Source: an uncultured Lentisphaerales bacterium
Lineage (GTDB): Bacteria > Verrucomicrobiota > Lentisphaeria > JABSQK01 > JAJFLO01
Assembly: GCA_964615975.1 (NCBI GenBank)
Contig: CAZTTH010000008.1
Coordinates: 13,814 to 77,813, forward strand
Direction of reading: 5' to 3'
Length of the DNA stretch: 64,000 nt
Shown: positions 1 to 64,000 of the stretch, in pieces
Numbering within the stretch: the first letter of the stretch is position 1
Layout of the letters: each line of letters opens with the position of its first letter
Position numbers and translations under genes: made by a program
The notes under the pieces: model-generated
The model's input: the letters and a program-made list of their open reading frames with translations, nothing else
The model's database searches: none
Told to the model about the DNA's origin: nothing

Positions 1-735
1 ACGCTGCGGCTAATGGGTGATGCCGGGATCAGGCGGGTCCTGGCTTTATTTACTTCGGCATATAGCAGCTATTCCGGCTGCCGTCAGTATCGGGAGAACC
101 TCCAAGATGCCAGGACCACCGCCGGACGACCTGATATGGTTGTCGATAAAATCCGGGTCTTCTTTAACCACCCCGGTTTTATTGAAGCGAACACCAACCA
201 TATCCGGGCGGCCATGACTTCATTGCCGACGCTGGACAAATCCCATACCGCCCTCGTCTTCACCGCCCACAGCATACCCCTGTCCATGGCACAGGGTTGC
301 GCCTACCAAAAGCAATTGCGGCAAGCGTGCAAGCTGGTCACCGCAGCGCTGGTTTGGGACGATTGGGATCTGGTTTATCAAAGCCGCAGTGGTCCACCCC
401 ATCAGCCCTGGTTGGAACCGGATATCCTTGACCATTTGCGGCGGTTGCACGAAGCAGGGACACAAGCGGTGGTGATTTCGCCGATCGGCTTCATTTCCGA
501 TCATCTGGAAATCCTCTTTGACCTTGACACCGAAGCCCGGGAATTATGTCAGGAGCTCGGCATGACCATGGCGTTGGCCAAAACCGCCGGCGCTCATCCC
601 GCCTTTGTGGCCATGATCCGCGAATTGATCGAAGAACGGCTGGGGTTGCGCGTTGACCGCCGTGCCCTCGGCCAGCTTGGTCCCTGGCATGATGTGTGTC
701 CGGAAAATTGCTGCCTTCCAACCTCTATGAAATAG
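1..735 (+). CDS. hemH: Ferrochelatase, 3' portion (gene begins upstream of window)
   Basis: Reading frame is open from position 1. The translation (VFTAHSIPLSMAQG...ISDHLEILFDLD...) resembles the ferrochelatase C-terminal half. Confidence 0.75.
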   Translation, partial: TLRLMGDAGIRRVLALFTSAYSSYSGCRQYRENLQDARTTAGRPDMVVDKIRVFFNHPGFIEANTNHIRAAMTSLPTLDKSHTALVFTAHSIPLSMAQGCAYQKQLRQACKLVTAALVWDDWDLVYQSRSGPPHQPWLEPDILDHLRRLHEAGTQAVVISPIGFISDHLEILFDLDTEARELCQELGMTMALAKTAGAHPAFVAMIRELIEERLGLRVDRRALGQLGPWHDVCPENCCLPTSMK

Positions 736-833
736 TGATCAGCGGCTTGGCTGAATTTACTGTCATGGATGAAAATCCAACATAATTAAAAGCATAACCC
801 CCAGCTGGTATGTGTTTAATTATGGTCCATCGC

Positions 834-1694
834 TCAGGTTGACCCTGATTTTCCACGGCGCTTGTCTTCATTTCCTGCACTGTTTTGCCCGGCCTTCCGT
901 TTATCGAAGTAGGGTTGCCATTTGGTGCCGTGCTTAGAAGATACAAATGACTTTGGCGCAACAGCATGCTTCTCGATGATGACGCAGAACGGGTAGAAAT
1001 GGATCGAATGGATTGACTTCTGGAACTCATTCAAGTCGCCAAAGTGATTTAGCTGGTCAACGAGACTGGTCGCGTAGGCGGAAAAATCATTCCCCTTTCC
1101 ATGCACGTCTTCACAAAAATACACCCCGCCGCAACGCAAATGTGGAAGCATCTCTTCAAGCGTTATGCGCTGTTGCTCAGGTGTATGGCCGCCATCGTCG
1201 ATCAAGATATCGATCGGAGGAGTATTTACTCTAAAGGCTTTCCAAAAGCTCCTATCAGCCTGGTCACCGATGCGCACGCTTATGTGATCGTTTTCGTAGG
1301 ACTTACAAGTCTCATTTATATCAACACCGTATATGTGACATTGGGGGCCGAAGTAGGATCGCCACATATCGAGGCTGCCGCCACTGTAGACGCCGATTTC
1401 CAATATATTAACCCTTCGCGCAACGAACTTTGAGAAGTGCCGTTGATATATCTCAAAGTAATGCCGCCATTTCCATATTCCGTGTCCTTCAGTATGATTC
1501 TCGAAGTAATCTCTCAGCGGATTTGCTGGCGGCAGTGCGGTTTCAACTGGTGCCCCGCCCTGCTCACGATACCGCGAAACATATTGCTCGGCCGTGAAGC
1601 GCGATGTTATCTTCCCCAACAGCACCAAGAAGAGCTTCGGAGAGGAAATGCCCGCAACCGCGAGGTTCCTGGCTTTTCGTAGATATCGTTTCAT
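834..1694 (-). CDS. Class I SAM-dependent methyltransferase (CmcI/TylF-like O-methyltransferase family)
   Basis: ATG start at 1694. It has a Gly-rich SAM motif (ILEIGVYSGGSLDMW), then IYGVDI and GGVYFCEDVH, which is typical of this family. Confidence 0.55.
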   Translation of the reverse strand: MKRYLRKARNLAVAGISSPKLFLVLLGKITSRFTAEQYVSRYREQGGAPVETALPPANPLRDYFENHTEGHGIWKWRHYFEIYQRHFSKFVARRVNILEIGVYSGGSLDMWRSYFGPQCHIYGVDINETCKSYENDHISVRIGDQADRSFWKAFRVNTPPIDILIDDGGHTPEQQRITLEEMLPHLRCGGVYFCEDVHGKGNDFSAYATSLVDQLNHFGDLNEFQKSIHSIHFYPFCVIIEKHAVAPKSFVSSKHGTKWQPYFDKRKAGQNSAGNEDKRRGKSGST

Positions 1695-2106
1695 TGTGCG
1701 TTTTACCTTGTTGCCAAATTTATCTTACTGAATACCTACTATTTGCGTTTGAGTCAAACTGTCAATTCATCCTGGGAATTCTGCTTGTACTTGAGTCATT
1801 GAATCAACATTCCCCCTCCGCGTCTCGGCGCCTTGGCGTGATGATCATCATCTTTCGAACTGATTGCTATAAAAAAATATTCGTGATCGCGTAATAATTT
1901 GACTGATTACGAATCGGGATACTTAAGAATATGGAATCATTACCTGCTTTCAATAAATATTCAGAAAATCGTTATGGCTTATCATCGTTCCCGAACATCG
2001 GCGCCAGCTCAAACATCGGTATTAATTGTTTTTTTTCGCTGATATGAAATTATTTTTAGGTGATTAATTGTTATCAGCGTATCATCGCATCACCATATCT
2101 ATTATT

Positions 2107-2337
2107 ATGAGGACAACAATAACCATTGATGATGATGTATTTGAAGCAGCTCGAGCGCTGGCGCAAGCATCTGGCATAAGGCTTGGTCAGGCTCTTTCAT
2201 TGCTGGCTCGGCGAGGATTGCGCGTTTCACTCGATAGTGCGAAAAAGCGTGGATTGCCTGTTTTTAAAGTCAACCAGGATGCCAGGATTATCCCAAATGA
2301 TCTCGCCTGTAAAATGATGGCAGAAGAAGCAACGTGA
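2107..2337 (+). CDS. vapB: Type II antitoxin, VapB-like (76 aa from the ATG; the ORF track starts at an upstream TTG at 2068)
   Basis: MRTTITIDDDVFEAARALA... is an N-terminal motif characteristic of antitoxins paired with PIN toxins. Its stop lies 12 nt before the toxin start. Confidence 0.65.
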   Translation: MRTTITIDDDVFEAARALAQASGIRLGQALSLLARRGLRVSLDSAKKRGLPVFKVNQDARIIPNDLACKMMAEEAT

Positions 2338-2349
2338 AAATCAGCCCGA

Positions 2350-2757
2350 TTGGATACGAATGTGGTTCTGGCGTTAGGATGGCTGAATCCTCAAGGTCAG
2401 CATCAGGCACATTTATGGTTTGCAATACAGTCAAAAAACGGCTGGGGCACTTGTGCTTTAACCCAACTTGGTTTTATTCGGCTCTCCGCCAATCCGGCAG
2501 ATACAGAAAGTGCCGTTACTCTCCAAGAAGCTGCTGGTTTGTTAAAACAATGGACCTAACTGAATTCCCATTATTTCTGGGATGCTCCACCAGCAGATAA
2601 TCCAACCATCTTCTCCCGTGCCATAGGGCATCAGCAAATCAATGACGCCTGGTTGGTGGAAGTAGCCCGTCATCACTCAGGAAAGCTGGTCACATTTGAC
2701 CTCCGCCTGTCAGCCCACTCTAGCGAATCAGGGTTGGTCGAGGTAATTGAAACCTGA
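2350..2757 (+). pseudogene. vapC: VapC-family PIN-domain toxin interrupted by an in-frame TAA at 2557-2559 (same frame continues to TGA at 2755-2757)
   Basis: The N-terminal half (MDTNVVLALGWLNP..HLWF) and the C-terminal half in the SAME frame (..NSHYFWDAPP..INDAWLVEVARHHSGKLVTFD..GLVEVIET) together make a ~135-aa PIN toxin. A single ochre codon separates them. Confidence 0.6.
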
Positions 2758-3088
2758 AACAACTTTCAGGGATATGAAAATTTTATTAATCCGGTAGTAG
2801 AGTCAGACATATGATCCCAGACTGAACTGACACCGTGGTTAAAATTCTTCCCCGAATTCCTCGCCCCTGATCGCTGAATTGCCAGTGATCGGCCATGCGC
2901 CCGGATTTGCCAAGGTGATCGAATTTAAGCCCGAATCCAGGTACTCAAAAAGTCCAACCGCGTTACTCAGATGGAGAATCCTTAGGTAAAGTGATTGAAA
3001 ACATCATCAAGCTTGTTAATTTTACCCCCTTCATTGCGAAATTATAATACGACAATCAGGCGATAAAACAGGATTGAATTATCAACTT

Positions 3089-3640
3089 ATGAAACGTCTA
3101 CTATCAGCGCTTAAAGCCTTCTGGCACATCCTTTGCGGTCGCGAAGAGGCTCCCCCTGTCCCGGTTCAACCAGAGTCAGTAAAACCAGCAACTGCTCCGG
3201 CAACACCTGCAGCGGCGATTACCGCCGCATCCAAATCAGCTTCATCGGATAAACATACATTTCAACACGGCGCCATCTATGCCCTGGTGCTGTTGCAACG
3301 GCATGGCCGCCTGATTGATTTTCTTCAGGAAAAGCTGGACGACTACAGCGACGAACAAATCGGCACTGCCGTCCGTCAAATCCATCATGATTGCCAGGTG
3401 GTTTTCACCGAGAATTTTCACCTCCAGCGTATCCTGCCAGAGGAAGAAGGACAGCCCATAAAATTCGAAAAAGCTGTCGACCCTCTGGCAATCAAACTGA
3501 CTGGCGCCATCCCCGCCGCGCCTCCCTACCAGGGGGTGTTGCGTCACAAGGGATGGAAGATTGGTAAAATTCATTTGCCGGAACGGAGCGGGAAAATCGA
3601 TCCCCACATCATTGCCGCCGCGGAAGTGGAAATCGCTTGA
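3089..3640 (+). CDS. DUF2760-family protein (Hsp70-associated partner)
   Basis: ATG at 3089 (the track starts at a TTG at 3074). Contains a GRLIDFLQEKLDDYSDEQIG-type motif and sits immediately upstream of an Hsp70-family gene. Confidence 0.55.
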   Translation: MKRLLSALKAFWHILCGREEAPPVPVQPESVKPATAPATPAAAITAASKSASSDKHTFQHGAIYALVLLQRHGRLIDFLQEKLDDYSDEQIGTAVRQIHHDCQVVFTENFHLQRILPEEEGQPIKFEKAVDPLAIKLTGAIPAAPPYQGVLRHKGWKIGKIHLPERSGKIDPHIIAAAEVEIA

Positions 3641-3693
3641 ATCGTATCCCGGGATTAAAGGATGATGATGGTGGTATAACTCATAAATAAACC

Positions 3694-3790
3694 GTTGAAC
3701 TCATTAACCTGCGAACCTTATAACCTATTAACTCTTTAACCTCTTAACACTGAACCCCATTAACCTTTGAACCTTGAACTTTATTAATCC
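3694..3790. repeat. Degenerate tandem array (~12 units, 7-9 bp period) of (T/G)(T/A)AAC(C/T) motifs in the DUF2760-Hsp70 intergenic spacer
   Basis: Read directly: ..gttgaactcattaacctgcgaaccttataacctattaactctttaacctcttaacactgaaccccattaacctttgaaccttgaactttattaatcc.. Confidence 0.5.
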
Positions 3791-3799
3791 CATACCCCC

Positions 3800-5611
3800 A
3801 TGTCACGTTATATCATCGGCATCGATTTAGGCACAACCAATATCGCCATATCCTATCTGGATCTGGAATCCGACACGCCCACAGTGGAACTCTTTTCCGT
3901 CCCCCAACTGGTGGCGCCGGGAGAGATCGATGCGCTTCCACTGCTCCCCTCATTTCTCTATCTCCCGCCCGAGGCGGATGTGGAACGCGGCATTTATGAT
4001 CTGCCGTGGGCAGAGAAACCCCAACATTGTGTTGGCACGTTGGCGCGCAAGAACGGGCCGCTGGCGCCCGGGAAGGTGATTGCTTCGGCCAAATCCTGGC
4101 TGTGCACACCGACCGTCGATCGGCTGGCGCCGATTCTGCCGTGGGGTCAACCTGCGACGGCAGGCAAGATCTCCCCGATTGACGCGACCCGCTATTATCT
4201 CGAGCATCTCAAAGGCGCTTGGAACCAGCATTTTGCCATGGACGATTCCACCCTCGCATTTGAACAGCAAAAAATCATTGTCACCGTGCCCGCCTCCTTC
4301 GATGCCGTGGCCCGGGAATTGACGGTCAAGGCGGCGGAACTGGCAGGATTGACAATTAATTTGCTTGAAGAACCACAGGCGGCGTTTTACGCCTGGCTGC
4401 ATGAGCATGAGAAGAATTGGCGCAAGATGGTGGCGATCGGCAAGCGCATACTGGTCTGCGATATCGGCGGCGGCACCACCGATTTCAGCTTGATTCAGGC
4501 GGTTGACGATAACGGCAGTGTCGGCCTTGAGCGGGTCGCGGTCGGCAATCACATCCTGCTAGGTGGGGACAACCTGGACCTGGCGCTGGCAGTCTATCTT
4601 TCCGAAAAACTCAAACGCGACAAGGGGATCAAGCTCGATCTCAATCAGTTCACCGCCATGACCCATTCCTGCCGAGAAGCCAAGGAGAAGCTGTTCTCGA
4701 GCGCTAAACCGAAACCGCAGAAAATCACCGTGCTGGGACGCGGCAGCAGTGTCATCGGCGGCACGATCACCACGGAACTTACCTTGGAGGAATTGACCAC
4801 GGTGGTGCTGGAGGGATTTTTCCCCCCCTGCGAGCTAAGTGACCAACCGACAACACAAAAGCGACTGGGATTACGCGAATTCGGCTTGAATTACGAGTCC
4901 GATCCGGTGATAACCAAGCATTTGGCGGCGTTTCTTTCCCGGCACTCAGACACGGCGGGGGCCGCCGGCCTGCCAGAGATGATCCTCTTCAACGGCGGCG
5001 TCACCAAAGCCGACAGCATCTGCCAGCGCATCATCGACAACCTGAGAAAATGGCATGGCAACTCTGAAGCCTCGGAAATCACCGTTCTCACCGGCACGGA
5101 TCCCGACACGGCCGTGGCGATCGGCGCCTGCTGGTATGGTCATGTCAGTATTGGCAAAGGCATTCGCATCAAGGCCGGCAGCGCGTTCTCCTATTATGTC
5201 GGGGTGGAATCATCACAACCGGCAATACCCGGATTTCAACCGCCATTGCAGGGACTGTGCGTAGCGCCATTTGGCCTCGAAGAAGGCAGCACTGTCGATA
5301 TTCCCTACACCGGCCTGGGCCTGGTGGTTGGTGAACGCACCGACTTCCAGTTCTTCGCCAGCACTGATCACAAGGAAGATCAATGCGGTACGATCATCGC
5401 CGATGTCGAAGAAGCCGGACTGCACACCCTGCCGGTGCTGACCGCCGAACTGCCGGCGGATGAAGCCACCATCCCTGCCGGCACCCTCCTGCCTATCCGC
5501 CTCAAGACCGTGCTCACCGAAATCGGCACTCTGCAGCTCTGGTGCCTGGAAGAAAACGGCGACCGCCAGTGGCAGCTCGAATACGAACTCCGCGCCCGCG
5601 ACGCGGATTAG
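3800..5611 (+). CDS. Hsp70-family (DnaK-like actin-fold ATPase) protein, noncanonical
   Basis: IGIDLGTTNIAISY, DIGGGTTDFSL and NGGVTK motifs. Its 603-aa length and divergent C-terminal substrate domain argue against housekeeping DnaK. Confidence 0.8.
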   Translation: MSRYIIGIDLGTTNIAISYLDLESDTPTVELFSVPQLVAPGEIDALPLLPSFLYLPPEADVERGIYDLPWAEKPQHCVGTLARKNGPLAPGKVIASAKSWLCTPTVDRLAPILPWGQPATAGKISPIDATRYYLEHLKGAWNQHFAMDDSTLAFEQQKIIVTVPASFDAVARELTVKAAELAGLTINLLEEPQAAFYAWLHEHEKNWRKMVAIGKRILVCDIGGGTTDFSLIQAVDDNGSVGLERVAVGNHILLGGDNLDLALAVYLSEKLKRDKGIKLDLNQFTAMTHSCREAKEKLFSSAKPKPQKITVLGRGSSVIGGTITTELTLEELTTVVLEGFFPPCELSDQPTTQKRLGLREFGLNYESDPVITKHLAAFLSRHSDTAGAAGLPEMILFNGGVTKADSICQRIIDNLRKWHGNSEASEITVLTGTDPDTAVAIGACWYGHVSIGKGIRIKAGSAFSYYVGVESSQPAIPGFQPPLQGLCVAPFGLEEGSTVDIPYTGLGLVVGERTDFQFFASTDHKEDQCGTIIADVEEAGLHTLPVLTAELPADEATIPAGTLLPIRLKTVLTEIGTLQLWCLEENGDRQWQLEYELRARDAD

Positions 5612-5789
5612 AGTGGATGCAGTTCACCGTTTGGAACAACGCTATCTGGATCACCCAGGATGAAATTTTAATCCATCCAAAAATTTGCTTGGAAAATGAT
5701 AATTTTGCCGTCACCATCTGACTACCATAACAGATATACTGCACATGAATGATGGCTATTCATCTTCCCGTCAGGTTGGGCAAGGCAGC

Positions 5790-7862
5790 TTAAGCTCGTA
5801 AGTCATCCAGGAATTCTGAGGCTGGTTCAATGCCTGTGACCAGTAAATGATCCCTTGCCCGTGTACAAGCGACATAAAGCAAGTGACGTTCAGTGTCGTA
5901 GACCTCTTGCAAATCGGCATCGTCACCGACTGTTTCAATACGTTCCTGTAAGGGGATAATCTCGTCATCACAGGATATCACGGCCACGGCGCGGAATTCA
6001 AGCCCCTTGGCCAGGTGCATGGTGCAGATCGATACATGACCACTGCTCGTCTCGACATGGTCATCGAGGATATTGAATGGCAAACCCGACTCCTTGACTG
6101 CATCTTGAGCTCGTTCCAGTTGCCCTGGTGAACGCACGAAGACGCCGAATTCATGGGGTAGGAGACCGGCTTTCGTGAGCTCGGCAATCCATGTACCAAC
6201 AGAACTTATTTCGTCATTTTCACTCTTGAACACGCGAATGTCGGGTAATGGACCATTGAAGATCGAAATTGTATCGCTCCGATCTTCTCGATTGCCGTCC
6301 ACATCAGTAACTTCCGGACCAAGCAGACGATCAGCTTGCTGGCGGATTTGATGGGATGTGCGATAATTGATTCGCAGCGTGCGGGAACGACCGCGGATAT
6401 CAACACCGAGTGATTTCCAGGAGAAGGGTTGTTGGAAAATACGCTGACCAAGATCACCGGCAAAGAATAAAGCGTTGGAGCGCTCACCACCAAGCACGGC
6501 AAGGAAGCGGAGTTGTGAAACACTGAGATCCTGTGCCTCGTCAACAACTACAAAATCGAAGGGTAGCTTTTTGCTTTCCACCAATGTGGACGACAAGGCA
6601 GTGAAAATCCCCGCATGAGTGGATAACTTCCGCTCTTTCAATCCACTGCTGACCTGCTCAAAGATAGACCAGAGTACCACTCGTCGCTTTTCGGGCAGCC
6701 GGGTTTTGCGGCCAAGGCGGGCTACATCGCGGTAAGACTCCCATGTTTCCAATTGCCACGCATCGACGACTTGTTCCCATTCGGTAACCAGGAAATGCAG
6801 ACTGAACTTGTGATCTCCCACCACTTTCGCCGCGACATTGAGCAATTCCCGCACGATATCACGAGTGGCCAGGTTCACCTTGCCACATTGTGATTTAAAG
6901 AGTCGGAGACCGATGGCATTCAGGGAGTAAACTTCAATGCGTTCGACAAGACGCGGTTCGTTGCCGACCAATCGTTTTAGCTTGGTACGAAGCGCATTTG
7001 CCAGCGTGTCGGAAAAGGTTGTGAGCAGGATGCGGGCATCGGGATAGGCGCGGGCCAGATACACTGCCCGATGCAACGCCACAATCGTCTTTCCGGTTCC
7101 AGCCGATCCTGAAACACGGGATGGTCCATTTTGGTCGCGTTCCACCCATTGACGCTGTTCGGGATGGAGAAAAACAGTCCACTTCTCCCAGGGGAAATCG
7201 AGAGCACATTGAAGCTCTTCGATATTGTTCATCACCCGGAAGCGGCGTTGCGCATCGGGGTGATCAAACGGACTTGCAATCGGCATGGCCGGTTGAATCA
7301 CTCGCGGTTTGCCACCGGTGGCAAGTTCCAGGAGCGCTTCAGCCGCTTCCCCGGGCAGACGTTCCGCTAACAATAACAGGCTGTCTTCATTAACCTGGCG
7401 CACATCATTCAACCATTCTGCCGGCACGCCATAGCCAAGCAGTTCTTCATCGGAATTGGCGGTAAACAGGGGTGGTTTCGGTAGCGCCGGCAATTCCTGT
7501 TGCACATACACTGGTACATAGACCTCCTTCACCGTCTCGCGAATTTCCACGAGCTGAGCCGCCCCCGTCTTGGGATGCGTTTCCAGTTTCCGGCGTTGCG
7601 CCCAATTATAGGCTTTATCGTGGTGATCGACATAACAGAGCATCAAACTGGTACCGGTTTTGTGAACGATGAGCCGAATATCACTGGTTGCTCGAATCGA
7701 CCAGAAGTTGGCATCTTTGGCGCCCTCAATACGATGGCATTGCATCCCGGGATTGAGGGGATTCATCTGCAGGTCAAATGCCGTTGTCTTGACCGCTTTC
7801 TGCTCATCGCCGGTCAGGCGTGCAAGGCTATCGGTGAAGGTGGCGGCAATGCGGAAGTTCAT
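5790..7862 (-). CDS. UvrD-like SF1 helicase (Walker A GSAGTGKT, DEAQD) with an N-terminal ~90-aa RelE/ParE-like fold
   Basis: Helicase motifs were read from the translation. The N-terminal segment ..ANFWSIRATSDIRLIVHKTG.SLMLCYVDHHDKAY matches the RelE/ParE C-terminal pattern. Confidence 0.75.
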   Translation of the reverse strand: MNFRIAATFTDSLARLTGDEQKAVKTTAFDLQMNPLNPGMQCHRIEGAKDANFWSIRATSDIRLIVHKTGTSLMLCYVDHHDKAYNWAQRRKLETHPKTGAAQLVEIRETVKEVYVPVYVQQELPALPKPPLFTANSDEELLGYGVPAEWLNDVRQVNEDSLLLLAERLPGEAAEALLELATGGKPRVIQPAMPIASPFDHPDAQRRFRVMNNIEELQCALDFPWEKWTVFLHPEQRQWVERDQNGPSRVSGSAGTGKTIVALHRAVYLARAYPDARILLTTFSDTLANALRTKLKRLVGNEPRLVERIEVYSLNAIGLRLFKSQCGKVNLATRDIVRELLNVAAKVVGDHKFSLHFLVTEWEQVVDAWQLETWESYRDVARLGRKTRLPEKRRVVLWSIFEQVSSGLKERKLSTHAGIFTALSSTLVESKKLPFDFVVVDEAQDLSVSQLRFLAVLGGERSNALFFAGDLGQRIFQQPFSWKSLGVDIRGRSRTLRINYRTSHQIRQQADRLLGPEVTDVDGNREDRSDTISIFNGPLPDIRVFKSENDEISSVGTWIAELTKAGLLPHEFGVFVRSPGQLERAQDAVKESGLPFNILDDHVETSSGHVSICTMHLAKGLEFRAVAVISCDDEIIPLQERIETVGDDADLQEVYDTERHLLYVACTRARDHLLVTGIEPASEFLDDLRA
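7767..7862. repeat. Direct repeat copy 1: start codon plus first 32 codons of the helicase gene
   Basis: Matches 10030-10125 with 12 mismatches in 96 nt by hand alignment. Confidence 0.7.
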
Positions 7863-7932
7863 GAACTTTCCTCACCCGTCACTTACAATCGTTTTCAGTT
7901 TTCATCTCAGGATATCCTCGATATAACTCGGA

Positions 7933-8361
7933 TCATTTAGCATAATGGCATTCCATAACAGTATCGGCGATCAGTTGTGCTATAGTCAGATTATCTTGAT
8001 GAGAAATCCCATGAATTCCGCTATGAGACGGATCATTGTCTTCAGGTTCATGAATGAACTGCAACTGACGCGAATCATTCGATTCATTTTTTACAAAATT
8101 CCTGGTGTTTCCAACATTCACCACTGCAAACATACCCGTTGATGCCACATTGAATTTTTTAGCAAAAATTCGTCTTACTTCTTCAATTTCTTGAACACGA
8201 GAAGTTTTCTTGAGATATTCCAGCCAATTCACGGACAGATAAGTTTCATCATCTCGAAGCATGAATGAGGCACCGGTTGGTAGTCCAGTGGAAGGTGAAA
8301 GACTCCGAGGTTTACAATATCTTGAAACGTGATCGGAATCCTGGATAATGTCATTTCTCAT
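7933..8361 (-). CDS. Hypothetical protein, 142 aa (cassette gene C)
   Basis: ATG start. It overlaps the upstream gene by 11 nt. No recognisable domain. Confidence 0.5.
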   Translation of the reverse strand: MRNDIIQDSDHVSRYCKPRSLSPSTGLPTGASFMLRDDETYLSVNWLEYLKKTSRVQEIEEVRRIFAKKFNVASTGMFAVVNVGNTRNFVKNESNDSRQLQFIHEPEDNDPSHSGIHGISHQDNLTIAQLIADTVMECHYAK

Positions 8362-9067
8362 TGATCGTCGTCCATCGTTCTGTATTGAAGGGCGTTATGA
8401 GTTGACGAAAATCTTTCATGCCACATTTTCCTGAATTCCTAATTATTCCGTCCTGAGACGGAGAAAATATCAAATAATTAAGGTTATAATCCGAAAGAAA
8501 CTCAATGGTCAGATTTCGGGATTTATCTTTGCGCCATTGACAGATAATTGTCCCATTAGGGGATGCCATAATGTCAGGATGACAAAGGTCTTTATTCTGG
8601 GATAAAAATCGCAAGCAAGCGCCGACAGATGTTGCACTTAATTTCGTTTCCTCTAGATCTTCGGCGAGAAGGTCATTCAATTCTGTAATGCGAGCCAGCA
8701 CTTCATCTTTCTTTAACAGTGTTCGGCTTGAAAGGCGAAAGTCTATTAATGTTGCTCGAACTTTGTCATATTCTGACCTTATATCTCCTAAAATAGCCAT
8801 GGAAGTATTTTCCGAGGATTCGATTTCAGCTATGATTGCTTTGTCCTCTGGGCAAACACTCAAATAGATCATGGGTGTAAAATAATTCCGCGGTTTGATA
8901 GATGAGAACGAGGTTTTGGGGTTGAGAGATGATTCCCACTGGGCAAGAATTGAATAATCCGTTTGTCTTCGAGATAACAACAATGATTGTACTTGATATT
9001 CATCTTGATCGAATAGTGCTTCGCGGGTTAAGTCAAAATCATCCTTGTATGCGACTGCGGCAGTCAT
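8351..9067 (-). CDS. Hypothetical protein, 238 aa (cassette gene B)
   Basis: ATG start. It has an ATGA overlap with gene A, which implies translational coupling. No recognisable domain. Confidence 0.55.
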   Translation of the reverse strand: MTAAVAYKDDFDLTREALFDQDEYQVQSLLLSRRQTDYSILAQWESSLNPKTSFSSIKPRNYFTPMIYLSVCPEDKAIIAEIESSENTSMAILGDIRSEYDKVRATLIDFRLSSRTLLKKDEVLARITELNDLLAEDLEETKLSATSVGACLRFLSQNKDLCHPDIMASPNGTIICQWRKDKSRNLTIEFLSDYNLNYLIFSPSQDGIIRNSGKCGMKDFRQLITPFNTERWTTINEK

Positions 9068-9858
9068 TTATCCTTCCTCCCCCAGAATTTTTTTTGGATA
9101 TTAATATCAGTAAAATCGCAAAATCCATAAACAATCCATTCATGCGCCAGGTCAAACCACTCCTCCATACGCTTATAACTGACGTCTCCACCCAAACCTT
9201 TAGCTGATAATTCGAGAATGTAAATAGGACTACCGTCCGTTTGTCTTTGACTAAAGCTCAAGCTTACCGTCAGTCGTCCAAAATCTTCAGGTAATGTAAA
9301 GATACCTCTCCATGCGTTTGATTCTGGTCCCGGCAGGAATCGGTCTTCATTTCGCCAAATCAAATCGGGGGCGAAATTTCCAACTTCTGCCGGCGTTTGC
9401 CATATGTCACCTATAGGTATGTGGTTGATGTAAGACAGTTCGCATTTCTGAATGTTGGGCTTGGGTATTTCTTGTTCGGAGAGAAAGGTACAAAATTCCT
9501 TAAGTTGATTCCAAAATTCGTTAATGACATTGGAATATCGCGGATAGGTTTCGTCACCTGTGATCCGCCGCCAATTAAACACGAAACAATTTCTCTGAAT
9601 TTGGATCAGCGATGTTTGGGTTGAGTTCAATAACCAAACACGCGGCCATGGCAGATCGTTCTCTGGGTCTAATGGTAAAAGTGGTTGTGCATGTTCACAA
9701 TGGGGATATCGCTCCTGAATTCTATCCCAATAACGTCCAATATGAGGAAGTTTGAATCCCGCCAATGATTTAAAATAAACACCAGCCACCACCTCATTGA
9801 TAGGCGGAGTTTCAAAATCCGGTAATTGTGTTTGTATGTCTTTTTTGTTTTTCTTCAT
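9064..9858 (-). CDS. Hypothetical protein, 264 aa (cassette gene A); its N-terminal motif resembles the uncharacterized TIGR04255 family (from memory)
   Basis: ATG preceded by an aaggataaatca SD. N-terminus reads LPDFETPPINEVVAGVYFKSL. Confidence 0.5.
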   Translation of the reverse strand: MKKNKKDIQTQLPDFETPPINEVVAGVYFKSLAGFKLPHIGRYWDRIQERYPHCEHAQPLLPLDPENDLPWPRVWLLNSTQTSLIQIQRNCFVFNWRRITGDETYPRYSNVINEFWNQLKEFCTFLSEQEIPKPNIQKCELSYINHIPIGDIWQTPAEVGNFAPDLIWRNEDRFLPGPESNAWRGIFTLPEDFGRLTVSLSFSQRQTDGSPIYILELSAKGLGGDVSYKRMEEWFDLAHEWIVYGFCDFTDINIQKKFWGRKDK

Positions 9859-9971
9859 TGATTTATCCTTATGTTTTTGGGTCTAACCAATTTCATATAT
9901 AACATTAACAAAATTAAGATAGACAATTCAATCCGTCTGAGGTCTGTATTTTACCCACACTGACCAAAATC

Positions 9972-10125
9972 ACCTGTCCTTTGCCCTGTCGAGTTTATAG
10001 AAGATCAGTGCCAATCTTGCCAGGTTAACCTGCAAATCAAATGCTGTCGTCTGAACTGCTTTCTGCTCATCGCCAGTCAGGCGTGCAAGGCTATCGGTGA
10101 AGGTGGCGGCGATACGGAATTCCAT
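9972..10125 (-). pseudogene. Relic 5' fragment of a helicase homolog (ATG + 32 conserved codons, then divergent, stop after 50 codons)
   Basis: Translation MEFRIAATFTDSLARLTGDEQKAVQTTAFDLQ then VNLARLALIFYKLDRAKDR*. It differs from the intact helicase N-terminus at only 2 of 32 residues. Confidence 0.55.
10030..10125. repeat. Direct repeat copy 2 of the helicase 5' end
   Basis: See 7767-7862. Confidence 0.7.
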
Positions 10126-10242
10126 TTCTTATTTCTAAACTTATTTATTTTATTTATAAATTTTTATTTTCAAAACAAGCGTTTTTGCAATGAGTTATGA
10201 TTTTCTTATAAATATTTTTTTATTAAAATCGCTGTTTTATTT
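10126..10242 (-). promoter_or_regulatory. Strongly AT-rich intergenic block, candidate promoter region for the cassette/helicase transcription unit
   Basis: About 115 bp almost devoid of G/C. Contains a TTGCAA...TAAAAAT-like arrangement on the minus strand and duplicated TTTATTTCTAAA words at both edges. Confidence 0.3.
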
Positions 10243-11898
10243 CTAAATAAGATGCCATTTCGGGTATTTTCGCGATCCTTCATTCCGGATTAAGTCCTCC
10301 CTTGCCATCGACTGAATCAGGTTAGTTACTTTGTTACGTTTCCGATCATCATCCAGGACATCAGATAATTTGCTGAATAAGAGCTTATCGATATCCTGGC
10401 GTGTGGCATGGCCATACTTCCGAATGAATTCCAGAATCATCTGCTTGTAATGTGCATCGTCGAAAGCGCGGTTTTTTATATACTGTGCTTTATCTCCAGT
10501 GGCCGAGGCGATATGCGCTGCCACGTATAGATTGGGATAACGGCCTTCAATAAGTTTATCATTTCGTAGCATATTCGCTTCATCTTTGGATACTGCTTGT
10601 CGTTTCTGAATTCGGTCTAATAAAATCACTTTGCTCAGCGGCAAATCTTTCTGATCCATAAGCATGACGGTGTAATTAGGGTCAATCACCTGGCCATGTA
10701 TGGTTACGATTACTTTACCCGGTGTCGATAGATTGAAATCGGGTAACGGATAAAATCGCTTGCGTTGCTCCTGGAACATCCGTCGAATGCCATATCCCAT
10801 GGTATCGATCATATTCACATTCACCATGGCGTCTGCGAGAAAACGATTACGATAGCGCTCTGGGGTCTTTTCCCGCAACGTATAATCCTCAAGCCCACCT
10901 TCGAAAAAATCTCCCGCACTCTCAAATACCAAACGATCAGGTCGCTCCGCGACAATTATCCGCGCTTGCTGGCGGTAATCCTGATGGGCAATCGCATTAT
11001 GCATTGCTTCCAGTACCACCCATTTTTCATACTTGGGGACTTCAAATGGAACCAGTTGACCGGGGACATCAAGCTTTTGCATGGTATTACGAATCCGGGC
11101 ATAACATTCACTGGTAGTCAGGAGAAATGGCGGACTGAAGTGTTCGTATGCCTGTTCCGTTCCTTCCAGTTTCCAGGTGATTTGCGCTACTGCCGGTTCC
11201 AGATGATAAGCCGCTTCTTCTCGCCCCAGCAACAGCAGACATGCACGGGTAATCGCGCCGTTCTTTGTCAATTTGGCTTTATCCAGCAATGTCGTATTCG
11301 ACCATGAATCAATCTCTCCGGCAAAGTACTTGTTTCGATTTTTATCACGAAAGTTCCGCCGAGCCGCCACGATTGCCTCCGAATTCAAGTCGTCAATAGT
11401 GGCTTGTGAACAGATTTCTGCTGACCAATCATCAAGCACTGCTTGTGACCGAATCTGCTCCAACTCATGAAGACTTAAGGCGACCAGCGACTCCCCATCG
11501 CGACCATACCAATGCCCTTTGAAGGAGACCGGCAACCCGGGCGGCGCCGCGGGAACCTGAAACATAATGACCCGGCCAGCGGCATGATACGCAATGTGAA
11601 TATCGATAAAACTCATGCGATTGGTTTGATTGGCAATTTCATGTTTAAGGCTATTCAAATAGTCTGCTTTGTCGCGATAACGACTCCCACAAATGCTCCG
11701 ATCATCATTGGCGATGCCGAACACCAGCCAGCCACAGGGTTGATGCTTGAGGTTTGCTTCATTCGCCAACGCTGAAAAATATTGCCCCAGTTTATCGAAG
11801 GAGAAATCATTTTTCGCTTCTTTGAACTCCACCCATTCCGTTTCATGGGGAAGCTGTCGTAGTTCATCAAGTTTATCAAGTAATTGCTGATTCGTCAT
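10243..11898 (-). CDS. AlbA_2 (Schlafen-like) DNA-binding + HATPase_c_4 ATP-binding protein of the RM-associated 'RecG-like C-terminal' type
   Basis: 551 aa with a typical N-terminus (LPHETEWVEFKEAK). Its ATG overlaps the mod stop as ATGA. Confidence 0.6.
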   Translation of the reverse strand: MTNQQLLDKLDELRQLPHETEWVEFKEAKNDFSFDKLGQYFSALANEANLKHQPCGWLVFGIANDDRSICGSRYRDKADYLNSLKHEIANQTNRMSFIDIHIAYHAAGRVIMFQVPAAPPGLPVSFKGHWYGRDGESLVALSLHELEQIRSQAVLDDWSAEICSQATIDDLNSEAIVAARRNFRDKNRNKYFAGEIDSWSNTTLLDKAKLTKNGAITRACLLLLGREEAAYHLEPAVAQITWKLEGTEQAYEHFSPPFLLTTSECYARIRNTMQKLDVPGQLVPFEVPKYEKWVVLEAMHNAIAHQDYRQQARIIVAERPDRLVFESAGDFFEGGLEDYTLREKTPERYRNRFLADAMVNVNMIDTMGYGIRRMFQEQRKRFYPLPDFNLSTPGKVIVTIHGQVIDPNYTVMLMDQKDLPLSKVILLDRIQKRQAVSKDEANMLRNDKLIEGRYPNLYVAAHIASATGDKAQYIKNRAFDDAHYKQMILEFIRKYGHATRQDIDKLLFSKLSDVLDDDRKRNKVTNLIQSMAREDLIRNEGSRKYPKWHLI

Positions 11899-14800
11899 GG
11901 GTTCACCCGGAATACCTTCATTACCTCGTCTCCAAGATGGTTGATTACTTTGATGGCGATGCGGCCGGACTTCGGCTTCTCGAATGGGCGGGAGGTGTCA
12001 CTGTTCAGAGTGGCCCAGGCGTCGGCGTTGATCTCGGCTTTGAGAGTGGTCTTGAGGGCGCTGTAGGGATCGTTGGCGCCAAGGAAATATGCATGGCGGA
12101 CAAAGAAGCTTTCTTCATTGTAATCGGTGTCGATGAACCAGCAGGCAATGCCATCGGTATTGCAGCTTTCTACTTCACCGGTTTGGGGTTTGAAGACATC
12201 CACTCCATTTACAGTGACCTGGAAATAGTGGCGAGTGGTCAGGGGAGAGTGGATAGCGATTTGATCAATGCGTTTAGCATTTTGTTGATCTTGGCACAAT
12301 TGTTCAATAAGTTTTCGCAGTCCTTCCTGGAAAGAAGTTCCAGCCTTTCGGACAAGATCAGAAAGGTTTCCAACTCCGCCAGCGATCCCCGCGCAATGCC
12401 AAGCGATTGTAGAAACTCCCCCGTGCTCCTGCGGGCCTGCCCTTCGGCGATGTTTGCCGGGACGGAGGTCACTGCCCGTCGCATTTGTGATGTAATCCCA
12501 TATCTCTCGGCGGCAGGAAAGCTGCGCGTAATCGCGTAGGTCTGCACCGCCAAGTCGATTGATTTCTGCCAGACTATTAACTCCCGATATGAGCTTATAG
12601 ATTTCATAAGGTGCTATTCTCCTTTCTGAACTATCCACTAACCACTCTTCACTTGCCACTTCAATATCAGGTTCCCCGAATATCACAAACAAGTTGCCTT
12701 TGCCGGTGTTCTTGAGATCTTCAGCCATGTGGAGGTCGGCGTTCATGCGGGCTTTGAGCACTGGGATGCGGCCCAGCTTCTTGAATTCGGTGGTGTGCGC
12801 TTCGTAGTTAAAAGCGCAGACGATCAAGACATCAAACCCGGCATCGCCGGCTTCGCGGGCGGCGGCGACGAGATCGGCGCGCTGGACGGTGCCGAACTCG
12901 GGGCCGATGAAGATTCCAGCACGGATTTCCGTGCCGGAATCAGTGGATAGTGAGGAGTGGTTAATGGCATATTTTTCTTGTTGATCACCCTTCACTAACC
13001 ACTCACCACTTGCTTCAAACCGCCCTTCGGCGCAGACCAATTCGCCCGGCCAGGGAACCAACGAGGTGAAAGTGATCCGATCCTCCTTGTGCGCCTGCTG
13101 CACCCCTGCGGTCTTGAGGTTTTCCAGAACCATCTGGGGGAATGACTGCTTTCCATATTCGACACCGCCTTCCAACATGGTGTCGATCAATTCGTCGTCC
13201 TCGTCGACCCCGAGCACACGATGAGGTGAAAGACTCTCCACGGTGAAGGGACCGGCGACGCGGACTGTCTTCTTGTCCTCATAGGGTTTGTCGTAGAGAT
13301 ATTCGACATCAGCCTTGGCGGAAATCGACGCATCAATTTCCTTTTGGCGGGCAATTCGTTTGTGCCACCAGTCGGAATGCAGCTTCAGAATGTGGGACAG
13401 ACATTCTTGTCTGTCTTTAGGGGGGAGTTTGGCGGTGGAAGAAGCAGACAGGAATGTCTGCTCCACACTGGCAGATTCGCGCGGAATTTCCCATTCTTCC
13501 CATTTCATATTAAGCGCGGTATTGAGCTCTGCTCGAAGAAATTCCAGCTCTGGTTGGAATTTCTCCCAGATAACATCGATCTCGGCGTTGTTGGCGATGG
13601 ACTTGAGCGTGATGTGTGGCACACGTTCATAGACGAAGCCGTGGCGGATGTTCCCCTGCACCGGTTGCGAACTTGGGGCGGTGCGAGTGACTTCGGCTTC
13701 CTTGAGCTGACCTTCAATGGAATCGACTAGTAGGTAAAAGGGATACCGTGCGCCCATGATGCGAGCACGGGCCAATGCCAGCGCCACGCGTGAGGTGTCG
13801 ATCGTGATCCAACGGCGCCCCCATTGCTCGGCGACGGTGGCGGTGGTACCAGAACCGCAGGTCGGGTCAAGTACGAGGTCACCGGGATCGGTGGCCAAGA
13901 GAAGGCATCGTTTTATTGCTTCTGTAGCAGTCTGAACGACAAAAATCTTTGGATCTGCACGGCTTTGAATGCCCCCGATATCATCCCAGACGTTTGAAAG
14001 TGTATGAACGGGAAAATCTTCAATGTAGCGAACGTAATTTAATATCTGCTTGCTCGGAGAAATACGATTTGCCAATTCGAGTCTGGCCATGCCATTGGGT
14101 GTTGTCTTCCAACTGCCTTGGTGTTCGCAGTTTCGTAGTGTCACTAACACTACTGGGTTTGCTTCTGACGTTGTCTTGTCGAGACGGAAAATTCGTGACG
14201 CGGGCGGGAAGGCATCAGGGAATTTTTCACTCGCTTGTTTTAGTGTAATTCTTGTTCCATCTGGTAGTTCGACTCCGTTGTATTTTGTGCCGCCATGTTC
14301 TCCTGGTCTCTTCTCGGCGTACAGATGCCGTGCTTTCGCATGGGTCTTATGCTTTGCGAACCAGAGAATGAAATCGCATTTGTTATTCACGAAGTCTTGA
14401 ACAAGACCTCCTGTCTTTACGAATGTGATTTGGCTGACACAATTCTCTTCTCCGAAGACCTCATCCATCACTGCCCGGACACGGTGAACATTTTCATCGC
14501 CGATCTGGACGAAGATGGAGCCGGAATCTGTTAACAAGTCACGGGCCACTGTCAACCGGTCCCGCAGGTAGGTAAGGTAGCTATGGATGCCTTCGCGCCA
14601 GGTATCGCGAAAGGCTTTAACTTGTTCGGGTTCACGTGTAATATGATCAACCTTGCCGTCCTTCACATCACGGCTGGTGGTGGACCACTGGAAATTGCTA
14701 TTGAACTTGATGCCATAAGGCGGATCGATATAGATGCACTGCACCTTGCCGCGCAACCCCTCGCGCTCGGCCAGGCTGGCCATGACCTGGAGGGAGTCGC

Positions 14801-15215
14801 CGAGGATCATGCGGTTGGACCAATTCTGATCGTGTTGATAGAACTCAGTCTTGTCCACGCCCTGAGGAATGCCATTAAAATCCGCGAATAAGTCTGGCTG
14901 CCACGATTCGGTGGAGTGATTAGTGGATAGTGAAGAGTGGCGCAGTAGATCGTCAATCAATACCTTGGGGTGAATTTTCTCCTGAATGTATAACGGCGGG
15001 GCATGGACAACGAGATCGCTCCAGTCCTGTTCATCCTTGCCGCGCCAAACGAGTTGGGGATCGAGATCGGTGTTGCGGGGATAACGCACCTGCTTGGGGT
15101 TCTGCTGCTCCTTCTCCAGCACCGACTGGTATTCGGCGGTGGGAATGTTCTTGCGCGTCGCGTCGTCGTGCTTGAGTGTTTCGACTGTCTTGGTTTTATT
15201 GTTTGCATTGGCCAT
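11895..15215 (-). CDS. mod: Type III-like N6-adenine DNA methyltransferase (Mod), long form (~1100 aa); ORF stays open across a nested four-helix-bundle gene
   Basis: Motif IV DPPYG precedes motif I DPTCGSGTT (beta-class order). The C-terminus ..GRIAIKVINHLGDEVMKVFRVNP matches the family. I prefer the ATG at 15215 (MANANNK) over the track's TTG at 15230. Confidence 0.7.
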   Translation of the reverse strand: MANANNKTKTVETLKHDDATRKNIPTAEYQSVLEKEQQNPKQVRYPRNTDLDPQLVWRGKDEQDWSDLVVHAPPLYIQEKIHPKVLIDDLLRHSSLSTNHSTESWQPDLFADFNGIPQGVDKTEFYQHDQNWSNRMILGDSLQVMASLAEREGLRGKVQCIYIDPPYGIKFNSNFQWSTTSRDVKDGKVDHITREPEQVKAFRDTWREGIHSYLTYLRDRLTVARDLLTDSGSIFVQIGDENVHRVRAVMDEVFGEENCVSQITFVKTGGLVQDFVNNKCDFILWFAKHKTHAKARHLYAEKRPGEHGGTKYNGVELPDGTRITLKQASEKFPDAFPPASRIFRLDKTTSEANPVVLVTLRNCEHQGSWKTTPNGMARLELANRISPSKQILNYVRYIEDFPVHTLSNVWDDIGGIQSRADPKIFVVQTATEAIKRCLLLATDPGDLVLDPTCGSGTTATVAEQWGRRWITIDTSRVALALARARIMGARYPFYLLVDSIEGQLKEAEVTRTAPSSQPVQGNIRHGFVYERVPHITLKSIANNAEIDVIWEKFQPELEFLRAELNTALNMKWEEWEIPRESASVEQTFLSASSTAKLPPKDRQECLSHILKLHSDWWHKRIARQKEIDASISAKADVEYLYDKPYEDKKTVRVAGPFTVESLSPHRVLGVDEDDELIDTMLEGGVEYGKQSFPQMVLENLKTAGVQQAHKEDRITFTSLVPWPGELVCAEGRFEASGEWLVKGDQQEKYAINHSSLSTDSGTEIRAGIFIGPEFGTVQRADLVAAAREAGDAGFDVLIVCAFNYEAHTTEFKKLGRIPVLKARMNADLHMAEDLKNTGKGNLFVIFGEPDIEVASEEWLVDSSERRIAPYEIYKLISGVNSLAEINRLGGADLRDYAQLSCRREIWDYITNATGSDLRPGKHRRRAGPQEHGGVSTIAWHCAGIAGGVGNLSDLVRKAGTSFQEGLRKLIEQLCQDQQNAKRIDQIAIHSPLTTRHYFQVTVNGVDVFKPQTGEVESCNTDGIACWFIDTDYNEESFFVRHAYFLGANDPYSALKTTLKAEINADAWATLNSDTSRPFEKPKSGRIAIKVINHLGDEVMKVFRVNP
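12239..12607 (-). CDS. Four-helix-bundle protein (TIGR02436 / '23S rRNA intervening-sequence protein' family), nested inside the mod ORF in a different frame
   Basis: ELIVWQKSIDLA..FP..ERYGITSQMRRAVTSVPANIAEGQARRSTGEFLQSLGIARGSLAELETFLILS.. is an unmistakable family signature. It has its own SD (aaaggag). Confidence 0.75.
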   Translation of the reverse strand: MKSISSYRELIVWQKSIDLAVQTYAITRSFPAAERYGITSQMRRAVTSVPANIAEGQARRSTGEFLQSLGIARGSLAELETFLILSERLELLSRKDCENLLNNCAKINKMLNALIKSLSTLP

Positions 15216-15376
15216 GTTATTAAATCCCAAAATCAGGTTGTTGTCTACATTTATTCGGCCCGCTAATCACGCAAAACACACGAATGTTCAGTTCTCAGTT
15301 AAGAATGAAGGCTGATTTGCTTGGATTGAATATTCGTGTCGTTCGTCTGATTCGTGGTTAAATTTGAACGGTGGTG

Positions 15377-15436
15377 AACGGAGGGCGGGTTTTCCAACCC
15401 GCCAAACAAGGCGGACAGGAATGTCCGCCCTCCGTT
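15377..15436 (-). promoter_or_regulatory. Structured element between the RHH gene and mod with mutually exclusive hairpins
   Basis: aacggagggcgg...ccgccctccgtt (12-bp inverted repeat) encloses the ggcgggtt-ttcc-aacccgcc and ggcggaca-ggaa-tgtccgcc stem-loops. On the mRNA strand the second loop is followed by TTGTTT. Confidence 0.35.
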
Positions 15437-15473
15437 ATCCTCAAAATCGATACCTGAGTTGTTACAATATATT

Positions 15474-15707
15474 TTATATTTTGCCATCGCGTTTCAATTC
15501 GATAATCATGTCCTCAAACGAAACTAATGGTTCATCCGCGCGCATATCGAAGGCGGCTAAATCCTCTGTATCCTCCGCCAGCGACAATATTACCGCTTCA
15601 TTAACGAGGTCGGACATCGATCTTGATGTATCAATGGACTTTTGCTGTAATGCTTTATGAATATCCGGTTTTAGGTAAATAGTGGAACGTTTTGATAATA
15701 CTGTCAT
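15474..15707 (-). CDS. Ribbon-helix-helix (CopG/antitoxin-like) DNA-binding protein, 77 aa
   Basis: TIYLKPDIHKALQQKSIDTSRSMSDLVNEAV is an RHH-like beta-alpha-alpha N-terminus. No adjacent toxin ORF. Confidence 0.45.
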   Translation of the reverse strand: MTVLSKRSTIYLKPDIHKALQQKSIDTSRSMSDLVNEAVILSLAEDTEDLAAFDMRADEPLVSFEDMIIELKRDGKI

Positions 15708-15777
15708 ATGATAACCTCCATGATTTTATTGATTGAACAATTATAACGTTACATTACCAATCGTGGAATGAAAAATT

Positions 15778-16350
15778 TCAAACTGCCAATCGGTCAGTGA
15801 CTACATCATCGATCATCTTGTTGAACTCGGCTTCAACCTTTTTAGTAAAATCCGCCTCGATCTGATAAACCATGCGTTCGCTCGCCCGGATTTCGCAGAC
15901 CTCTTCAAGCAGTTCCTCGAAGTATCGCCGGTCGAAACGAGTGCCGTGTTTAAAGCGGTCGGAATCGATAGCGAAACCTTTGAGGATGTAGTCCTTTAAC
16001 CGATCGGTAGCCCAGGTACGAAATTGGGTCGCTCGCACGCTTTTGACGCGATACCCAACAGCTATGATCGCTTCGAGGCTGTAAAGCTTCGTACGATACT
16101 GCTTGCCATCAGCGGCAGTTACCGAGGATTCCTCGGTAACTGCTGATTCGATTAGTTCTTGATCGGCGAAAATATTCTTTAAATGCAAGGAGATATTGTC
16201 GGTGGAACACTCATAAAGTTCGGCTATGAGTTTCTGGGTGAGCCAAACATTTTCGTTCTCGAAGCGAACTTCAACGCGAGCCCGCCCATCTTCACTTGCG
16301 AAGATGGTGATATTGTCGATGCGTATAGGTTGCGAATTTTTAGACATCAT
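15778..16350 (-). CDS. RhuM-family virulence-associated protein
   Basis: NISLHLKNIF..YSLEAIIAVGYRVKSVRATQFRTWAT block. Overlaps the fic stop by 1 nt. Confidence 0.6.
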   Translation of the reverse strand: MMSKNSQPIRIDNITIFASEDGRARVEVRFENENVWLTQKLIAELYECSTDNISLHLKNIFADQELIESAVTEESSVTAADGKQYRTKLYSLEAIIAVGYRVKSVRATQFRTWATDRLKDYILKGFAIDSDRFKHGTRFDRRYFEELLEEVCEIRASERMVYQIEADFTKKVEAEFNKMIDDVVTDRLAV

Positions 16351-17435
16351 TAACTTCCTTCCTGCATGGATTCTCTGGTCAAAATAGCATTCAAGGCGGT
16401 GTTAATGTAGTAATTAGTCCGCCCTATTTTTTGTTTTTTAAGGAAGCCGCCGCCGGTCAACGCATCGAGATATTTGGTGGCGGTGAGGCGCGACACCTTC
16501 AGATCACGTTCGACGAATTCGATCTTGGTATAGGGGTGGGTAAACAGGTTATTGATCAGATCCTGACTGTAAAACTTGTACTCCGCGCGAATACGGTGCT
16601 TCGCATCCATCAACGCCGCATTAATGGCATGGATGGTTTCGATGGCATCACCGGCGGTTGATTCAATGGCGGTAAGCAGGTAAAGCACCCACTCTTCCCA
16701 TGCATCGTTTTCGCGAACACTCTGAAGCAGTCGATAATAATCCGGTTTGGTGCGGACGATGTGGCGGCTGAGATATAGCACCGGGATATCGAGCAGACCT
16801 TCCTTCACCAAGTAAAGCACATTAACGATGCGGCCGGTGCGGCCATTGCCATCATAGAACGGGTGGATACTTTCAAACTGGTGATGGATCAACGCCATTT
16901 TAATGAGCGGGTCAGCGGCAAATAAATCACGATCATTGATGAAACGCTCAAGATCGCGCATGAGCGCGATAATGGTATCTGGATCTTGCGGCGGCATATA
17001 GATCGCCTGACCAGAGCCATCTTTCAACACAGTCCCTGGCAGTTTGCGGAAACCGGCGTTGTTTTGCTCCAGCTCTACCTGAATCTGAATGATATGGTTG
17101 ATGGTAAGCAGACCACTTTGTTGCACTAGATCGAATCCAACCCGTAAAGCCTGGCGATACCGTAGTACCTCCTTGGCGGCGCCATGGTGCAAGTTCTCGG
17201 GAAAAAGGTCATCTTTATATAATTCGTCATGAGTGGTCACGATGTTTTCTATGGCCGAACTATCCTTGGCCTCCTGTATTCCCAGAGTGTTGATGAGTAT
17301 CCCCTGGTTAGGAATGGAGGCGGCGACTCCCTTGAGTTCAGCTAGTTTACGACTTGTTAAAGCCAATTTTTTAAGGATAACGGGAGTATCGAATCTTATC
17401 GACGGCAAACGATCTAATGGCAGAATGGTGGTCAT
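16350..17435 (-). CDS. Fic/Doc family protein (AMPylation-type; motif HPFYDGNGRTGR) with a C-terminal wHTH-like region
   Basis: Canonical Fic motif HPFxDGNGRxxR was read in the translation. Confidence 0.85.
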   Translation of the reverse strand: MTTILPLDRLPSIRFDTPVILKKLALTSRKLAELKGVAASIPNQGILINTLGIQEAKDSSAIENIVTTHDELYKDDLFPENLHHGAAKEVLRYRQALRVGFDLVQQSGLLTINHIIQIQVELEQNNAGFRKLPGTVLKDGSGQAIYMPPQDPDTIIALMRDLERFINDRDLFAADPLIKMALIHHQFESIHPFYDGNGRTGRIVNVLYLVKEGLLDIPVLYLSRHIVRTKPDYYRLLQSVRENDAWEEWVLYLLTAIESTAGDAIETIHAINAALMDAKHRIRAEYKFYSQDLINNLFTHPYTKIEFVERDLKVSRLTATKYLDALTGGGFLKKQKIGRTNYYINTALNAILTRESMQEGS

Positions 17436-17537
17436 GTTATCCCCTTAACCCCTTGTCGATATGTATATAAAAATAGCGTTTTCTATACATATGGCGCACA
17501 ATGTGTATAGGATATGGCAAGATTGTATACGGATTAT

Positions 17538-20500
17538 TCATAATGATGCCGGCCGCGGGTGTATTATCATGCTTAACATCCGATCAAATTCAAATTTAAC
17601 CTTCTTGGAAAAATCTGCCTCAATCTGATAAACATCATTGAACTCGGCGAATGCCCAGCGGCCAAACGTGCCCAGGTTGTTCACACCGGGTACCCAGTAG
17701 GTTTCGATGGCGGACTTCTTATCCTTGGCATCCTCGCGGCGGTAGCCTTTGATCTCAACAATCAGATGGAGGAGATCGTCGGGCCCGTGGCCGTCATCCA
17801 CGCGCACGATAAAGTCCGGCAGATACTTGCGGATTTCAGAACCATGGCGATAGGGCACTTCGAGGCCGAGGTTGTGATTTTTGACGTAGGCATGAACTTT
17901 AGGGTGCGACTCGGCGACCCGGCAGAACTCGGCTTCCCAATCGCTGTCGAGGATAACCCAGTTGATATGGCAACTCTTGGAACTGGTTTCCCAGCGGTCA
18001 CGGCGCGAGGTGTTAAAGCGAACATGGGCCGTGGAGCCCGTGGGATTATAAGGGTCGAGCAGGGCTTTGATGGGACGTTCTCCGACGAAGGCGCGGGTAA
18101 TACCGGCAGTAATGCGTTCGCAAGCTATATCAGCGAGCATTTTGTATTTTAACTGCGCGGGGTAAGTTCTACCCTTGCAAATCAAGCAAGTGTCCAGCCA
18201 ATGCTTGGCAATCCGTTTCAATTGTCCGAAAAGATTAAAATGGGCAGACTGCCCCGGGTCACGCCAATGATTCAGAACGAGATGGGAAGTCAATTCAAAA
18301 AGAATTTGTGATGGACGCACCTCTCTAGTATGATCGAGAGTCAGGTCGACAGTTTGTCCAATTATTCCAGACTGACGAGTCGTTGTTGCACCAACCAACT
18401 CCGGGGTAAGCTCAAGAATCGAGTCTTGGTCAAATTGGGCAATTAGACGATCATCGGGCAATTCAACACGATAGCCTGCCACACGGGGGAAAATTATCTC
18501 CAGATGATTTCTCTCTGGGCTAATGGCTTTCACTCGGACGGTTTGCGGGGGTGGTTGTGGGGGAGAGATTACGGGCTGGGCTGTAAAGTTAAAGGGAATG
18601 CCAATAATATCAGCATATTCTACATTGAACAATCCTTTATCCGATCCTTCCTCATTTAGCCAATAGGACCATCGCCTCAGAGCTCGGCCGATGACCTGTT
18701 CACATAGTAGCTGAGTACCAAAAGCCCGAACTCCAAGTACATGAGTGACAGTGTTGGCATCCCAGCCCTCGGTAAGCATGGAAACTGAAACAACACAACG
18801 AATGTCACTACCAAGTGTCCCAGGTTTGCCCACAGTGTTCATAACTTCCCGCAATAGGGTTGTATCGTCGAAATCTTTTCCTTCCCTCAATTGCTCCGCC
18901 AAGGGGCCGCCTCTTTCCATAACTTGACTCTTGAACTGAGTAATTTCAGGGGCTGCAACTGCTCGGAAGTTATCATCGAAACCTTCCCCCGATTCCAATT
19001 GAGCGCTGTCGATGAGCAATGTGTATGGGCGAGTTAATGGGTTGCCGTGCTCGTCATGATTTCGGAATAGTTCGAGACGTCCACCCACAGGCTTGAAGCT
19101 TCCATCCTCCTGCAGTTGATCAAAGCCAGAAATGAAATCGTAGATTAGCTTCGAAACGGCCGTGTTCTGACAAACAATGATAAAGCATGGCGGAACCGGG
19201 ATCCCTCTTTCTCGCCAACACTGAAAAGTTTTGGAATAGTGGCCATAGAGTGCTTCGAGTGCGGTTTGAAGTAAGGGGGGCAGGCTCAAAGGGTCAAGTC
19301 TAGACTGACCGCGCTTTTTCTTTGGCATTTTCGAGCGCACGTTCTCCCACAGATTTCTGAATAACGGAACGTCAGCTCCGGGTATGTTGTCCGAGACTGG
19401 AACCCGAGGCAATTTCACGATTCCGCACTCAATTGCGTCCATGAGTGAAAAATCGCTCATCGTCCAGTGGAACATCGTACCTTCTCGATATCCAGAGCCA
19501 CGGAGAAAGAAAGGTGTTGCAGAAAGATCGATTACACGAAGAAGACCGATTTTGCGATTCACTTTCTCAAGTCCCGAAATCCAAAGTCGTGCCGCCTTGT
19601 TGTTCTCCGCAGCTTCTTCCCTGGCTTCTCTCAGTGCGTTGCCAGAAAGAGGATTACCTTCTGAATCAGTGAACTGACTGTCGTCTGCAGGTTTCTCACG
19701 ATAACAGTGATGTGCCTCGTCATTTATAACAAGGATATTTTTCATGCCCATGAGTTCGGGCATGACACGTTGAATCATCTGGCCTTCGGTCTCAAGTGTT
19801 AGCGGATCATCACCGGTTCGGCCCTTGAGGAGTTGACGGTTGCCTTTTGAAAGATTGGTGCGCTCCCGGAGTTTGAAGGCATGGTAGTTGGTGATGACAA
19901 TCTTGGCCTTCTTGAGATCGTCGAGCATATCATGCGGCACGAGTTCGCGGCTAGCATAATAGCTGTCAGGATCGTGGGGTTGGAGGACGCGCAGACGATC
20001 CTTGATGGTCAGACCGGGGGCGACGATGAGGAACCCACGGCTGAAATATTTGCTGCCAGGGCGGCGGACAGCATTGATGGTTTGCCAGGCGATAAGCATG
20101 GCCATAACGGTGGTCTTGCCAGCGCCGGTGGCCAGTTTCAGGGCGAAGCGCATGAGTTCAGGATTGGCATCCTGATTAGCGCTTGCCAGGTAATCGAGCA
20201 ATTGTTTACTGCTCTTATAAAAGGGAGCGACTTCGGTCAGCCAGATGGCGGTTTCGACCGCTTCAATCTGACAGAAGAACGGGCGGAAGTCGCCGAATTT
20301 ATGGTGACGCCAGTGCTGCAGCAGGCGGGTTGTCTCGGGGCTAACCTGCCATTGGCCGGGATTGGACAACGCCCGCCAGGCATTCACATGGCGGCGAACT
20401 TCATTGATGTTGGACGTAGGATCGTATTGCTGATCCTTGGTCGAAAGCCCCTGGCCTTCGTCGAATACGAATTCTTCCTGAGCGGCGGATTGCTTCCGCT

Positions 20501-20654
20501 TCTTCGGTTTGGGAATAGGAGTGATAAACTCAGCCCGGCGACGACTCAGCATGATCCGCTGTGTCGGTTGTCCAGATTTATCCAATTCCCAGTGTCGACT
20601 TGGACACTCATAAGGCGAGTTGAGGATGGGGTGGTCGAAGAAGGGATTGGACAT
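17538..20654 (-). CDS. res: Type III-like restriction enzyme Res subunit (SF2 helicase with DEAH box, C-terminal PD-(D/E)xK-like nuclease region)
   Basis: Walker A GAGKT and VINDEAHH are present. The C-terminus carries DFIVRVDD...EIKGY. The last ~20 aa (VYQIEADFSKKVKFEFDRM) copy a segment of the RhuM C-terminus. Confidence 0.7.
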   Translation of the reverse strand: MSNPFFDHPILNSPYECPSRHWELDKSGQPTQRIMLSRRRAEFITPIPKPKKRKQSAAQEEFVFDEGQGLSTKDQQYDPTSNINEVRRHVNAWRALSNPGQWQVSPETTRLLQHWRHHKFGDFRPFFCQIEAVETAIWLTEVAPFYKSSKQLLDYLASANQDANPELMRFALKLATGAGKTTVMAMLIAWQTINAVRRPGSKYFSRGFLIVAPGLTIKDRLRVLQPHDPDSYYASRELVPHDMLDDLKKAKIVITNYHAFKLRERTNLSKGNRQLLKGRTGDDPLTLETEGQMIQRVMPELMGMKNILVINDEAHHCYREKPADDSQFTDSEGNPLSGNALREAREEAAENNKAARLWISGLEKVNRKIGLLRVIDLSATPFFLRGSGYREGTMFHWTMSDFSLMDAIECGIVKLPRVPVSDNIPGADVPLFRNLWENVRSKMPKKKRGQSRLDPLSLPPLLQTALEALYGHYSKTFQCWRERGIPVPPCFIIVCQNTAVSKLIYDFISGFDQLQEDGSFKPVGGRLELFRNHDEHGNPLTRPYTLLIDSAQLESGEGFDDNFRAVAAPEITQFKSQVMERGGPLAEQLREGKDFDDTTLLREVMNTVGKPGTLGSDIRCVVSVSMLTEGWDANTVTHVLGVRAFGTQLLCEQVIGRALRRWSYWLNEEGSDKGLFNVEYADIIGIPFNFTAQPVISPPQPPPQTVRVKAISPERNHLEIIFPRVAGYRVELPDDRLIAQFDQDSILELTPELVGATTTRQSGIIGQTVDLTLDHTREVRPSQILFELTSHLVLNHWRDPGQSAHFNLFGQLKRIAKHWLDTCLICKGRTYPAQLKYKMLADIACERITAGITRAFVGERPIKALLDPYNPTGSTAHVRFNTSRRDRWETSSKSCHINWVILDSDWEAEFCRVAESHPKVHAYVKNHNLGLEVPYRHGSEIRKYLPDFIVRVDDGHGPDDLLHLIVEIKGYRREDAKDKKSAIETYWVPGVNNLGTFGRWAFAEFNDVYQIEADFSKKVKFEFDRMLSMIIHPRPASL

Positions 20655-20949
20655 TGATGAATAAGATTTTATTAGCGTATTAGAATCTTGTCAGAAATCG
20701 AGAACTCGATTAATAGAACTTGTAGTGTTGACAAATAAAAGATCACGTTAAAATCTTGTTCGACTTCCCATGACGTATAGCGAATACATTGGGGAGAAAA
20801 ATGCATGGAAAGTTGATATACAATGTCACAAACGGCAAGGATGCCGATGATACAAACAGCGATCCTCTATATTGGCAATATAGGCGCGCGACGTGATGTT
20901 CATGGAATGCTGACCCAGAACAAACTAGAGAGGGGAAAGCATTATTGTT

Positions 20950-21410
20950 AAATTCATCGGCGGGTGTAAGCCGGATTCTGTCCTCTGGTGGTAACGCCGT
21001 GTTGATCATGACGGTTAAGCCATGAATCAACGCGGCTCCCAGAGTAACGACCATTTATCTGCGCGGTCTACCCGGAACTTATATCTTGCGAAACGGCACG
21101 GGCCGCGCCTTGTTCCCTATTTGACCTTGCTCCAGGATGGGTTTACCCTGCGATTCGGCTTGCGCCGGAATCCGGTGGGCTCTTACCCCACCATTTCACC
21201 CTTACCCCATCTTCACCGCCGGCAGGATGGTTCGCATCCCGCCGGCGGTGAAGATGAGGCGGTATATTTTCTGTGGCACTTTCCTGACCGAGGCGTCTGG
21301 TCCTCGATATCCGGGATTGCTCCCGGATTCCTCGCCCTGTGGAGTCCGGACTTTCCTCCATTTCAGGTGATGATCCTGAAACAGCGACCGTTCCCCGCCG
21401 ATGAAATTTG
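20950..21410 (-). ncRNA. rnpB: RNase P RNA, bacterial type A
   Basis: Minus strand reads GGAGGAAAGTCCGGACTCC, ..AGGAAAGTGCCACAGAAAATATACCGCC.., GGTAAGGGTGAAATGGTGGGGTAAGAGCCCACC and ..GACAGAATCCGGCTTACACCCGCC. The P1 pairing is ttcatcggcggg / cccgccgatgaa. Ends are approximate. Confidence 0.8.
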
Positions 21411-21432
21411 TAAACATGATAAGGATTCTCCG

Positions 21433-22356
21433 CTATTTCAGCGGCGCTTCGATGCGTTCGACCGTTTCGACCTGAATCAGTGGTCGCGGCCAGCCTTTGA
21501 TCCAGCTTTCTTCGCCAGTGATTTCAACCTGTTTTCCCAGATGAACGGCCAGATCACCGTTGGGCATACTTAAATATGCCAGTGGATAATAGCGTTGATT
21601 GATGGCGATTGCCAGAGCGTATATCGAGCGTTGCTCACCCAGCTTCAACGTAATCAGCTCCCCCTGCCTGGTTACTGATCGCGGCGTTCCCACCGGAATC
21701 GTTTCCGCGGGAAGCGCCGCGGGCACCAAAGGATCAACGATCATGCCATCCCTTAGAGTCGCCGGCGCCACGGTTTGTTCTACCAATTGTTTGCTCAAAT
21801 CGTGCCCCTGTTCATCACGGGATTGGGATTTCCAGCTCTTGTCGCGCCGCATCGATTCCCGATCAACGGTTATGAAACTGGCGTTGACCCAGACAATCGT
21901 ATCTGCCGGCGGTTTTATATGCACCCAGCGATGGCCGACTCGATTGAGGATTTCAACGATATCATCCTTTGACAAGGTTAAATAAGCGGAAAACAATTCC
22001 CCCGGTCCGGCATATACAGGCGTGTGGTCATTAATGACCCGATTATCGGCGAGACGATCGGCGGCGATCCAGGTTTCAGTGTTGGTTGGCGCGGCGATGC
22101 CATACCAGTCATCGACAAGGCGTTTGATTTCCACCTCCGCTCCTTTTTCCAGCACACAGACGACTTCCGATTGAATACCTGCCTGGGCGCGCACATTCAA
22201 TTTATTGGAATTGACAATGCCCTTGAAGGGAAACGCGTAACGCGCCTCAGGATCAGCCGGCTCCGCACCGGAAACCAGCGCTACCATGCAGTAAAGTGAT
22301 AGGATGATGACCGCCAGCAGTGCCGGTTTGATGAGATTTTTTATCGCTCTAGACAT
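21433..22356 (-). CDS. Secreted SH3b-domain protein
   Basis: Signal-peptide-like N-terminus and two SH3b-like repeats (KLNVRAQAG...VVCVLEKGAEVEI). Confidence 0.5.
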   Translation of the reverse strand: MSRAIKNLIKPALLAVIILSLYCMVALVSGAEPADPEARYAFPFKGIVNSNKLNVRAQAGIQSEVVCVLEKGAEVEIKRLVDDWYGIAAPTNTETWIAADRLADNRVINDHTPVYAGPGELFSAYLTLSKDDIVEILNRVGHRWVHIKPPADTIVWVNASFITVDRESMRRDKSWKSQSRDEQGHDLSKQLVEQTVAPATLRDGMIVDPLVPAALPAETIPVGTPRSVTRQGELITLKLGEQRSIYALAIAINQRYYPLAYLSMPNGDLAVHLGKQVEITGEESWIKGWPRPLIQVETVERIEAPLK

Positions 22357-22370
22357 AACTACTCCCTAAT

Positions 22371-24143
22371 TTAATTAAGCACCGCCTTGATGCGGCGGAC
22401 CCCGCGGCTGGAACTTTCTTCCTTGAGAATTTTGAATTGACCCAGTTCCGCGGAATTTTGCACATGAGGACCCCCGCAAATTTCCATGCTGAAATCGCCG
22501 ATGGTATAGACACTGACCACCTCGCCATATTTTTCTTCAAACAATCCAATCGCGCCTTGTTTTTTGGCTTCGCTGACACTGGTCTCGCTCCGCGACACGG
22601 GTAAGCCGCGGCGGATTTGCTCATTCACGATCGTTTCCACCTGTTTGAGCTGTTGTTCATCCATCTTATCGGGATGGGAAAAATCGAAACGCAATCGATC
22701 GGCAGTGATGTTCGAACCTTTTTGGGCGACATGATCCCCCAATACCATTCGCAATGCCTTATGGAGAAGATGAGTGGCGGTATGCAGCCGTGTCGTCGCA
22801 TCGGAATGATCGGCCAGCCCCCCCTTGAATTTCTTTTCCGCCCCTTCCCGGGATAACGCCTGATGTTTTTTGAATTCTTCGTAAAATTCCGCTTCGGCCA
22901 CAGCATAACCCTTATCCCGCGCGATTTCTCGAACCAGCTCCAAGGGGAACCCATAAGTTTGATAAAGATCGAATGCCTGGATCCCAGAGATGGTTTTCTG
23001 ACTGGCGATGGCGTTGTTTGATTGTAATAACTTATTCAATTCATATAGTCCCTTGTCCAGGGTTTTCTTGAACTGCGCTTCCTCCGTCTCCAGGGTGTCA
23101 TAAATCTCGACGGCGCGGGATTCCAAATCCGGATGATCGGGGGTGTATTGGGTGATCACTGCTTCTGCCAGTGATCGGGTAAAGTGCCCATCGATGCCCA
23201 ATTGCCGCCCTTCGCGGATGGCACGGCGGATCAACCGCCGCAGCACATAACCCTGATCCACATTGGCGGGAACGATACCGGTGGTGATAATAAACACCGC
23301 GGCGCGCAGATGCTCGACCACGATTCTCCCACCCCTGCTCTGCCGGGGATTGTGAGCGGAAATAAACGATTGCAAGCGCTCGAACAAGGGGGTGAATAGT
23401 TCGGTATCGTAGACGCTTGATTTCCCTTGCAGAATCGCGGTTACCCGCTCGACTCCCATGCCGGTATCGACATTTTTCTGGCTCAGAGGAACATACAATC
23501 CATCCGGAGTCTTGTTGTACTCCATGAACACATCATTCCAAATCTCCACCCAGCGGGAATCATCGGGATCAAAGTTTTCTGGAGGAGAGCCGCCGCCTGT
23601 CCAATAAAACATTTCAGTATCCGGACCACATGGTCCGGTTTGTCCCGCCGGTCCCCACCAGTTGTCTTCCTTGCCCAGTCGGGCAAGGCGTGCTTCCGGG
23701 ATCCCGAGAGACCGCCAGCAGTCATAAGCGAATTGATCGAAAGCGGCGTCGTTGTCACCGGCAAAAACCGAGACCGCCATCCGCGCTGGCGGCAATCCGA
23801 GAAATTTTTCGGAGGTTAAAAATTCGTAACTGAAGGAAATAGCTTCTTTCTTGAAATAATCCCCCAGCGACCAGTTCCCCAACATTTCGAAATAGGTCAA
23901 ATGGGTTTCATCGCCAACGCTGTCGATATCGCCGGTACGAACGCATTTCTGGACATTAACTAGGCGATTGCCGGCAGGATGTTTCTGTCCCATGAGGTAA
24001 GGGACAAGCGGATGCATCCCGGCCGTGGTAAACAGACAGGTGGGATCGTTTTCCGGAACCAGGGAAGCACTCTTGATGGGGGCGTGATCGTGCTGGCGAA
24101 AAAATTCGATGTACTTCTTTTTTAATTCTGATGCGGTGATCAT
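22371..24143 (-). CDS. alaS: Alanine--tRNA ligase, short form (590 aa; catalytic plus editing region, no C-Ala tail)
   Basis: KCVRTGDID..FEMLGNWSLGDYFK, and the editing-domain HxxxH...CGGPHV motifs. Confidence 0.8.
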   Translation of the reverse strand: MITASELKKKYIEFFRQHDHAPIKSASLVPENDPTCLFTTAGMHPLVPYLMGQKHPAGNRLVNVQKCVRTGDIDSVGDETHLTYFEMLGNWSLGDYFKKEAISFSYEFLTSEKFLGLPPARMAVSVFAGDNDAAFDQFAYDCWRSLGIPEARLARLGKEDNWWGPAGQTGPCGPDTEMFYWTGGGSPPENFDPDDSRWVEIWNDVFMEYNKTPDGLYVPLSQKNVDTGMGVERVTAILQGKSSVYDTELFTPLFERLQSFISAHNPRQSRGGRIVVEHLRAAVFIITTGIVPANVDQGYVLRRLIRRAIREGRQLGIDGHFTRSLAEAVITQYTPDHPDLESRAVEIYDTLETEEAQFKKTLDKGLYELNKLLQSNNAIASQKTISGIQAFDLYQTYGFPLELVREIARDKGYAVAEAEFYEEFKKHQALSREGAEKKFKGGLADHSDATTRLHTATHLLHKALRMVLGDHVAQKGSNITADRLRFDFSHPDKMDEQQLKQVETIVNEQIRRGLPVSRSETSVSEAKKQGAIGLFEEKYGEVVSVYTIGDFSMEICGGPHVQNSAELGQFKILKEESSSRGVRRIKAVLN

Positions 24144-24230
24144 GTGATAAACGTTAGATATAAGATTAGTGATTTAGGATTTGGTTAATCAAATCAATAG
24201 AATCAGCCTTTTCGATAACCATCGGCAAGG

Positions 24231-24860
24231 TTACTCCGACCTGACAACATACTCCGGGGTTCCCTCCCTGACTTCATCGATAAGTTCATCGGGAGGAACG
24301 GGGAAGTTAAACACCTTCGTCAAATCGATTTCCAGTCCCGGAAACGAGGGGCTTGTCAATCGTTCGTCCTGACCATAACCCTGATGTATCCGATAGCTCG
24401 CGCCGTCCAACAGCAGGATTTCAACCAACGCGGGATACGGGGTTACCAGCCAATATTCCTTGATCCCAAATTTGGCATACACAAAAGTTTTTCGCAATCG
24501 GTCATGCCGTTGCGTGGATGGAGAAAGGATTTCAACAACCAGAGCGGGGGGCCCTTCGATATGAGTTTCCTTGATTTGCCTGGGATCGCATACGACCAAT
24601 AGATCCGGTTGAACAATGTCTTGATTTGAAAGTTTTACATCGACTGGTGATATCAATAATTCGCAAGACTTTTTAGCAAAATATGATCGCATCTCAATAA
24701 ATAACTCTCGGACTATCCGCTGATGTCGGATCATTGGCGCCGGAGACATGTTGAACGCTTCACCGTCAATGAGTTCCCAGCGCTGTCCATCATCCCAATG
24801 GCAATAATCTGCCCAGTTATAATGTGTTAAGTTGCGCACTGCATCCATAAAACCAACCAT
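24231..24860 (-). CDS. Uma2-family (DUF820) putative endonuclease
   Basis: Family-typical length and PD-(D/E)xK-like core (..PDLLVVCD...VVEILSPST). Confidence 0.6.
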   Translation of the reverse strand: MVGFMDAVRNLTHYNWADYCHWDDGQRWELIDGEAFNMSPAPMIRHQRIVRELFIEMRSYFAKKSCELLISPVDVKLSNQDIVQPDLLVVCDPRQIKETHIEGPPALVVEILSPSTQRHDRLRKTFVYAKFGIKEYWLVTPYPALVEILLLDGASYRIHQGYGQDERLTSPSFPGLEIDLTKVFNFPVPPDELIDEVREGTPEYVVRSE

Positions 24861-24886
24861 TTATATTGTCGTCTATTAACTTAAAA

Positions 24887-25987
24887 TTATTCGCGCTGAA
24901 AACTGCCGTCTTCCACGCTAAATACTGCCGCCGGCTGCAAACGCTCGATCCAATGACGGTCGGTGCAGGTGACAAAGGCCTGCGGCGCCAGGCGCAATAT
25001 TTCCAGGAAGATCTCCTGACGGCGGGCATCCAGTTCATTCAGAACATCATCGACCAGATAGATGATACACTCTCGGTTTTTACTGTTTACTAATAATTGA
25101 CCGATGGCAAATTTCAACGCCAGCATCGCCAGACGGCATTGCCCTTGTGAGCCATAAAACCGCAGTGATACATCATCCATGACAATGGCAAAATCTTCGC
25201 GCTGAGGACCGCTTTGAGTATAGCCATTGCGACGATCACTATCCTCATTGTCTTTGAGGGTCCGCGCATAGGCGATTGCCAGATGATCCTCATTAATTTT
25301 TTTTATCTCGGCAGCGCAGGAAAATTGATAGTCGAGGATAATCCGATGGTGATCGACGATCCGATAATCCGTTTCTGCCAGTTGACGATTTATCTGCTGA
25401 CACACCTGATAACGCCGCAAGGCTATGGCGGCGCTCTTGCGCGTCAGTAATCCATCGAAAGCTGTCAGGCTCTCATTGTCGGGAGGATATTGGCGCAAGA
25501 GAATGTTACGCGACTTCAAACTGTGCGAGTAATCATTAAGCAAAAAAATATACTCGGGATGAATGAGCGCGGTAATCAGATCGATGAAACGGCGGCGATC
25601 AACACCGGTTCCCTGGACAACACGCAAATCCTGAGGAACAAATGCGACAGAGAGAAAATTATTGATATAATCACTGGCACGCCCAACCGCGGCGCCGGCG
25701 ATGGTCAATTGCGTCGTTTGACCAAACTTGATGGAAACCTGCTGGCTGATTCCACGATCATTGAACCGGGCATGAAGGGCAAAATTATCCCGTTGCCAGC
25801 GGCTTAAATTTTGTGTACCGGAACCACGAAAAGAACGTAAATAACAGATAAAATGGATGGCTTCGATGAGATTGGTTTTACCCTGTCCATTGGCGCCGAG
25901 AATCAGATTGATGCCGGGGACGGTTGTGATCGCCGCATTCTCGAGATTGCGAAAATCAACCGGTGTTATTTCTTCGAGTATTCCCAT
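24887..25987 (-). CDS. recF: DNA replication and repair protein RecF
   Basis: Walker A GANGQGKTN and an ABC-type signature near the C-terminus (LSGGQ-like YGSQGQ). Confidence 0.85.
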   Translation of the reverse strand: MGILEEITPVDFRNLENAAITTVPGINLILGANGQGKTNLIEAIHFICYLRSFRGSGTQNLSRWQRDNFALHARFNDRGISQQVSIKFGQTTQLTIAGAAVGRASDYINNFLSVAFVPQDLRVVQGTGVDRRRFIDLITALIHPEYIFLLNDYSHSLKSRNILLRQYPPDNESLTAFDGLLTRKSAAIALRRYQVCQQINRQLAETDYRIVDHHRIILDYQFSCAAEIKKINEDHLAIAYARTLKDNEDSDRRNGYTQSGPQREDFAIVMDDVSLRFYGSQGQCRLAMLALKFAIGQLLVNSKNRECIIYLVDDVLNELDARRQEIFLEILRLAPQAFVTCTDRHWIERLQPAAVFSVEDGSFQRE

Positions 25988-26004
25988 GATCAGACAGGCT
26001 CACA

Positions 26005-26502
26005 TCAAACAAATTTCAGCAAATCTTCGAGATTGAGACGACGGGTGAACATGGCCAGTCGGCCATCGGTCGTGCGCGGCCAAAACTCTGGTGGACGATC
26101 CCAGTATAGCTCCACGCCATTGCGGTCGGGATCGCGCAAATATAATGCTTCACTCACTCCGTGGTCGGACGCGCCATCGAGTTTAATATCCGCCTTTATC
26201 AGCCGGCAGTAGGCATCGGCCAGGAGGGCACGGGAAGGATATAATATGGCCAGATGATACAGGCCGGTGGCATTATTGGGAGGAGGTTTCCCGCCCTGGC
26301 TCTCCCAGGTATTCAACCCGATATGATGATGGTAACCGCCCGCGGAGATAAATACCGCATCCTGCCCATAACGCTGCATTTCCTGAAAGCCAAGAACACC
26401 GCAATAAAAAGCCAAAGACCGATCAAGATCGGCTACCTTGAGATGGATGTGACCGATACGCACACCGGCATCGATTGGAGTATCCATGTCGATATCGGGC
26501 AT
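26005..26502 (-). CDS. VOC (glyoxalase/dioxygenase superfamily) protein
   Basis: HIHLKVADLDRSLAFYCGVLGF is a VOC N-terminal beta-alpha-beta-beta-beta module. Confidence 0.55.
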   Translation of the reverse strand: MPDIDMDTPIDAGVRIGHIHLKVADLDRSLAFYCGVLGFQEMQRYGQDAVFISAGGYHHHIGLNTWESQGGKPPPNNATGLYHLAILYPSRALLADAYCRLIKADIKLDGASDHGVSEALYLRDPDRNGVELYWDRPPEFWPRTTDGRLAMFTRRLNLEDLLKFV

Positions 26503-26752
26503 AAATAGTTTCCTTATATGCTGAGTGATGTTTTACTTAATGTTTTATGATTGGAATCGCTCCAAACTGACGATTGAATTTTTGTTTATATCCCAACGCG
26601 GCAAAACCATAAACAAACTAAATTTTTTCTGAAATGGTAAATGTTTTGTTTTTGAAAGAATATCCGTGTGCCTCCGATTCATTATCAGTGTTCATCCGCG
26701 CGATCCGTGGTTAAATTTTCTTAATTTTAAGCAGAAGTTTGTAAATATGCGT

Positions 26753-27391
26753 CTAACCGCCAGTCAATGACAACAGTAGCGTCCGCACATAATTGACTTC
26801 ATCCTGATTGATCACATGATTTGCACCAGGATAGATTCGTTCCGTTACACTCGCACCCATTCTCTGAAAAACCGTGCTAGACTCACGAACGCGTTGCACG
26901 GGGATATGCGGATCATTGTCGCTGCAACCAAGAAAAACCGGGGTCCCCAATAAGTTGCCCGGATAGTTAACCAATGTCCCGATCGGCCCAAAAAGACCGC
27001 CGCTCAACCCGACGATCCCGCCATATCGGCAGGGATAACGCGCCGCGAATTCCAAGGACAAACACGCGCCTTGTGAGAATCCCAGGACAACTATCTTTTC
27101 CCTGGGTATTCCGGCGGCTTCCACTGATTCGACCAACTTGTGTATCACCATAATACCTGATGAAATACCGGGTTCATTTTCAGGTATGGGGCGAATAAAA
27201 TTATATGGGTACCAGGTGCGGGAACTGGCCTGTGGCGCCAAATAAGAAAGGTTAATTTCCTTAAACTGATTTGCGAACTTTAACATATTTTCAGCTGTTG
27301 AACCGCGCCCATGGATCATGATCATCGCAGCCGTGGCTGATTCCAACGGTTCACCCCGGCGTAAAATCAGTTGTCCTTCATGTGGTTTCAT
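26753..27391 (-). CDS. Phospholipase/carboxylesterase-family alpha/beta hydrolase (MhqD-like)
   Basis: GFSQGA nucleophile elbow, 212 aa. Confidence 0.6.
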   Translation of the reverse strand: MKPHEGQLILRRGEPLESATAAMIMIHGRGSTAENMLKFANQFKEINLSYLAPQASSRTWYPYNFIRPIPENEPGISSGIMVIHKLVESVEAAGIPREKIVVLGFSQGACLSLEFAARYPCRYGGIVGLSGGLFGPIGTLVNYPGNLLGTPVFLGCSDNDPHIPVQRVRESSTVFQRMGASVTERIYPGANHVINQDEVNYVRTLLLSLTGG

Positions 27392-27460
27392 GTTTTACTC
27401 CCTAAAATTTCGCTGGCAGTTAAGATCATCTATAGATGAATCACCCTGAGTATGTCTGGG

Positions 27461-28402
27461 TTAATGGTATTTTAATGGCGGCAAGGCGTTTTCGATGGTA
27501 GCGCGCTGTAATTCCAGCCAGGGCGGTAGTTTGAGATGGCCTCCTAATTCCGCGAGGGTTTCATCAACAGTGAATCCAGGCGGATCAGTGGCGATTTCAA
27601 AGAGAATATTATTGGGCTCGCGAAAATAAATCGAGTGAAAATATTGCCGATCGATAATCGGACTGACGTTATAACCATGCCTGATTAATTGATTCCGGAG
27701 TTGAAATTGTTTCTCTGCATCACGAACGCGAAACGCGATATGATGAATAGTCCCGATGCCGATTTGACCGTTTCTACCCGTCGGCTGTGATACCACATCC
27801 ACCATGGATCCTGGACCACCACTACCTGATTCATAACGCTGTCGATTACCCTCACAGTCAATCAGTCGAAAACCTAAAAGCTCGGTTAAAAGAAGTGTTG
27901 TGCGTTCATCATCAGTAACCGTCAAAACCGCATGATGAAATCCACGAATCACATGCTCAGCCGGAATATCATATGACGCCCATGTCTGACGGGATTCCTT
28001 CACTGAGGCCACCAATTCGATCGGCAATCCATCCGGATCATGAAACGTGATGCAGTCATCCTCAAAACGTGTTATCGGACCGGCAAAGGATATCATATTT
28101 TCCTGAAGCCGGTTGACCCAAAATTGGAGCGACTGCGGCGGGATTGAATAGGCGGTCACAGTAGTTTGACCAGTACCGGCGTTTCCGCGGTATCCATTCC
28201 TGGTCCAGGGAAAGAAGGTAACGATGGAACCGGGATTTCCGGAATAGTCGCCATAGTAAAGATGGAAGGTGCCTGGGTCATCGAAATTAATCGTTTTTTT
28301 GACCAGTCTCAATCCCAACACATGCGCATAAAAATCGACATTTTCCTGAGCGTCTCCGGCAATCGCGGTAAGATGATGAATCCCCTGTACAAGTGCGGTC
28401 AT
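27461..28402 (-). CDS. Ring-cleaving extradiol-type dioxygenase of the VOC superfamily (MhqO-like)
   Basis: Tandem VOC modules (IHHLTAIAGD...; FHHAVLTVTD...; IHHIAFRVRD). Confidence 0.6.
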   Translation of the reverse strand: MTALVQGIHHLTAIAGDAQENVDFYAHVLGLRLVKKTINFDDPGTFHLYYGDYSGNPGSIVTFFPWTRNGYRGNAGTGQTTVTAYSIPPQSLQFWVNRLQENMISFAGPITRFEDDCITFHDPDGLPIELVASVKESRQTWASYDIPAEHVIRGFHHAVLTVTDDERTTLLLTELLGFRLIDCEGNRQRYESGSGGPGSMVDVVSQPTGRNGQIGIGTIHHIAFRVRDAEKQFQLRNQLIRHGYNVSPIIDRQYFHSIYFREPNNILFEIATDPPGFTVDETLAELGGHLKLPPWLELQRATIENALPPLKYH

Positions 28403-28462
28403 CTTATGCCTGGTGCTATTCGCGCTGCTGGATGGGATGGTTTCAACAGAACGATAACCTAA

Positions 28463-29557
28463 TCACCCGCGCATCGGCATGATCACATAGAGAAACCCTT
28501 CATCACCCAGAATTACCACGGGTTTGAATTCGTCGTTAAACCGCAGGGTCAGATCATCACACTCAAGATTTTTCAATGGTTCCTTGATAAACAGAGGATT
28601 AAAATTGATAATTACAGGGTCACCGACATATGCGACCGTGATTGGTTCTTCAGCCTCGCCAATCTCGGCAGACATTGCGCTCAATATCATCAAATCGTTT
28701 CCGAGCTTCATCTTCACTGACGCGCTGCCATCATTGAGAACCATGGAGACACGATTCATTACTTCAGAGAATTCTTCACGTGGAAGTATAACCGAATTAT
28801 TGAAAGAAGCCGGAATGACCTGGCGATAATTGGGATAAGTGCCATCAACTAATTTTGATGTCAAAATCGTCCCTGGTATAATAAATTGAACATACGATTG
28901 TGAGAGTTTTATAATAATCTCCCCCTCGGATTCAAGAAGTTTCTGGAGTTCATTTACCACTTTGGTCGGCATGATGATATCACTGTCGATGAGGTTCTTG
29001 TTGGAATCGAAAACTTTTTCGACCATGGCCAGACGCCGTCCATCGGTTGCCACTGTTGTCATGGTACAATCACGGATGCTGAGGAGAATGCCATTTAAAA
29101 CCACGCGGCTGGGATCATTGCTCATGGCATATGAAATTTTACGCAGGTTCTTGGCCAGCTCGAGTTTTTGCAGAATGATTTCCTGTTCACCGTCAAATTC
29201 GATTTGTTTGGGGAACGAGGCCGGATCCAATCCCATGATTTTAAATAAGGCCCGCCCGCATGAAATGGTGGTAATTAACTGGTCATTGGTATCCAGGGTG
29301 ACGATACCATCGGGAAATGTCCCAACTATCTGGGCAAACTTTTTTGCGGGAATGGTCGTTTGTCCGGATTTTTCAACCGTGGCATCGATGGTTGTGACAA
29401 TGGTAATTTCATTATCAGAGGTGGTCAGCCATAACTGATTGTCTTTGGTTTCCAATAAGACGTTATTCAAAATTGCCATGGTGGTCCGATTGGCGACGAC
29501 ATTCAATACCTTTTTCAAGGCGTCATTGAGTAATTTCGAAGGTACAAGTAACCTCAT
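28463..29557 (-). CDS. dnaN: DNA polymerase III beta sliding clamp
   Basis: 364 aa with three-domain clamp architecture. The C-terminus ..LGDEGFLYVIMPMRG is typical. Confidence 0.85.
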   Translation of the reverse strand: MRLLVPSKLLNDALKKVLNVVANRTTMAILNNVLLETKDNQLWLTTSDNEITIVTTIDATVEKSGQTTIPAKKFAQIVGTFPDGIVTLDTNDQLITTISCGRALFKIMGLDPASFPKQIEFDGEQEIILQKLELAKNLRKISYAMSNDPSRVVLNGILLSIRDCTMTTVATDGRRLAMVEKVFDSNKNLIDSDIIMPTKVVNELQKLLESEGEIIIKLSQSYVQFIIPGTILTSKLVDGTYPNYRQVIPASFNNSVILPREEFSEVMNRVSMVLNDGSASVKMKLGNDLMILSAMSAEIGEAEEPITVAYVGDPVIINFNPLFIKEPLKNLECDDLTLRFNDEFKPVVILGDEGFLYVIMPMRG

Positions 29558-29901
29558 GTTAAATCCCCGTGTTAGCGATTGAGAGCAGTTATTGGTTTAG
29601 TGATAATTGTTAATATAAGTATTGGTATAATAAACTTTAAACTTAATATTATAAGCTGTTAGTATGTTGACAAATTTTCCTTCTTATTGAAATTCAAACC
29701 AGTTACGTCAGAATATACCTGTTTATAACCCTATTCATAGTTTTAGCCGATTTGTTGATAGATTGGTTATTGATATTTTATTAACAACTTGTTTTAATTA
29801 TATCAAATGCATCTTTTGACGCGTGGCTGCGGTTTGATGTCACCAATCAGTGGTGAATGGTTTGAGTCAATTCAATTTATGGTATCTTATACTTACATCT
29901 T

Positions 29902-30543
29902 ATGACAGCAAATGATATCGATTCATTATTATTGAGATTTCCTGAATTACATTCCTGCCAGGTGGATATCGATATGGCATTAAAAACCATGATTTTGGTG
30001 CTGGAAAGTGATGGCCATATTTACATATGTGGAAATGGCGGGAGTGCTGCGGATGCCGAACACATGACCACGGAGTTGGTGAAGAGTTTTGTAATGCCAC
30101 GACCACTTGATGAGGATTTTCAGGTGCGATTATGTGAGGATTTTCACGAGACTGGCCGGTATTTAGCCACTCACCTGGAGAATGGATTGCGAGTATCATC
30201 GTTAACCAGTAATGCGGCGTTTATCACTGCCATGTCCAATGATGTGGGGGCTGATCTGATTTTTGCCCAACAGATTCTGGCTTTGGGAAAAAAAGGAGAT
30301 TTACTGATTTGTATCAGCACCTCAGGGAACTCAGCCAACGTGTGTCACGCCGCGCGGGTGGCGAAAACCATAGGGATGAAAACTGGAGCATTAACCGGGA
30401 GGAAGGGAGGAACAATTGCCACGATCTGCGATTGGTCCATCAAGGTTCCTGTGACTGAAACTTATCGGATTCAGGAGCTTCATTTACCGGTATATCACTT
30501 TCTATCGGCTGCGATGGAAAATCACTTTTTTGCTAATAACTAA
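29902..30543 (+). CDS. SIS-domain phosphoheptose isomerase / DiaA-like protein
   Basis: [16 protein letters not shown] and ISTSGNS motifs. Confidence 0.65.
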
Positions 30544-30557
30544 CTGAGGAGGTCAAT

Positions 30558-31628
30558 ATGGCAATCGAAATGAGTGATTTGTTGCAATTAATTTTGGATG
30601 AAGGAGGGAGCGATCTTCATATTTCAACGAATGTTCCGCCTGCCATCCGTATGAATGGCAAAATGGTGTGTCTTGATGCCGATCCATTGACTCCGGAAGA
30701 TTCAGAACGGCTAATGAAATCAGTAACATCCGAGCCGAATCAACAGAAGATCAGGCAACAGGGGGGATGTGATTTTGGCTTTGCCTTTGGCGATCAGGCA
30801 CGCTTTCGTGTCAGTGTACTCAAGCAGAAAGGGGCGATCGGCATGGTGCTCCGCGTGATCCCCAATAAGCTGCTCACCATGGAACAAATCGGTCTGCCCC
30901 CCATGATCAAGGATTTGCTCTTCCGTCCACGCGGATTGGTACTCGTGACTGGACCGACGGGGAGCGGTAAATCCACCACCCTGGCTTCAATGATTAATAT
31001 TATTAATGAAGAACGAGATGATCACATCATCACCATCGAGGATCCAATTGAATTTTATCATCCCCATAAAAAATGCATTGTCACCCAACGCGAGGTCGGC
31101 GTCGATGTGCCATCATTTGCCGAAGCCTTGCGCCGCGCCCTGCGGCAGGACCCGGATATCATCCTGGTGGGAGAAATGCGCGATCTGGAAACCATTGAGG
31201 CTGCTGTCTCCGCCGCGGAAACCGGACATTTGGTCTTTGGCACTCTCCACACCACGGGCGCCGCTGAAACCATTGATCGCATAGTGGATGCCTTTCCCAG
31301 CACTCAACAGGAACAAATTCGGACGCAGTTGGCCTCTTCGATCGTTGCTGTCATCTCCCAAGTGTTGATGCCAAGATCCGATAAACCCGGACGGGTTGCC
31401 GGCTTCGAGATCATGGTGAACACACCGTCCATCAAAGCATTGATTCGGGATGGAAAAACCTTTCGTATCACCTCGGATATTCAGACCGGAGCCAAATTTG
31501 GCATGAATACATTGGATGCTCATCTAACCAGTCTTTACGAGAAAAATATGATCACTTATGGTGAATTGATCACGAAATGCAAAGACCCTCAGGGTATCAT
31601 TCAAAGTTTGCAGGGAAGTAAAAATTAG
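30558..31628 (+). CDS. pilT: Type IV pilus retraction ATPase PilT
   Basis: Walker [10 protein letters not shown], and the twitching-motility family N-terminus ([16 protein letters not shown]). Confidence 0.85.
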
Positions 31629-31718
31629 TATAAAGTAGATTTTGCTGTAAGATATGTATCGGACCAGCCGCAACTGTGGCGTAATTTCCGACTTAATTAT
31701 TTATTTGGAGCGTGGTTT

Positions 31719-32984
31719 ATGCCAAAATTCAACTATGTCGCAATGGACGGTCAGGGAAAGGAACAAAAAGGGACGCTTGATGCCGATAATGAAAATGATG
31801 CCTCATCAAAATTAAAAGAAAAAGGCCTTTTTCCTACCAGTATTAACGAAGAAAAAGGCTCAGGAGGAGGCAAGGGAGGCGCGGCTAAATCCCGTACCAC
31901 GGGTAAGAAAAAAGGGATCAACATTTCTCTTGGTTCCCCAACCATAAGCATCAAAATATTATGCCAATTTACCCGGCAATTGGCGACCTTATTGGATGCG
32001 GGGCTGCCGCTTCTCAGAGCCTTGAGAACATTGGAAAAGCAGGCTCCCGATAAAAATGCCAAAAAAGTATTTGGCGATATCGCCGAGAGTGTTGAAGGCG
32101 GCAAGACCTTTTCTGAAGCGTTGATGAAACATCCCAAATCTTATAACAAACTTTATGTCAACATGATCAGGGCTGGTGAAGCTTCCGGCGCCATGGAATC
32201 AGTGTTGAACCGGCTGGCTGAATTCATGGAGAAATCGGCAAAATTAAAAGCGAAAGTCAAAGCCGCGATGACCTATCCGTTGGCGGTATTGTTTATCGCG
32301 GGCGGCATCACCTCTGGGTTGATGGTCTTCATTGTACCAAAATTCGCCAAAATGTTTGATGAAATGTTAGCCGGAGAACCCTTGCCTGGCCTGACACAAT
32401 TCGTTATGGGCATCAGCAATGTCATGAGTCATTATGCCATTCATGCGGCCGTGGGTGCGTTTGTCGGCTGGATAATTTTCAAGCAACTTATGAAAACCAA
32501 ATTAGGATCTTATTTATTTGATCTGATTGTCATCAAATGTCCGCCCTTCAGCGGATTGGTCGTCAAGGTTTCTGTCGCCCGGTTTTGTTCAACTCTAGGG
32601 ACATTAATGAGCTCGGGAGTGTCGATTTTAAATGCCTTGTTAATCGTGCGCGACACAACCGCAAATCAATTGATCGCCAATGCCGTGCAGGTTACCCATG
32701 ATGCCGTCGCTGAAGGGGAAGGGGTAACCAGACCCTTGGAATCAGCAAAAATATTTCCGGGAATGGTCATCAGCATGATCGAGGTGGGCGAGGAAACCGG
32801 CGCCTTGCCGGACATGTTGGCTCGAGTTGCCAAAACCTATGAAGAAGAAGTCGATTTGGCAGTCGATGCGTTGACATCATTGATCGAGCCGCTGATGATC
32901 TGTTTTTTGGCTGTGGTTGTCGGCGGTATTGTCATCGCGCTCTTCATGCCCCTGATCAAACTGATAGATTCACTGGGCGGATAA
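31719..32984 (+). CDS. pilC: Type IV pilus assembly platform protein PilC (GspF family)
   Basis: Two GspF repeats (..LLRALRTLEKQAP.., ..LPDMLARVAKTYEEE..). Confidence 0.8.
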   Translation: MPKFNYVAMDGQGKEQKGTLDADNENDASSKLKEKGLFPTSINEEKGSGGGKGGAAKSRTTGKKKGINISLGSPTISIKILCQFTRQLATLLDAGLPLLRALRTLEKQAPDKNAKKVFGDIAESVEGGKTFSEALMKHPKSYNKLYVNMIRAGEASGAMESVLNRLAEFMEKSAKLKAKVKAAMTYPLAVLFIAGGITSGLMVFIVPKFAKMFDEMLAGEPLPGLTQFVMGISNVMSHYAIHAAVGAFVGWIIFKQLMKTKLGSYLFDLIVIKCPPFSGLVVKVSVARFCSTLGTLMSSGVSILNALLIVRDTTANQLIANAVQVTHDAVAEGEGVTRPLESAKIFPGMVISMIEVGEETGALPDMLARVAKTYEEEVDLAVDALTSLIEPLMICFLAVVVGGIVIALFMPLIKLIDSLGG

Positions 32985-32998
32985 TCGTCCTGCGGTAT

Positions 32999-33952
32999 TT
33001 ACTTGGTTTGTAATCCGATACGAACTTCCAGGGTTAGCGGGGTGATTTCCAGCGGGACACAATCATTGGCATCGACCCAAAGGTGAACCGGAAGTCGGCA
33101 GGTGCCAATCGTGGATATCTTTGAGATATCAATGAATGGACGCAGCGACGAATTGCTCAAGGCGTCCATTACCCCTTTGGGGCCATTGACCACTGCTTCC
33201 GCCTTGAGAGACCCTCCCGATAAAATCTCCGCCACGTAAAAATCCTTGTTTGAGGAATTCATTATGGCAATGTCAAGATCACTGAATAATTTGGAATCTC
33301 GCATCTTATAAAGCTCGACAGTGACTTTGACTTTTTCCGGTGTGATGGTGACCTGAGGGAGTTTCTCGAGGGCGATTTCGATTTCAAAATCCTGCATGAT
33401 CGATTTATCCAGCTTGATTGGCTCGGTGGTAATATCTCTGATACCCCTGATGGTTTTGGAGGGTCCGGTTATTTGCACGATCTTGGGGACAATGATCAGG
33501 TTTTTCCGTCCATAATCCTCCGGTAATTGACCATCAAAACGACATCGGATGGGCACGGAATCCTTGGTTTCAACCTGATCAATATAAACGTGGAATGAAT
33601 TGGGTTGAATATCAACCACTTCCATATGACCGGGTAATTCGATATTTTTGTCCCTTAACTGCACGGTATAGCGTCCGTTGGTGGCTTCTTCGCTTATCTG
33701 ACCAAAAACTTTGATATCGGCATTGGTCATATTTTTCAACCGCTTTTTTGACCCTTTAACCGTGACATTTACTTTGGGTAATTCCTGTTCGCCGACAGTG
33801 ATTGATTTGTTATGTTTCAAGGTGATGGGGATATCGCGATACACTTCTTCTTCGCTCAATTGTTTATGGACGGAATACCAGATGAGGAAAGCGCAGGTAA
33901 ATGCCATAAGTTTCCGTGGCAAGTCGATGCGAAGCGGCCCATGCAATTTCAT
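32999..33952 (-). CDS. cdaR: YbbR-domain protein CdaR (diadenylate cyclase regulator)
   Basis: Repeated YbbR-like beta domains. Its ATGA overlap with cdaA implies translational coupling. Confidence 0.6.
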   Translation of the reverse strand: MKLHGPLRIDLPRKLMAFTCAFLIWYSVHKQLSEEEVYRDIPITLKHNKSITVGEQELPKVNVTVKGSKKRLKNMTNADIKVFGQISEEATNGRYTVQLRDKNIELPGHMEVVDIQPNSFHVYIDQVETKDSVPIRCRFDGQLPEDYGRKNLIIVPKIVQITGPSKTIRGIRDITTEPIKLDKSIMQDFEIEIALEKLPQVTITPEKVKVTVELYKMRDSKLFSDLDIAIMNSSNKDFYVAEILSGGSLKAEAVVNGPKGVMDALSNSSLRPFIDISKISTIGTCRLPVHLWVDANDCVPLEITPLTLEVRIGLQTK

Positions 33953-34851
33953 GACGATTTTTCCTTTTCCATGTTTTTCATGACCGGCAAGGACTTGACG
34001 ATTGAGGTGATTTGGGATTTTAAGTCGATTGATTTCCCTGCCAGAACGATTCCGGTCTTATCTTTTTTTACCAGATAATTGAGGAGGTGACGCCCCAGTC
34101 TCTCCGCGTTAATATTGCGCACCAACTTGCCTTTGTGTGCCAGGCTGACAAAACCCTCTTCTTCCGAGACAATGATCGAGACGGCATCAGTTTCTTCCGT
34201 GATCCCGACCCCGGCGCGATGTCGGGTCCCCATGGATTTGCCAATTTCAGCCTGAGTCAGAGGAAAAAAGCATGCAGCCGAGAGGATGATGCCGTTTTTA
34301 ATCACGACCGCGCCATCATGAAGGGGCGTATTGGGATAAAAAATCGTCGAGAGCAATTCAGAGGATACGGGCGCATTGATCTTGACCCCGGCTTCGGTGT
34401 AAAACCGCATGCCGATATCCCTTTCGATGGTAATCAAAGCGCCGATCTTTTTTTCCGCCAGGCTATAGGCGGAGTGAATCAATGCGTTGATGGTTTCTTC
34501 TTTCGTTTTAGCCGTGCTGATCAAGCGGTGAGGATTGACTCCGATTTCGGCAAATACACTGCGAATTTCGGGTTGAAAGATGATCAACAGCGCAAAAAAC
34601 ATTAATGCGGGGAGCTTGGCGATAATCCACTCAATGACTTCCAATCCGAAAATCTGAGAAAGGATCCACCCGCTGAGAATGGTAATGACAATTCCCACCA
34701 GTATGGGTTCCGCGCGGGTCCCTTTCAAAAACAATAAAACCGTGTAGATAATAACCGTCAGTAATCCGATCTGAATTATAAATTGCACCATTTCGCGCAA
34801 AGGCGTCCAGTATCTTCCGAAATACTCGATTGCGGTTACCAGGTTTTCCAT
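33949..34851 (-). CDS. cdaA: Membrane-anchored diadenylate cyclase CdaA
   Basis: Three N-terminal TM helices, then a DAC domain with DGA and RHRAG motifs. Confidence 0.8.
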   Translation of the reverse strand: MENLVTAIEYFGRYWTPLREMVQFIIQIGLLTVIIYTVLLFLKGTRAEPILVGIVITILSGWILSQIFGLEVIEWIIAKLPALMFFALLIIFQPEIRSVFAEIGVNPHRLISTAKTKEETINALIHSAYSLAEKKIGALITIERDIGMRFYTEAGVKINAPVSSELLSTIFYPNTPLHDGAVVIKNGIILSAACFFPLTQAEIGKSMGTRHRAGVGITEETDAVSIIVSEEEGFVSLAHKGKLVRNINAERLGRHLLNYLVKKDKTGIVLAGKSIDLKSQITSIVKSLPVMKNMEKEKSS

Positions 34852-34881
34852 AAGTAGGGTGCGATTAAAAATCCAGTGTTA

Positions 34882-35448
34882 TCATGATTCAATGAGTGTG
34901 CAAGCCTTTTGATGCTCCGTATGCAAAATTCCAATATAGGGCAGCTGGCGATAATATTCATTATAATCCAAGCCATAGCCAATTACGAACTGATCATCAA
35001 TCGAAAAGCCCTGATAGTCTGGGATTATTGCCGGCGGGGTGTGGCGTTTCTTATTTAATAATACACAGCAGCGCAAGCTGTCAGGGTGATGTAACGCAAA
35101 ATCCTTCATGAGCGCGTCCAGGGTAAAACCAGTATCCAAAATGTCATCGATGATCAGTACATGTCGGTGGTGCAGCGGCAGTTTTAAGTCTGAGCGAACG
35201 TTGAGGGCGCCTGTGCTCGCGGTTCCTCGATAGGAGGAAACCGGGTAGACATCGTAGCGGATGGAAATGGTCAGCTTGCGGATCAGATCGGCGGCAAAGA
35301 CTATGGCGCCGTTGGCGATAATAACAAGATCAAGAATTTTACCATCGTAATCCGTGCTTAACTGGGCCGCAAGTTCACTCGTCCGGGCACGCAATGCTGC
35401 CGCGGTTATCAGCGGTTTGATTTGGCGATTATCTAGAGGATGTATCAT
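34882..35448 (-). CDS. hpt: Hypoxanthine phosphoribosyltransferase
   Basis: PRPP-binding motif VLIIDDILDTGFTL. ATG at 35448 is preferred over the track's GTG at 35469. Confidence 0.8.
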   Translation of the reverse strand: MIHPLDNRQIKPLITAAALRARTSELAAQLSTDYDGKILDLVIIANGAIVFAADLIRKLTISIRYDVYPVSSYRGTASTGALNVRSDLKLPLHHRHVLIIDDILDTGFTLDALMKDFALHHPDSLRCCVLLNKKRHTPPAIIPDYQGFSIDDQFVIGYGLDYNEYYRQLPYIGILHTEHQKACTLIES

Positions 35449-35603
35449 GGTAATGAAAATAGACTGCACGCAGTCGAATTTATGAACATCGTCGTTCCAA
35501 TCAGGCTGGTAATCGTGTGATCTTGTTCTAAAACCTGATTATGTTTAGTAGATTTGTCAGCAATACAACTTGAAACCTAACGCCAATATTCCCGGATGTA
35601 ATC

Positions 35604-36794
35604 ATGAATACCGATAATAAACGAGGTAAATATATCTATTTCGACAATGCCGCGTCGACTCCGATGGTTCCCTGCCAGCGAGCGGATTATCTTCAGCTCC
35701 TGTCTGATTATTATGCCAACCCAACTGCGCTGCATAAGCTGGGACGTTCCATAAAGAATGAGATTTCTCGAAGCGAAGAAATGTTTCTCCGGCAACCGGG
35801 ATTTGAAAATGAAAAAGTAAATATCATCTGGACCAGTGGCGCCACGGAAGCCAATAATTTGGCGATACTTGGTTATGCCGCCACCTTCAAAAAGGCGGCG
35901 GATTTCACCGCGGTCAGCCTAAAGACCGAACATGCGTCCATTTATCAACCGCTTCTGTATCTTCAGGGACGTGGAGCGCAGGTGAAATGGGCTGCAATCG
36001 ATAACCATGGCCATATGGATGTCAATCATTTTGCTGAGATGCTCGATCATAAAACCAATTTAATCGCACTCTCCGCAGTCAATAATGAGATCGGTGTCAT
36101 GGCGGATTTGACGGCACTGAGAAATATGATTTCCTTACATGCGCCCGAAGCCAGATTGCTTGTTGATGGTGTTCAGTCGATGGGAAAATTTCTCCTCCCC
36201 TGGCATGCGGCAGGTATTGATATGCTGACGCTTTCTGGTCACAAGATCCACGGGCCAGGTGGTATCGGAGCCTTATTGACACGTCAGGATCGGGTCACAT
36301 TACACCCCTTATTCCACGGCGGTGAACAGCAGGATGGCATTCGTTCCGGCAGTCTCGATGCGCCGGCGATTCTCGGCTTCCTGAATACGGCCGCCTGCTG
36401 GCATACCCGATGGCGGCAGGAATCGGAACAACGCGTTATCAAACTTCGTGAATTATTGCTTGACGGATTAACCCGCATGAAGGATGCGCGAGGCAGCCAG
36501 ATCGAATGCCACATCAACTCTCCTGAAAATGCTTCTCCCTATATAATCAGCCTGAGTTTTCCGCACTACGATGGCGCGGTATTGATGCGGATGCTGGGAG
36601 AACAGGATATCATTGTCGGAACCGGCAGCGCTTGCGCCGCCGGCGCTAAAAAGCCCAACCGGGTGTTGACCGCTTTGGGATTGTCGTCGCGCCGGATTAG
36701 CGGAACCATCCGGATCAGCTTTGGCATCCAGAACACCGAAGCGGATGTACTCCGTTTTTTGGCGGCATTGGAGACCATTTTGATTCGTTATTAA
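35604..36794 (+). CDS. Cysteine desulfurase (class V aminotransferase; NifS/IscS/CsdA-type)
   Basis: PLP-lysine motif SGHKIHGPGGIGAL and C-terminal active-site Cys region (GSACAAG). Confidence 0.75.
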   Translation: MNTDNKRGKYIYFDNAASTPMVPCQRADYLQLLSDYYANPTALHKLGRSIKNEISRSEEMFLRQPGFENEKVNIIWTSGATEANNLAILGYAATFKKAADFTAVSLKTEHASIYQPLLYLQGRGAQVKWAAIDNHGHMDVNHFAEMLDHKTNLIALSAVNNEIGVMADLTALRNMISLHAPEARLLVDGVQSMGKFLLPWHAAGIDMLTLSGHKIHGPGGIGALLTRQDRVTLHPLFHGGEQQDGIRSGSLDAPAILGFLNTAACWHTRWRQESEQRVIKLRELLLDGLTRMKDARGSQIECHINSPENASPYIISLSFPHYDGAVLMRMLGEQDIIVGTGSACAAGAKKPNRVLTALGLSSRRISGTIRISFGIQNTEADVLRFLAALETILIRY

Positions 36795-36896
36795 CCGATG
36801 AGATTGGCTAAGCTGCAATGACAGCCAATTTTCAAGTGATAGTTCGATCCTATTGCAGAGCGCATTTTTGAGGATAATTGGAAGAATCGATCTCCC

Positions 36897-37622
36897 TCAG
36901 GTGCGGCGTTGATTGCCAAAAAGTTCGATGTGGGCGCGGGGCGTGTATTTCCACCCATGCTTGAAGCACATGGCAAGGCATTTTTTGCCATTGTTGGCAA
37001 GCGTTTCCGGGGTTATCCCCTGGGGCATGAGGTAGATATCGGGATCGTTGTGCGCATGCAAGTCGGCAAGAATTTGGAGGATTTCACTTTCATCATTCTC
37101 ATTGTCGATGACAAATTTAAACTGATGGGGATAATTTTTACACCAGAAACGCAGTGCTTCGGGGTGATAACGAACCTGTTGATGCAGCTCGGTATAAGGA
37201 GTATTCAATGGCGTCGAACTCGCTAATTTTGGTGATAAGGTGACAAAATCGAAAGGCAGGTAGTGCGCGATGGTGCCGTTGGTTTCCAGCATCAGGGTAA
37301 AATCATGCTGATGTAAGGCGCAAAGCAACTCTTTCAGCGCCGGTTGCAGCAATGGTTCGCCGCCGGTTATGATGATCAAGTCAATCACCGGATGGCGTGC
37401 CTGTAGTGCAAGAACCATCGCCAAGGCATTATCGACAGAAAGAAAGTTCGCTTCCGCCTGCCAGGACGTATAAGGGGTGTCACATGGGTTGGTTTGCCAC
37501 TGACAGCGGAGATTGCATCCGGAGGTGCGGATAAAAATAGCCGGATGACCAAGGTATTTTCCTTCACCCTGTATGGTCACAAAAATATCACTGATGTTGA
37601 TTTTGTCGGATGCAATCGGCAT
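36897..37622 (-). CDS. queE: 7-carboxy-7-deazaguanine synthase (radical SAM)
   Basis: IFIRTSGCNLRCQWQ radical-SAM cluster motif. Confidence 0.75.
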   Translation of the reverse strand: MPIASDKINISDIFVTIQGEGKYLGHPAIFIRTSGCNLRCQWQTNPCDTPYTSWQAEANFLSVDNALAMVLALQARHPVIDLIIITGGEPLLQPALKELLCALHQHDFTLMLETNGTIAHYLPFDFVTLSPKLASSTPLNTPYTELHQQVRYHPEALRFWCKNYPHQFKFVIDNENDESEILQILADLHAHNDPDIYLMPQGITPETLANNGKKCLAMCFKHGWKYTPRAHIELFGNQRRT

Positions 37623-37667
37623 GACGGAATAAGACTCACGCAGTTGATTATGGGGCTGGCGCTGTTT

Positions 37668-38108
37668 TCAGGCAATAAAATCTGCCCAGGAATTCGGGGT
37701 TTCATACAGACGCAGTTTGTCAATCTGCAACCGGTTGGGAAGATGGGAGACAAGCGCGCGATAACACCATCCAGAAATATTTTCAGCGGTCGGGATGAAG
37801 GGAACACTGATTGCTTTGAAATCGCCGCGATGTTGTTGATTGAAAAACTCATAGAGGATGGAATCATTTTCGTAGAACATGAACGCATGATCCAGCACAT
37901 CATGGATGTTTTCCATGATGACTTTTTTGATGTCGCCAAAATCCATGACCATTCCTTCCGAACTGTTCCCGGGTATTTCAATCAGGTCGCCATTGAGTGT
38001 CACTTCCAAACGATAGCGATGTCCATGGAGATTGCGGCATTTGCTATTGTGATTCGGAACCCGATGCCCCATATCCCATTCGATACATTTGGTTATTTTT
38101 ATCATGAT
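37668..38108 (-). CDS. queD: 6-carboxy-5,6,7,8-tetrahydropterin synthase
   Basis: CxxxHGH motif (CRNLHGHRYRLEV). The ATG at 38108 gives ~146 aa, whereas the track's TTG at 38186 adds 26 implausible residues. Confidence 0.7.
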   Translation of the reverse strand: MMIKITKCIEWDMGHRVPNHNSKCRNLHGHRYRLEVTLNGDLIEIPGNSSEGMVMDFGDIKKVIMENIHDVLDHAFMFYENDSILYEFFNQQHRGDFKAISVPFIPTAENISGWCYRALVSHLPNRLQIDKLRLYETPNSWADFIA

Positions 38109-38375
38109 CTTGAATACAATTTTTTTTATGGTGTGGTATTGTTTAAACCCTTGGTTATAATTCAATCTTGTGCGATATTCATACAAGACAATAAGGATTT
38201 ATCTGTTTGTTTACTTGGTGTGTAAGTAAATACAATTTTGCCGTTGAAATTGACAGTATAAAATCAGTCGGCTAATGTACGGCGTTTTATTTATTAATTA
38301 TGACATTAGTTGTTTTCGTGCTTGCTGGCAAGCCGGGAATAACATAATCAATAATACAGAAAAGGGGTATTATTT

Positions 38376-39125
38376 ATGAGCGACAAAAATAATCAGACAG
38401 GAGATGAAGCCGCTATTTTGCGCCGGCTGGAAAGTTTGGAAACACAAATTACGCGCCATGACGATTTGCAGGTAAAGTTAAAATACATTTCATTGTCGGG
38501 TCTTTTTCTGGTACTCTTTTTCTTCCTGCTATTTGTGTATCGTCTGATCAACTATGTACGGCATTACGAGGTAAATATCTTGATTGACAATTTGCGGGCT
38601 CAGTCCATGGAAGTTGTAAAACCGGAAATAGAATTGTTTTTAAATGATCTTCGTTCTGATTTGTTGCCGACATTCTCGAAACAATTAACCGATGAATTTG
38701 ATAAACAAATGCCTTTGCTTAAAGATACGACGTTGGAATTGGGGCATCGGCTTGAAGAAAAAGTTCGTCTTCATGCTGAAGAGCGGTTAGTTGAATCAAT
38801 GATCACTGGTTTGGAGTCCAGCGAAAAGGAAATCCAGATCATTTTTCCGGCATTCACCGCCGAGAATTTGGAAAAACAAATCGGTCAATCCATGACTTAC
38901 TATGTCGACACTCTGCATGATTCGCTGGAAGAACGAATCGCGTACATCTCATCCAGCATCGAAACGCTTAAATCATCGATCATGGAACTGGGTAAATCTG
39001 ATGCCATGAAGGATCATGTTCCCACTACCAAGGAGCAGGCGGAAGCTCAAGTGTTGGATTCAATTCTCGATTTGGTTGTATATGAAATTAAACCCGAGCT
39101 CGGCGATGAACCGGTAAAAAAATAA
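38376..39125 (+). CDS. Hypothetical single-pass membrane protein with a coiled-coil/helical C-terminal domain
   Basis: N-terminal LESLETQI coiled segment, one TM helix (LSGLFLVLFFFLLFVY), then a helical domain. Confidence 0.5.
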   Translation: MSDKNNQTGDEAAILRRLESLETQITRHDDLQVKLKYISLSGLFLVLFFFLLFVYRLINYVRHYEVNILIDNLRAQSMEVVKPEIELFLNDLRSDLLPTFSKQLTDEFDKQMPLLKDTTLELGHRLEEKVRLHAEERLVESMITGLESSEKEIQIIFPAFTAENLEKQIGQSMTYYVDTLHDSLEERIAYISSSIETLKSSIMELGKSDAMKDHVPTTKEQAEAQVLDSILDLVVYEIKPELGDEPVKK

Positions 39126-39141
39126 TAGAAAGAGGTGAACC

Positions 39142-39951
39142 ATGAGTAAAATAGCGGATAAAATTTCGACTCTGGAAACGCTCCTGAATCAAAAGGAGAC
39201 AAAACTAAAGAAAAAGATCACCAACACCCTGATTATTTATGCGGTATTGGTTGCCGTCGTTGCTGGTTACACTCTGTGGATTGTCCCGAAACTCAAGGAA
39301 ATCACCAGCACCCAAGCCATGACAGAAATCATTTTAACTGAGGTTTCTGAGTTATTATCTAAAATGAGGACGAATTTTACTGATGAGGTGCACGCTAATT
39401 CGTCCGTCTGGGCAGTCGAAATAGTCAAGCAATCCATTGAAGCCATTCCTCAGGTGGAAGAGCCTCTCCTTGAAAAGGCGGATGCCATGATAGATTACCT
39501 GGCACAGCATTTGGAAAATCAGTTGATCCCCTCATTTACCGATTTTCTGCGTGAAAATTCAGTGGAATTACGCGAACGTTACGCTGAGTTCAAGGATGAG
39601 GAAATGATGCAGGGGCTATCGCTCATATTTGTGGAAACCATCGAAACCGAGATCGATCAATACTTAAATGATTATCTCATTAAGGAAATATCCCATTTGC
39701 GGAATCAGATCCGCCAGTTGAATCAGGGCAAGAAAATATTAACAAAAAGGGATGAGGCACAACGAAATTTAATCGTCTCATGGGTTTATCTGACGGAAAA
39801 TCATGCGGATGAAGGGTCAATATTGAGTGATTGTTTAAGCAGAGTAAAAGATCGTTGCATGAGTATGTTTACCATCGAGAATATGAATGTCAAGGAACTT
39901 ATGGAAGCCGAACCAGAGGATGTTGAAGGCGTTGGCGAAGTCTATGAATAA
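39142..39951 (+). CDS. Hypothetical single-pass membrane protein, divergent paralog of the preceding gene
   Basis: Same architecture (ISTLETLL, a TM helix, then LIPSFTDFL matching LLPTFSKQL). Confidence 0.5.
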   Translation: MSKIADKISTLETLLNQKETKLKKKITNTLIIYAVLVAVVAGYTLWIVPKLKEITSTQAMTEIILTEVSELLSKMRTNFTDEVHANSSVWAVEIVKQSIEAIPQVEEPLLEKADAMIDYLAQHLENQLIPSFTDFLRENSVELRERYAEFKDEEMMQGLSLIFVETIETEIDQYLNDYLIKEISHLRNQIRQLNQGKKILTKRDEAQRNLIVSWVYLTENHADEGSILSDCLSRVKDRCMSMFTIENMNVKELMEAEPEDVEGVGEVYE

Positions 39952-40122
39952 CAGAACATTCCCGGGCTGTGTCGTCAGATATCAGTTTAGTTAATTTGTT
40001 TACAACACGCGAATTCAATATGAGTATGATCGATAATGTCAATCTTAATACCACGACTGAGAAAGACATGTATCTGCATAGTGTTAGGGCATAGTTTTAT
40101 TGGCAATGTAAAAGTATGTGAA

Positions 40123-40158
40123 GGCGGAACCCATTCAGGGGGTTCCGCCTTCTTTTTG
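40123..40158 (+). terminator. Rho-independent terminator
   Basis: ggcggaaccc-attcag-gggttccgcc followed by ttcttttt. Confidence 0.7.
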
Positions 40159-40200
40159 TCGCCATACGCCACCCAGCTGATTCTCCCTGGTGAAAGTTCA

Positions 40201-41370
40201 TTGCCTGTTTCCGCTGAAAAATCATCTTCTTCATCCGCAACCCCAAACTGTTATCCCGAGTGGGCATTGGCACAGAGATCGAATGCGGATTCTTCTTTGC
40301 ATACTTCAAGTCCAGACCAAGGTGACGATGTTCTGTTTCAACGTTCGGTTACGATCTCAGATATTGAAGAGTATTTACAGGCATCCGATAATGCACTGGA
40401 TATTGGCTACGCGAACTTATTGATTGGCAAGGTGTTTGAACCACGCTTGAATGTCAAGAATTATCTTGATTTCATTGATAAGATGTTGGAGACCATAAAA
40501 GATAAATCAGGGCGAAGCAATAAACCGGAAACGGTCATCGCCGCTATCAATCAATGCTTTTATGAAGACCATCGTTTTACGGCAGTTATTGATCCATTTC
40601 CGGAGGATTTCCTGATCAATAATTTGGTGGATAATAAACAGGGAAGATGCATGTCGCTGGTGGCTCTTTATCTCGCTGTGGCGAAACGGCTAAAAGTACC
40701 GGTAGTGGCCTTATGCATACCCGAACATATATATGCTCGCTGGGAGATCGACAAAGGAGTCCGGAGGATTTTTTCCCGTGGACCGGATTACGTTAATATC
40801 GAAACGACCCTGAAAGGCAGTAATTATTCAGATAAGCATTATTTGGAGATGCTTGGATCCAACCCCGCGGAATTGCATGGGGAGTTCTACCTTCGCCCGT
40901 TGTCACCGAAGGAAACAATCGCGACTTATTTAAGCCCCTTAGGCAGCCTTCTGCGCGATCAAGGACGTTTGGATGAAGCGATTTCAGCGTGTCGGCTTGC
41001 GGTTAAAATTAATCCTGGAGATGCGGAAGCATGGAATAATCTGGGCATGTCTTATCGGCGCAAGGAGATGAAGGACCTGGCAATGACTTCCTACCAGAGA
41101 GCGGTGGAAGTATATCCTAGATTCGCCGAAGCCTGGCATAATATGGGAAGTATTCAGGATGAACACAGCAAGCGCATCGAATATTTTAAAAAAGCCATTA
41201 CCATTAAACCTCAATTTGTCGAAGCCTGGCGTAATCTGGTCATTGCTTATTATGAAAACCAGAATTATCAAATGGCCATGGCATGTGCTAATCAATGCCG
41301 CTCCCTCGGTTATGAATTACCTGGAGAATTGCTCAATAAAATCCAGCGGCATTTGAATGCGGCAAAATGA
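40201..41370 (+). CDS. Transglutaminase-like cysteine-protease-fold domain protein with C-terminal TPR repeats (start uncertain; TTG at 40201 proposed)
   Basis: Cys (RCMSLVALYLAVA) and His (IPEHIYARWE) typical of the transglutaminase-like core, plus 4-5 TPR repeats (AEAWNNLGMSY...). The track's ATG at 40036 lies upstream of an intrinsic terminator, so it is rejected. Confidence 0.5.
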   Translation: MPVSAEKSSSSSATPNCYPEWALAQRSNADSSLHTSSPDQGDDVLFQRSVTISDIEEYLQASDNALDIGYANLLIGKVFEPRLNVKNYLDFIDKMLETIKDKSGRSNKPETVIAAINQCFYEDHRFTAVIDPFPEDFLINNLVDNKQGRCMSLVALYLAVAKRLKVPVVALCIPEHIYARWEIDKGVRRIFSRGPDYVNIETTLKGSNYSDKHYLEMLGSNPAELHGEFYLRPLSPKETIATYLSPLGSLLRDQGRLDEAISACRLAVKINPGDAEAWNNLGMSYRRKEMKDLAMTSYQRAVEVYPRFAEAWHNMGSIQDEHSKRIEYFKKAITIKPQFVEAWRNLVIAYYENQNYQMAMACANQCRSLGYELPGELLNKIQRHLNAAK

Positions 41371-41594
41371 TTCCTTTCGTAGAACATGCTTGTAACAGGT
41401 ATACCGCAATGCATCAGTTGATGCTGCAGTGGAGTACGAACTAAATTGGTGTTGAATTAAAGATTGCATGAATTTCAACATAACGATCAAATTCCCAACA
41501 CTTTCTGCTCCGATAGTGACGATAATCAAGTTCTCTCGCATGCGGGTTCAATAAACGCGAAGAGAGCGTTAAACTTATATTAATCTTGAGAGAC

Positions 41595-42890
41595 ATGGCT
41601 GCAATTATTTTGAGAAATGGGCGGGTGGTCGATCCATACACCGGTAAGGATACCGTCCGCGATATTGGGATCTGCGGAAGCACCTTGGTATTGCCTCAAG
41701 AAATTGAATCAGATCCGCAGCTTCACACATTCGATCTTTCCGGTATGATCGTGGCGCCGGGACTGATTGATATACATGTGCATTTACGAGAACCTGGTTT
41801 TGCATATAAGGAGACAATTGCCACCGGCACCGCCGCGGCTGCCGCGGGAGGCTTTACCACAATTGTTGCCATGCCCAATACCAACCCCGCTATCGATACC
41901 ATCGCCCGGGTTACCGATTTGCAGCATCGCATTGATGAAAGCGCCCTCATCGCGACTCATATCACCGCATGCATCACCCGGGATCGCGCCGGCGAGGAAT
42001 TGACTGATATAGCGAGATTAAAACAACAAACCAAAATCGTCGCGTTATCCGATGACGGGGACTGTGTCCAGGATTATGGTCTGATGAAAGCAGCGGCACG
42101 GCTTGCCAGAGAAAATGATCTTCCAATCATGGATCATTGTGAAGATCATTTCCTTAGTAAAAACGGGGTAATGCGGGCCGGACCAATATCCCAAAGTATG
42201 CGTCTGCCTGGAATGCCAGGAGAAACCGAAAGCAATATCGTTGCCCGCAATATCCAATTGAGTCGGGAAACCGGTGCTCATTTCCACCAGCAACACCTGA
42301 GTTACAAGGAATCAGTTCGGCTTCTTCGTTGCGCTCGTCAGGAAGGATTGCCGGTTTCCGGTGAAGCTTCACCACATCATTTGACACTTACCCATGACCT
42401 GGTACCCATCCTGGGAACCAATGCCAAGATGAATCCACCGCTGGGGACTGAAGAGGATCGCCAGGCTTTGATCGCGGCAGTATTGGATGGCACGATCGAT
42501 ATCATTGCCACCGATCATGCTCCACACGCGTCTTGGGAAAAGGCGCGAGATTGGGGCGCGGCCCCCTTCGGCATCCTTGGTCTGGAAACTGCTTTACCAC
42601 TCGTCCTTACTGAACTTTATGGTAAACATCACATGGACTTGATGGCGTTGTTGTCGCGATTTACGCTAGGACCAGCCAATTTATTGCATCTGCCTAAAGA
42701 CGGTTTGATACCAGGTGCGCCCGCAAACCTGGTTATTTTTGACCTCACTCAATCATTCCCGCTGGATATTACAAACTCCCGGTCGCGCTCCCGAAATTCT
42801 CCCTTTCATCACAAACAGGTCATCGGTAAAATCATGGGGACCATGTCAAACGGCCGATGGGTCTACCAACATCAGGACTTTTCCTCCTAA
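41595..42890 (+). CDS. pyrC: Dihydroorotase (multifunctional-complex type)
   Basis: DIHVHLREPG metal-binding motif and ..IATDHAPH.. The ATG at 41595 is preferred over the TTG at 41586. Confidence 0.75.
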   Translation: MAAIILRNGRVVDPYTGKDTVRDIGICGSTLVLPQEIESDPQLHTFDLSGMIVAPGLIDIHVHLREPGFAYKETIATGTAAAAAGGFTTIVAMPNTNPAIDTIARVTDLQHRIDESALIATHITACITRDRAGEELTDIARLKQQTKIVALSDDGDCVQDYGLMKAAARLARENDLPIMDHCEDHFLSKNGVMRAGPISQSMRLPGMPGETESNIVARNIQLSRETGAHFHQQHLSYKESVRLLRCARQEGLPVSGEASPHHLTLTHDLVPILGTNAKMNPPLGTEEDRQALIAAVLDGTIDIIATDHAPHASWEKARDWGAAPFGILGLETALPLVLTELYGKHHMDLMALLSRFTLGPANLLHLPKDGLIPGAPANLVIFDLTQSFPLDITNSRSRSRNSPFHHKQVIGKIMGTMSNGRWVYQHQDFSS

Positions 42891-42950
42891 TTTTTGATGC
42901 ATTTTCATAAGCAAAATTAATTCTCTTTATTTCTCGTTGCCGGGGTATGA

Positions 42951-45701
<2,751 letters not shown>

Positions 45702-45819
45702 TTGGGAATTGTCTGGATGATAAATCCGCCCGATGGAATTATTATCCGGGGACGAATACAACATGATGATGCTTATATGTTCATAAGCGCATCTTTATCA
45801 AAGAGCGAAGCAATAATCT

Positions 45820-48405
45820 ATGGCTAACGAACCGGACCACAGCAAAGGCTATATTGACGTCAATATCGAAGATATCATGCATTCGGCATATCTGCAGTAT
45901 TCGCTGAGTGTCAATATCGGCCGCGCAATTCCCGATGTCCGTGATGGCTTGAAGCCCGGCAACCGCCGCATTCTCTACGCCATGCGGCAATTGGGACTTA
46001 CCCATACTCATGCCTATACCAAATGCGCCAAGGTTGTCGGGGAAGTAATTGGTAATTATCATCCGCATGGAGATCAATCGATTTATGATACCATGGTGCG
46101 CATGGCGCAGGATTTTTCCCAGCGTTATATGCTGATCGATGGGCAGGGAAATTTCGGCAGTATCGATGGCGATGCGGCGGCGGCATATCGCTATACGGAG
46201 TGTCGGCTGAAACGATTGGCGGAAGAATTGTTGACCGATTTGGATAAAGACACGGTTGAGATGATCCCTAATTTCGATGAGAGCCTGCTTGAACCAACCG
46301 TATTGCCTGCCGGTTTTCCCAATCTCCTGGTCAATGGCTCCACTGGTATTGGGGTTGGCATGGCCACCAATATTCCTCCTCACAATCTGGGAGAGGTTAT
46401 CGACGGCATTGTTAAATTGATCGATGAGCCGGCAACCACCTCCAAGGAATTAATGATGTTGATTCAAGGTCCGGACTTTCCCACCGGCGCCATGATTATC
46501 GGCCGTCAGCCAATCATTGATCTATACGAAACCGGACATGGGATCATCAAGGTGCGGGCTAAAGCGACCATTGATGAAACCGAAACTGGTCGTGAACGCA
46601 TTGTCGTTACTGAAATTCCCTATATGGTCAACAAGGAATCATTGCAAAAACGCATTGCTGAATTAGTCAATAAAAAAGTTATTCCCGGCATTTTCGCGAT
46701 GCGAGATGAATCGAGCAGCCGGACGGGGATTCGTCTGGTAATCGAAGTCAAGAACAACGAACGTGCGGATATCGTACTTAATCAGCTTTACAAGCATTCA
46801 CAATTACAGACCAGTTTTGGCGCCACATTCATGGTCGTCAGTAACAATCGTCCCGTGACCATGAATCTGTCGCAGTTGTTGCAGGCTTACATCGACCACC
46901 GCCTGGAAATCATTACTCGCCGCTCCCAATTCGAGCTGGAGAAAGCTCAGGCCAAAGCGCATATCCTTGAAGGACTGATCAAAGCTGTTGATAATATCGA
47001 TATTGTCATTGCCATTATCCGAAGTGCCAGGGATCGGGAGGACGCGGCCGGACAGTTGATTATCCGTTTTGAACTATCCCGCAAACAGACCATGGCAATC
47101 CTGGAAATGCGGCTCCATCAATTGACGAGCCTGGCACGGGAGGAGTTGATCAAGGATTACAATGAGACCATGTCGCGCATTGAGTATTTGAAAAGTCTGT
47201 TAGCCACCAAGGAATTGCGCATTGAGGTGGTTAAGCAGGAATTGATTGATATCAAAAATAAGTATTCCGATCCACGGCGCACTGAAATTATTGCTGCTGA
47301 AACCGATATCAACATCGAAGATCTTATTACCCGTTCAATCTGTGCCATCACAATTTCCAATACCGGTTACATCAAGCGCCTGCCTTTGGATGAATTCCGC
47401 GTTCAACGGCGCGGCGGTGTTGGCGTCAGTGTCATGCAGACCAAGGAAGATGACTTTGTCCGGCAGGTACTTTCAGCATGTACCCATGATTATATCATGT
47501 TCTTTACTAATAAAGGGTTAATGCATTGGCTCAAGGTTTATGAAATTCCAGAGGGGATGCGCGCGGCGCGCGGCAAGGCAATCGTCAATCTGGTGGGAGT
47601 TCAGCAGGATGAACAGATTCGTGCACTCATTACGGTTACAGAAGTCGATGTGGATGATCTGTTTATCATCCTTGCCACGCGGCGCGGGATTATCAAAAAG
47701 ATGAAATTGTCCCTGTTTCGCAAAATGCGAAAAAAAGGCATTATCGCTGTCACCCTCAAAGAGGGAGATGATGTGATCGATGTCCGCCTGGCTCGTCAGG
47801 ACGATCAAGTCATGCTCTTTACATCGTTGGGCAAGGTTTGCCGTTGTCCGATTCGTGAAATTCCCGTAAGATCCCGTATTGGTATTGGAGTGATCGGGAT
47901 TCGTTTGCGTGGCGGCGATGAGGTGGTGTCACTCCTGGTGGTAAATCCCGGCGATGAGATTTTAAATATTACCAGCAGGGGCATGGGGAAACGCAGTCAG
48001 ATCGGTTCGGGAATAAGCGAAGAAGACGCGGAAATTGGGGGTGGTTATCGCTTGACCCGCCGGGGCGGCACCGGGGTGCGTTCAATGTCATTGCGTGAAG
48101 GCGACCGGGTGATGGGAGCGTCGTTGGTGCAGGCTCATGATGAGTTGATGATTACCACCATGTATGGCAATATAGTCCGTATCAATACCGATGAAATTCG
48201 CACCATCGGGCGCTCTTCCAAAGGAGTCCGGCTCATCAATTTACGCGAAGGCGATACCGTCATGGGCATGGCCATTATCCAGCAGATGGATGATGAAGAT
48301 GGTCAGGGAACCAGTGAAGCCGGAGATGACCGCATTGCAGCCGCCTCCGTCCCGCCCGCGCTCCCCCCGGCGACCCCGGAATTGCCCGAACCGGATGAAG
48401 ATTAA
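45820..48405 (+). CDS. gyrA: DNA gyrase subunit A
   Basis: Active-site region ..AMRYTE(C)RL.., and GyrA-box-containing C-terminal repeats with an acidic tail. Confidence 0.85.
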
Positions 48406-48410
48406 CCGCA

Positions 48411-50540
48411 TTATTTGGTGAGTGATTTTCTCTCCTCAAGATTGACAACAAGGGTTTTGGATAAATGCGTTGTCGCGGCCGCGGCAGGTTTGATGATCGA
48501 GGTGGTTTTGCTTTGAAATCGCTTCCACCATTGGCTGGCATCATCTTCACTCCAGGGAGTATTTAATTGCAGTCGTTCCAATTCGACCATCAACTCTTTC
48601 ACATTCGCAAATCTCATTTCTGGTTGCTTTTGCAGGCATTTCATAATCACGTTTTCCAGATCCTGGTCAAAGTGCTTCTTAAATCGTTGCGATGGGGGTA
48701 CCGGCGGAGTTGCGATGTGATGGCGGCAAATATCGACGACAGTCTTGGCGGTGAACACCTCCTGTCCGGTTACCAGCAGATAAGCGGTAGCGCCGAGGGA
48801 ATAGATATCGCTCCGGGGATCGATATTCTCGGGATTGAGGATGGTTTCCGGCGCCAGATATTGCGGGGTGCCGCTGATGATATCCAAGTCTCTTGATGAA
48901 TTACCGTTGTCATCCGATGTCGTCATGTTTTCCATCAGACCAAAGTCGAGAACCTTGATAAAATCGTAAATATTTCCACGTTTACCGATAATAATATTCG
49001 AGGGCTTGATATCGCGATGAACCAGTCCGATTTCATGTGCTTCGGACAGGGAGCCGCAGACTTGTTTGATCATATGAATAACCCGGCCGGGTGGCTGGGC
49101 GCCGTCGATTTGTACCAAGTCTTTCAGATTAACGCCATCCAGATATTCCATCGCGTAATAAAAAATTCCATCCGGAGTATGGCCGTAATCATAGATTTGA
49201 ATCGTGTTGGGATGAACCAGCCGGCTGGTTAGCTGAACCTCCTCTTCGAATCGCTTTATCATGGTCTGGGCGGCATTTCCGGGCAATAGCAGTTTTACCG
49301 CGGTGGGGCGACGCATGAATGCGTGTCGCGCCCGATAAACCGGTCCCATGCCGCCTTCACCAATTTTATATTCGAGTGTGTATTGCCCCAGTTGCCGGGT
49401 TTCCATTTCCGCGGCGTGAATTCTTCGTTGCAGCCTGGATGCCACAATTGAACATATCAGTGTGATACCGGTATAGGATGCCAGCAATCCAAATAATACG
49501 CAAAACAGTCGGCGCATGGTTTTCAATGATTGATAGGCTTCAGCGTACGCGGTTTCGGTGGCGACACCAAAGTCATAGTCATAGAGCCAGGTCCAGGCGC
49601 CGATTACCGGTACCCCCAGATAATTTCGATAACCGTCCACATTTATTCCGGAGTGACCGGACACCGCGCTGGCAGCCATTTCGGTCAATGGCAGATGAGA
49701 TCGCGGGCGGGCCGTTTTATATCCGCTTGTCACAGCGCTGCCGGGGTCGCGCAAATCCAGGTTGAGGACTGAGCTTGATTCGGTCATATCCATAAGCAAA
49801 TCAGCCCTTTTCAATTCGTCAATAAAGCGGCTTTCCGAAATCATTATTCCTTGCTTGTCGAAGGCGTAGGTTTCGCCGGATTCACCGGAACGGGCAACCG
49901 AGAGAATTCTGGTAAATTCGCTTTCCGGATGGAAGTGAAGTCCTAACACCGCGACAATTTGGCCCGCAGTGTCTTTTATTGGCGTTCCGACCACCATCGA
50001 CTTGGATTTTCCCGAGTCTGAGTGAGGAAAACGAGGTATAAACGGAGTGCTTACCAGGGTTCGACCTTCATTGAGAATGGGTTGAATACGATGCAATGCA
50101 ATTTCATCTAATTCTTGACCGATGACAAAGTCATTGCTGGCGGCAATAAAACCCCCATTTCTGCCGATGATGCTAAAACTAAAATACTCCATCCGCATCA
50201 ATTTGGGACTTAGGTAATCACGCAGTTGCTGGAGAGCTGTGTTTTGGATCAGGTGTTTATGATCCTTGCGTCCGGTATTTTGTAGCAATTGCGCGACCAA
50301 CTCGCGAACCAGAGGTTCATAGGCAATCGACTCGGCATTACGTTCCTGGCCTTGGTTCCAGATACGCAGTGCTTTGACATTGGCCCTTAATACATCATTT
50401 AGGTCCTTGGTGAGGATTTCCTGGGTTGCCTGTTTCATCAGATTGTCTGCCCGCCATCCAATTAAAATAATTGAGAGGCCGACAATGCTTGGAATCAGTA
50501 ATGACTCGATGCCCGTTAAAAAATGAAATTTTTTTATCAT
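48411..50540 (-). CDS. Membrane sensor Ser/Thr protein kinase (N-terminal TM helix + extracytoplasmic sensor + TM helix, C-terminal Hanks kinase)
   Basis: Kinase motifs GEGGMGPVY, VAVK-like AVKLL, HRDIKPSNIII and DFG. Confidence 0.75.
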   Translation of the reverse strand: MIKKFHFLTGIESLLIPSIVGLSIILIGWRADNLMKQATQEILTKDLNDVLRANVKALRIWNQGQERNAESIAYEPLVRELVAQLLQNTGRKDHKHLIQNTALQQLRDYLSPKLMRMEYFSFSIIGRNGGFIAASNDFVIGQELDEIALHRIQPILNEGRTLVSTPFIPRFPHSDSGKSKSMVVGTPIKDTAGQIVAVLGLHFHPESEFTRILSVARSGESGETYAFDKQGIMISESRFIDELKRADLLMDMTESSSVLNLDLRDPGSAVTSGYKTARPRSHLPLTEMAASAVSGHSGINVDGYRNYLGVPVIGAWTWLYDYDFGVATETAYAEAYQSLKTMRRLFCVLFGLLASYTGITLICSIVASRLQRRIHAAEMETRQLGQYTLEYKIGEGGMGPVYRARHAFMRRPTAVKLLLPGNAAQTMIKRFEEEVQLTSRLVHPNTIQIYDYGHTPDGIFYYAMEYLDGVNLKDLVQIDGAQPPGRVIHMIKQVCGSLSEAHEIGLVHRDIKPSNIIIGKRGNIYDFIKVLDFGLMENMTTSDDNGNSSRDLDIISGTPQYLAPETILNPENIDPRSDIYSLGATAYLLVTGQEVFTAKTVVDICRHHIATPPVPPSQRFKKHFDQDLENVIMKCLQKQPEMRFANVKELMVELERLQLNTPWSEDDASQWWKRFQSKTTSIIKPAAAATTHLSKTLVVNLEERKSLTK

Positions 50541-50826
50541 AACACAGATTAATCAATTAAATTTTCTCTACTGACAGTACTATATAACCTTGTGGTGATG
50601 GAAGTTACTGGGCTGGATGCCACGCAATACAAAAATGGACAAGCACGATAGTATTATTAATGTCATTATGGCCATGTCAAGATTAGTTATGATCGACCTG
50701 GTGTCCACGGTAGCGAGAGCAGCAGATTGGCACTACGATATGAGATTAATTGAATCCTCGCGATCCTGCAGGTATGATGTCGGTCGCAAGCCAATGAAAA
50801 AAACTTCATTATCACCAATATAAATC

Positions 50827-51576
50827 GTGTTGACTGAATCACACATACAACATAACCCATTTCAAATTACCATTGATGGTCCAGCTGCATCCGGGAAAAG
50901 CACTGCCGCCAGGATACTGGCAGGGAAGCTTGGCGTTTATTATATCAATACCGGTGAAATGTATCGGGCGGTTACCTGGTTCATTTTGCAGGCGGGAATC
51001 GATCCGGGTCATTCGCCGTCTCAAGTCATTGAACTATTGTCTCAACTCAATTTAAGTTTTCGCGTTAACACCAGTGGTAACGCAAGGGAAAATGGAATAC
51101 AACTCTACTTCAACGATCAACCTGTGGACATTCAAGCGATTCGTGATCCGGATGTGACGCGTTACGTCAGTCAGCTCGCTGCCATTTCTGAAGTTCGAGA
51201 GCGGCTGGTGAGCTATCAACGACAGGCAGCGCAATTGGGGACGATAGTCATGGAGGGACGGGATATTGGAACCGTGGTGTTTCCCGAGGCCAGGGTAAAA
51301 TTTTTTGTCACCGCCAGTCCGGAGGTTCGCGCGCGGCGCCGACTGGCACAATCCGGAGAAGTGAAGGAGGGCGCTACCCTGCAATCGGTTATTGATGATA
51401 TTACCCGTCGCGACCATCTTGATTGTACCCGTGCCATCGCTCCCTTGTGTCCGGCCGCGGATGCAGTGATCATCGATACGTCACAGCTTTCGCTGGCGAA
51501 AACCGTTGATGCGATGATTGCGCATCTCACCGATATAGGGATCTATGAGGATCGGTGTATTGCTCAGGATGAGTGA
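50827..51576 (+). CDS. cmk: Cytidylate kinase
   Basis: ITIDGPAASGKST P-loop. Non-ATG start (GTG at 50827). Confidence 0.75.
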   Translation: MLTESHIQHNPFQITIDGPAASGKSTAARILAGKLGVYYINTGEMYRAVTWFILQAGIDPGHSPSQVIELLSQLNLSFRVNTSGNARENGIQLYFNDQPVDIQAIRDPDVTRYVSQLAAISEVRERLVSYQRQAAQLGTIVMEGRDIGTVVFPEARVKFFVTASPEVRARRRLAQSGEVKEGATLQSVIDDITRRDHLDCTRAIAPLCPAADAVIIDTSQLSLAKTVDAMIAHLTDIGIYEDRCIAQDE

Positions 51577-52357
51577 AAAAGATTTTACTTTTCCAATTGC
51601 TTTGGAGACAGTCAATTTTTATAGTACCCAAGTCTACGGACGATGTGGGTGTTCATTATGAAAATAGCAATTGGGAAATATGGTGTAATTGGATCGTGAG
51701 TTATTCATGTATAGTTGTAATCGGTAATAAGGTATTAATGGGTATAATGGGAATAATTATGCTCTCTTTGGAATCGATTCAAATGTTGGTATTGAGGATG
51801 AGAAGGAGTATGGATTGCATAACTGAATGTGTTTTTAGGGCATTCATGCCTTTAAAGCGTTTGGTTTTTGAATTTCACAACGGATACAATTGTGTCTGCG
51901 ATATTGTGAATAATTGGCTTCGGTTGTTGTTGCTTCCACTTTATCAGGATGGGGGTAGAAATGCAGACTCCGAGTGGGCGGCGAAACCAGCTTTCGCCCA
52001 AAATGCTCACTTAGTGAAGTCCACCGTCTGTATTATCCCAATGGAGCAAAAATTTTGTTCCTGGGATGAAGGGTATTGGCAGCAACTGCAGCTTTGTCCA
52101 ATCGGTCATCCACGGTTATTTCCGGGGTAAATTGCCCCCTCTTAATCACCGCCACTTCTGCCAACTTTGTCTTCAACACGATCTTGCCTGTTGTTATTCT
52201 CCCAATCGGGTCATTAATAGTCCAACCTTCTCATCGTTCTTAAATGAATTGATTCATCGTCGTGATGACGAATGAAGAGGTAAGGATAATAAAATCGACA
52301 ACCCCTTCGGGGTATCCGTTAATCGATTATCCAAAGTATTTGGGAGGATGAATTAAC

Positions 52358-53698
52358 ATGCTGTTTTCCGCTGACTTTGGTAAGAATCCACCGCCAAATT
52401 CGCGGGTGGAGCAACCGCTTGCCGCGCGTTTGCGGCCCAGAACCTTTAGTGAGTTTGTCGGCCAGGAGCATCTTCTTGGGGCAGGCAAACCTTTGCGTGT
52501 TGCAATTGATAATAATACTCTGTCTTCGCTCATCCTTTTCGGGCCTCCGGGAGTGGGAAAAACCACCATCGCGGCGCTGATCACAGCAACTGCCGCTGCC
52601 CGGTTCGAACGCTTGAGTGCTGTCGTTGCGACGGTATCAGATATCCGCCGGTGCATTGAAAACGCGGCCCGGGAATGGCAGTCAGGCACGGGCAGGCGAA
52701 CCTATTTATTTATCGATGAAATCCATCGCTTCAATAAGGCGCAACAGGATGTGCTTCTGCCGGATGTCGAAAATGGCACCATTCGTTTAATCGGCGCCAC
52801 CACAGAAAATCCTTTTTTCCATGTCATCGGCCCTTTGCTTTCGCGTTCTCAAGTATACCAGCTCCACCCCTTAATGACGGCGGATATCCTTTCCATTCTC
52901 GATCAGGCCTGCCAGGACGAACGCGGATTTCCGGGATGGCAAATTCATCTGCTGCCGGAGGCGGCACAATTCATCGCCGAATCATGCGAAGGCGATGCCC
53001 GCAAGGCATTGAATATTTTGGAAGTTGTGGTGACGGCAGCAACCCAAGATAATTCCACGGCGGCCCAGTCACTGACAATCTCCCTGAAACAAGTGGAAAA
53101 CGCGTTGCAAACCAAAGCGATCGACTATGGAGCTGATGGCCATTATGATACCATCAGCGCGTTTATTAAAAGCATGCGCGGCAGTGATCCCAATGCTGCC
53201 ATTTATTGGCTGGCAAAAATGTTGTATGCCGGAGAGGATTTGCGGTTTATTGCCCGTCGAATCATTATTTTTGCGGCTGAAGATGTGGGCAATGCCGATC
53301 CGCGGGCACTGGTGCTGGCGGTCAATGCCTTGCAGGCAGTGCAGGCAATTGGCATGCCGGAGGCTCGCATCATCCTTGCTCAAGCAGTCACGTTTTGTGC
53401 CACGTGTCCTAAAAGTAATGCGTCCTACCTTGCCATTAACCGCGCCATGCACGATGTCGAGCACCATCCGGTTGCCTCGGTGCCGGTTCATTTGCGTGAT
53501 GCTCATTATGCCGGAGCGAAACGGTTGGAACACGGTAAGGGGTATCAATATCCCCATGATTATCCCGGACACTTCATTGCACAGGAATATCTCCCTGAAC
53601 CGCGAATTTATTATGAACCAGCCGATAGTGGGTATGAAACGCGGATCAAGGAACGGATGCGGGATTGGAATGAACAAAGGAAAAATACGACCGCATGA
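52358..53698 (+). CDS. rarA: Replication-associated recombination protein A (AAA+)
   Basis: [28 protein letters not shown] and a MgsA C-terminal domain. Confidence 0.85.
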
Positions 53699-54342
53699 AT
53701 CAATCATTGAGATTAAAAAAGAAGCGTCAACGTGACGCGCTTCTGAAGCGGCGGCAAGCCATGGCAGAAGGTGAATCAAAGATAGCTGGTGAACGAGTTA
53801 CCCGCCTTTTGCTCGATGTGCCGTGGGTGCGGAAGATACGCCATATTGTTGCTTACGCGGCAGTGGGCAATGAAATTTCACTGGATCATTTTGTGGCGCT
53901 AATGGGCGATCTGGGCGCGCAAATTTTTTATCCTCGTTACAATAAGGACCGCGATCAATATGATGTGGCATTTGTGGATCAACCTGAAACTGATTTCATT
54001 TCCGGTCCACATGGGATTCGCGAACCTCGGCCTGAGGCTCCGGGAATTCAGGTCAAGGAGATCGCCAATCGGATTCTCTGGCTTGTTCCCGGTGTCGCGT
54101 TTGATCGAACTGGCGGGCGCTTGGGGCGGGGTTACGGTCATTACGACCGGATGCTGCAGGGTACGGAAGGAATAAGGATAGGAATTGGTTACGATTGGCA
54201 GATCATAGATAAGGTTGCCATTGGCTCGGAAGACATTCTGATGCAGTATGTGGTTACGGATCGTCAGTGGGTCGAATGTCGCAATCAAACCAAGACTAGA
54301 AATTTAATCAGGAGTGGAGATCGACAGCAACAACCGATTTAG
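53695..54342 (+). CDS. 5-formyltetrahydrofolate cyclo-ligase
   Basis: GRGYGHYDRML motif. Has an ATGA overlap with rarA. Confidence 0.65.
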   Translation: MNQSLRLKKKRQRDALLKRRQAMAEGESKIAGERVTRLLLDVPWVRKIRHIVAYAAVGNEISLDHFVALMGDLGAQIFYPRYNKDRDQYDVAFVDQPETDFISGPHGIREPRPEAPGIQVKEIANRILWLVPGVAFDRTGGRLGRGYGHYDRMLQGTEGIRIGIGYDWQIIDKVAIGSEDILMQYVVTDRQWVECRNQTKTRNLIRSGDRQQQPI

Positions 54343-54446
54343 GCATAATTATCGCGGATGCGAATGCCATGGGTACATGCGGAACTCCATCCCTCTGATG
54401 GAATACAAGGACAATTAACAATTGATACAATGAAGGAGAAATAGTT

Positions 54447-56009
54447 ATGGCATTAGTATTTGCACTAATATTGGCGATCGTCGGAGCCGTTATCGGAGCA
54501 GGAGTTGGGTATATCATGGCGCAAAAAGCCAGTCAGAACGCCCGAAAAACCATCGATGAACTGGTCCTTGAAATGAAGAACAATGCGACGCTGGAGGCCG
54601 AACAGATTATTAAGGAAGCCAAATTAAAGGCCAAGGAAGAAGCGATTAAAATGCGGGAGGATTTTGAACAGTCTACCCGGGATCGAAAACTGGAACTGCA
54701 TGAAGTAGAAAGACGTTACAAGGAGCGTGAAACAACCATCGATAAAAAAATGGACATTGTCCAGAATCGGCTCGATGAAGTCATGCGTCGAGAAAAGGAA
54801 ATTGATGAAATCGAGAAACGGTTTAAATCCCGACAACATGAACTCGATGAAATAAGCAAAAAACAAATTGTTCAACTGGAAGGGATCGCCATGCTTACTC
54901 GTGATCAGGCCCGGGTGCAAATCATGCAAAAGTTGGAGCAGGACCTGGTCAATGATCGGGGCGTATTGATTCGTCGGCATTTGGATGAACTCAAGCAAAA
55001 ATGCAAAAAAGAATCCCAGGTGCTGATGATCCAGGCAATGCAAAAATTTGCCAGTGAATGTGCCAATGAGCGCACCACCGCTACGGTCGCCCTGCCCTCA
55101 GATGAAATGAAAGGCCGGATTATTGGCCGCGATGGCCGGAATATTCGTGTCTTTGAAGCTGAAACCGGGGTGAATGTGCTCATCGATGATACCCCATCAG
55201 CGGTAGTTTTGACCTGTTTTGAGCCAACCCGCTTGGAAATCGCCCGCCTGGCAATGGAGAAATTGGTGGAAGATGGTCGGATTCATCCGACTCGGGTAGA
55301 AGAAGTTGTGAATTGGGCAAAAACTGAAGTTGAAAGTGAATTGGTGCGCGCGGCGGAAGAAGCGATACATGAATTGCGCATCGGTCATGTCAATCCCCAG
55401 GTCATATCCGTATTGGGTAAACTAAAGTTTCGTTATAGTTATTCGCAAAATGTACTTAAGCATTCGATTGAAGTGGCTAAATTTATGTCGATCATCGCCG
55501 CTGAGCTCGGTCTGAATGTGGAGAAAGCCAAACGCATGGGGTTGTTTCATGATATCGGTAAGGCCTTGGATGATGAGATCGAGGGGCCCCATGCGATGAT
55601 AGGCAGAGAATTTCTCAAGCGTGCCGGTGAAGATTCGGAAGTCGTTAATGGCGTTGGTTGCCATCATGGCGATATTCCTGCGGAAACCCCGCTGGCTTCT
55701 CTGGTGAGTGTCTGTGATGCCATGAGTGCCAGCCGGCCAGGTGCCCGCTCTGAAACCAATGAAGTGTATATTAAAAGACTGGAGCAACTCGAACAAATTG
55801 GCAAAAGCTTCAATGGCATTGAATCCTGCTACGCGGTTCAGGCAGGCCGGGAATTGCGGGTGATCGTCGAACCCGCAAAAATGAGTGAAGGCGAAGCGCA
55901 TTCACTGTCTCGCGATATTTGCCTAAAGATTGAGTCGGAAATGCAGTATCCAGGGCAGATAAAAGTATGCGTTATTCGTGAAACCCGCGCCATTGTCTAT
56001 GCGCGTTAA
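54447..56009 (+). CDS. rny: Ribonuclease Y
   Basis: N-terminal TM helix, coiled coil, KH domain (RIIGRDGRNIR) and HD domain (HDIGKA). Confidence 0.85.
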   Translation: MALVFALILAIVGAVIGAGVGYIMAQKASQNARKTIDELVLEMKNNATLEAEQIIKEAKLKAKEEAIKMREDFEQSTRDRKLELHEVERRYKERETTIDKKMDIVQNRLDEVMRREKEIDEIEKRFKSRQHELDEISKKQIVQLEGIAMLTRDQARVQIMQKLEQDLVNDRGVLIRRHLDELKQKCKKESQVLMIQAMQKFASECANERTTATVALPSDEMKGRIIGRDGRNIRVFEAETGVNVLIDDTPSAVVLTCFEPTRLEIARLAMEKLVEDGRIHPTRVEEVVNWAKTEVESELVRAAEEAIHELRIGHVNPQVISVLGKLKFRYSYSQNVLKHSIEVAKFMSIIAAELGLNVEKAKRMGLFHDIGKALDDEIEGPHAMIGREFLKRAGEDSEVVNGVGCHHGDIPAETPLASLVSVCDAMSASRPGARSETNEVYIKRLEQLEQIGKSFNGIESCYAVQAGRELRVIVEPAKMSEGEAHSLSRDICLKIESEMQYPGQIKVCVIRETRAIVYAR

Positions 56010-56224
56010 CCGGTGCTGAAATGGGCTCTCTGTGCCGATGCTGTATGATGACGCGCGCAAGCAGCTTTGGAATTGATATTTCGCTGTTACCTGATTGTCA
56101 CCTGTCTTCCAGCATCGTTGACTCGACGATGATTCAGAGCAAGAAAGACAATGATTTTATGGGATCACAACCTTCACCTTGGAGTTGTAACCATTCAAAG
56201 CCGAATAATTGTAAGGAATAACTG

Positions 56225-56764
56225 ATGTTAATACTATCTATTTTCCTGGTCTTGACACTGTCTACGCTGGTAGCGATGAAATTACTGAATTTTCCCCTGA
56301 ATTTATTGCCCCCGCACTCATCTCCGCCACGATCTGTCATGGGCATGATAACATTATGCGGTGTGGGTTTGATCGTTTTCAATGGTCTTCAAGTCGAACA
56401 TGGCATGTTACAGAAGAAATGGCCGACTCTGCCAGGTCGGGTCATCACGGCGGTAGTCTCGGATGATTCGACCTGTGTTCCAGATATTACTTATTCCTAT
56501 GAATCTTTGGGGGTTACCTATACCGGGAGATCAGATTTGCAGGTTCCTTATTTCGGGGGCAAGAGCTCGCGCCGGGAAGTGGCGTATAAAACCATAATGG
56601 AATGCCGTCAACATCCTGTTGTCACCGTCTATGTCAATCCTGAAAACGCCGCAATTTCAACCTTGAAACCCGGTCCGCGTTGGGATCAATTTACGCGGTT
56701 GTCCTTGGGAGCATTGGTATATATGTTAGGGATCGGCGGCCTAATTTCGGTCGGCAAAAATTAA
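56225..56764 (+). CDS. DUF3592-like membrane protein
   Basis: N- and C-terminal TM helices flanking a beta-rich segment. Confidence 0.4.
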   Translation: MLILSIFLVLTLSTLVAMKLLNFPLNLLPPHSSPPRSVMGMITLCGVGLIVFNGLQVEHGMLQKKWPTLPGRVITAVVSDDSTCVPDITYSYESLGVTYTGRSDLQVPYFGGKSSRREVAYKTIMECRQHPVVTVYVNPENAAISTLKPGPRWDQFTRLSLGALVYMLGIGGLISVGKN

Positions 56765-56940
56765 GTCGAATTCCGTAGTCGGGGTTAGAGATTATTTTCC
56801 ACAAATCGCTAAACCGCAATCCTGTATCGCATTCTCCGCGAGAGTTGTAACGAGCTTAATTGACAGGCCAGAGTAGATCAGGCAGAAAACCTGAATTTCT
56901 CAGAGGCAATCACACTTCTCTCGTCCACTTCCTTCAGGTT

Positions 56941-58851
56941 TTATTCCTCCCCAAATGCCAGCCATGCAGTTGCCGACGCGTCAGATGGCATCCGCCAATC
57001 ACCGCGTGGAGAAAGTCCGATTGTCCCGACCTTGGGCCCATCTGGTAGGCAGCTGCGTTTGTATTGGTTGCTGAAGAAGCGTTTGAGGAATACCGCGAGC
57101 CAACGGTCGATGACTTCGGGTTGATATTGACCGGCAAATGCATGAATGGCTAAAAATCTGATTTTTGCGGGTGACGCTCCGTATTTAAGCAGATGATAGA
57201 GGAAGAAGTCGTGTAATTGGAAGGGGCCAATGATCTTTTCAGTTTCCTGCCCAATGCTTCCGTCTGCTTTGGGCTCGGTTAGTTCCGGTGAGATCGGTGT
57301 ATTCAAAATATCGATTAAAATCTTCATCAGCTCTGTCGAGGAATGATCCGCGACCCATTTGATAATATATTGGACCAATGTTTTGGGTATGCCGCTGTTA
57401 ATTCCGTACATTGACATGTGATCGCCATTATAGGTGGACCAGCCCAGCGCCAACTCCGAGAGATCGCCGGTGCCCACCACCAATCCATGGTTTTGATTGG
57501 CCAGATTCATCAGGATAAGGGTTCGTGTCCTTGCCTGAATGTTTTCAAATGTGGTATCCTGGCATTTGGGATCGTGGTTGATATCCTTATAGTGCTGATT
57601 GCAGGCGTCTCGGATTGAAATTTCACGAAAATTAGTATTCAATGCCAGGCACAGCTTTACCGCTTGTGAGAGGGTTTTGCTGCTGGTTCCAAAGCCCGGC
57701 ATGGTGACCGTGATAATTGAGTCGTTCTCTTTCTTTAATAATTTTGCGGTTTCACAGACTGCCAGTAATGCCAGGGTTGAATCCAATCCGCCGGAAATAC
57801 CAATGATCATCGTATGCGCTTGTGTATGCACCCAGCGTTTAGCCAGGCCTGCGGCTTGAATTTGAAAAATTTCCTGGCATCGTTCATTGCGGGTTTCGCT
57901 TTTACGGGGAATAAAAGGATGGGGATCAAAGACGCGTTGCAGGCGGGTAATCGTGGGCTTCAATGTCAGCGGTATATGACGGTACGATGCCGGTTGGTTT
58001 TGCTTGAAACAGGTTTCGGACAGTCGACTCATCGTCAACCGCTGGCTATCAATATCGCCGCAGAGAAGTTGGTTACTGCGTATGAAGCGCTCATTTTCAG
58101 CCAATAATATGCCGTTTTCCGCGATCAGGCAATGACCGCCAAAGACCAGGTCGGTGGTGGATTCGGTTACGCCGCTTGAAGAATACACATAGGCGCACAC
58201 ACACCGGGCGCTCTGGTGGCGAACCAGTTCGCGGCGATAATCCGCTTTGGCAACCAGTTCATTGCTGGCCGACAGGTTGGCAATAATCGTCGCGCCTGCC
58301 AATGCGTGATGACAACTGGGGGGAATCACATTCCACAGATCTTCGCATATCTCTACGCCCAGGATGGCTTCATGGTTTATGGGAAAAAGCAGATCGACAC
58401 CAAATGGTATTGGCGTGCCAAAAATCTCAATGGTGTCACCGACAAGCTCTTTGCCTGGTTTGAACCACCGCTGTTCGTAATATTCCTTGTAATCAGGCAG
58501 ATAACTTTTGGGTACAATGCCCTGAATTTTCCCTTGATGGATGACGACGGCACAGTTGTATAATCGATCACGATGACGCAAAGGGCAGCCGATTATGGTG
58601 ACAGGAGAGCGTTTCTTACCCAGTGTCGTAAGCAGGGTATTCAATCCTTCAAGGGTTGCCGTCTGCAGTTGATCCTGAAAGAACAGGTCGCCACAAGAGT
58701 AACCGGTCAGGCATAATTCCGGAAATACCACAACCGCCGCTTCTTCAGTTTGAGCTTGGGTTATCAGGCTGAGAATGTTCTTGATATTGGCATCCACATC
58801 AGCAACTGAAATGGTTGGCACGGCGCAACTTAAACGTATAAAACCATGCAT
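56941..58851 (-). CDS. nadE: Glutamine-dependent NAD+ synthetase
   Basis: N-terminal CN-hydrolase domain (FPELCLTGY) and C-terminal PP-loop SGGLDS. Confidence 0.85.
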   Translation of the reverse strand: MHGFIRLSCAVPTISVADVDANIKNILSLITQAQTEEAAVVVFPELCLTGYSCGDLFFQDQLQTATLEGLNTLLTTLGKKRSPVTIIGCPLRHRDRLYNCAVVIHQGKIQGIVPKSYLPDYKEYYEQRWFKPGKELVGDTIEIFGTPIPFGVDLLFPINHEAILGVEICEDLWNVIPPSCHHALAGATIIANLSASNELVAKADYRRELVRHQSARCVCAYVYSSSGVTESTTDLVFGGHCLIAENGILLAENERFIRSNQLLCGDIDSQRLTMSRLSETCFKQNQPASYRHIPLTLKPTITRLQRVFDPHPFIPRKSETRNERCQEIFQIQAAGLAKRWVHTQAHTMIIGISGGLDSTLALLAVCETAKLLKKENDSIITVTMPGFGTSSKTLSQAVKLCLALNTNFREISIRDACNQHYKDINHDPKCQDTTFENIQARTRTLILMNLANQNHGLVVGTGDLSELALGWSTYNGDHMSMYGINSGIPKTLVQYIIKWVADHSSTELMKILIDILNTPISPELTEPKADGSIGQETEKIIGPFQLHDFFLYHLLKYGASPAKIRFLAIHAFAGQYQPEVIDRWLAVFLKRFFSNQYKRSCLPDGPKVGTIGLSPRGDWRMPSDASATAWLAFGEE

Positions 58852-58882
58852 CGTAACCCCCGTGATTACAGTAGTGAGTTAA

Positions 58883-59899
58883 TTAAAACTGCTGCAGAAA
58901 GCGGACATCGTTTTCATACAACAGCCGGATATCCGGAATCTTGTATCGAATCATTGCCAATCGTTCGACTCCCATGCCGAATGCAAATCCAGTAATATGA
59001 TCGGGATCGTAACCGACCGAGGTAAAAACTGCGGGATCAACCATCCCGGCGCCAGAGATTTCCAACCAGCCGCTTTGCTTGCAGATTGAGCACCCTTCTC
59101 CGCGACAATTGATGCAACTAAAGTCATACTCCAAACTCGGTTCGGTAAATGGGAAAAAATGAGGCCGAAATCTTACTTGGATGTCGGGACCAAACATTTC
59201 ATGGGCAAATCGCAGGAGTGTTCCTTTTAATTCAGCCATTGATACCTGCCGGTTGACATATAACCCTTCGATTTGATGAAAATTCATGCTGTGGGTCGCG
59301 TCGGGAGTGTCACGTCGGTAACAACGACCGGTTGCGATAATGCGCACCGGCGGTTGTTGCTTCTCCATTACCCGGATCTGTACCGGGGAGGTGTGAGTGC
59401 GGAGGAGTCGCCCGTCGGCAAAATAAAAGGTATCCTGCAAATCTCTCGAGGGATGATCGGAAGGGGTGTTGAGGGCATCAAAATTGTGATATTCGTCTTC
59501 GATGTCAGGACCATCGGCCACAATAAATCCCATACGGCGAAAAATGTCGACCGCGTCGTCAATCACATGATTGATGGGATGTTTATATCCAGTTTTACGC
59601 CGGCGTCCCGGAAGAGTCACATCAATAGTTCGGTCAGCTGCTGAAGTATTTTTGATCACAACCAGTCTTCGATCAATCGCTTCCTGGAGTGTTTTCTTGA
59701 CCCCATTGGCTTTTTTACCGGTTTCCGGCCGTTCTTCGGGTGACAATATCCCCAGGCTTTTCATCATCTGTGAAATAGCGCCATTTCTGCCTAAGTATAA
59801 AGCTTTAATGGCTTCGAGTTCCGGTATCGTTTCGACCTGGTCAATTGCTGTCAGGCCATTTTGCAACGCAGAGTCGAGATGTGTCATCAAATCGTTCAT
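58883..59899 (-). CDS. pheS: Phenylalanine--tRNA ligase alpha subunit
   Basis: Class II aaRS motifs (FRPHFFPFTEPS; GFAFGMGVERLAM). Confidence 0.85.
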   Translation of the reverse strand: MNDLMTHLDSALQNGLTAIDQVETIPELEAIKALYLGRNGAISQMMKSLGILSPEERPETGKKANGVKKTLQEAIDRRLVVIKNTSAADRTIDVTLPGRRRKTGYKHPINHVIDDAVDIFRRMGFIVADGPDIEDEYHNFDALNTPSDHPSRDLQDTFYFADGRLLRTHTSPVQIRVMEKQQPPVRIIATGRCYRRDTPDATHSMNFHQIEGLYVNRQVSMAELKGTLLRFAHEMFGPDIQVRFRPHFFPFTEPSLEYDFSCINCRGEGCSICKQSGWLEISGAGMVDPAVFTSVGYDPDHITGFAFGMGVERLAMIRYKIPDIRLLYENDVRFLQQF

Positions 59900-60599
59900 G
59901 GGGTGACGTTTGTTTCCAATTAATTATATTAGTATCGATTCAAGTACATTTGGTTTTCACGATATTATTCGCTCTCGTACGATTATCTGATTATATACTA
60001 ATCGTTATCAGGTTTTCTTAATTTTATTGATCTGGGATGGATGTCTTTTGTAAGCCCGAAGGGCTGAGATGTAGCCCAGGGTAACACCCTTGGGTAGGTT
60101 AAATCAATGAAAATTTAGCTGTGAAGGAGTGTAATAAATGTTGGAAATTCCGAAAACCTGATTCATACAAGTTTATAACTATCCTCACAATCTTGATCGA
60201 GATTTTTTTTATGTTAGATCAGTCGAATCCTTTTTGGCAACCTCCCCCTTGTCTCTTCATCAGATGTGGATCCATGTCCCGGTCATACTTTTGAAGATAC
60301 AAACTTGACGAGAATAAAATGCACCGTTCCCCGGCAGTCGTGGGCGGGCGGAGAATTCACCCCTATTACTTGATCATTACAATAGCGGAGTTCAAGTTTT
60401 ACTCAGATACTCATGATGATTGATTAATGTGCTTCTCAAGTTTTAGGAGATTGAGGGATCTAATCGACACTCCTCTTTAATGAAATCTTGGTCAAGATTG
60501 GCATTCACATTTGGTGCGGGCAAGGAATACCGAAACAGCAAACCCTTCCAGGGAAATCAGCCTCGAGGTTTGAGTGAGTGATAATAATTGACAGCACTA

Positions 60600-60632
60600 C
60601 AGAGTAAAAAATCACTTCGTTTGAAGTGATTA
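60600..60632 (-). terminator. Rho-independent terminator of the HEAT-repeat gene
   Basis: aatcacttc-aaac-gaagtgatt hairpin followed by TTTTTACTCT on the minus strand. It directly abuts the stop codon. Confidence 0.6.
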
Positions 60633-62219
60633 TCATTGGGGTACAAATTGTGGTATGGTTGGGGGAAAAGACAGACTTCCGCCAAGTAGGGGTAGAATCA
60701 GTTGCCGCAAGGTGATATCCGTGGTGGTGGCCGCGATTTCCTGGAGTAATATTGTCCCCTTATCAGGTTGAAAACGGAGTAAATGGGTGAGGACTTGCTG
60801 GCGCAATAACTGATCCTTGTCAGCCAGGGTTTGGGTGGTGATTGTTTCCCAATTGTCCAGCTGGCGACGAATGATTTCTCCCACTGCGTCTGAACGAATC
60901 GATTGTTGATCGTCGAGCATTAATTCTTCCAGCAGCAATGCGGCATCCCCATTGTTGAGTCGCCGGGAGAGCAGAATAGCGGTTTTGCGGTTGTCACCAA
61001 AACGACTTTTAGCCAGTGACATAAGTTGGGCGGTGGTTGGTTGTGGAATGCGGGGTAATAATTGTTCTGCAGCCTCGCGCACCGACCTGTCATTGTCGCA
61101 TGCCAAACTAAATAGCAGCTCAACATCTGATTCGAAACGATAGTGTAATCCGTATGTTTTCAATGCCATGGTGCGATAGCCGGGATTCGGATGTTTCATG
61201 AGTTCCTGCAAAGCAGTCCTGCCGGAATCTCCCAATACTGGCATTGATTGAATAATGGATTCCGCGAGTGTGGGATCGATTCGCGGATCATCAAGTGCTT
61301 GTCGCAATGTTTTATCGTGAGCTGGTTGACCGTGAAGAAGTAATTTTAAGCGTGCGGAATGCGCAATTTCAAAATCGCTGTCTTTGATCATTTCTTCTAG
61401 GATTTTATCTGCGCGTTTGTCATTGAATTGACCTAATATTTGGGTAAGGCGTTTACGGATGGAAATATCAGGATCCTGAGTCAGTCTGGCAATGGTCTCG
61501 AAGAGCTCCGGCATCGACAATGTTATTGATGCCGCCTGCAACGCCAACATGCGGACATCGCGATCGGCATCCAGTAATAATTTTTTTAAGTTCTCGGCGG
61601 GTAAAATTGTTTGGAAATAATGGTAATAGGTTATCATGTTTTTTCGCACGGTGACATCGCTATCCGCAAAGGCTTTTACCAGTGCGACTTTCAATTGTTC
61701 GTCAAACTCCTGTCCCGGCGTGATAATAATACCCCAACTCCGGAAGCGAAAAATTTCCGGAATATAAGATGAAATAATGCGTCGGATATAAACGTCTTCA
61801 TCGGCGATCATCTCCAGCATCGTTTGGGCGATGGTGGCGGGAATAGCTTTTTTTTCGGTAAGTGATACCAGGGCTGAACGACGAATTAGGGAAGCTGGAT
61901 CTCGCAATGATTTCTGAATTCCCAGCATAGCATTCGGTTGATTATATTTGCCCAATATCAACACCGCACGTTGACGGACTTCCACCTGTGTGGAATTCAA
62001 ATCGGCAAGGCATTTGGCAATGGTTTCCTCTTCCGTTTCTACTCCAGATATGAAAGGTTGGTTTTGGCAGTATCCTGATTGCATAATCAGCACAAATGCC
62101 CCCAGAATGATGACAGAATTGAAATACGGGAAACTAACCCCCTGAAAAACCCAAGTTTTTGTCAATGCCTGAAACATGGTAATTTCTGCTACTCTTTTTC
62201 GTCCTCCTATCCCTATCAT
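60633..62219 (-). CDS. HEAT/ARM-repeat protein with N-terminal signal-like segment
   Basis: Multiple ..DxxVRxxAxxxLG.. repeats. Confidence 0.55.
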   Translation of the reverse strand: MIGIGGRKRVAEITMFQALTKTWVFQGVSFPYFNSVIILGAFVLIMQSGYCQNQPFISGVETEEETIAKCLADLNSTQVEVRQRAVLILGKYNQPNAMLGIQKSLRDPASLIRRSALVSLTEKKAIPATIAQTMLEMIADEDVYIRRIISSYIPEIFRFRSWGIIITPGQEFDEQLKVALVKAFADSDVTVRKNMITYYHYFQTILPAENLKKLLLDADRDVRMLALQAASITLSMPELFETIARLTQDPDISIRKRLTQILGQFNDKRADKILEEMIKDSDFEIAHSARLKLLLHGQPAHDKTLRQALDDPRIDPTLAESIIQSMPVLGDSGRTALQELMKHPNPGYRTMALKTYGLHYRFESDVELLFSLACDNDRSVREAAEQLLPRIPQPTTAQLMSLAKSRFGDNRKTAILLSRRLNNGDAALLLEELMLDDQQSIRSDAVGEIIRRQLDNWETITTQTLADKDQLLRQQVLTHLLRFQPDKGTILLQEIAATTTDITLRQLILPLLGGSLSFPPTIPQFVPQ

Positions 62220-62731
62220 TTTCGTTTACCTTTCTTTCCTTGAGTGCTTACTCATCGGATCGGATGCAAGTAACTCTTTGCCGTAAAAGCAATTATCCGG
62301 CATATCGCATTAAGTCATTTTGGTCTCAAGACCAAAGCGTAATCATTACAGACTGCTGAAGGGGGATGACACATTTTTTTTCACTCATAGAATTTTAATT
62401 CACCAATCAATTAACTGCCTGGAAGCCCTTCTCGGCTTTTCCCGCTGACGTAAACCGATACGAATGTGTGCTTTCTGAGACCTACCCTGATTGGTTATAC
62501 CCTCAATAATGATTTATGTTGCAATTCCCACTTCCAATATTGGGAAGGGAATCATCTCTCAGTAATATCTCTTCAGGGAGAACAGTATCGACCGCGTATA
62601 ACACCACAGAGAGGTCCTGAGCCTGACATTACATGTTTAACGGCCATTATTTGAAAGATTGGTGAACGGTTGTGCAACGGAGTGTGGATATTCGCAGAGA
62701 ACCGCATTGATCAAAATCCCAGCTTGGATCT

Positions 62732-63832
62732 TTACAATTTACCAATCCGTTTTAAAACGCGAAGTATGTCGTCACCGCTGTTGCCGTGTGAGGCCGCGAC
62801 GTCGCGAGCTTCCATGCCAAGGTCTACTTCTAATTTAGGCAAAGTCACATATTGGTCGACTGCTTTTTTTACTCGGGTTCGTTTATGATGACCGGAAATT
62901 TGATTGAAATCATCGACTAATTCGAGCGGTTTACGTGAATATAATACCGACACGGTAATCAAGGGTTTCTTTATTTGTGGATTGTGGATTACACTGTAAA
63001 TCGGCGACACTCCATCCGTGGCAAAAAAATCAATAATATCATAAAACTTTGAGGTTAATTCGGGATCAGGCAATTCCAATAGGAACAGCGCTTCAATTGC
63101 TCCTTCTGGCGCCAACAACAATGGATTATGATGATTTTGATATTGGGTTCCAAACGACTTATTGGGATCAAATACAAACTGACAAAAGTGATTAAAATAT
63201 GGCTTGCTTTTGTACAGCGAAAAATCTTCGTGATCAATATTGCCATCCAGATTGGCAAGCTTAGCGTTTTTATCCGGAATAATGAGAAATTGCCGCAAGG
63301 AATCGATTACCATTTCATTATATGTTTTTTCAGCCAATCTTTCTGTGAACTTTACCCGGTTCGAGAATAATACCATATTTCCCGTATTTCCAGTATCGAT
63401 GGCTGCGGAAACCGGACCTTGTAAAAATATCAAGGTATTATCAACATATTCAGATGCTTCCAATTCTGGATATGGAAGAACAAACACAAACATGGTTTTG
63501 TTCGCTAGGGGTATGGTTTCATTCCCACTCAATCTTTCAAGTATTTGCGAGCAGATCCCATTGCCGGTGCCACCGCCTGTAGAACTAAAAACGATGTTGC
63601 CTCGTATAATTTCAAGAAGTTTATCGCTGATGGAATGGTATGCCTCTCGACCAATCTGGGGTTCTTTCCTGGCGCCCTTGAATTGATCCTTATATGAATG
63701 GATGACTGCCCGTATTTTTTCCTGTGCGGCCACCTTGTCCAGTTCCACCTCAGAAATATTCACAATTATCGCCTCACCATTATCCAATAATGAAGCCAAC
63801 TTGCTGCCTGCTCCGCCGATGCCAATACTCAT
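62732..63832 (-). CDS. Divergent tubulin/FtsZ-superfamily GTPase (366 aa), not canonical FtsZ
   Basis: N-terminal IGIGGAGSKLA (like IGVGGGGGNA) and tubulin signature VFSSTGGGTGNG (GGGTGxG). No FtsZ C-terminal tail. Confidence 0.55.
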   Translation of the reverse strand: MSIGIGGAGSKLASLLDNGEAIIVNISEVELDKVAAQEKIRAVIHSYKDQFKGARKEPQIGREAYHSISDKLLEIIRGNIVFSSTGGGTGNGICSQILERLSGNETIPLANKTMFVFVLPYPELEASEYVDNTLIFLQGPVSAAIDTGNTGNMVLFSNRVKFTERLAEKTYNEMVIDSLRQFLIIPDKNAKLANLDGNIDHEDFSLYKSKPYFNHFCQFVFDPNKSFGTQYQNHHNPLLLAPEGAIEALFLLELPDPELTSKFYDIIDFFATDGVSPIYSVIHNPQIKKPLITVSVLYSRKPLELVDDFNQISGHHKRTRVKKAVDQYVTLPKLEVDLGMEARDVAASHGNSGDDILRVLKRIGKL

Positions 63833-63835
63833 GTT

Positions 63836-63997
63836 TTAGCCCTCCAGAAAAAGAGATGATTTGGTGGTGAATGATCGTTGTTTTATTAATATTTCCAATG
63901 CTTTTGCGCCTTCCTTGGTGATATAAAGATTGCGCCGATTTTGCTCCAATAGAATGGCAATAAAACACAGCAGTGAAAGCGATTCGATATATGTCAT
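63836..63997 (-). CDS. Small ORF (53 aa from the ATG at 63997) ending 4 nt upstream of the tubulin-like gene; it may instead be the 3' end of a longer gene that starts beyond the window edge
   Basis: Translation is MTYIESLSLLCFIAILLEQNRRNLYITKEGAKALEILIKQRSFTTKSSLFLEG*. The frame is still open at the window edge. Confidence 0.3.
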   Translation of the reverse strand: MTYIESLSLLCFIAILLEQNRRNLYITKEGAKALEILIKQRSFTTKSSLFLEG

Positions 63998-64000
63998 TGC

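Follow-up and report, generated by a model that had tools for sequence, protein, structure and literature searches.

At the end of the analysed stretch of DNA (the window, 64,000 nucleotides in full length) lies the gene of a bacterial GTPase that is confirmed as a real, very divergent member of the tubulin/FtsZ superfamily and that is preceded by the gene of a winged-helix protein and by arrays of a TAGTA repeat. Taken together, the three parts are best read, with a probability of roughly 0.6, as a chromosomally fixed and vertically inherited TubZRC-like (type III partition-like) module of Lentisphaerota. Its likely function would be the autoregulated, filament-driven positioning of its own DNA locus.

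The GTPase, its fold and its closest relatives

The GTPase gene (P0001) occupies positions 62732..63832 on the minus strand as an open reading frame, the translation of which comprises 366 aa. This frame and the two motifs on which the initial annotation relied were borne out: the T1 loop GIGGAG covers residues 4-9 (within IGIGGAGSKLA, residues 3-13) and the T4 signature GGGTGNG residues 86-92 (within STGGGTGNG, residues 84-92). Both are invariant across 48 homologues. A T7-like motif, N198-I-D200-H-E-D203, is placed between H7 (the core helix, about residues 168-191) and H8 in the AlphaFold2 model, and its residues D200 and D203 are likewise invariant in the homologues, in agreement with the pattern NxDxxD. 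Assignment to the superfamily is further supported by the Pfam family Tubulin (PF00091), which the protein matches with 33.9 bits (gathering cut-off 33, E 4.9e-8) and which is matched by 48/48 aligned homologues (best E 1.6e-10); all other Pfam matches of the family at E <=1 were at chance level.

The AlphaFold2 model (pLDDT 88.4, pTM 0.82) features a complete two-domain tubulin/FtsZ fold, so the motif match, for which coincidence had been considered initially, is genuine and not due to chance. The Foldseek comparison proposed at that time agrees with this, as FtsZ was matched with an E of 3.5e-18 and at least 500 chains with an E of 3.5e-18 or weaker. The view that the protein lacks a C-terminal linker and tail turned out to be wrong in substance: behind the C-terminal domain (residues 193-298) the globular core is followed by a long helix (residues 302-327), a variable segment (about residues 311-355) and a terminal peptide that is amphipathic and highly conserved, LKR(I/L)GKL, with the window protein ending in LKRIGKL. 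The last 13 residues form an amphipathic, net-positive helix with a mean hydrophobic moment of 0.60 vs 0.34 in shuffles.

The protein is distinct from the FtsZ of cell division, as had been claimed. With the FtsZ equivalog model TIGR00065 it reaches 20.3 bits where the cut-off is 295.2, and FtsZ_C (Pfam) is matched by none of the 48 family members. The recommended check for a canonical ftsZ elsewhere revealed a separate ftsA-ftsZ pair on contig C14 of the same genome, while the GTPase gene lies outside the division cluster, with the winged-helix gene and unrelated genes as neighbours. The FtsZ of the cassette-bearing lineage is itself divergent. Regarding the remaining families, no match was obtained for CetZ_C in the 366-aa protein, for the C-terminal Pfam families of TubZ at E <=1 in P0001 and the 48 members, or for any system of the PADLOC defence-system search with either the GTPase or the winged-helix protein, and the match to the PHROG of PhuZ was marginal (E 0.056 over 27 residues).

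Within the superfamily, the comparison of structures brings the model closest to TubZ. The highest query TM-score in Foldseek was obtained for TubZ 4ei7_B (0.71, vs 0.62-0.64 for FtsZ). In VIA-align, where structures from across the tubulin/FtsZ superfamily gave Z values of 22-29 over about 280-320 residues, the best seven rows were all TubZ (Z 28.9-24.9), headed by 4ei7_A (Z 28.9, rmsd 2.8, 305 aligned) and including the TubZ of phage c-st (Z 26.7); CetZ2 reached 24.7, FtsZ at most 24.4 and PhuZ 21.5-22.1. Moreover, the TubZ alignments extend to model residues 320-340 and thereby take in the long C-terminal helix, whereas the FtsZ rows stop near residue 300. The model thus shows the core, the long C-terminal helix (H11) and the tail of a TubZ-type fold. 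Sequence by itself gives no placement in TubZ over FtsZ: the family profile matches TubZ/RepX of B. cereus (E 2.6e-6, residues 18-169), but its best match is FtsZ1 of Odinarchaeota (E 2e-7). A search with the single sequence among 1.84 billion representatives returned 32 matches with only three full-length clusters, the weakest match being a 136-aa fragment of 33% identity and all others belonging to the GTPase's own family; no bridge to TubZ or FtsZ appeared in this search. Phage tubulins make up most of the nearest ESM-Atlas clusters, some of them with TubZ C-terminal Pfam families, and this proximity may serve as a lead only.

The winged-helix partner and the TAGTA repeats

The GTPase gene was described as the last gene of an operon whose upstream frame runs past the window edge, and inspection beyond position 64000 agrees with this. 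The window holds the 3' part of the TubR-like winged-helix gene (last 54 codons and stop, 63836..64000, minus strand), and the reading frame continues to window-equivalent position 64174, giving a whole gene of 112 aa at 63836-64174 (C8:77649-77987, minus strand). The operon thus consists of two genes, the winged-helix gene first and the GTPase gene second, with 3 nt between the stop codon of the former and the ATG of the latter. Upstream, 333 nt of intergenic DNA are followed by a divergently transcribed MazG-like gene. The noncoding gap that had been noticed behind the GTPase gene measures 512 nt (62220-62731) and extends to the gene of a HEAT-repeat protein on the same strand (60633-62219, minus). 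No RNA family reached its gathering score in an Rfam search of the 20-kb locus, and a scan for promoters and terminators gave nothing above shuffle expectation, the GTPase gene being without a terminator after it. Among public runs, none of RNA is listed with the locus; the best DNA run for it is a sand metagenome, which may be the source sample.

The two genes are kept together. In 96/96 loci examined the winged-helix gene lies immediately upstream of the GTPase gene (14/14, 80/80 and 2/2, the last set being the two most divergent loci), and the pairwise identities of both proteins co-vary (Spearman 0.62). A conserved TubY-like third gene beside the cassette was not present in the loci inspected.

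The AlphaFold2 model of the partner, which is encoded by a single-copy gene and matched no Pfam family, has a pLDDT of 92.9 and a winged-helix topology. Its best Foldseek match among 350,542 chains is TubR of pBM400 (4asn_A; E 7e-4, TMt 0.81, rmsd 2.1), and the same TubR is the best match of the partner profile among 177,635 PDB sequences (positions 2-92 of 105), at an E of 0.049 that makes this sequence match marginal. In VIA-align, TubR (6aht_B and 4asn_A, Z 11.9) is tied with MepR, RosR and MarR (12.2-11.5), winged helices of the MarR/PadR type, and a specific homology to TubR is therefore probable, though not proven. Conserved features of the partner include an invariant TRTKQ at the N-terminus of the third helix, a wing (NR[KR]N) with invariant N79 and R80 and near-invariant N82, and a C-terminal peptide SxFLE(G) beyond the DNA-binding domain. 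The predicted complex of the two proteins scored 0.43 vs 0.00 for the best control, the runs sharing at least 37% of contacts with a partner pLDDT of at least 80. Among 80 solved complexes 58 attained this mark, as did 2 among 110 mismatched pairs, yet scores up to 0.60 comprise just 7 of the 80 solved complexes and both passing mismatches, so that the prediction weakly supports a contact.

The third part of the module lies upstream of the winged-helix gene, outside the window. Two arrays of TAGTA pentamers, at window-equivalent positions 64282-64301 (C8:78095-78114) and 64312-64326 (C8:78125-78139), are the only two arrays of at least three tandem [TC]AGT[AGT] pentamers in the 3.84-Mb genome, and three of the four genomic copies of the 9-mer TAGTATAGT are likewise found in this intergenic region. 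The motif recurs in related genomes: TAGTATA was present in 14/14 upstream regions (28 copies vs 3.7 in shuffles) and in 61/76 further ones (105 copies vs 11), which corresponds to an 8- to 10-fold enrichment over shuffles in 90 related upstream regions, and it is found even upstream of members of 43% identity. The repeats feature a 5-bp periodicity, with pentamers in direct and inverted arrays, and overlap the promoter region of the winged-helix gene. In other genomes, neither the exact 9-mer nor a strict IUPAC pattern of three pentamers was informative about genome-wide uniqueness of the motif, since the arrays of those genomes differ in arrangement and show more degeneracy. The position of the repeats, in two blocks upstream of a tubR-like gene, matches the layout of TubZRC and marks them as a candidate centromere.

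Inheritance, proposed role and competing explanations

The cassette was found in about 99 species genomes, including the cultured Oligosphaera ethanolica, and in six families none of the sampled genomes lacks it. It is absent from two sister families of the same class (0/32 and 0/17), and a family profile search of five genomes of 97-99% completeness gave no match, which means that close relatives can do without the cassette. It occurs in single copy on contigs with dnaA or housekeeping genes. Moreover, the identity to the window GTPase tracks that of PheS (Spearman 0.85, n=16 related genomes), and taxonomic labels group together on the tree. Nine loci with Kiritimatiellota labels at NCBI form one clade; their PheS is 57-60% identical to that of the window's genome, as for Lentisphaeria, and mislabelling or shared class membership accounts for these loci just as well as a transfer. 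The cassette is regarded as chromosomally fixed and vertically inherited in Lentisphaerota.

According to the preferred reading of a TubZRC-like module, the 112-aa protein would bind the TAGTA arrays about 100-300 nt upstream of its own gene and thereby autoregulate the operon and build a nucleoprotein complex on one chromosomal site. The 366-aa protein would polymerise with GTP into dynamic filaments, in which hydrolysis could be driven by the retained acidic residues D200 and D203 of T7. Such a filament would couple to the TubR-DNA complex, probably via the terminal peptides LKR(I/L)GKL of the GTPase and SxFLE(G) of the adaptor, and would move or position that locus. In this scheme we infer DNA binding, polymerisation, the contact of adaptor and filament and any role in DNA segregation.

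The more far-reaching claim, that in part of the Lentisphaerota a tubulin filament, a centromere-like site and an adaptor serve to shift or position a region of the cell's own chromosome, must be called unlikely. In three closed or near-closed genomes the locus lies at 26%, 31% and about 45% of the chromosome length from dnaA; these distances are unlike those of origin-proximal centromeres, a reading that was considered for the locus and rejected, and speak against a role in chromosome segregation, as does the absence of the cassette from the two sister families. ParB (TIGR00180) was not found in the same genome (92% complete) and exceeded the cut-off in just 2 of 36 genomes of the class. An anti-correlation of ParB and cassette was also considered and rejected, since ParB is scarce throughout the class, with or without the cassette. 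As it is missing from family f3 as well, in which the cassette is absent, no informative complementarity results.

A possible, if somewhat unlikely, alternative is a lineage-specific cytoskeletal paralogue accompanied by its own transcription factor at a TAGTA operator, without any DNA as cargo. The filament would then serve cell shape, division support or membrane scaffolding and would be anchored by its amphipathic C-terminal helix, and the winged-helix protein would be a mere autorepressor or activator. This would suit a fold which is common to many pure regulators (MarR, PadR, MepR), repeats situated in a promoter region, a locus away from the origin (dnaA) and a lineage whose FtsZ is divergent. 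The net-positive C-terminal helix resembles membrane-targeting sequences, and the peptide could be a membrane anchor instead of an adaptor-binding tail. Additionally, the chromosomal TubZ of some Clostridia is thought to act outside DNA segregation (PMC7762940). Nevertheless, a regulator that is kept beside its only apparent target in each of the 96 loci and that carries an SxFLE tail bears the hallmark of an adaptor, and in the PDB the GTPase and the winged-helix protein are best matched by TubZ and TubR, which belong to one known machine. The complex prediction (0.43 vs 0.00) adds weak support for a contact.

It is far less probable that a partition cassette of a plasmid or prophage became integrated and now persists as a decaying or selfish remnant that is useless to the host. 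Such a descent would be in line with the otherwise plasmid- or phage-borne nature of TubZRC (PMC6009700, PMC5322520), with the mostly viral ESM-Atlas clusters, with the strong phage-family match of the MazG-like neighbour (phrog_671, E 6.4e-23) and with flanking genes which vary from genome to genome. However, reading frames are intact and protein length is constant (363-367 aa) in about 99 species, the family alignment holds 61 invariant columns including all GTPase motifs, and the divergence of the GTPase, which is in single copy in all sampled genomes of the six families, keeps pace with that of PheS. Near the operon, neither an integrase nor tRNA or phage genes were found. A plasmid or phage origin was rejected as well, as neither tblastn against 72,556 plasmids and 50,697 phages (E <=0.01) nor a scan of IMG/VR revealed a relative.

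The FtsZ-like families that Makarova and Koonin described belong to the Pfam family Tubulin_2 (PMC9871819). FtsZl1 is about 1000 aa long, combines a coiled coil with an alpha-helical C-domain, is encoded in operons with vWA, GTPase, OmpA or kinase genes and is without recognisable T6-H7 elements; FtsZl2 occurs in proteobacteria, its C-terminal region measures about 300 aa and its gene is unlinked to others (PMC2875224). Membership in FtsZl1 or FtsZl2 and an action in membrane remodelling, as suggested by the initial annotation, would fit a divergent protein alongside a conventional FtsZ and the sub-threshold Tubulin_2 matches of 6/48 family members (best E 0.0081), but is extremely improbable and contradicted by the Pfam result (no PF13809 match for P0001 at E <=1), by architecture (366 aa without a coiled coil and with a complete C-terminal domain including H7 and T7, unlike the FtsZl2 region of about 300 aa) and by gene context (no vWA, GTPase, OmpA or kinase neighbours in any inspected locus, and a fixed partner outside the proteobacteria, unlike FtsZl2). 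Structure and gene context instead point to TubZ/TubR.

To our knowledge, DNA partition by the tubulin-based TubZRC has been described only for a few plasmids of Bacillus and phages of clostridia, and we know of no bacterial chromosome that relies on it. Here, the three-part logic of repeats, adaptor and tubulin-like motor appears as a stable chromosomal trait of about a hundred species of a PVC lineage, conserved at housekeeping-like rates in organisms with a divergent FtsZ and mostly without ParB. If the handling of the own chromosome proved true, the module would be a type III partition machine domesticated by its host and, among bacteria, the first apparatus to handle chromosomes by means of a tubulin; the known repertoire of bacterial chromosome organisation would be widened, and bacteria would provide a case in which a filament of the tubulin family acts on the genome of its host. 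If the adaptor were merely a regulator, the module would still represent a new branch of the tubulin superfamily, isolated in sequence and equipped with a defined operator, and would be useful for the study of how plasmid machines become domesticated. As a cultured host exists (Oligosphaera ethanolica DSM 24202), the question is directly testable.

Comparison with known systems

The cassette GTPase has its fold (Foldseek E 3.5e-18, Z about 24), the T1 and T4 motifs and the NxDxxD of T7 in common with FtsZ, but it fails TIGR00065, is without FtsZ_C and is encoded outside the division gene cluster. FtsZl1 and FtsZl2 are likewise divergent superfamily proteins which coexist with a conventional FtsZ; they differ from the cassette GTPase in architecture, size, Pfam family, operon partners and taxonomic range. 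Archaeal CetZ and phage PhuZ, the latter of which also positions DNA, have comparable folds, yet both were lower matches than TubZ, their gene context is unlike that of the cassette, CetZ_C is missing and the PHROG match to PhuZ is marginal.

Some Clostridia likewise carry a tubulin-like TubZ homologue on the chromosome, and their TubZ/TubY has been suggested to serve something other than the segregation of plasmids (PMC7762940). These loci feature TubY and no TubR, in hosts with Soj/Spo0J, whereas the cassette combines a TubR-like adaptor with repeats, shows no TubY-like gene in the loci inspected and occurs in a genome in which ParB was not found.

The TubZRC systems themselves are borne by low-copy plasmids, phages and prophages of Bacillota, whereas the cassette is chromosomal, single-copy and vertically inherited in Lentisphaerota. 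Sequence identity between TubZ and the cassette GTPase amounts to just 14-19%, none of the TubZ C-terminal Pfam families was matched by the GTPase and no Pfam family at all by the adaptor, and no TubY-like gene was seen near the cassette. The GTPase model starts directly at strand S1 (E2-5), without an N-terminal helix ahead of it. The 5-bp TAGTA pentamers are also unlike the reported tubC repeats, e.g., the TTGAC and A/TGAA iterons of prophage c-st (PMC6009700). Nevertheless, the GTPase is closest to TubZ in structure (Z 28.9-24.9), shares with it the long C-terminal helix followed by a tail and, with 366 aa, falls into the size range of the crystallised TubZ chains of phage c-st (about 300 residues resolved). 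The best PDB match of the adaptor is TubR, and the repeats lie upstream of its gene as they do in TubZRC. The succession of repeats, adaptor gene and GTPase gene is the layout common to all TubZRC systems (PMC6009700), and the cassette has the same three-part layout as those of the Bacillus plasmids pBtoxis, pXO1 and pBM400 and of the Clostridium botulinum prophage c-st.

A two-gene operon with a tubulin-like GTPase

The initial annotation had described a 366-aa member of the tubulin/FtsZ superfamily as the last gene of an operon whose upstream frame leaves the window, and both points hold on the contig beyond it. The open reading frame (window 62732-63832, minus strand; product P0001) carries the two signature motifs, IGIGGAGSKLA at residues 3-13 and STGGGTGNG at residues 84-92, and barely exceeds the cut-off of the Pfam Tubulin/FtsZ family (PF00091; 33.9 bits, E 4.9e-8, cut-off 33). 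The upstream frame, completed from contig C8 (the window is G000:C8:13814-77813), encodes a 112-aa protein (window-equivalent 63836-64174), here called the adaptor; its stop codon is only 3 nt from the ATG of the tubulin-like gene, and a Shine-Dalgarno-like sequence precedes each gene. As 333 nt of intergenic DNA and then a divergently oriented MazG/PRA-PH-like gene lie 5' of the adaptor gene, the operon comprises two genes. They are referred to as the cassette.

The divergent neighbour, a MazG/PRA-PH-like nucleotide pyrophosphohydrolase gene (2322-2759 of locus L004, i.e., C8:76000-95999; window-equivalent 64508-64945, plus strand; PF01503 38.9 bits, phrog_671 E 6.4e-23), shares the repeat-bearing intergenic region with the operon and is not kept as a neighbour at other cassette loci. 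L004 also holds a two-partner secretion locus (3483-9847 and 10701-13859, plus strand), whose ShlB/FhaC-type transporter (PF03865, 60.8 bits) carries a fused N-terminal region that is rich in Glu/Lys/Ala and unusually long (>1000 aa); a preceding 771-aa frame is probably one gene with the transporter, broken by a run of N, and the following TPS-domain exoprotein (PF05860, 77.7 bits) is also N-interrupted. On the other side, 512 nt (510 bp in the initial annotation) separate the tubulin-like gene from that of a 528-aa HEAT-repeat protein with a hydrophobic N-terminal segment (window 60633-62219, minus strand; HEAT_2 93 bits), which is not kept beside the cassette in other genomes. No Rfam match, terminator-like site or conserved ORF was found in this gap (window 62220-62731).

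The proposed distinctness from canonical FtsZ is evident from the NCBIfam FtsZ model TIGR00065, for which P0001, at 20.3 bits, stays far below the cut-off of 295.2, and phmmer searches of PDB sequences recovered FtsZ and tubulin over the first ~100 residues only (E ~0.003). A word-indexed search returned 326 homologues; the best 120 of them share 52-66% identity, are nearly all 364-367 aa long, are named "hypothetical" wherever the source gives a product name and, where a source organism is given, carry the names Lentisphaeria, Victivallales or Verrucomicrobiota. Exhaustive phmmer against 1.84 billion cluster representatives yielded only 32 matches with just three full-length clusters (55, 43, and 43% identity), so that the family is small and isolated in sequence space. 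An alignment of 48 members has 61 invariant columns, including G4, G6, G7, and G9 of the T1 loop, G86-G87-G88-T89-G90 and G92 of the T4 loop, D146, G148, N149, G151, and N152, as well as G197, D200, and D203. Since N198-I-D200-H-E-D203 conforms to the T7-loop pattern NxDxxD and is placed between H7 and H8 in the model, P0001 is predicted to retain the requirements for assembly-stimulated GTP hydrolysis. The C-terminal linker and tail, which had been reported as missing, have counterparts in a variable stretch followed by the terminal peptide (V/I)L..LKR(I/L)GKL, which is one of the most conserved segments of P0001.

The genome also possesses a division FtsZ of 401 aa, encoded directly after ftsA (TIGR01174 232.5 bits, cut-off 175.85) on contig C14 (G000:C14:29291-31780; L001 202-2691). 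With 56.8 bits for Tubulin (PF00091), 38.6 bits for FtsZ_C, 137.6 bits over the full length for TIGR00065 (cut-off 295.2) and the T4 loop GRGTGSGG, this protein is divergent too, yet it stands in a division context.

The AlphaFold2 model of P0001, built with the 48-sequence alignment (pLDDT 88.4, pTM 0.82), comprises the GTPase domain, core helix (~168-191) and C-terminal domain (193-298), followed by a long helix (302-327) and a tail of lower confidence. At least 500 FtsZ, TubZ, and tubulin chains were matched by Foldseek, with the top query TM-score for Bacillus cereus TubZ (0.71; FtsZ 0.62-0.64). In VIA-align the top seven rows were all TubZ, led by 4ei7_A (Z 28.9, rmsd 2.8, 305 aligned residues) and including B. 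thuringiensis (Z 27.7-24.9) and phage c-st TubZ (Z 26.7 and 26.1), above CetZ2 (Z 24.7) and FtsZ (Z 24.4); TubZ alignments extend to residues 320-340 of the model, while those of FtsZ end near residue 300. At the level of sequence profiles, FtsZ and TubZ are not discriminated: the family profile found Odinarchaeota FtsZ1 at 2e-7 (residues 2-107) and B. cereus TubZ/RepX at 2.6e-6 (residues 18-169) among PDB sequences.

The winged-helix adaptor and its upstream repeats

The adaptor, encoded once in the genome, matched no Pfam, NCBIfam or PHROG family. Its model (pLDDT 92.9) shows a winged helix extended by one additional helix at the N-terminus and by helices at the C-terminus, and its best Foldseek match among 350,542 chains was TubR of B. 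megaterium pBM400 (4asn_A; E 7e-4, TM 0.81 on the target, rmsd 2.1, 20% identity), with B. thuringiensis TubR entries lower in the list. Likewise, a profile of 14 orthologues had pBM400 TubR as top match among 177,635 PDB sequences, with a nearly full-length alignment at a marginal E of 0.049. In VIA-align, B. cereus and pBM400 TubR (Z 11.9) tied with MepR, RosR, and MarR (Z 12.2-11.5), so that the modelled fold by itself is generic. Conserved features comprise an invariant TRTKQ that opens the third helix, a wing hairpin with invariant N79/R80 and near-invariant N82 (NR[KR]N), and a terminal SxFLE(G) peptide past the DNA-binding domain.

AT-rich repeats occur in the intergenic region 5' of the adaptor gene. 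The 7-mer TAGTATA, on either strand, occurs in 14/14 upstream regions (28 copies against 3.7 in shuffles, with at most 8/14 loci in any of 500 shuffles) and in 61 of 76 further ones (105 copies against 11). The motif is also present upstream of the two most divergent cassette members (43% identity) and in the GC-rich upstream region of Oligosphaera ethanolica. Aligned occurrences have a 5-bp periodicity of tandem TAGTA/TAGTG pentamers, frequently arranged as inverted pairs, e.g., ACTATACTGTAGTATAGT. The 3.84-Mb genome contains only two arrays of at least three tandem [TC]AGT[AGT] pentamers, both 5' of the adaptor gene (C8:78095-78114 and 78125-78139, window-equivalent 64282-64326), against five scattered arrays for the same pentamer read backwards; three of the four genomic copies of the 9-mer TAGTATAGT also lie in this region. 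In all TubZRC systems, repeats occur in blocks upstream of the adaptor gene and overlap the promoter (PMC6009700), and TubR acts as operon repressor and links DNA to TubZ (PMC6009700; PMC5322520).

Distribution and inheritance of the cassette

The adaptor gene lies immediately 5' of the tubulin-like gene at 14/14, 80/80, and 2/2 loci, while the flanking genes vary between genomes (pheS and nadE are 3-6 kb away in the window). The cassette is chromosomal: it resides on contigs of 8.78, 1.2, 3.08, 1.95, and 5.73 Mb (the last from O. ethanolica DSM 24202), three of which carry dnaA. It was found in 17 of 201 sampled genomes of the phylum, all in the window's class, once per genome and in all genomes sampled from six families; two other families lacked it (0/32 and 0/17), and the family profile found nothing in five of their genomes (97-99% complete). 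A scan of species genomes yielded 99 carriers. Identity to P0001 tracks that of PheS across 16 genomes (Spearman 0.85; related and hence not independent), with similar absolute values (46-64% against 45-71%), adaptor and GTPase co-diverge (Spearman 0.62), and taxonomic labels cluster along the tree of the protein, with 10 changes where shuffles give 17.6. No relatives were found in plasmid, phage, and IMG/VR collections. Pairing, location, distribution, PheS tracking and this absence together indicate that the two genes belong to the host and are under strong purifying selection, rather than travelling as passengers of a mobile element.

Nine cassette genomes (L043, L055, L061, L074, L075, L078, L085, L096, and L101) are labelled by their submitters as Kiritimatiellales, Pontiella or Tichowtungia; they group together as a single clade of the protein tree, and in the four tested, PheS shares 57-60% identity with that of the window, the level seen for Lentisphaeria. 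One carrier each is labelled Bacteroidaceae, Anaerovoracaceae, and Deltaproteobacteria, probably through mis-binning or mislabelling; the copies of the first two are (near-)identical to one of Lentisphaeraceae.

Proposed function and relation to TubZRC systems

The best-supported reading is that of a TubZRC-like module. The adaptor would bind the pentamer arrays and thereby autoregulate the operon and build a nucleoprotein complex, the GTPase would assemble into dynamic filaments, and the conserved terminal peptides may connect both proteins, so that the adaptor-coupled filament could move or position the chromosomal site of the cassette. Complex prediction lends weak support to this contact, with a score of 0.43 against 0.00 for the best control, at least 37% of contacts shared between runs and a partner pLDDT of at least 80; the mark of this method is reached by 58/80 solved complexes and 2/110 mismatches, and only 7 of the 80 solved complexes score 0.60 or below. 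The main rival takes the adaptor as an operator-binding regulator only and the filament as serving another cytoskeletal role, perhaps anchored to the membrane via the C-terminus of P0001, whose peptide combines amphipathicity (hydrophobic moment 0.60; shuffles 0.34) with a net positive charge. A mobile-element relic is poorly supported in view of the conservation of the family and its host-like distribution and inheritance, as is the FtsZl-type membrane-remodelling protein suggested by the initial annotation.

Within the TubZRC-like reading, a simple counterpart of chromosome-origin segregation is disfavoured by several findings: the cassette is 26-45% of the chromosome length away from dnaA, related families are free of it, and ParB is scarce throughout the class regardless of its presence. 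A search for ParB (TIGR00180) found none in the window's genome (92% complete) and scores above the cut-off in only 2/36 genomes of the class; the lineage seems largely devoid of a canonical chromosomal ParABS.

In full-text literature searches, no paper describing a TubR/TubZ-like pair from Lentisphaerota or any other PVC bacteria was found, and a PF00091-based family survey mentions neither PVC nor Lentisphaerota (PMC9871819). The putative function is directly testable in a cultured species. In structure, gene order and repeats the cassette agrees with TubZRC, whereas it differs in its replicon, because it is chromosomal, and falls outside the TubZRC families at the sequence level. Some Clostridia have a chromosomal TubZ together with TubY but not TubR, and they possess Soj/Spo0J as well (PMC7762940).
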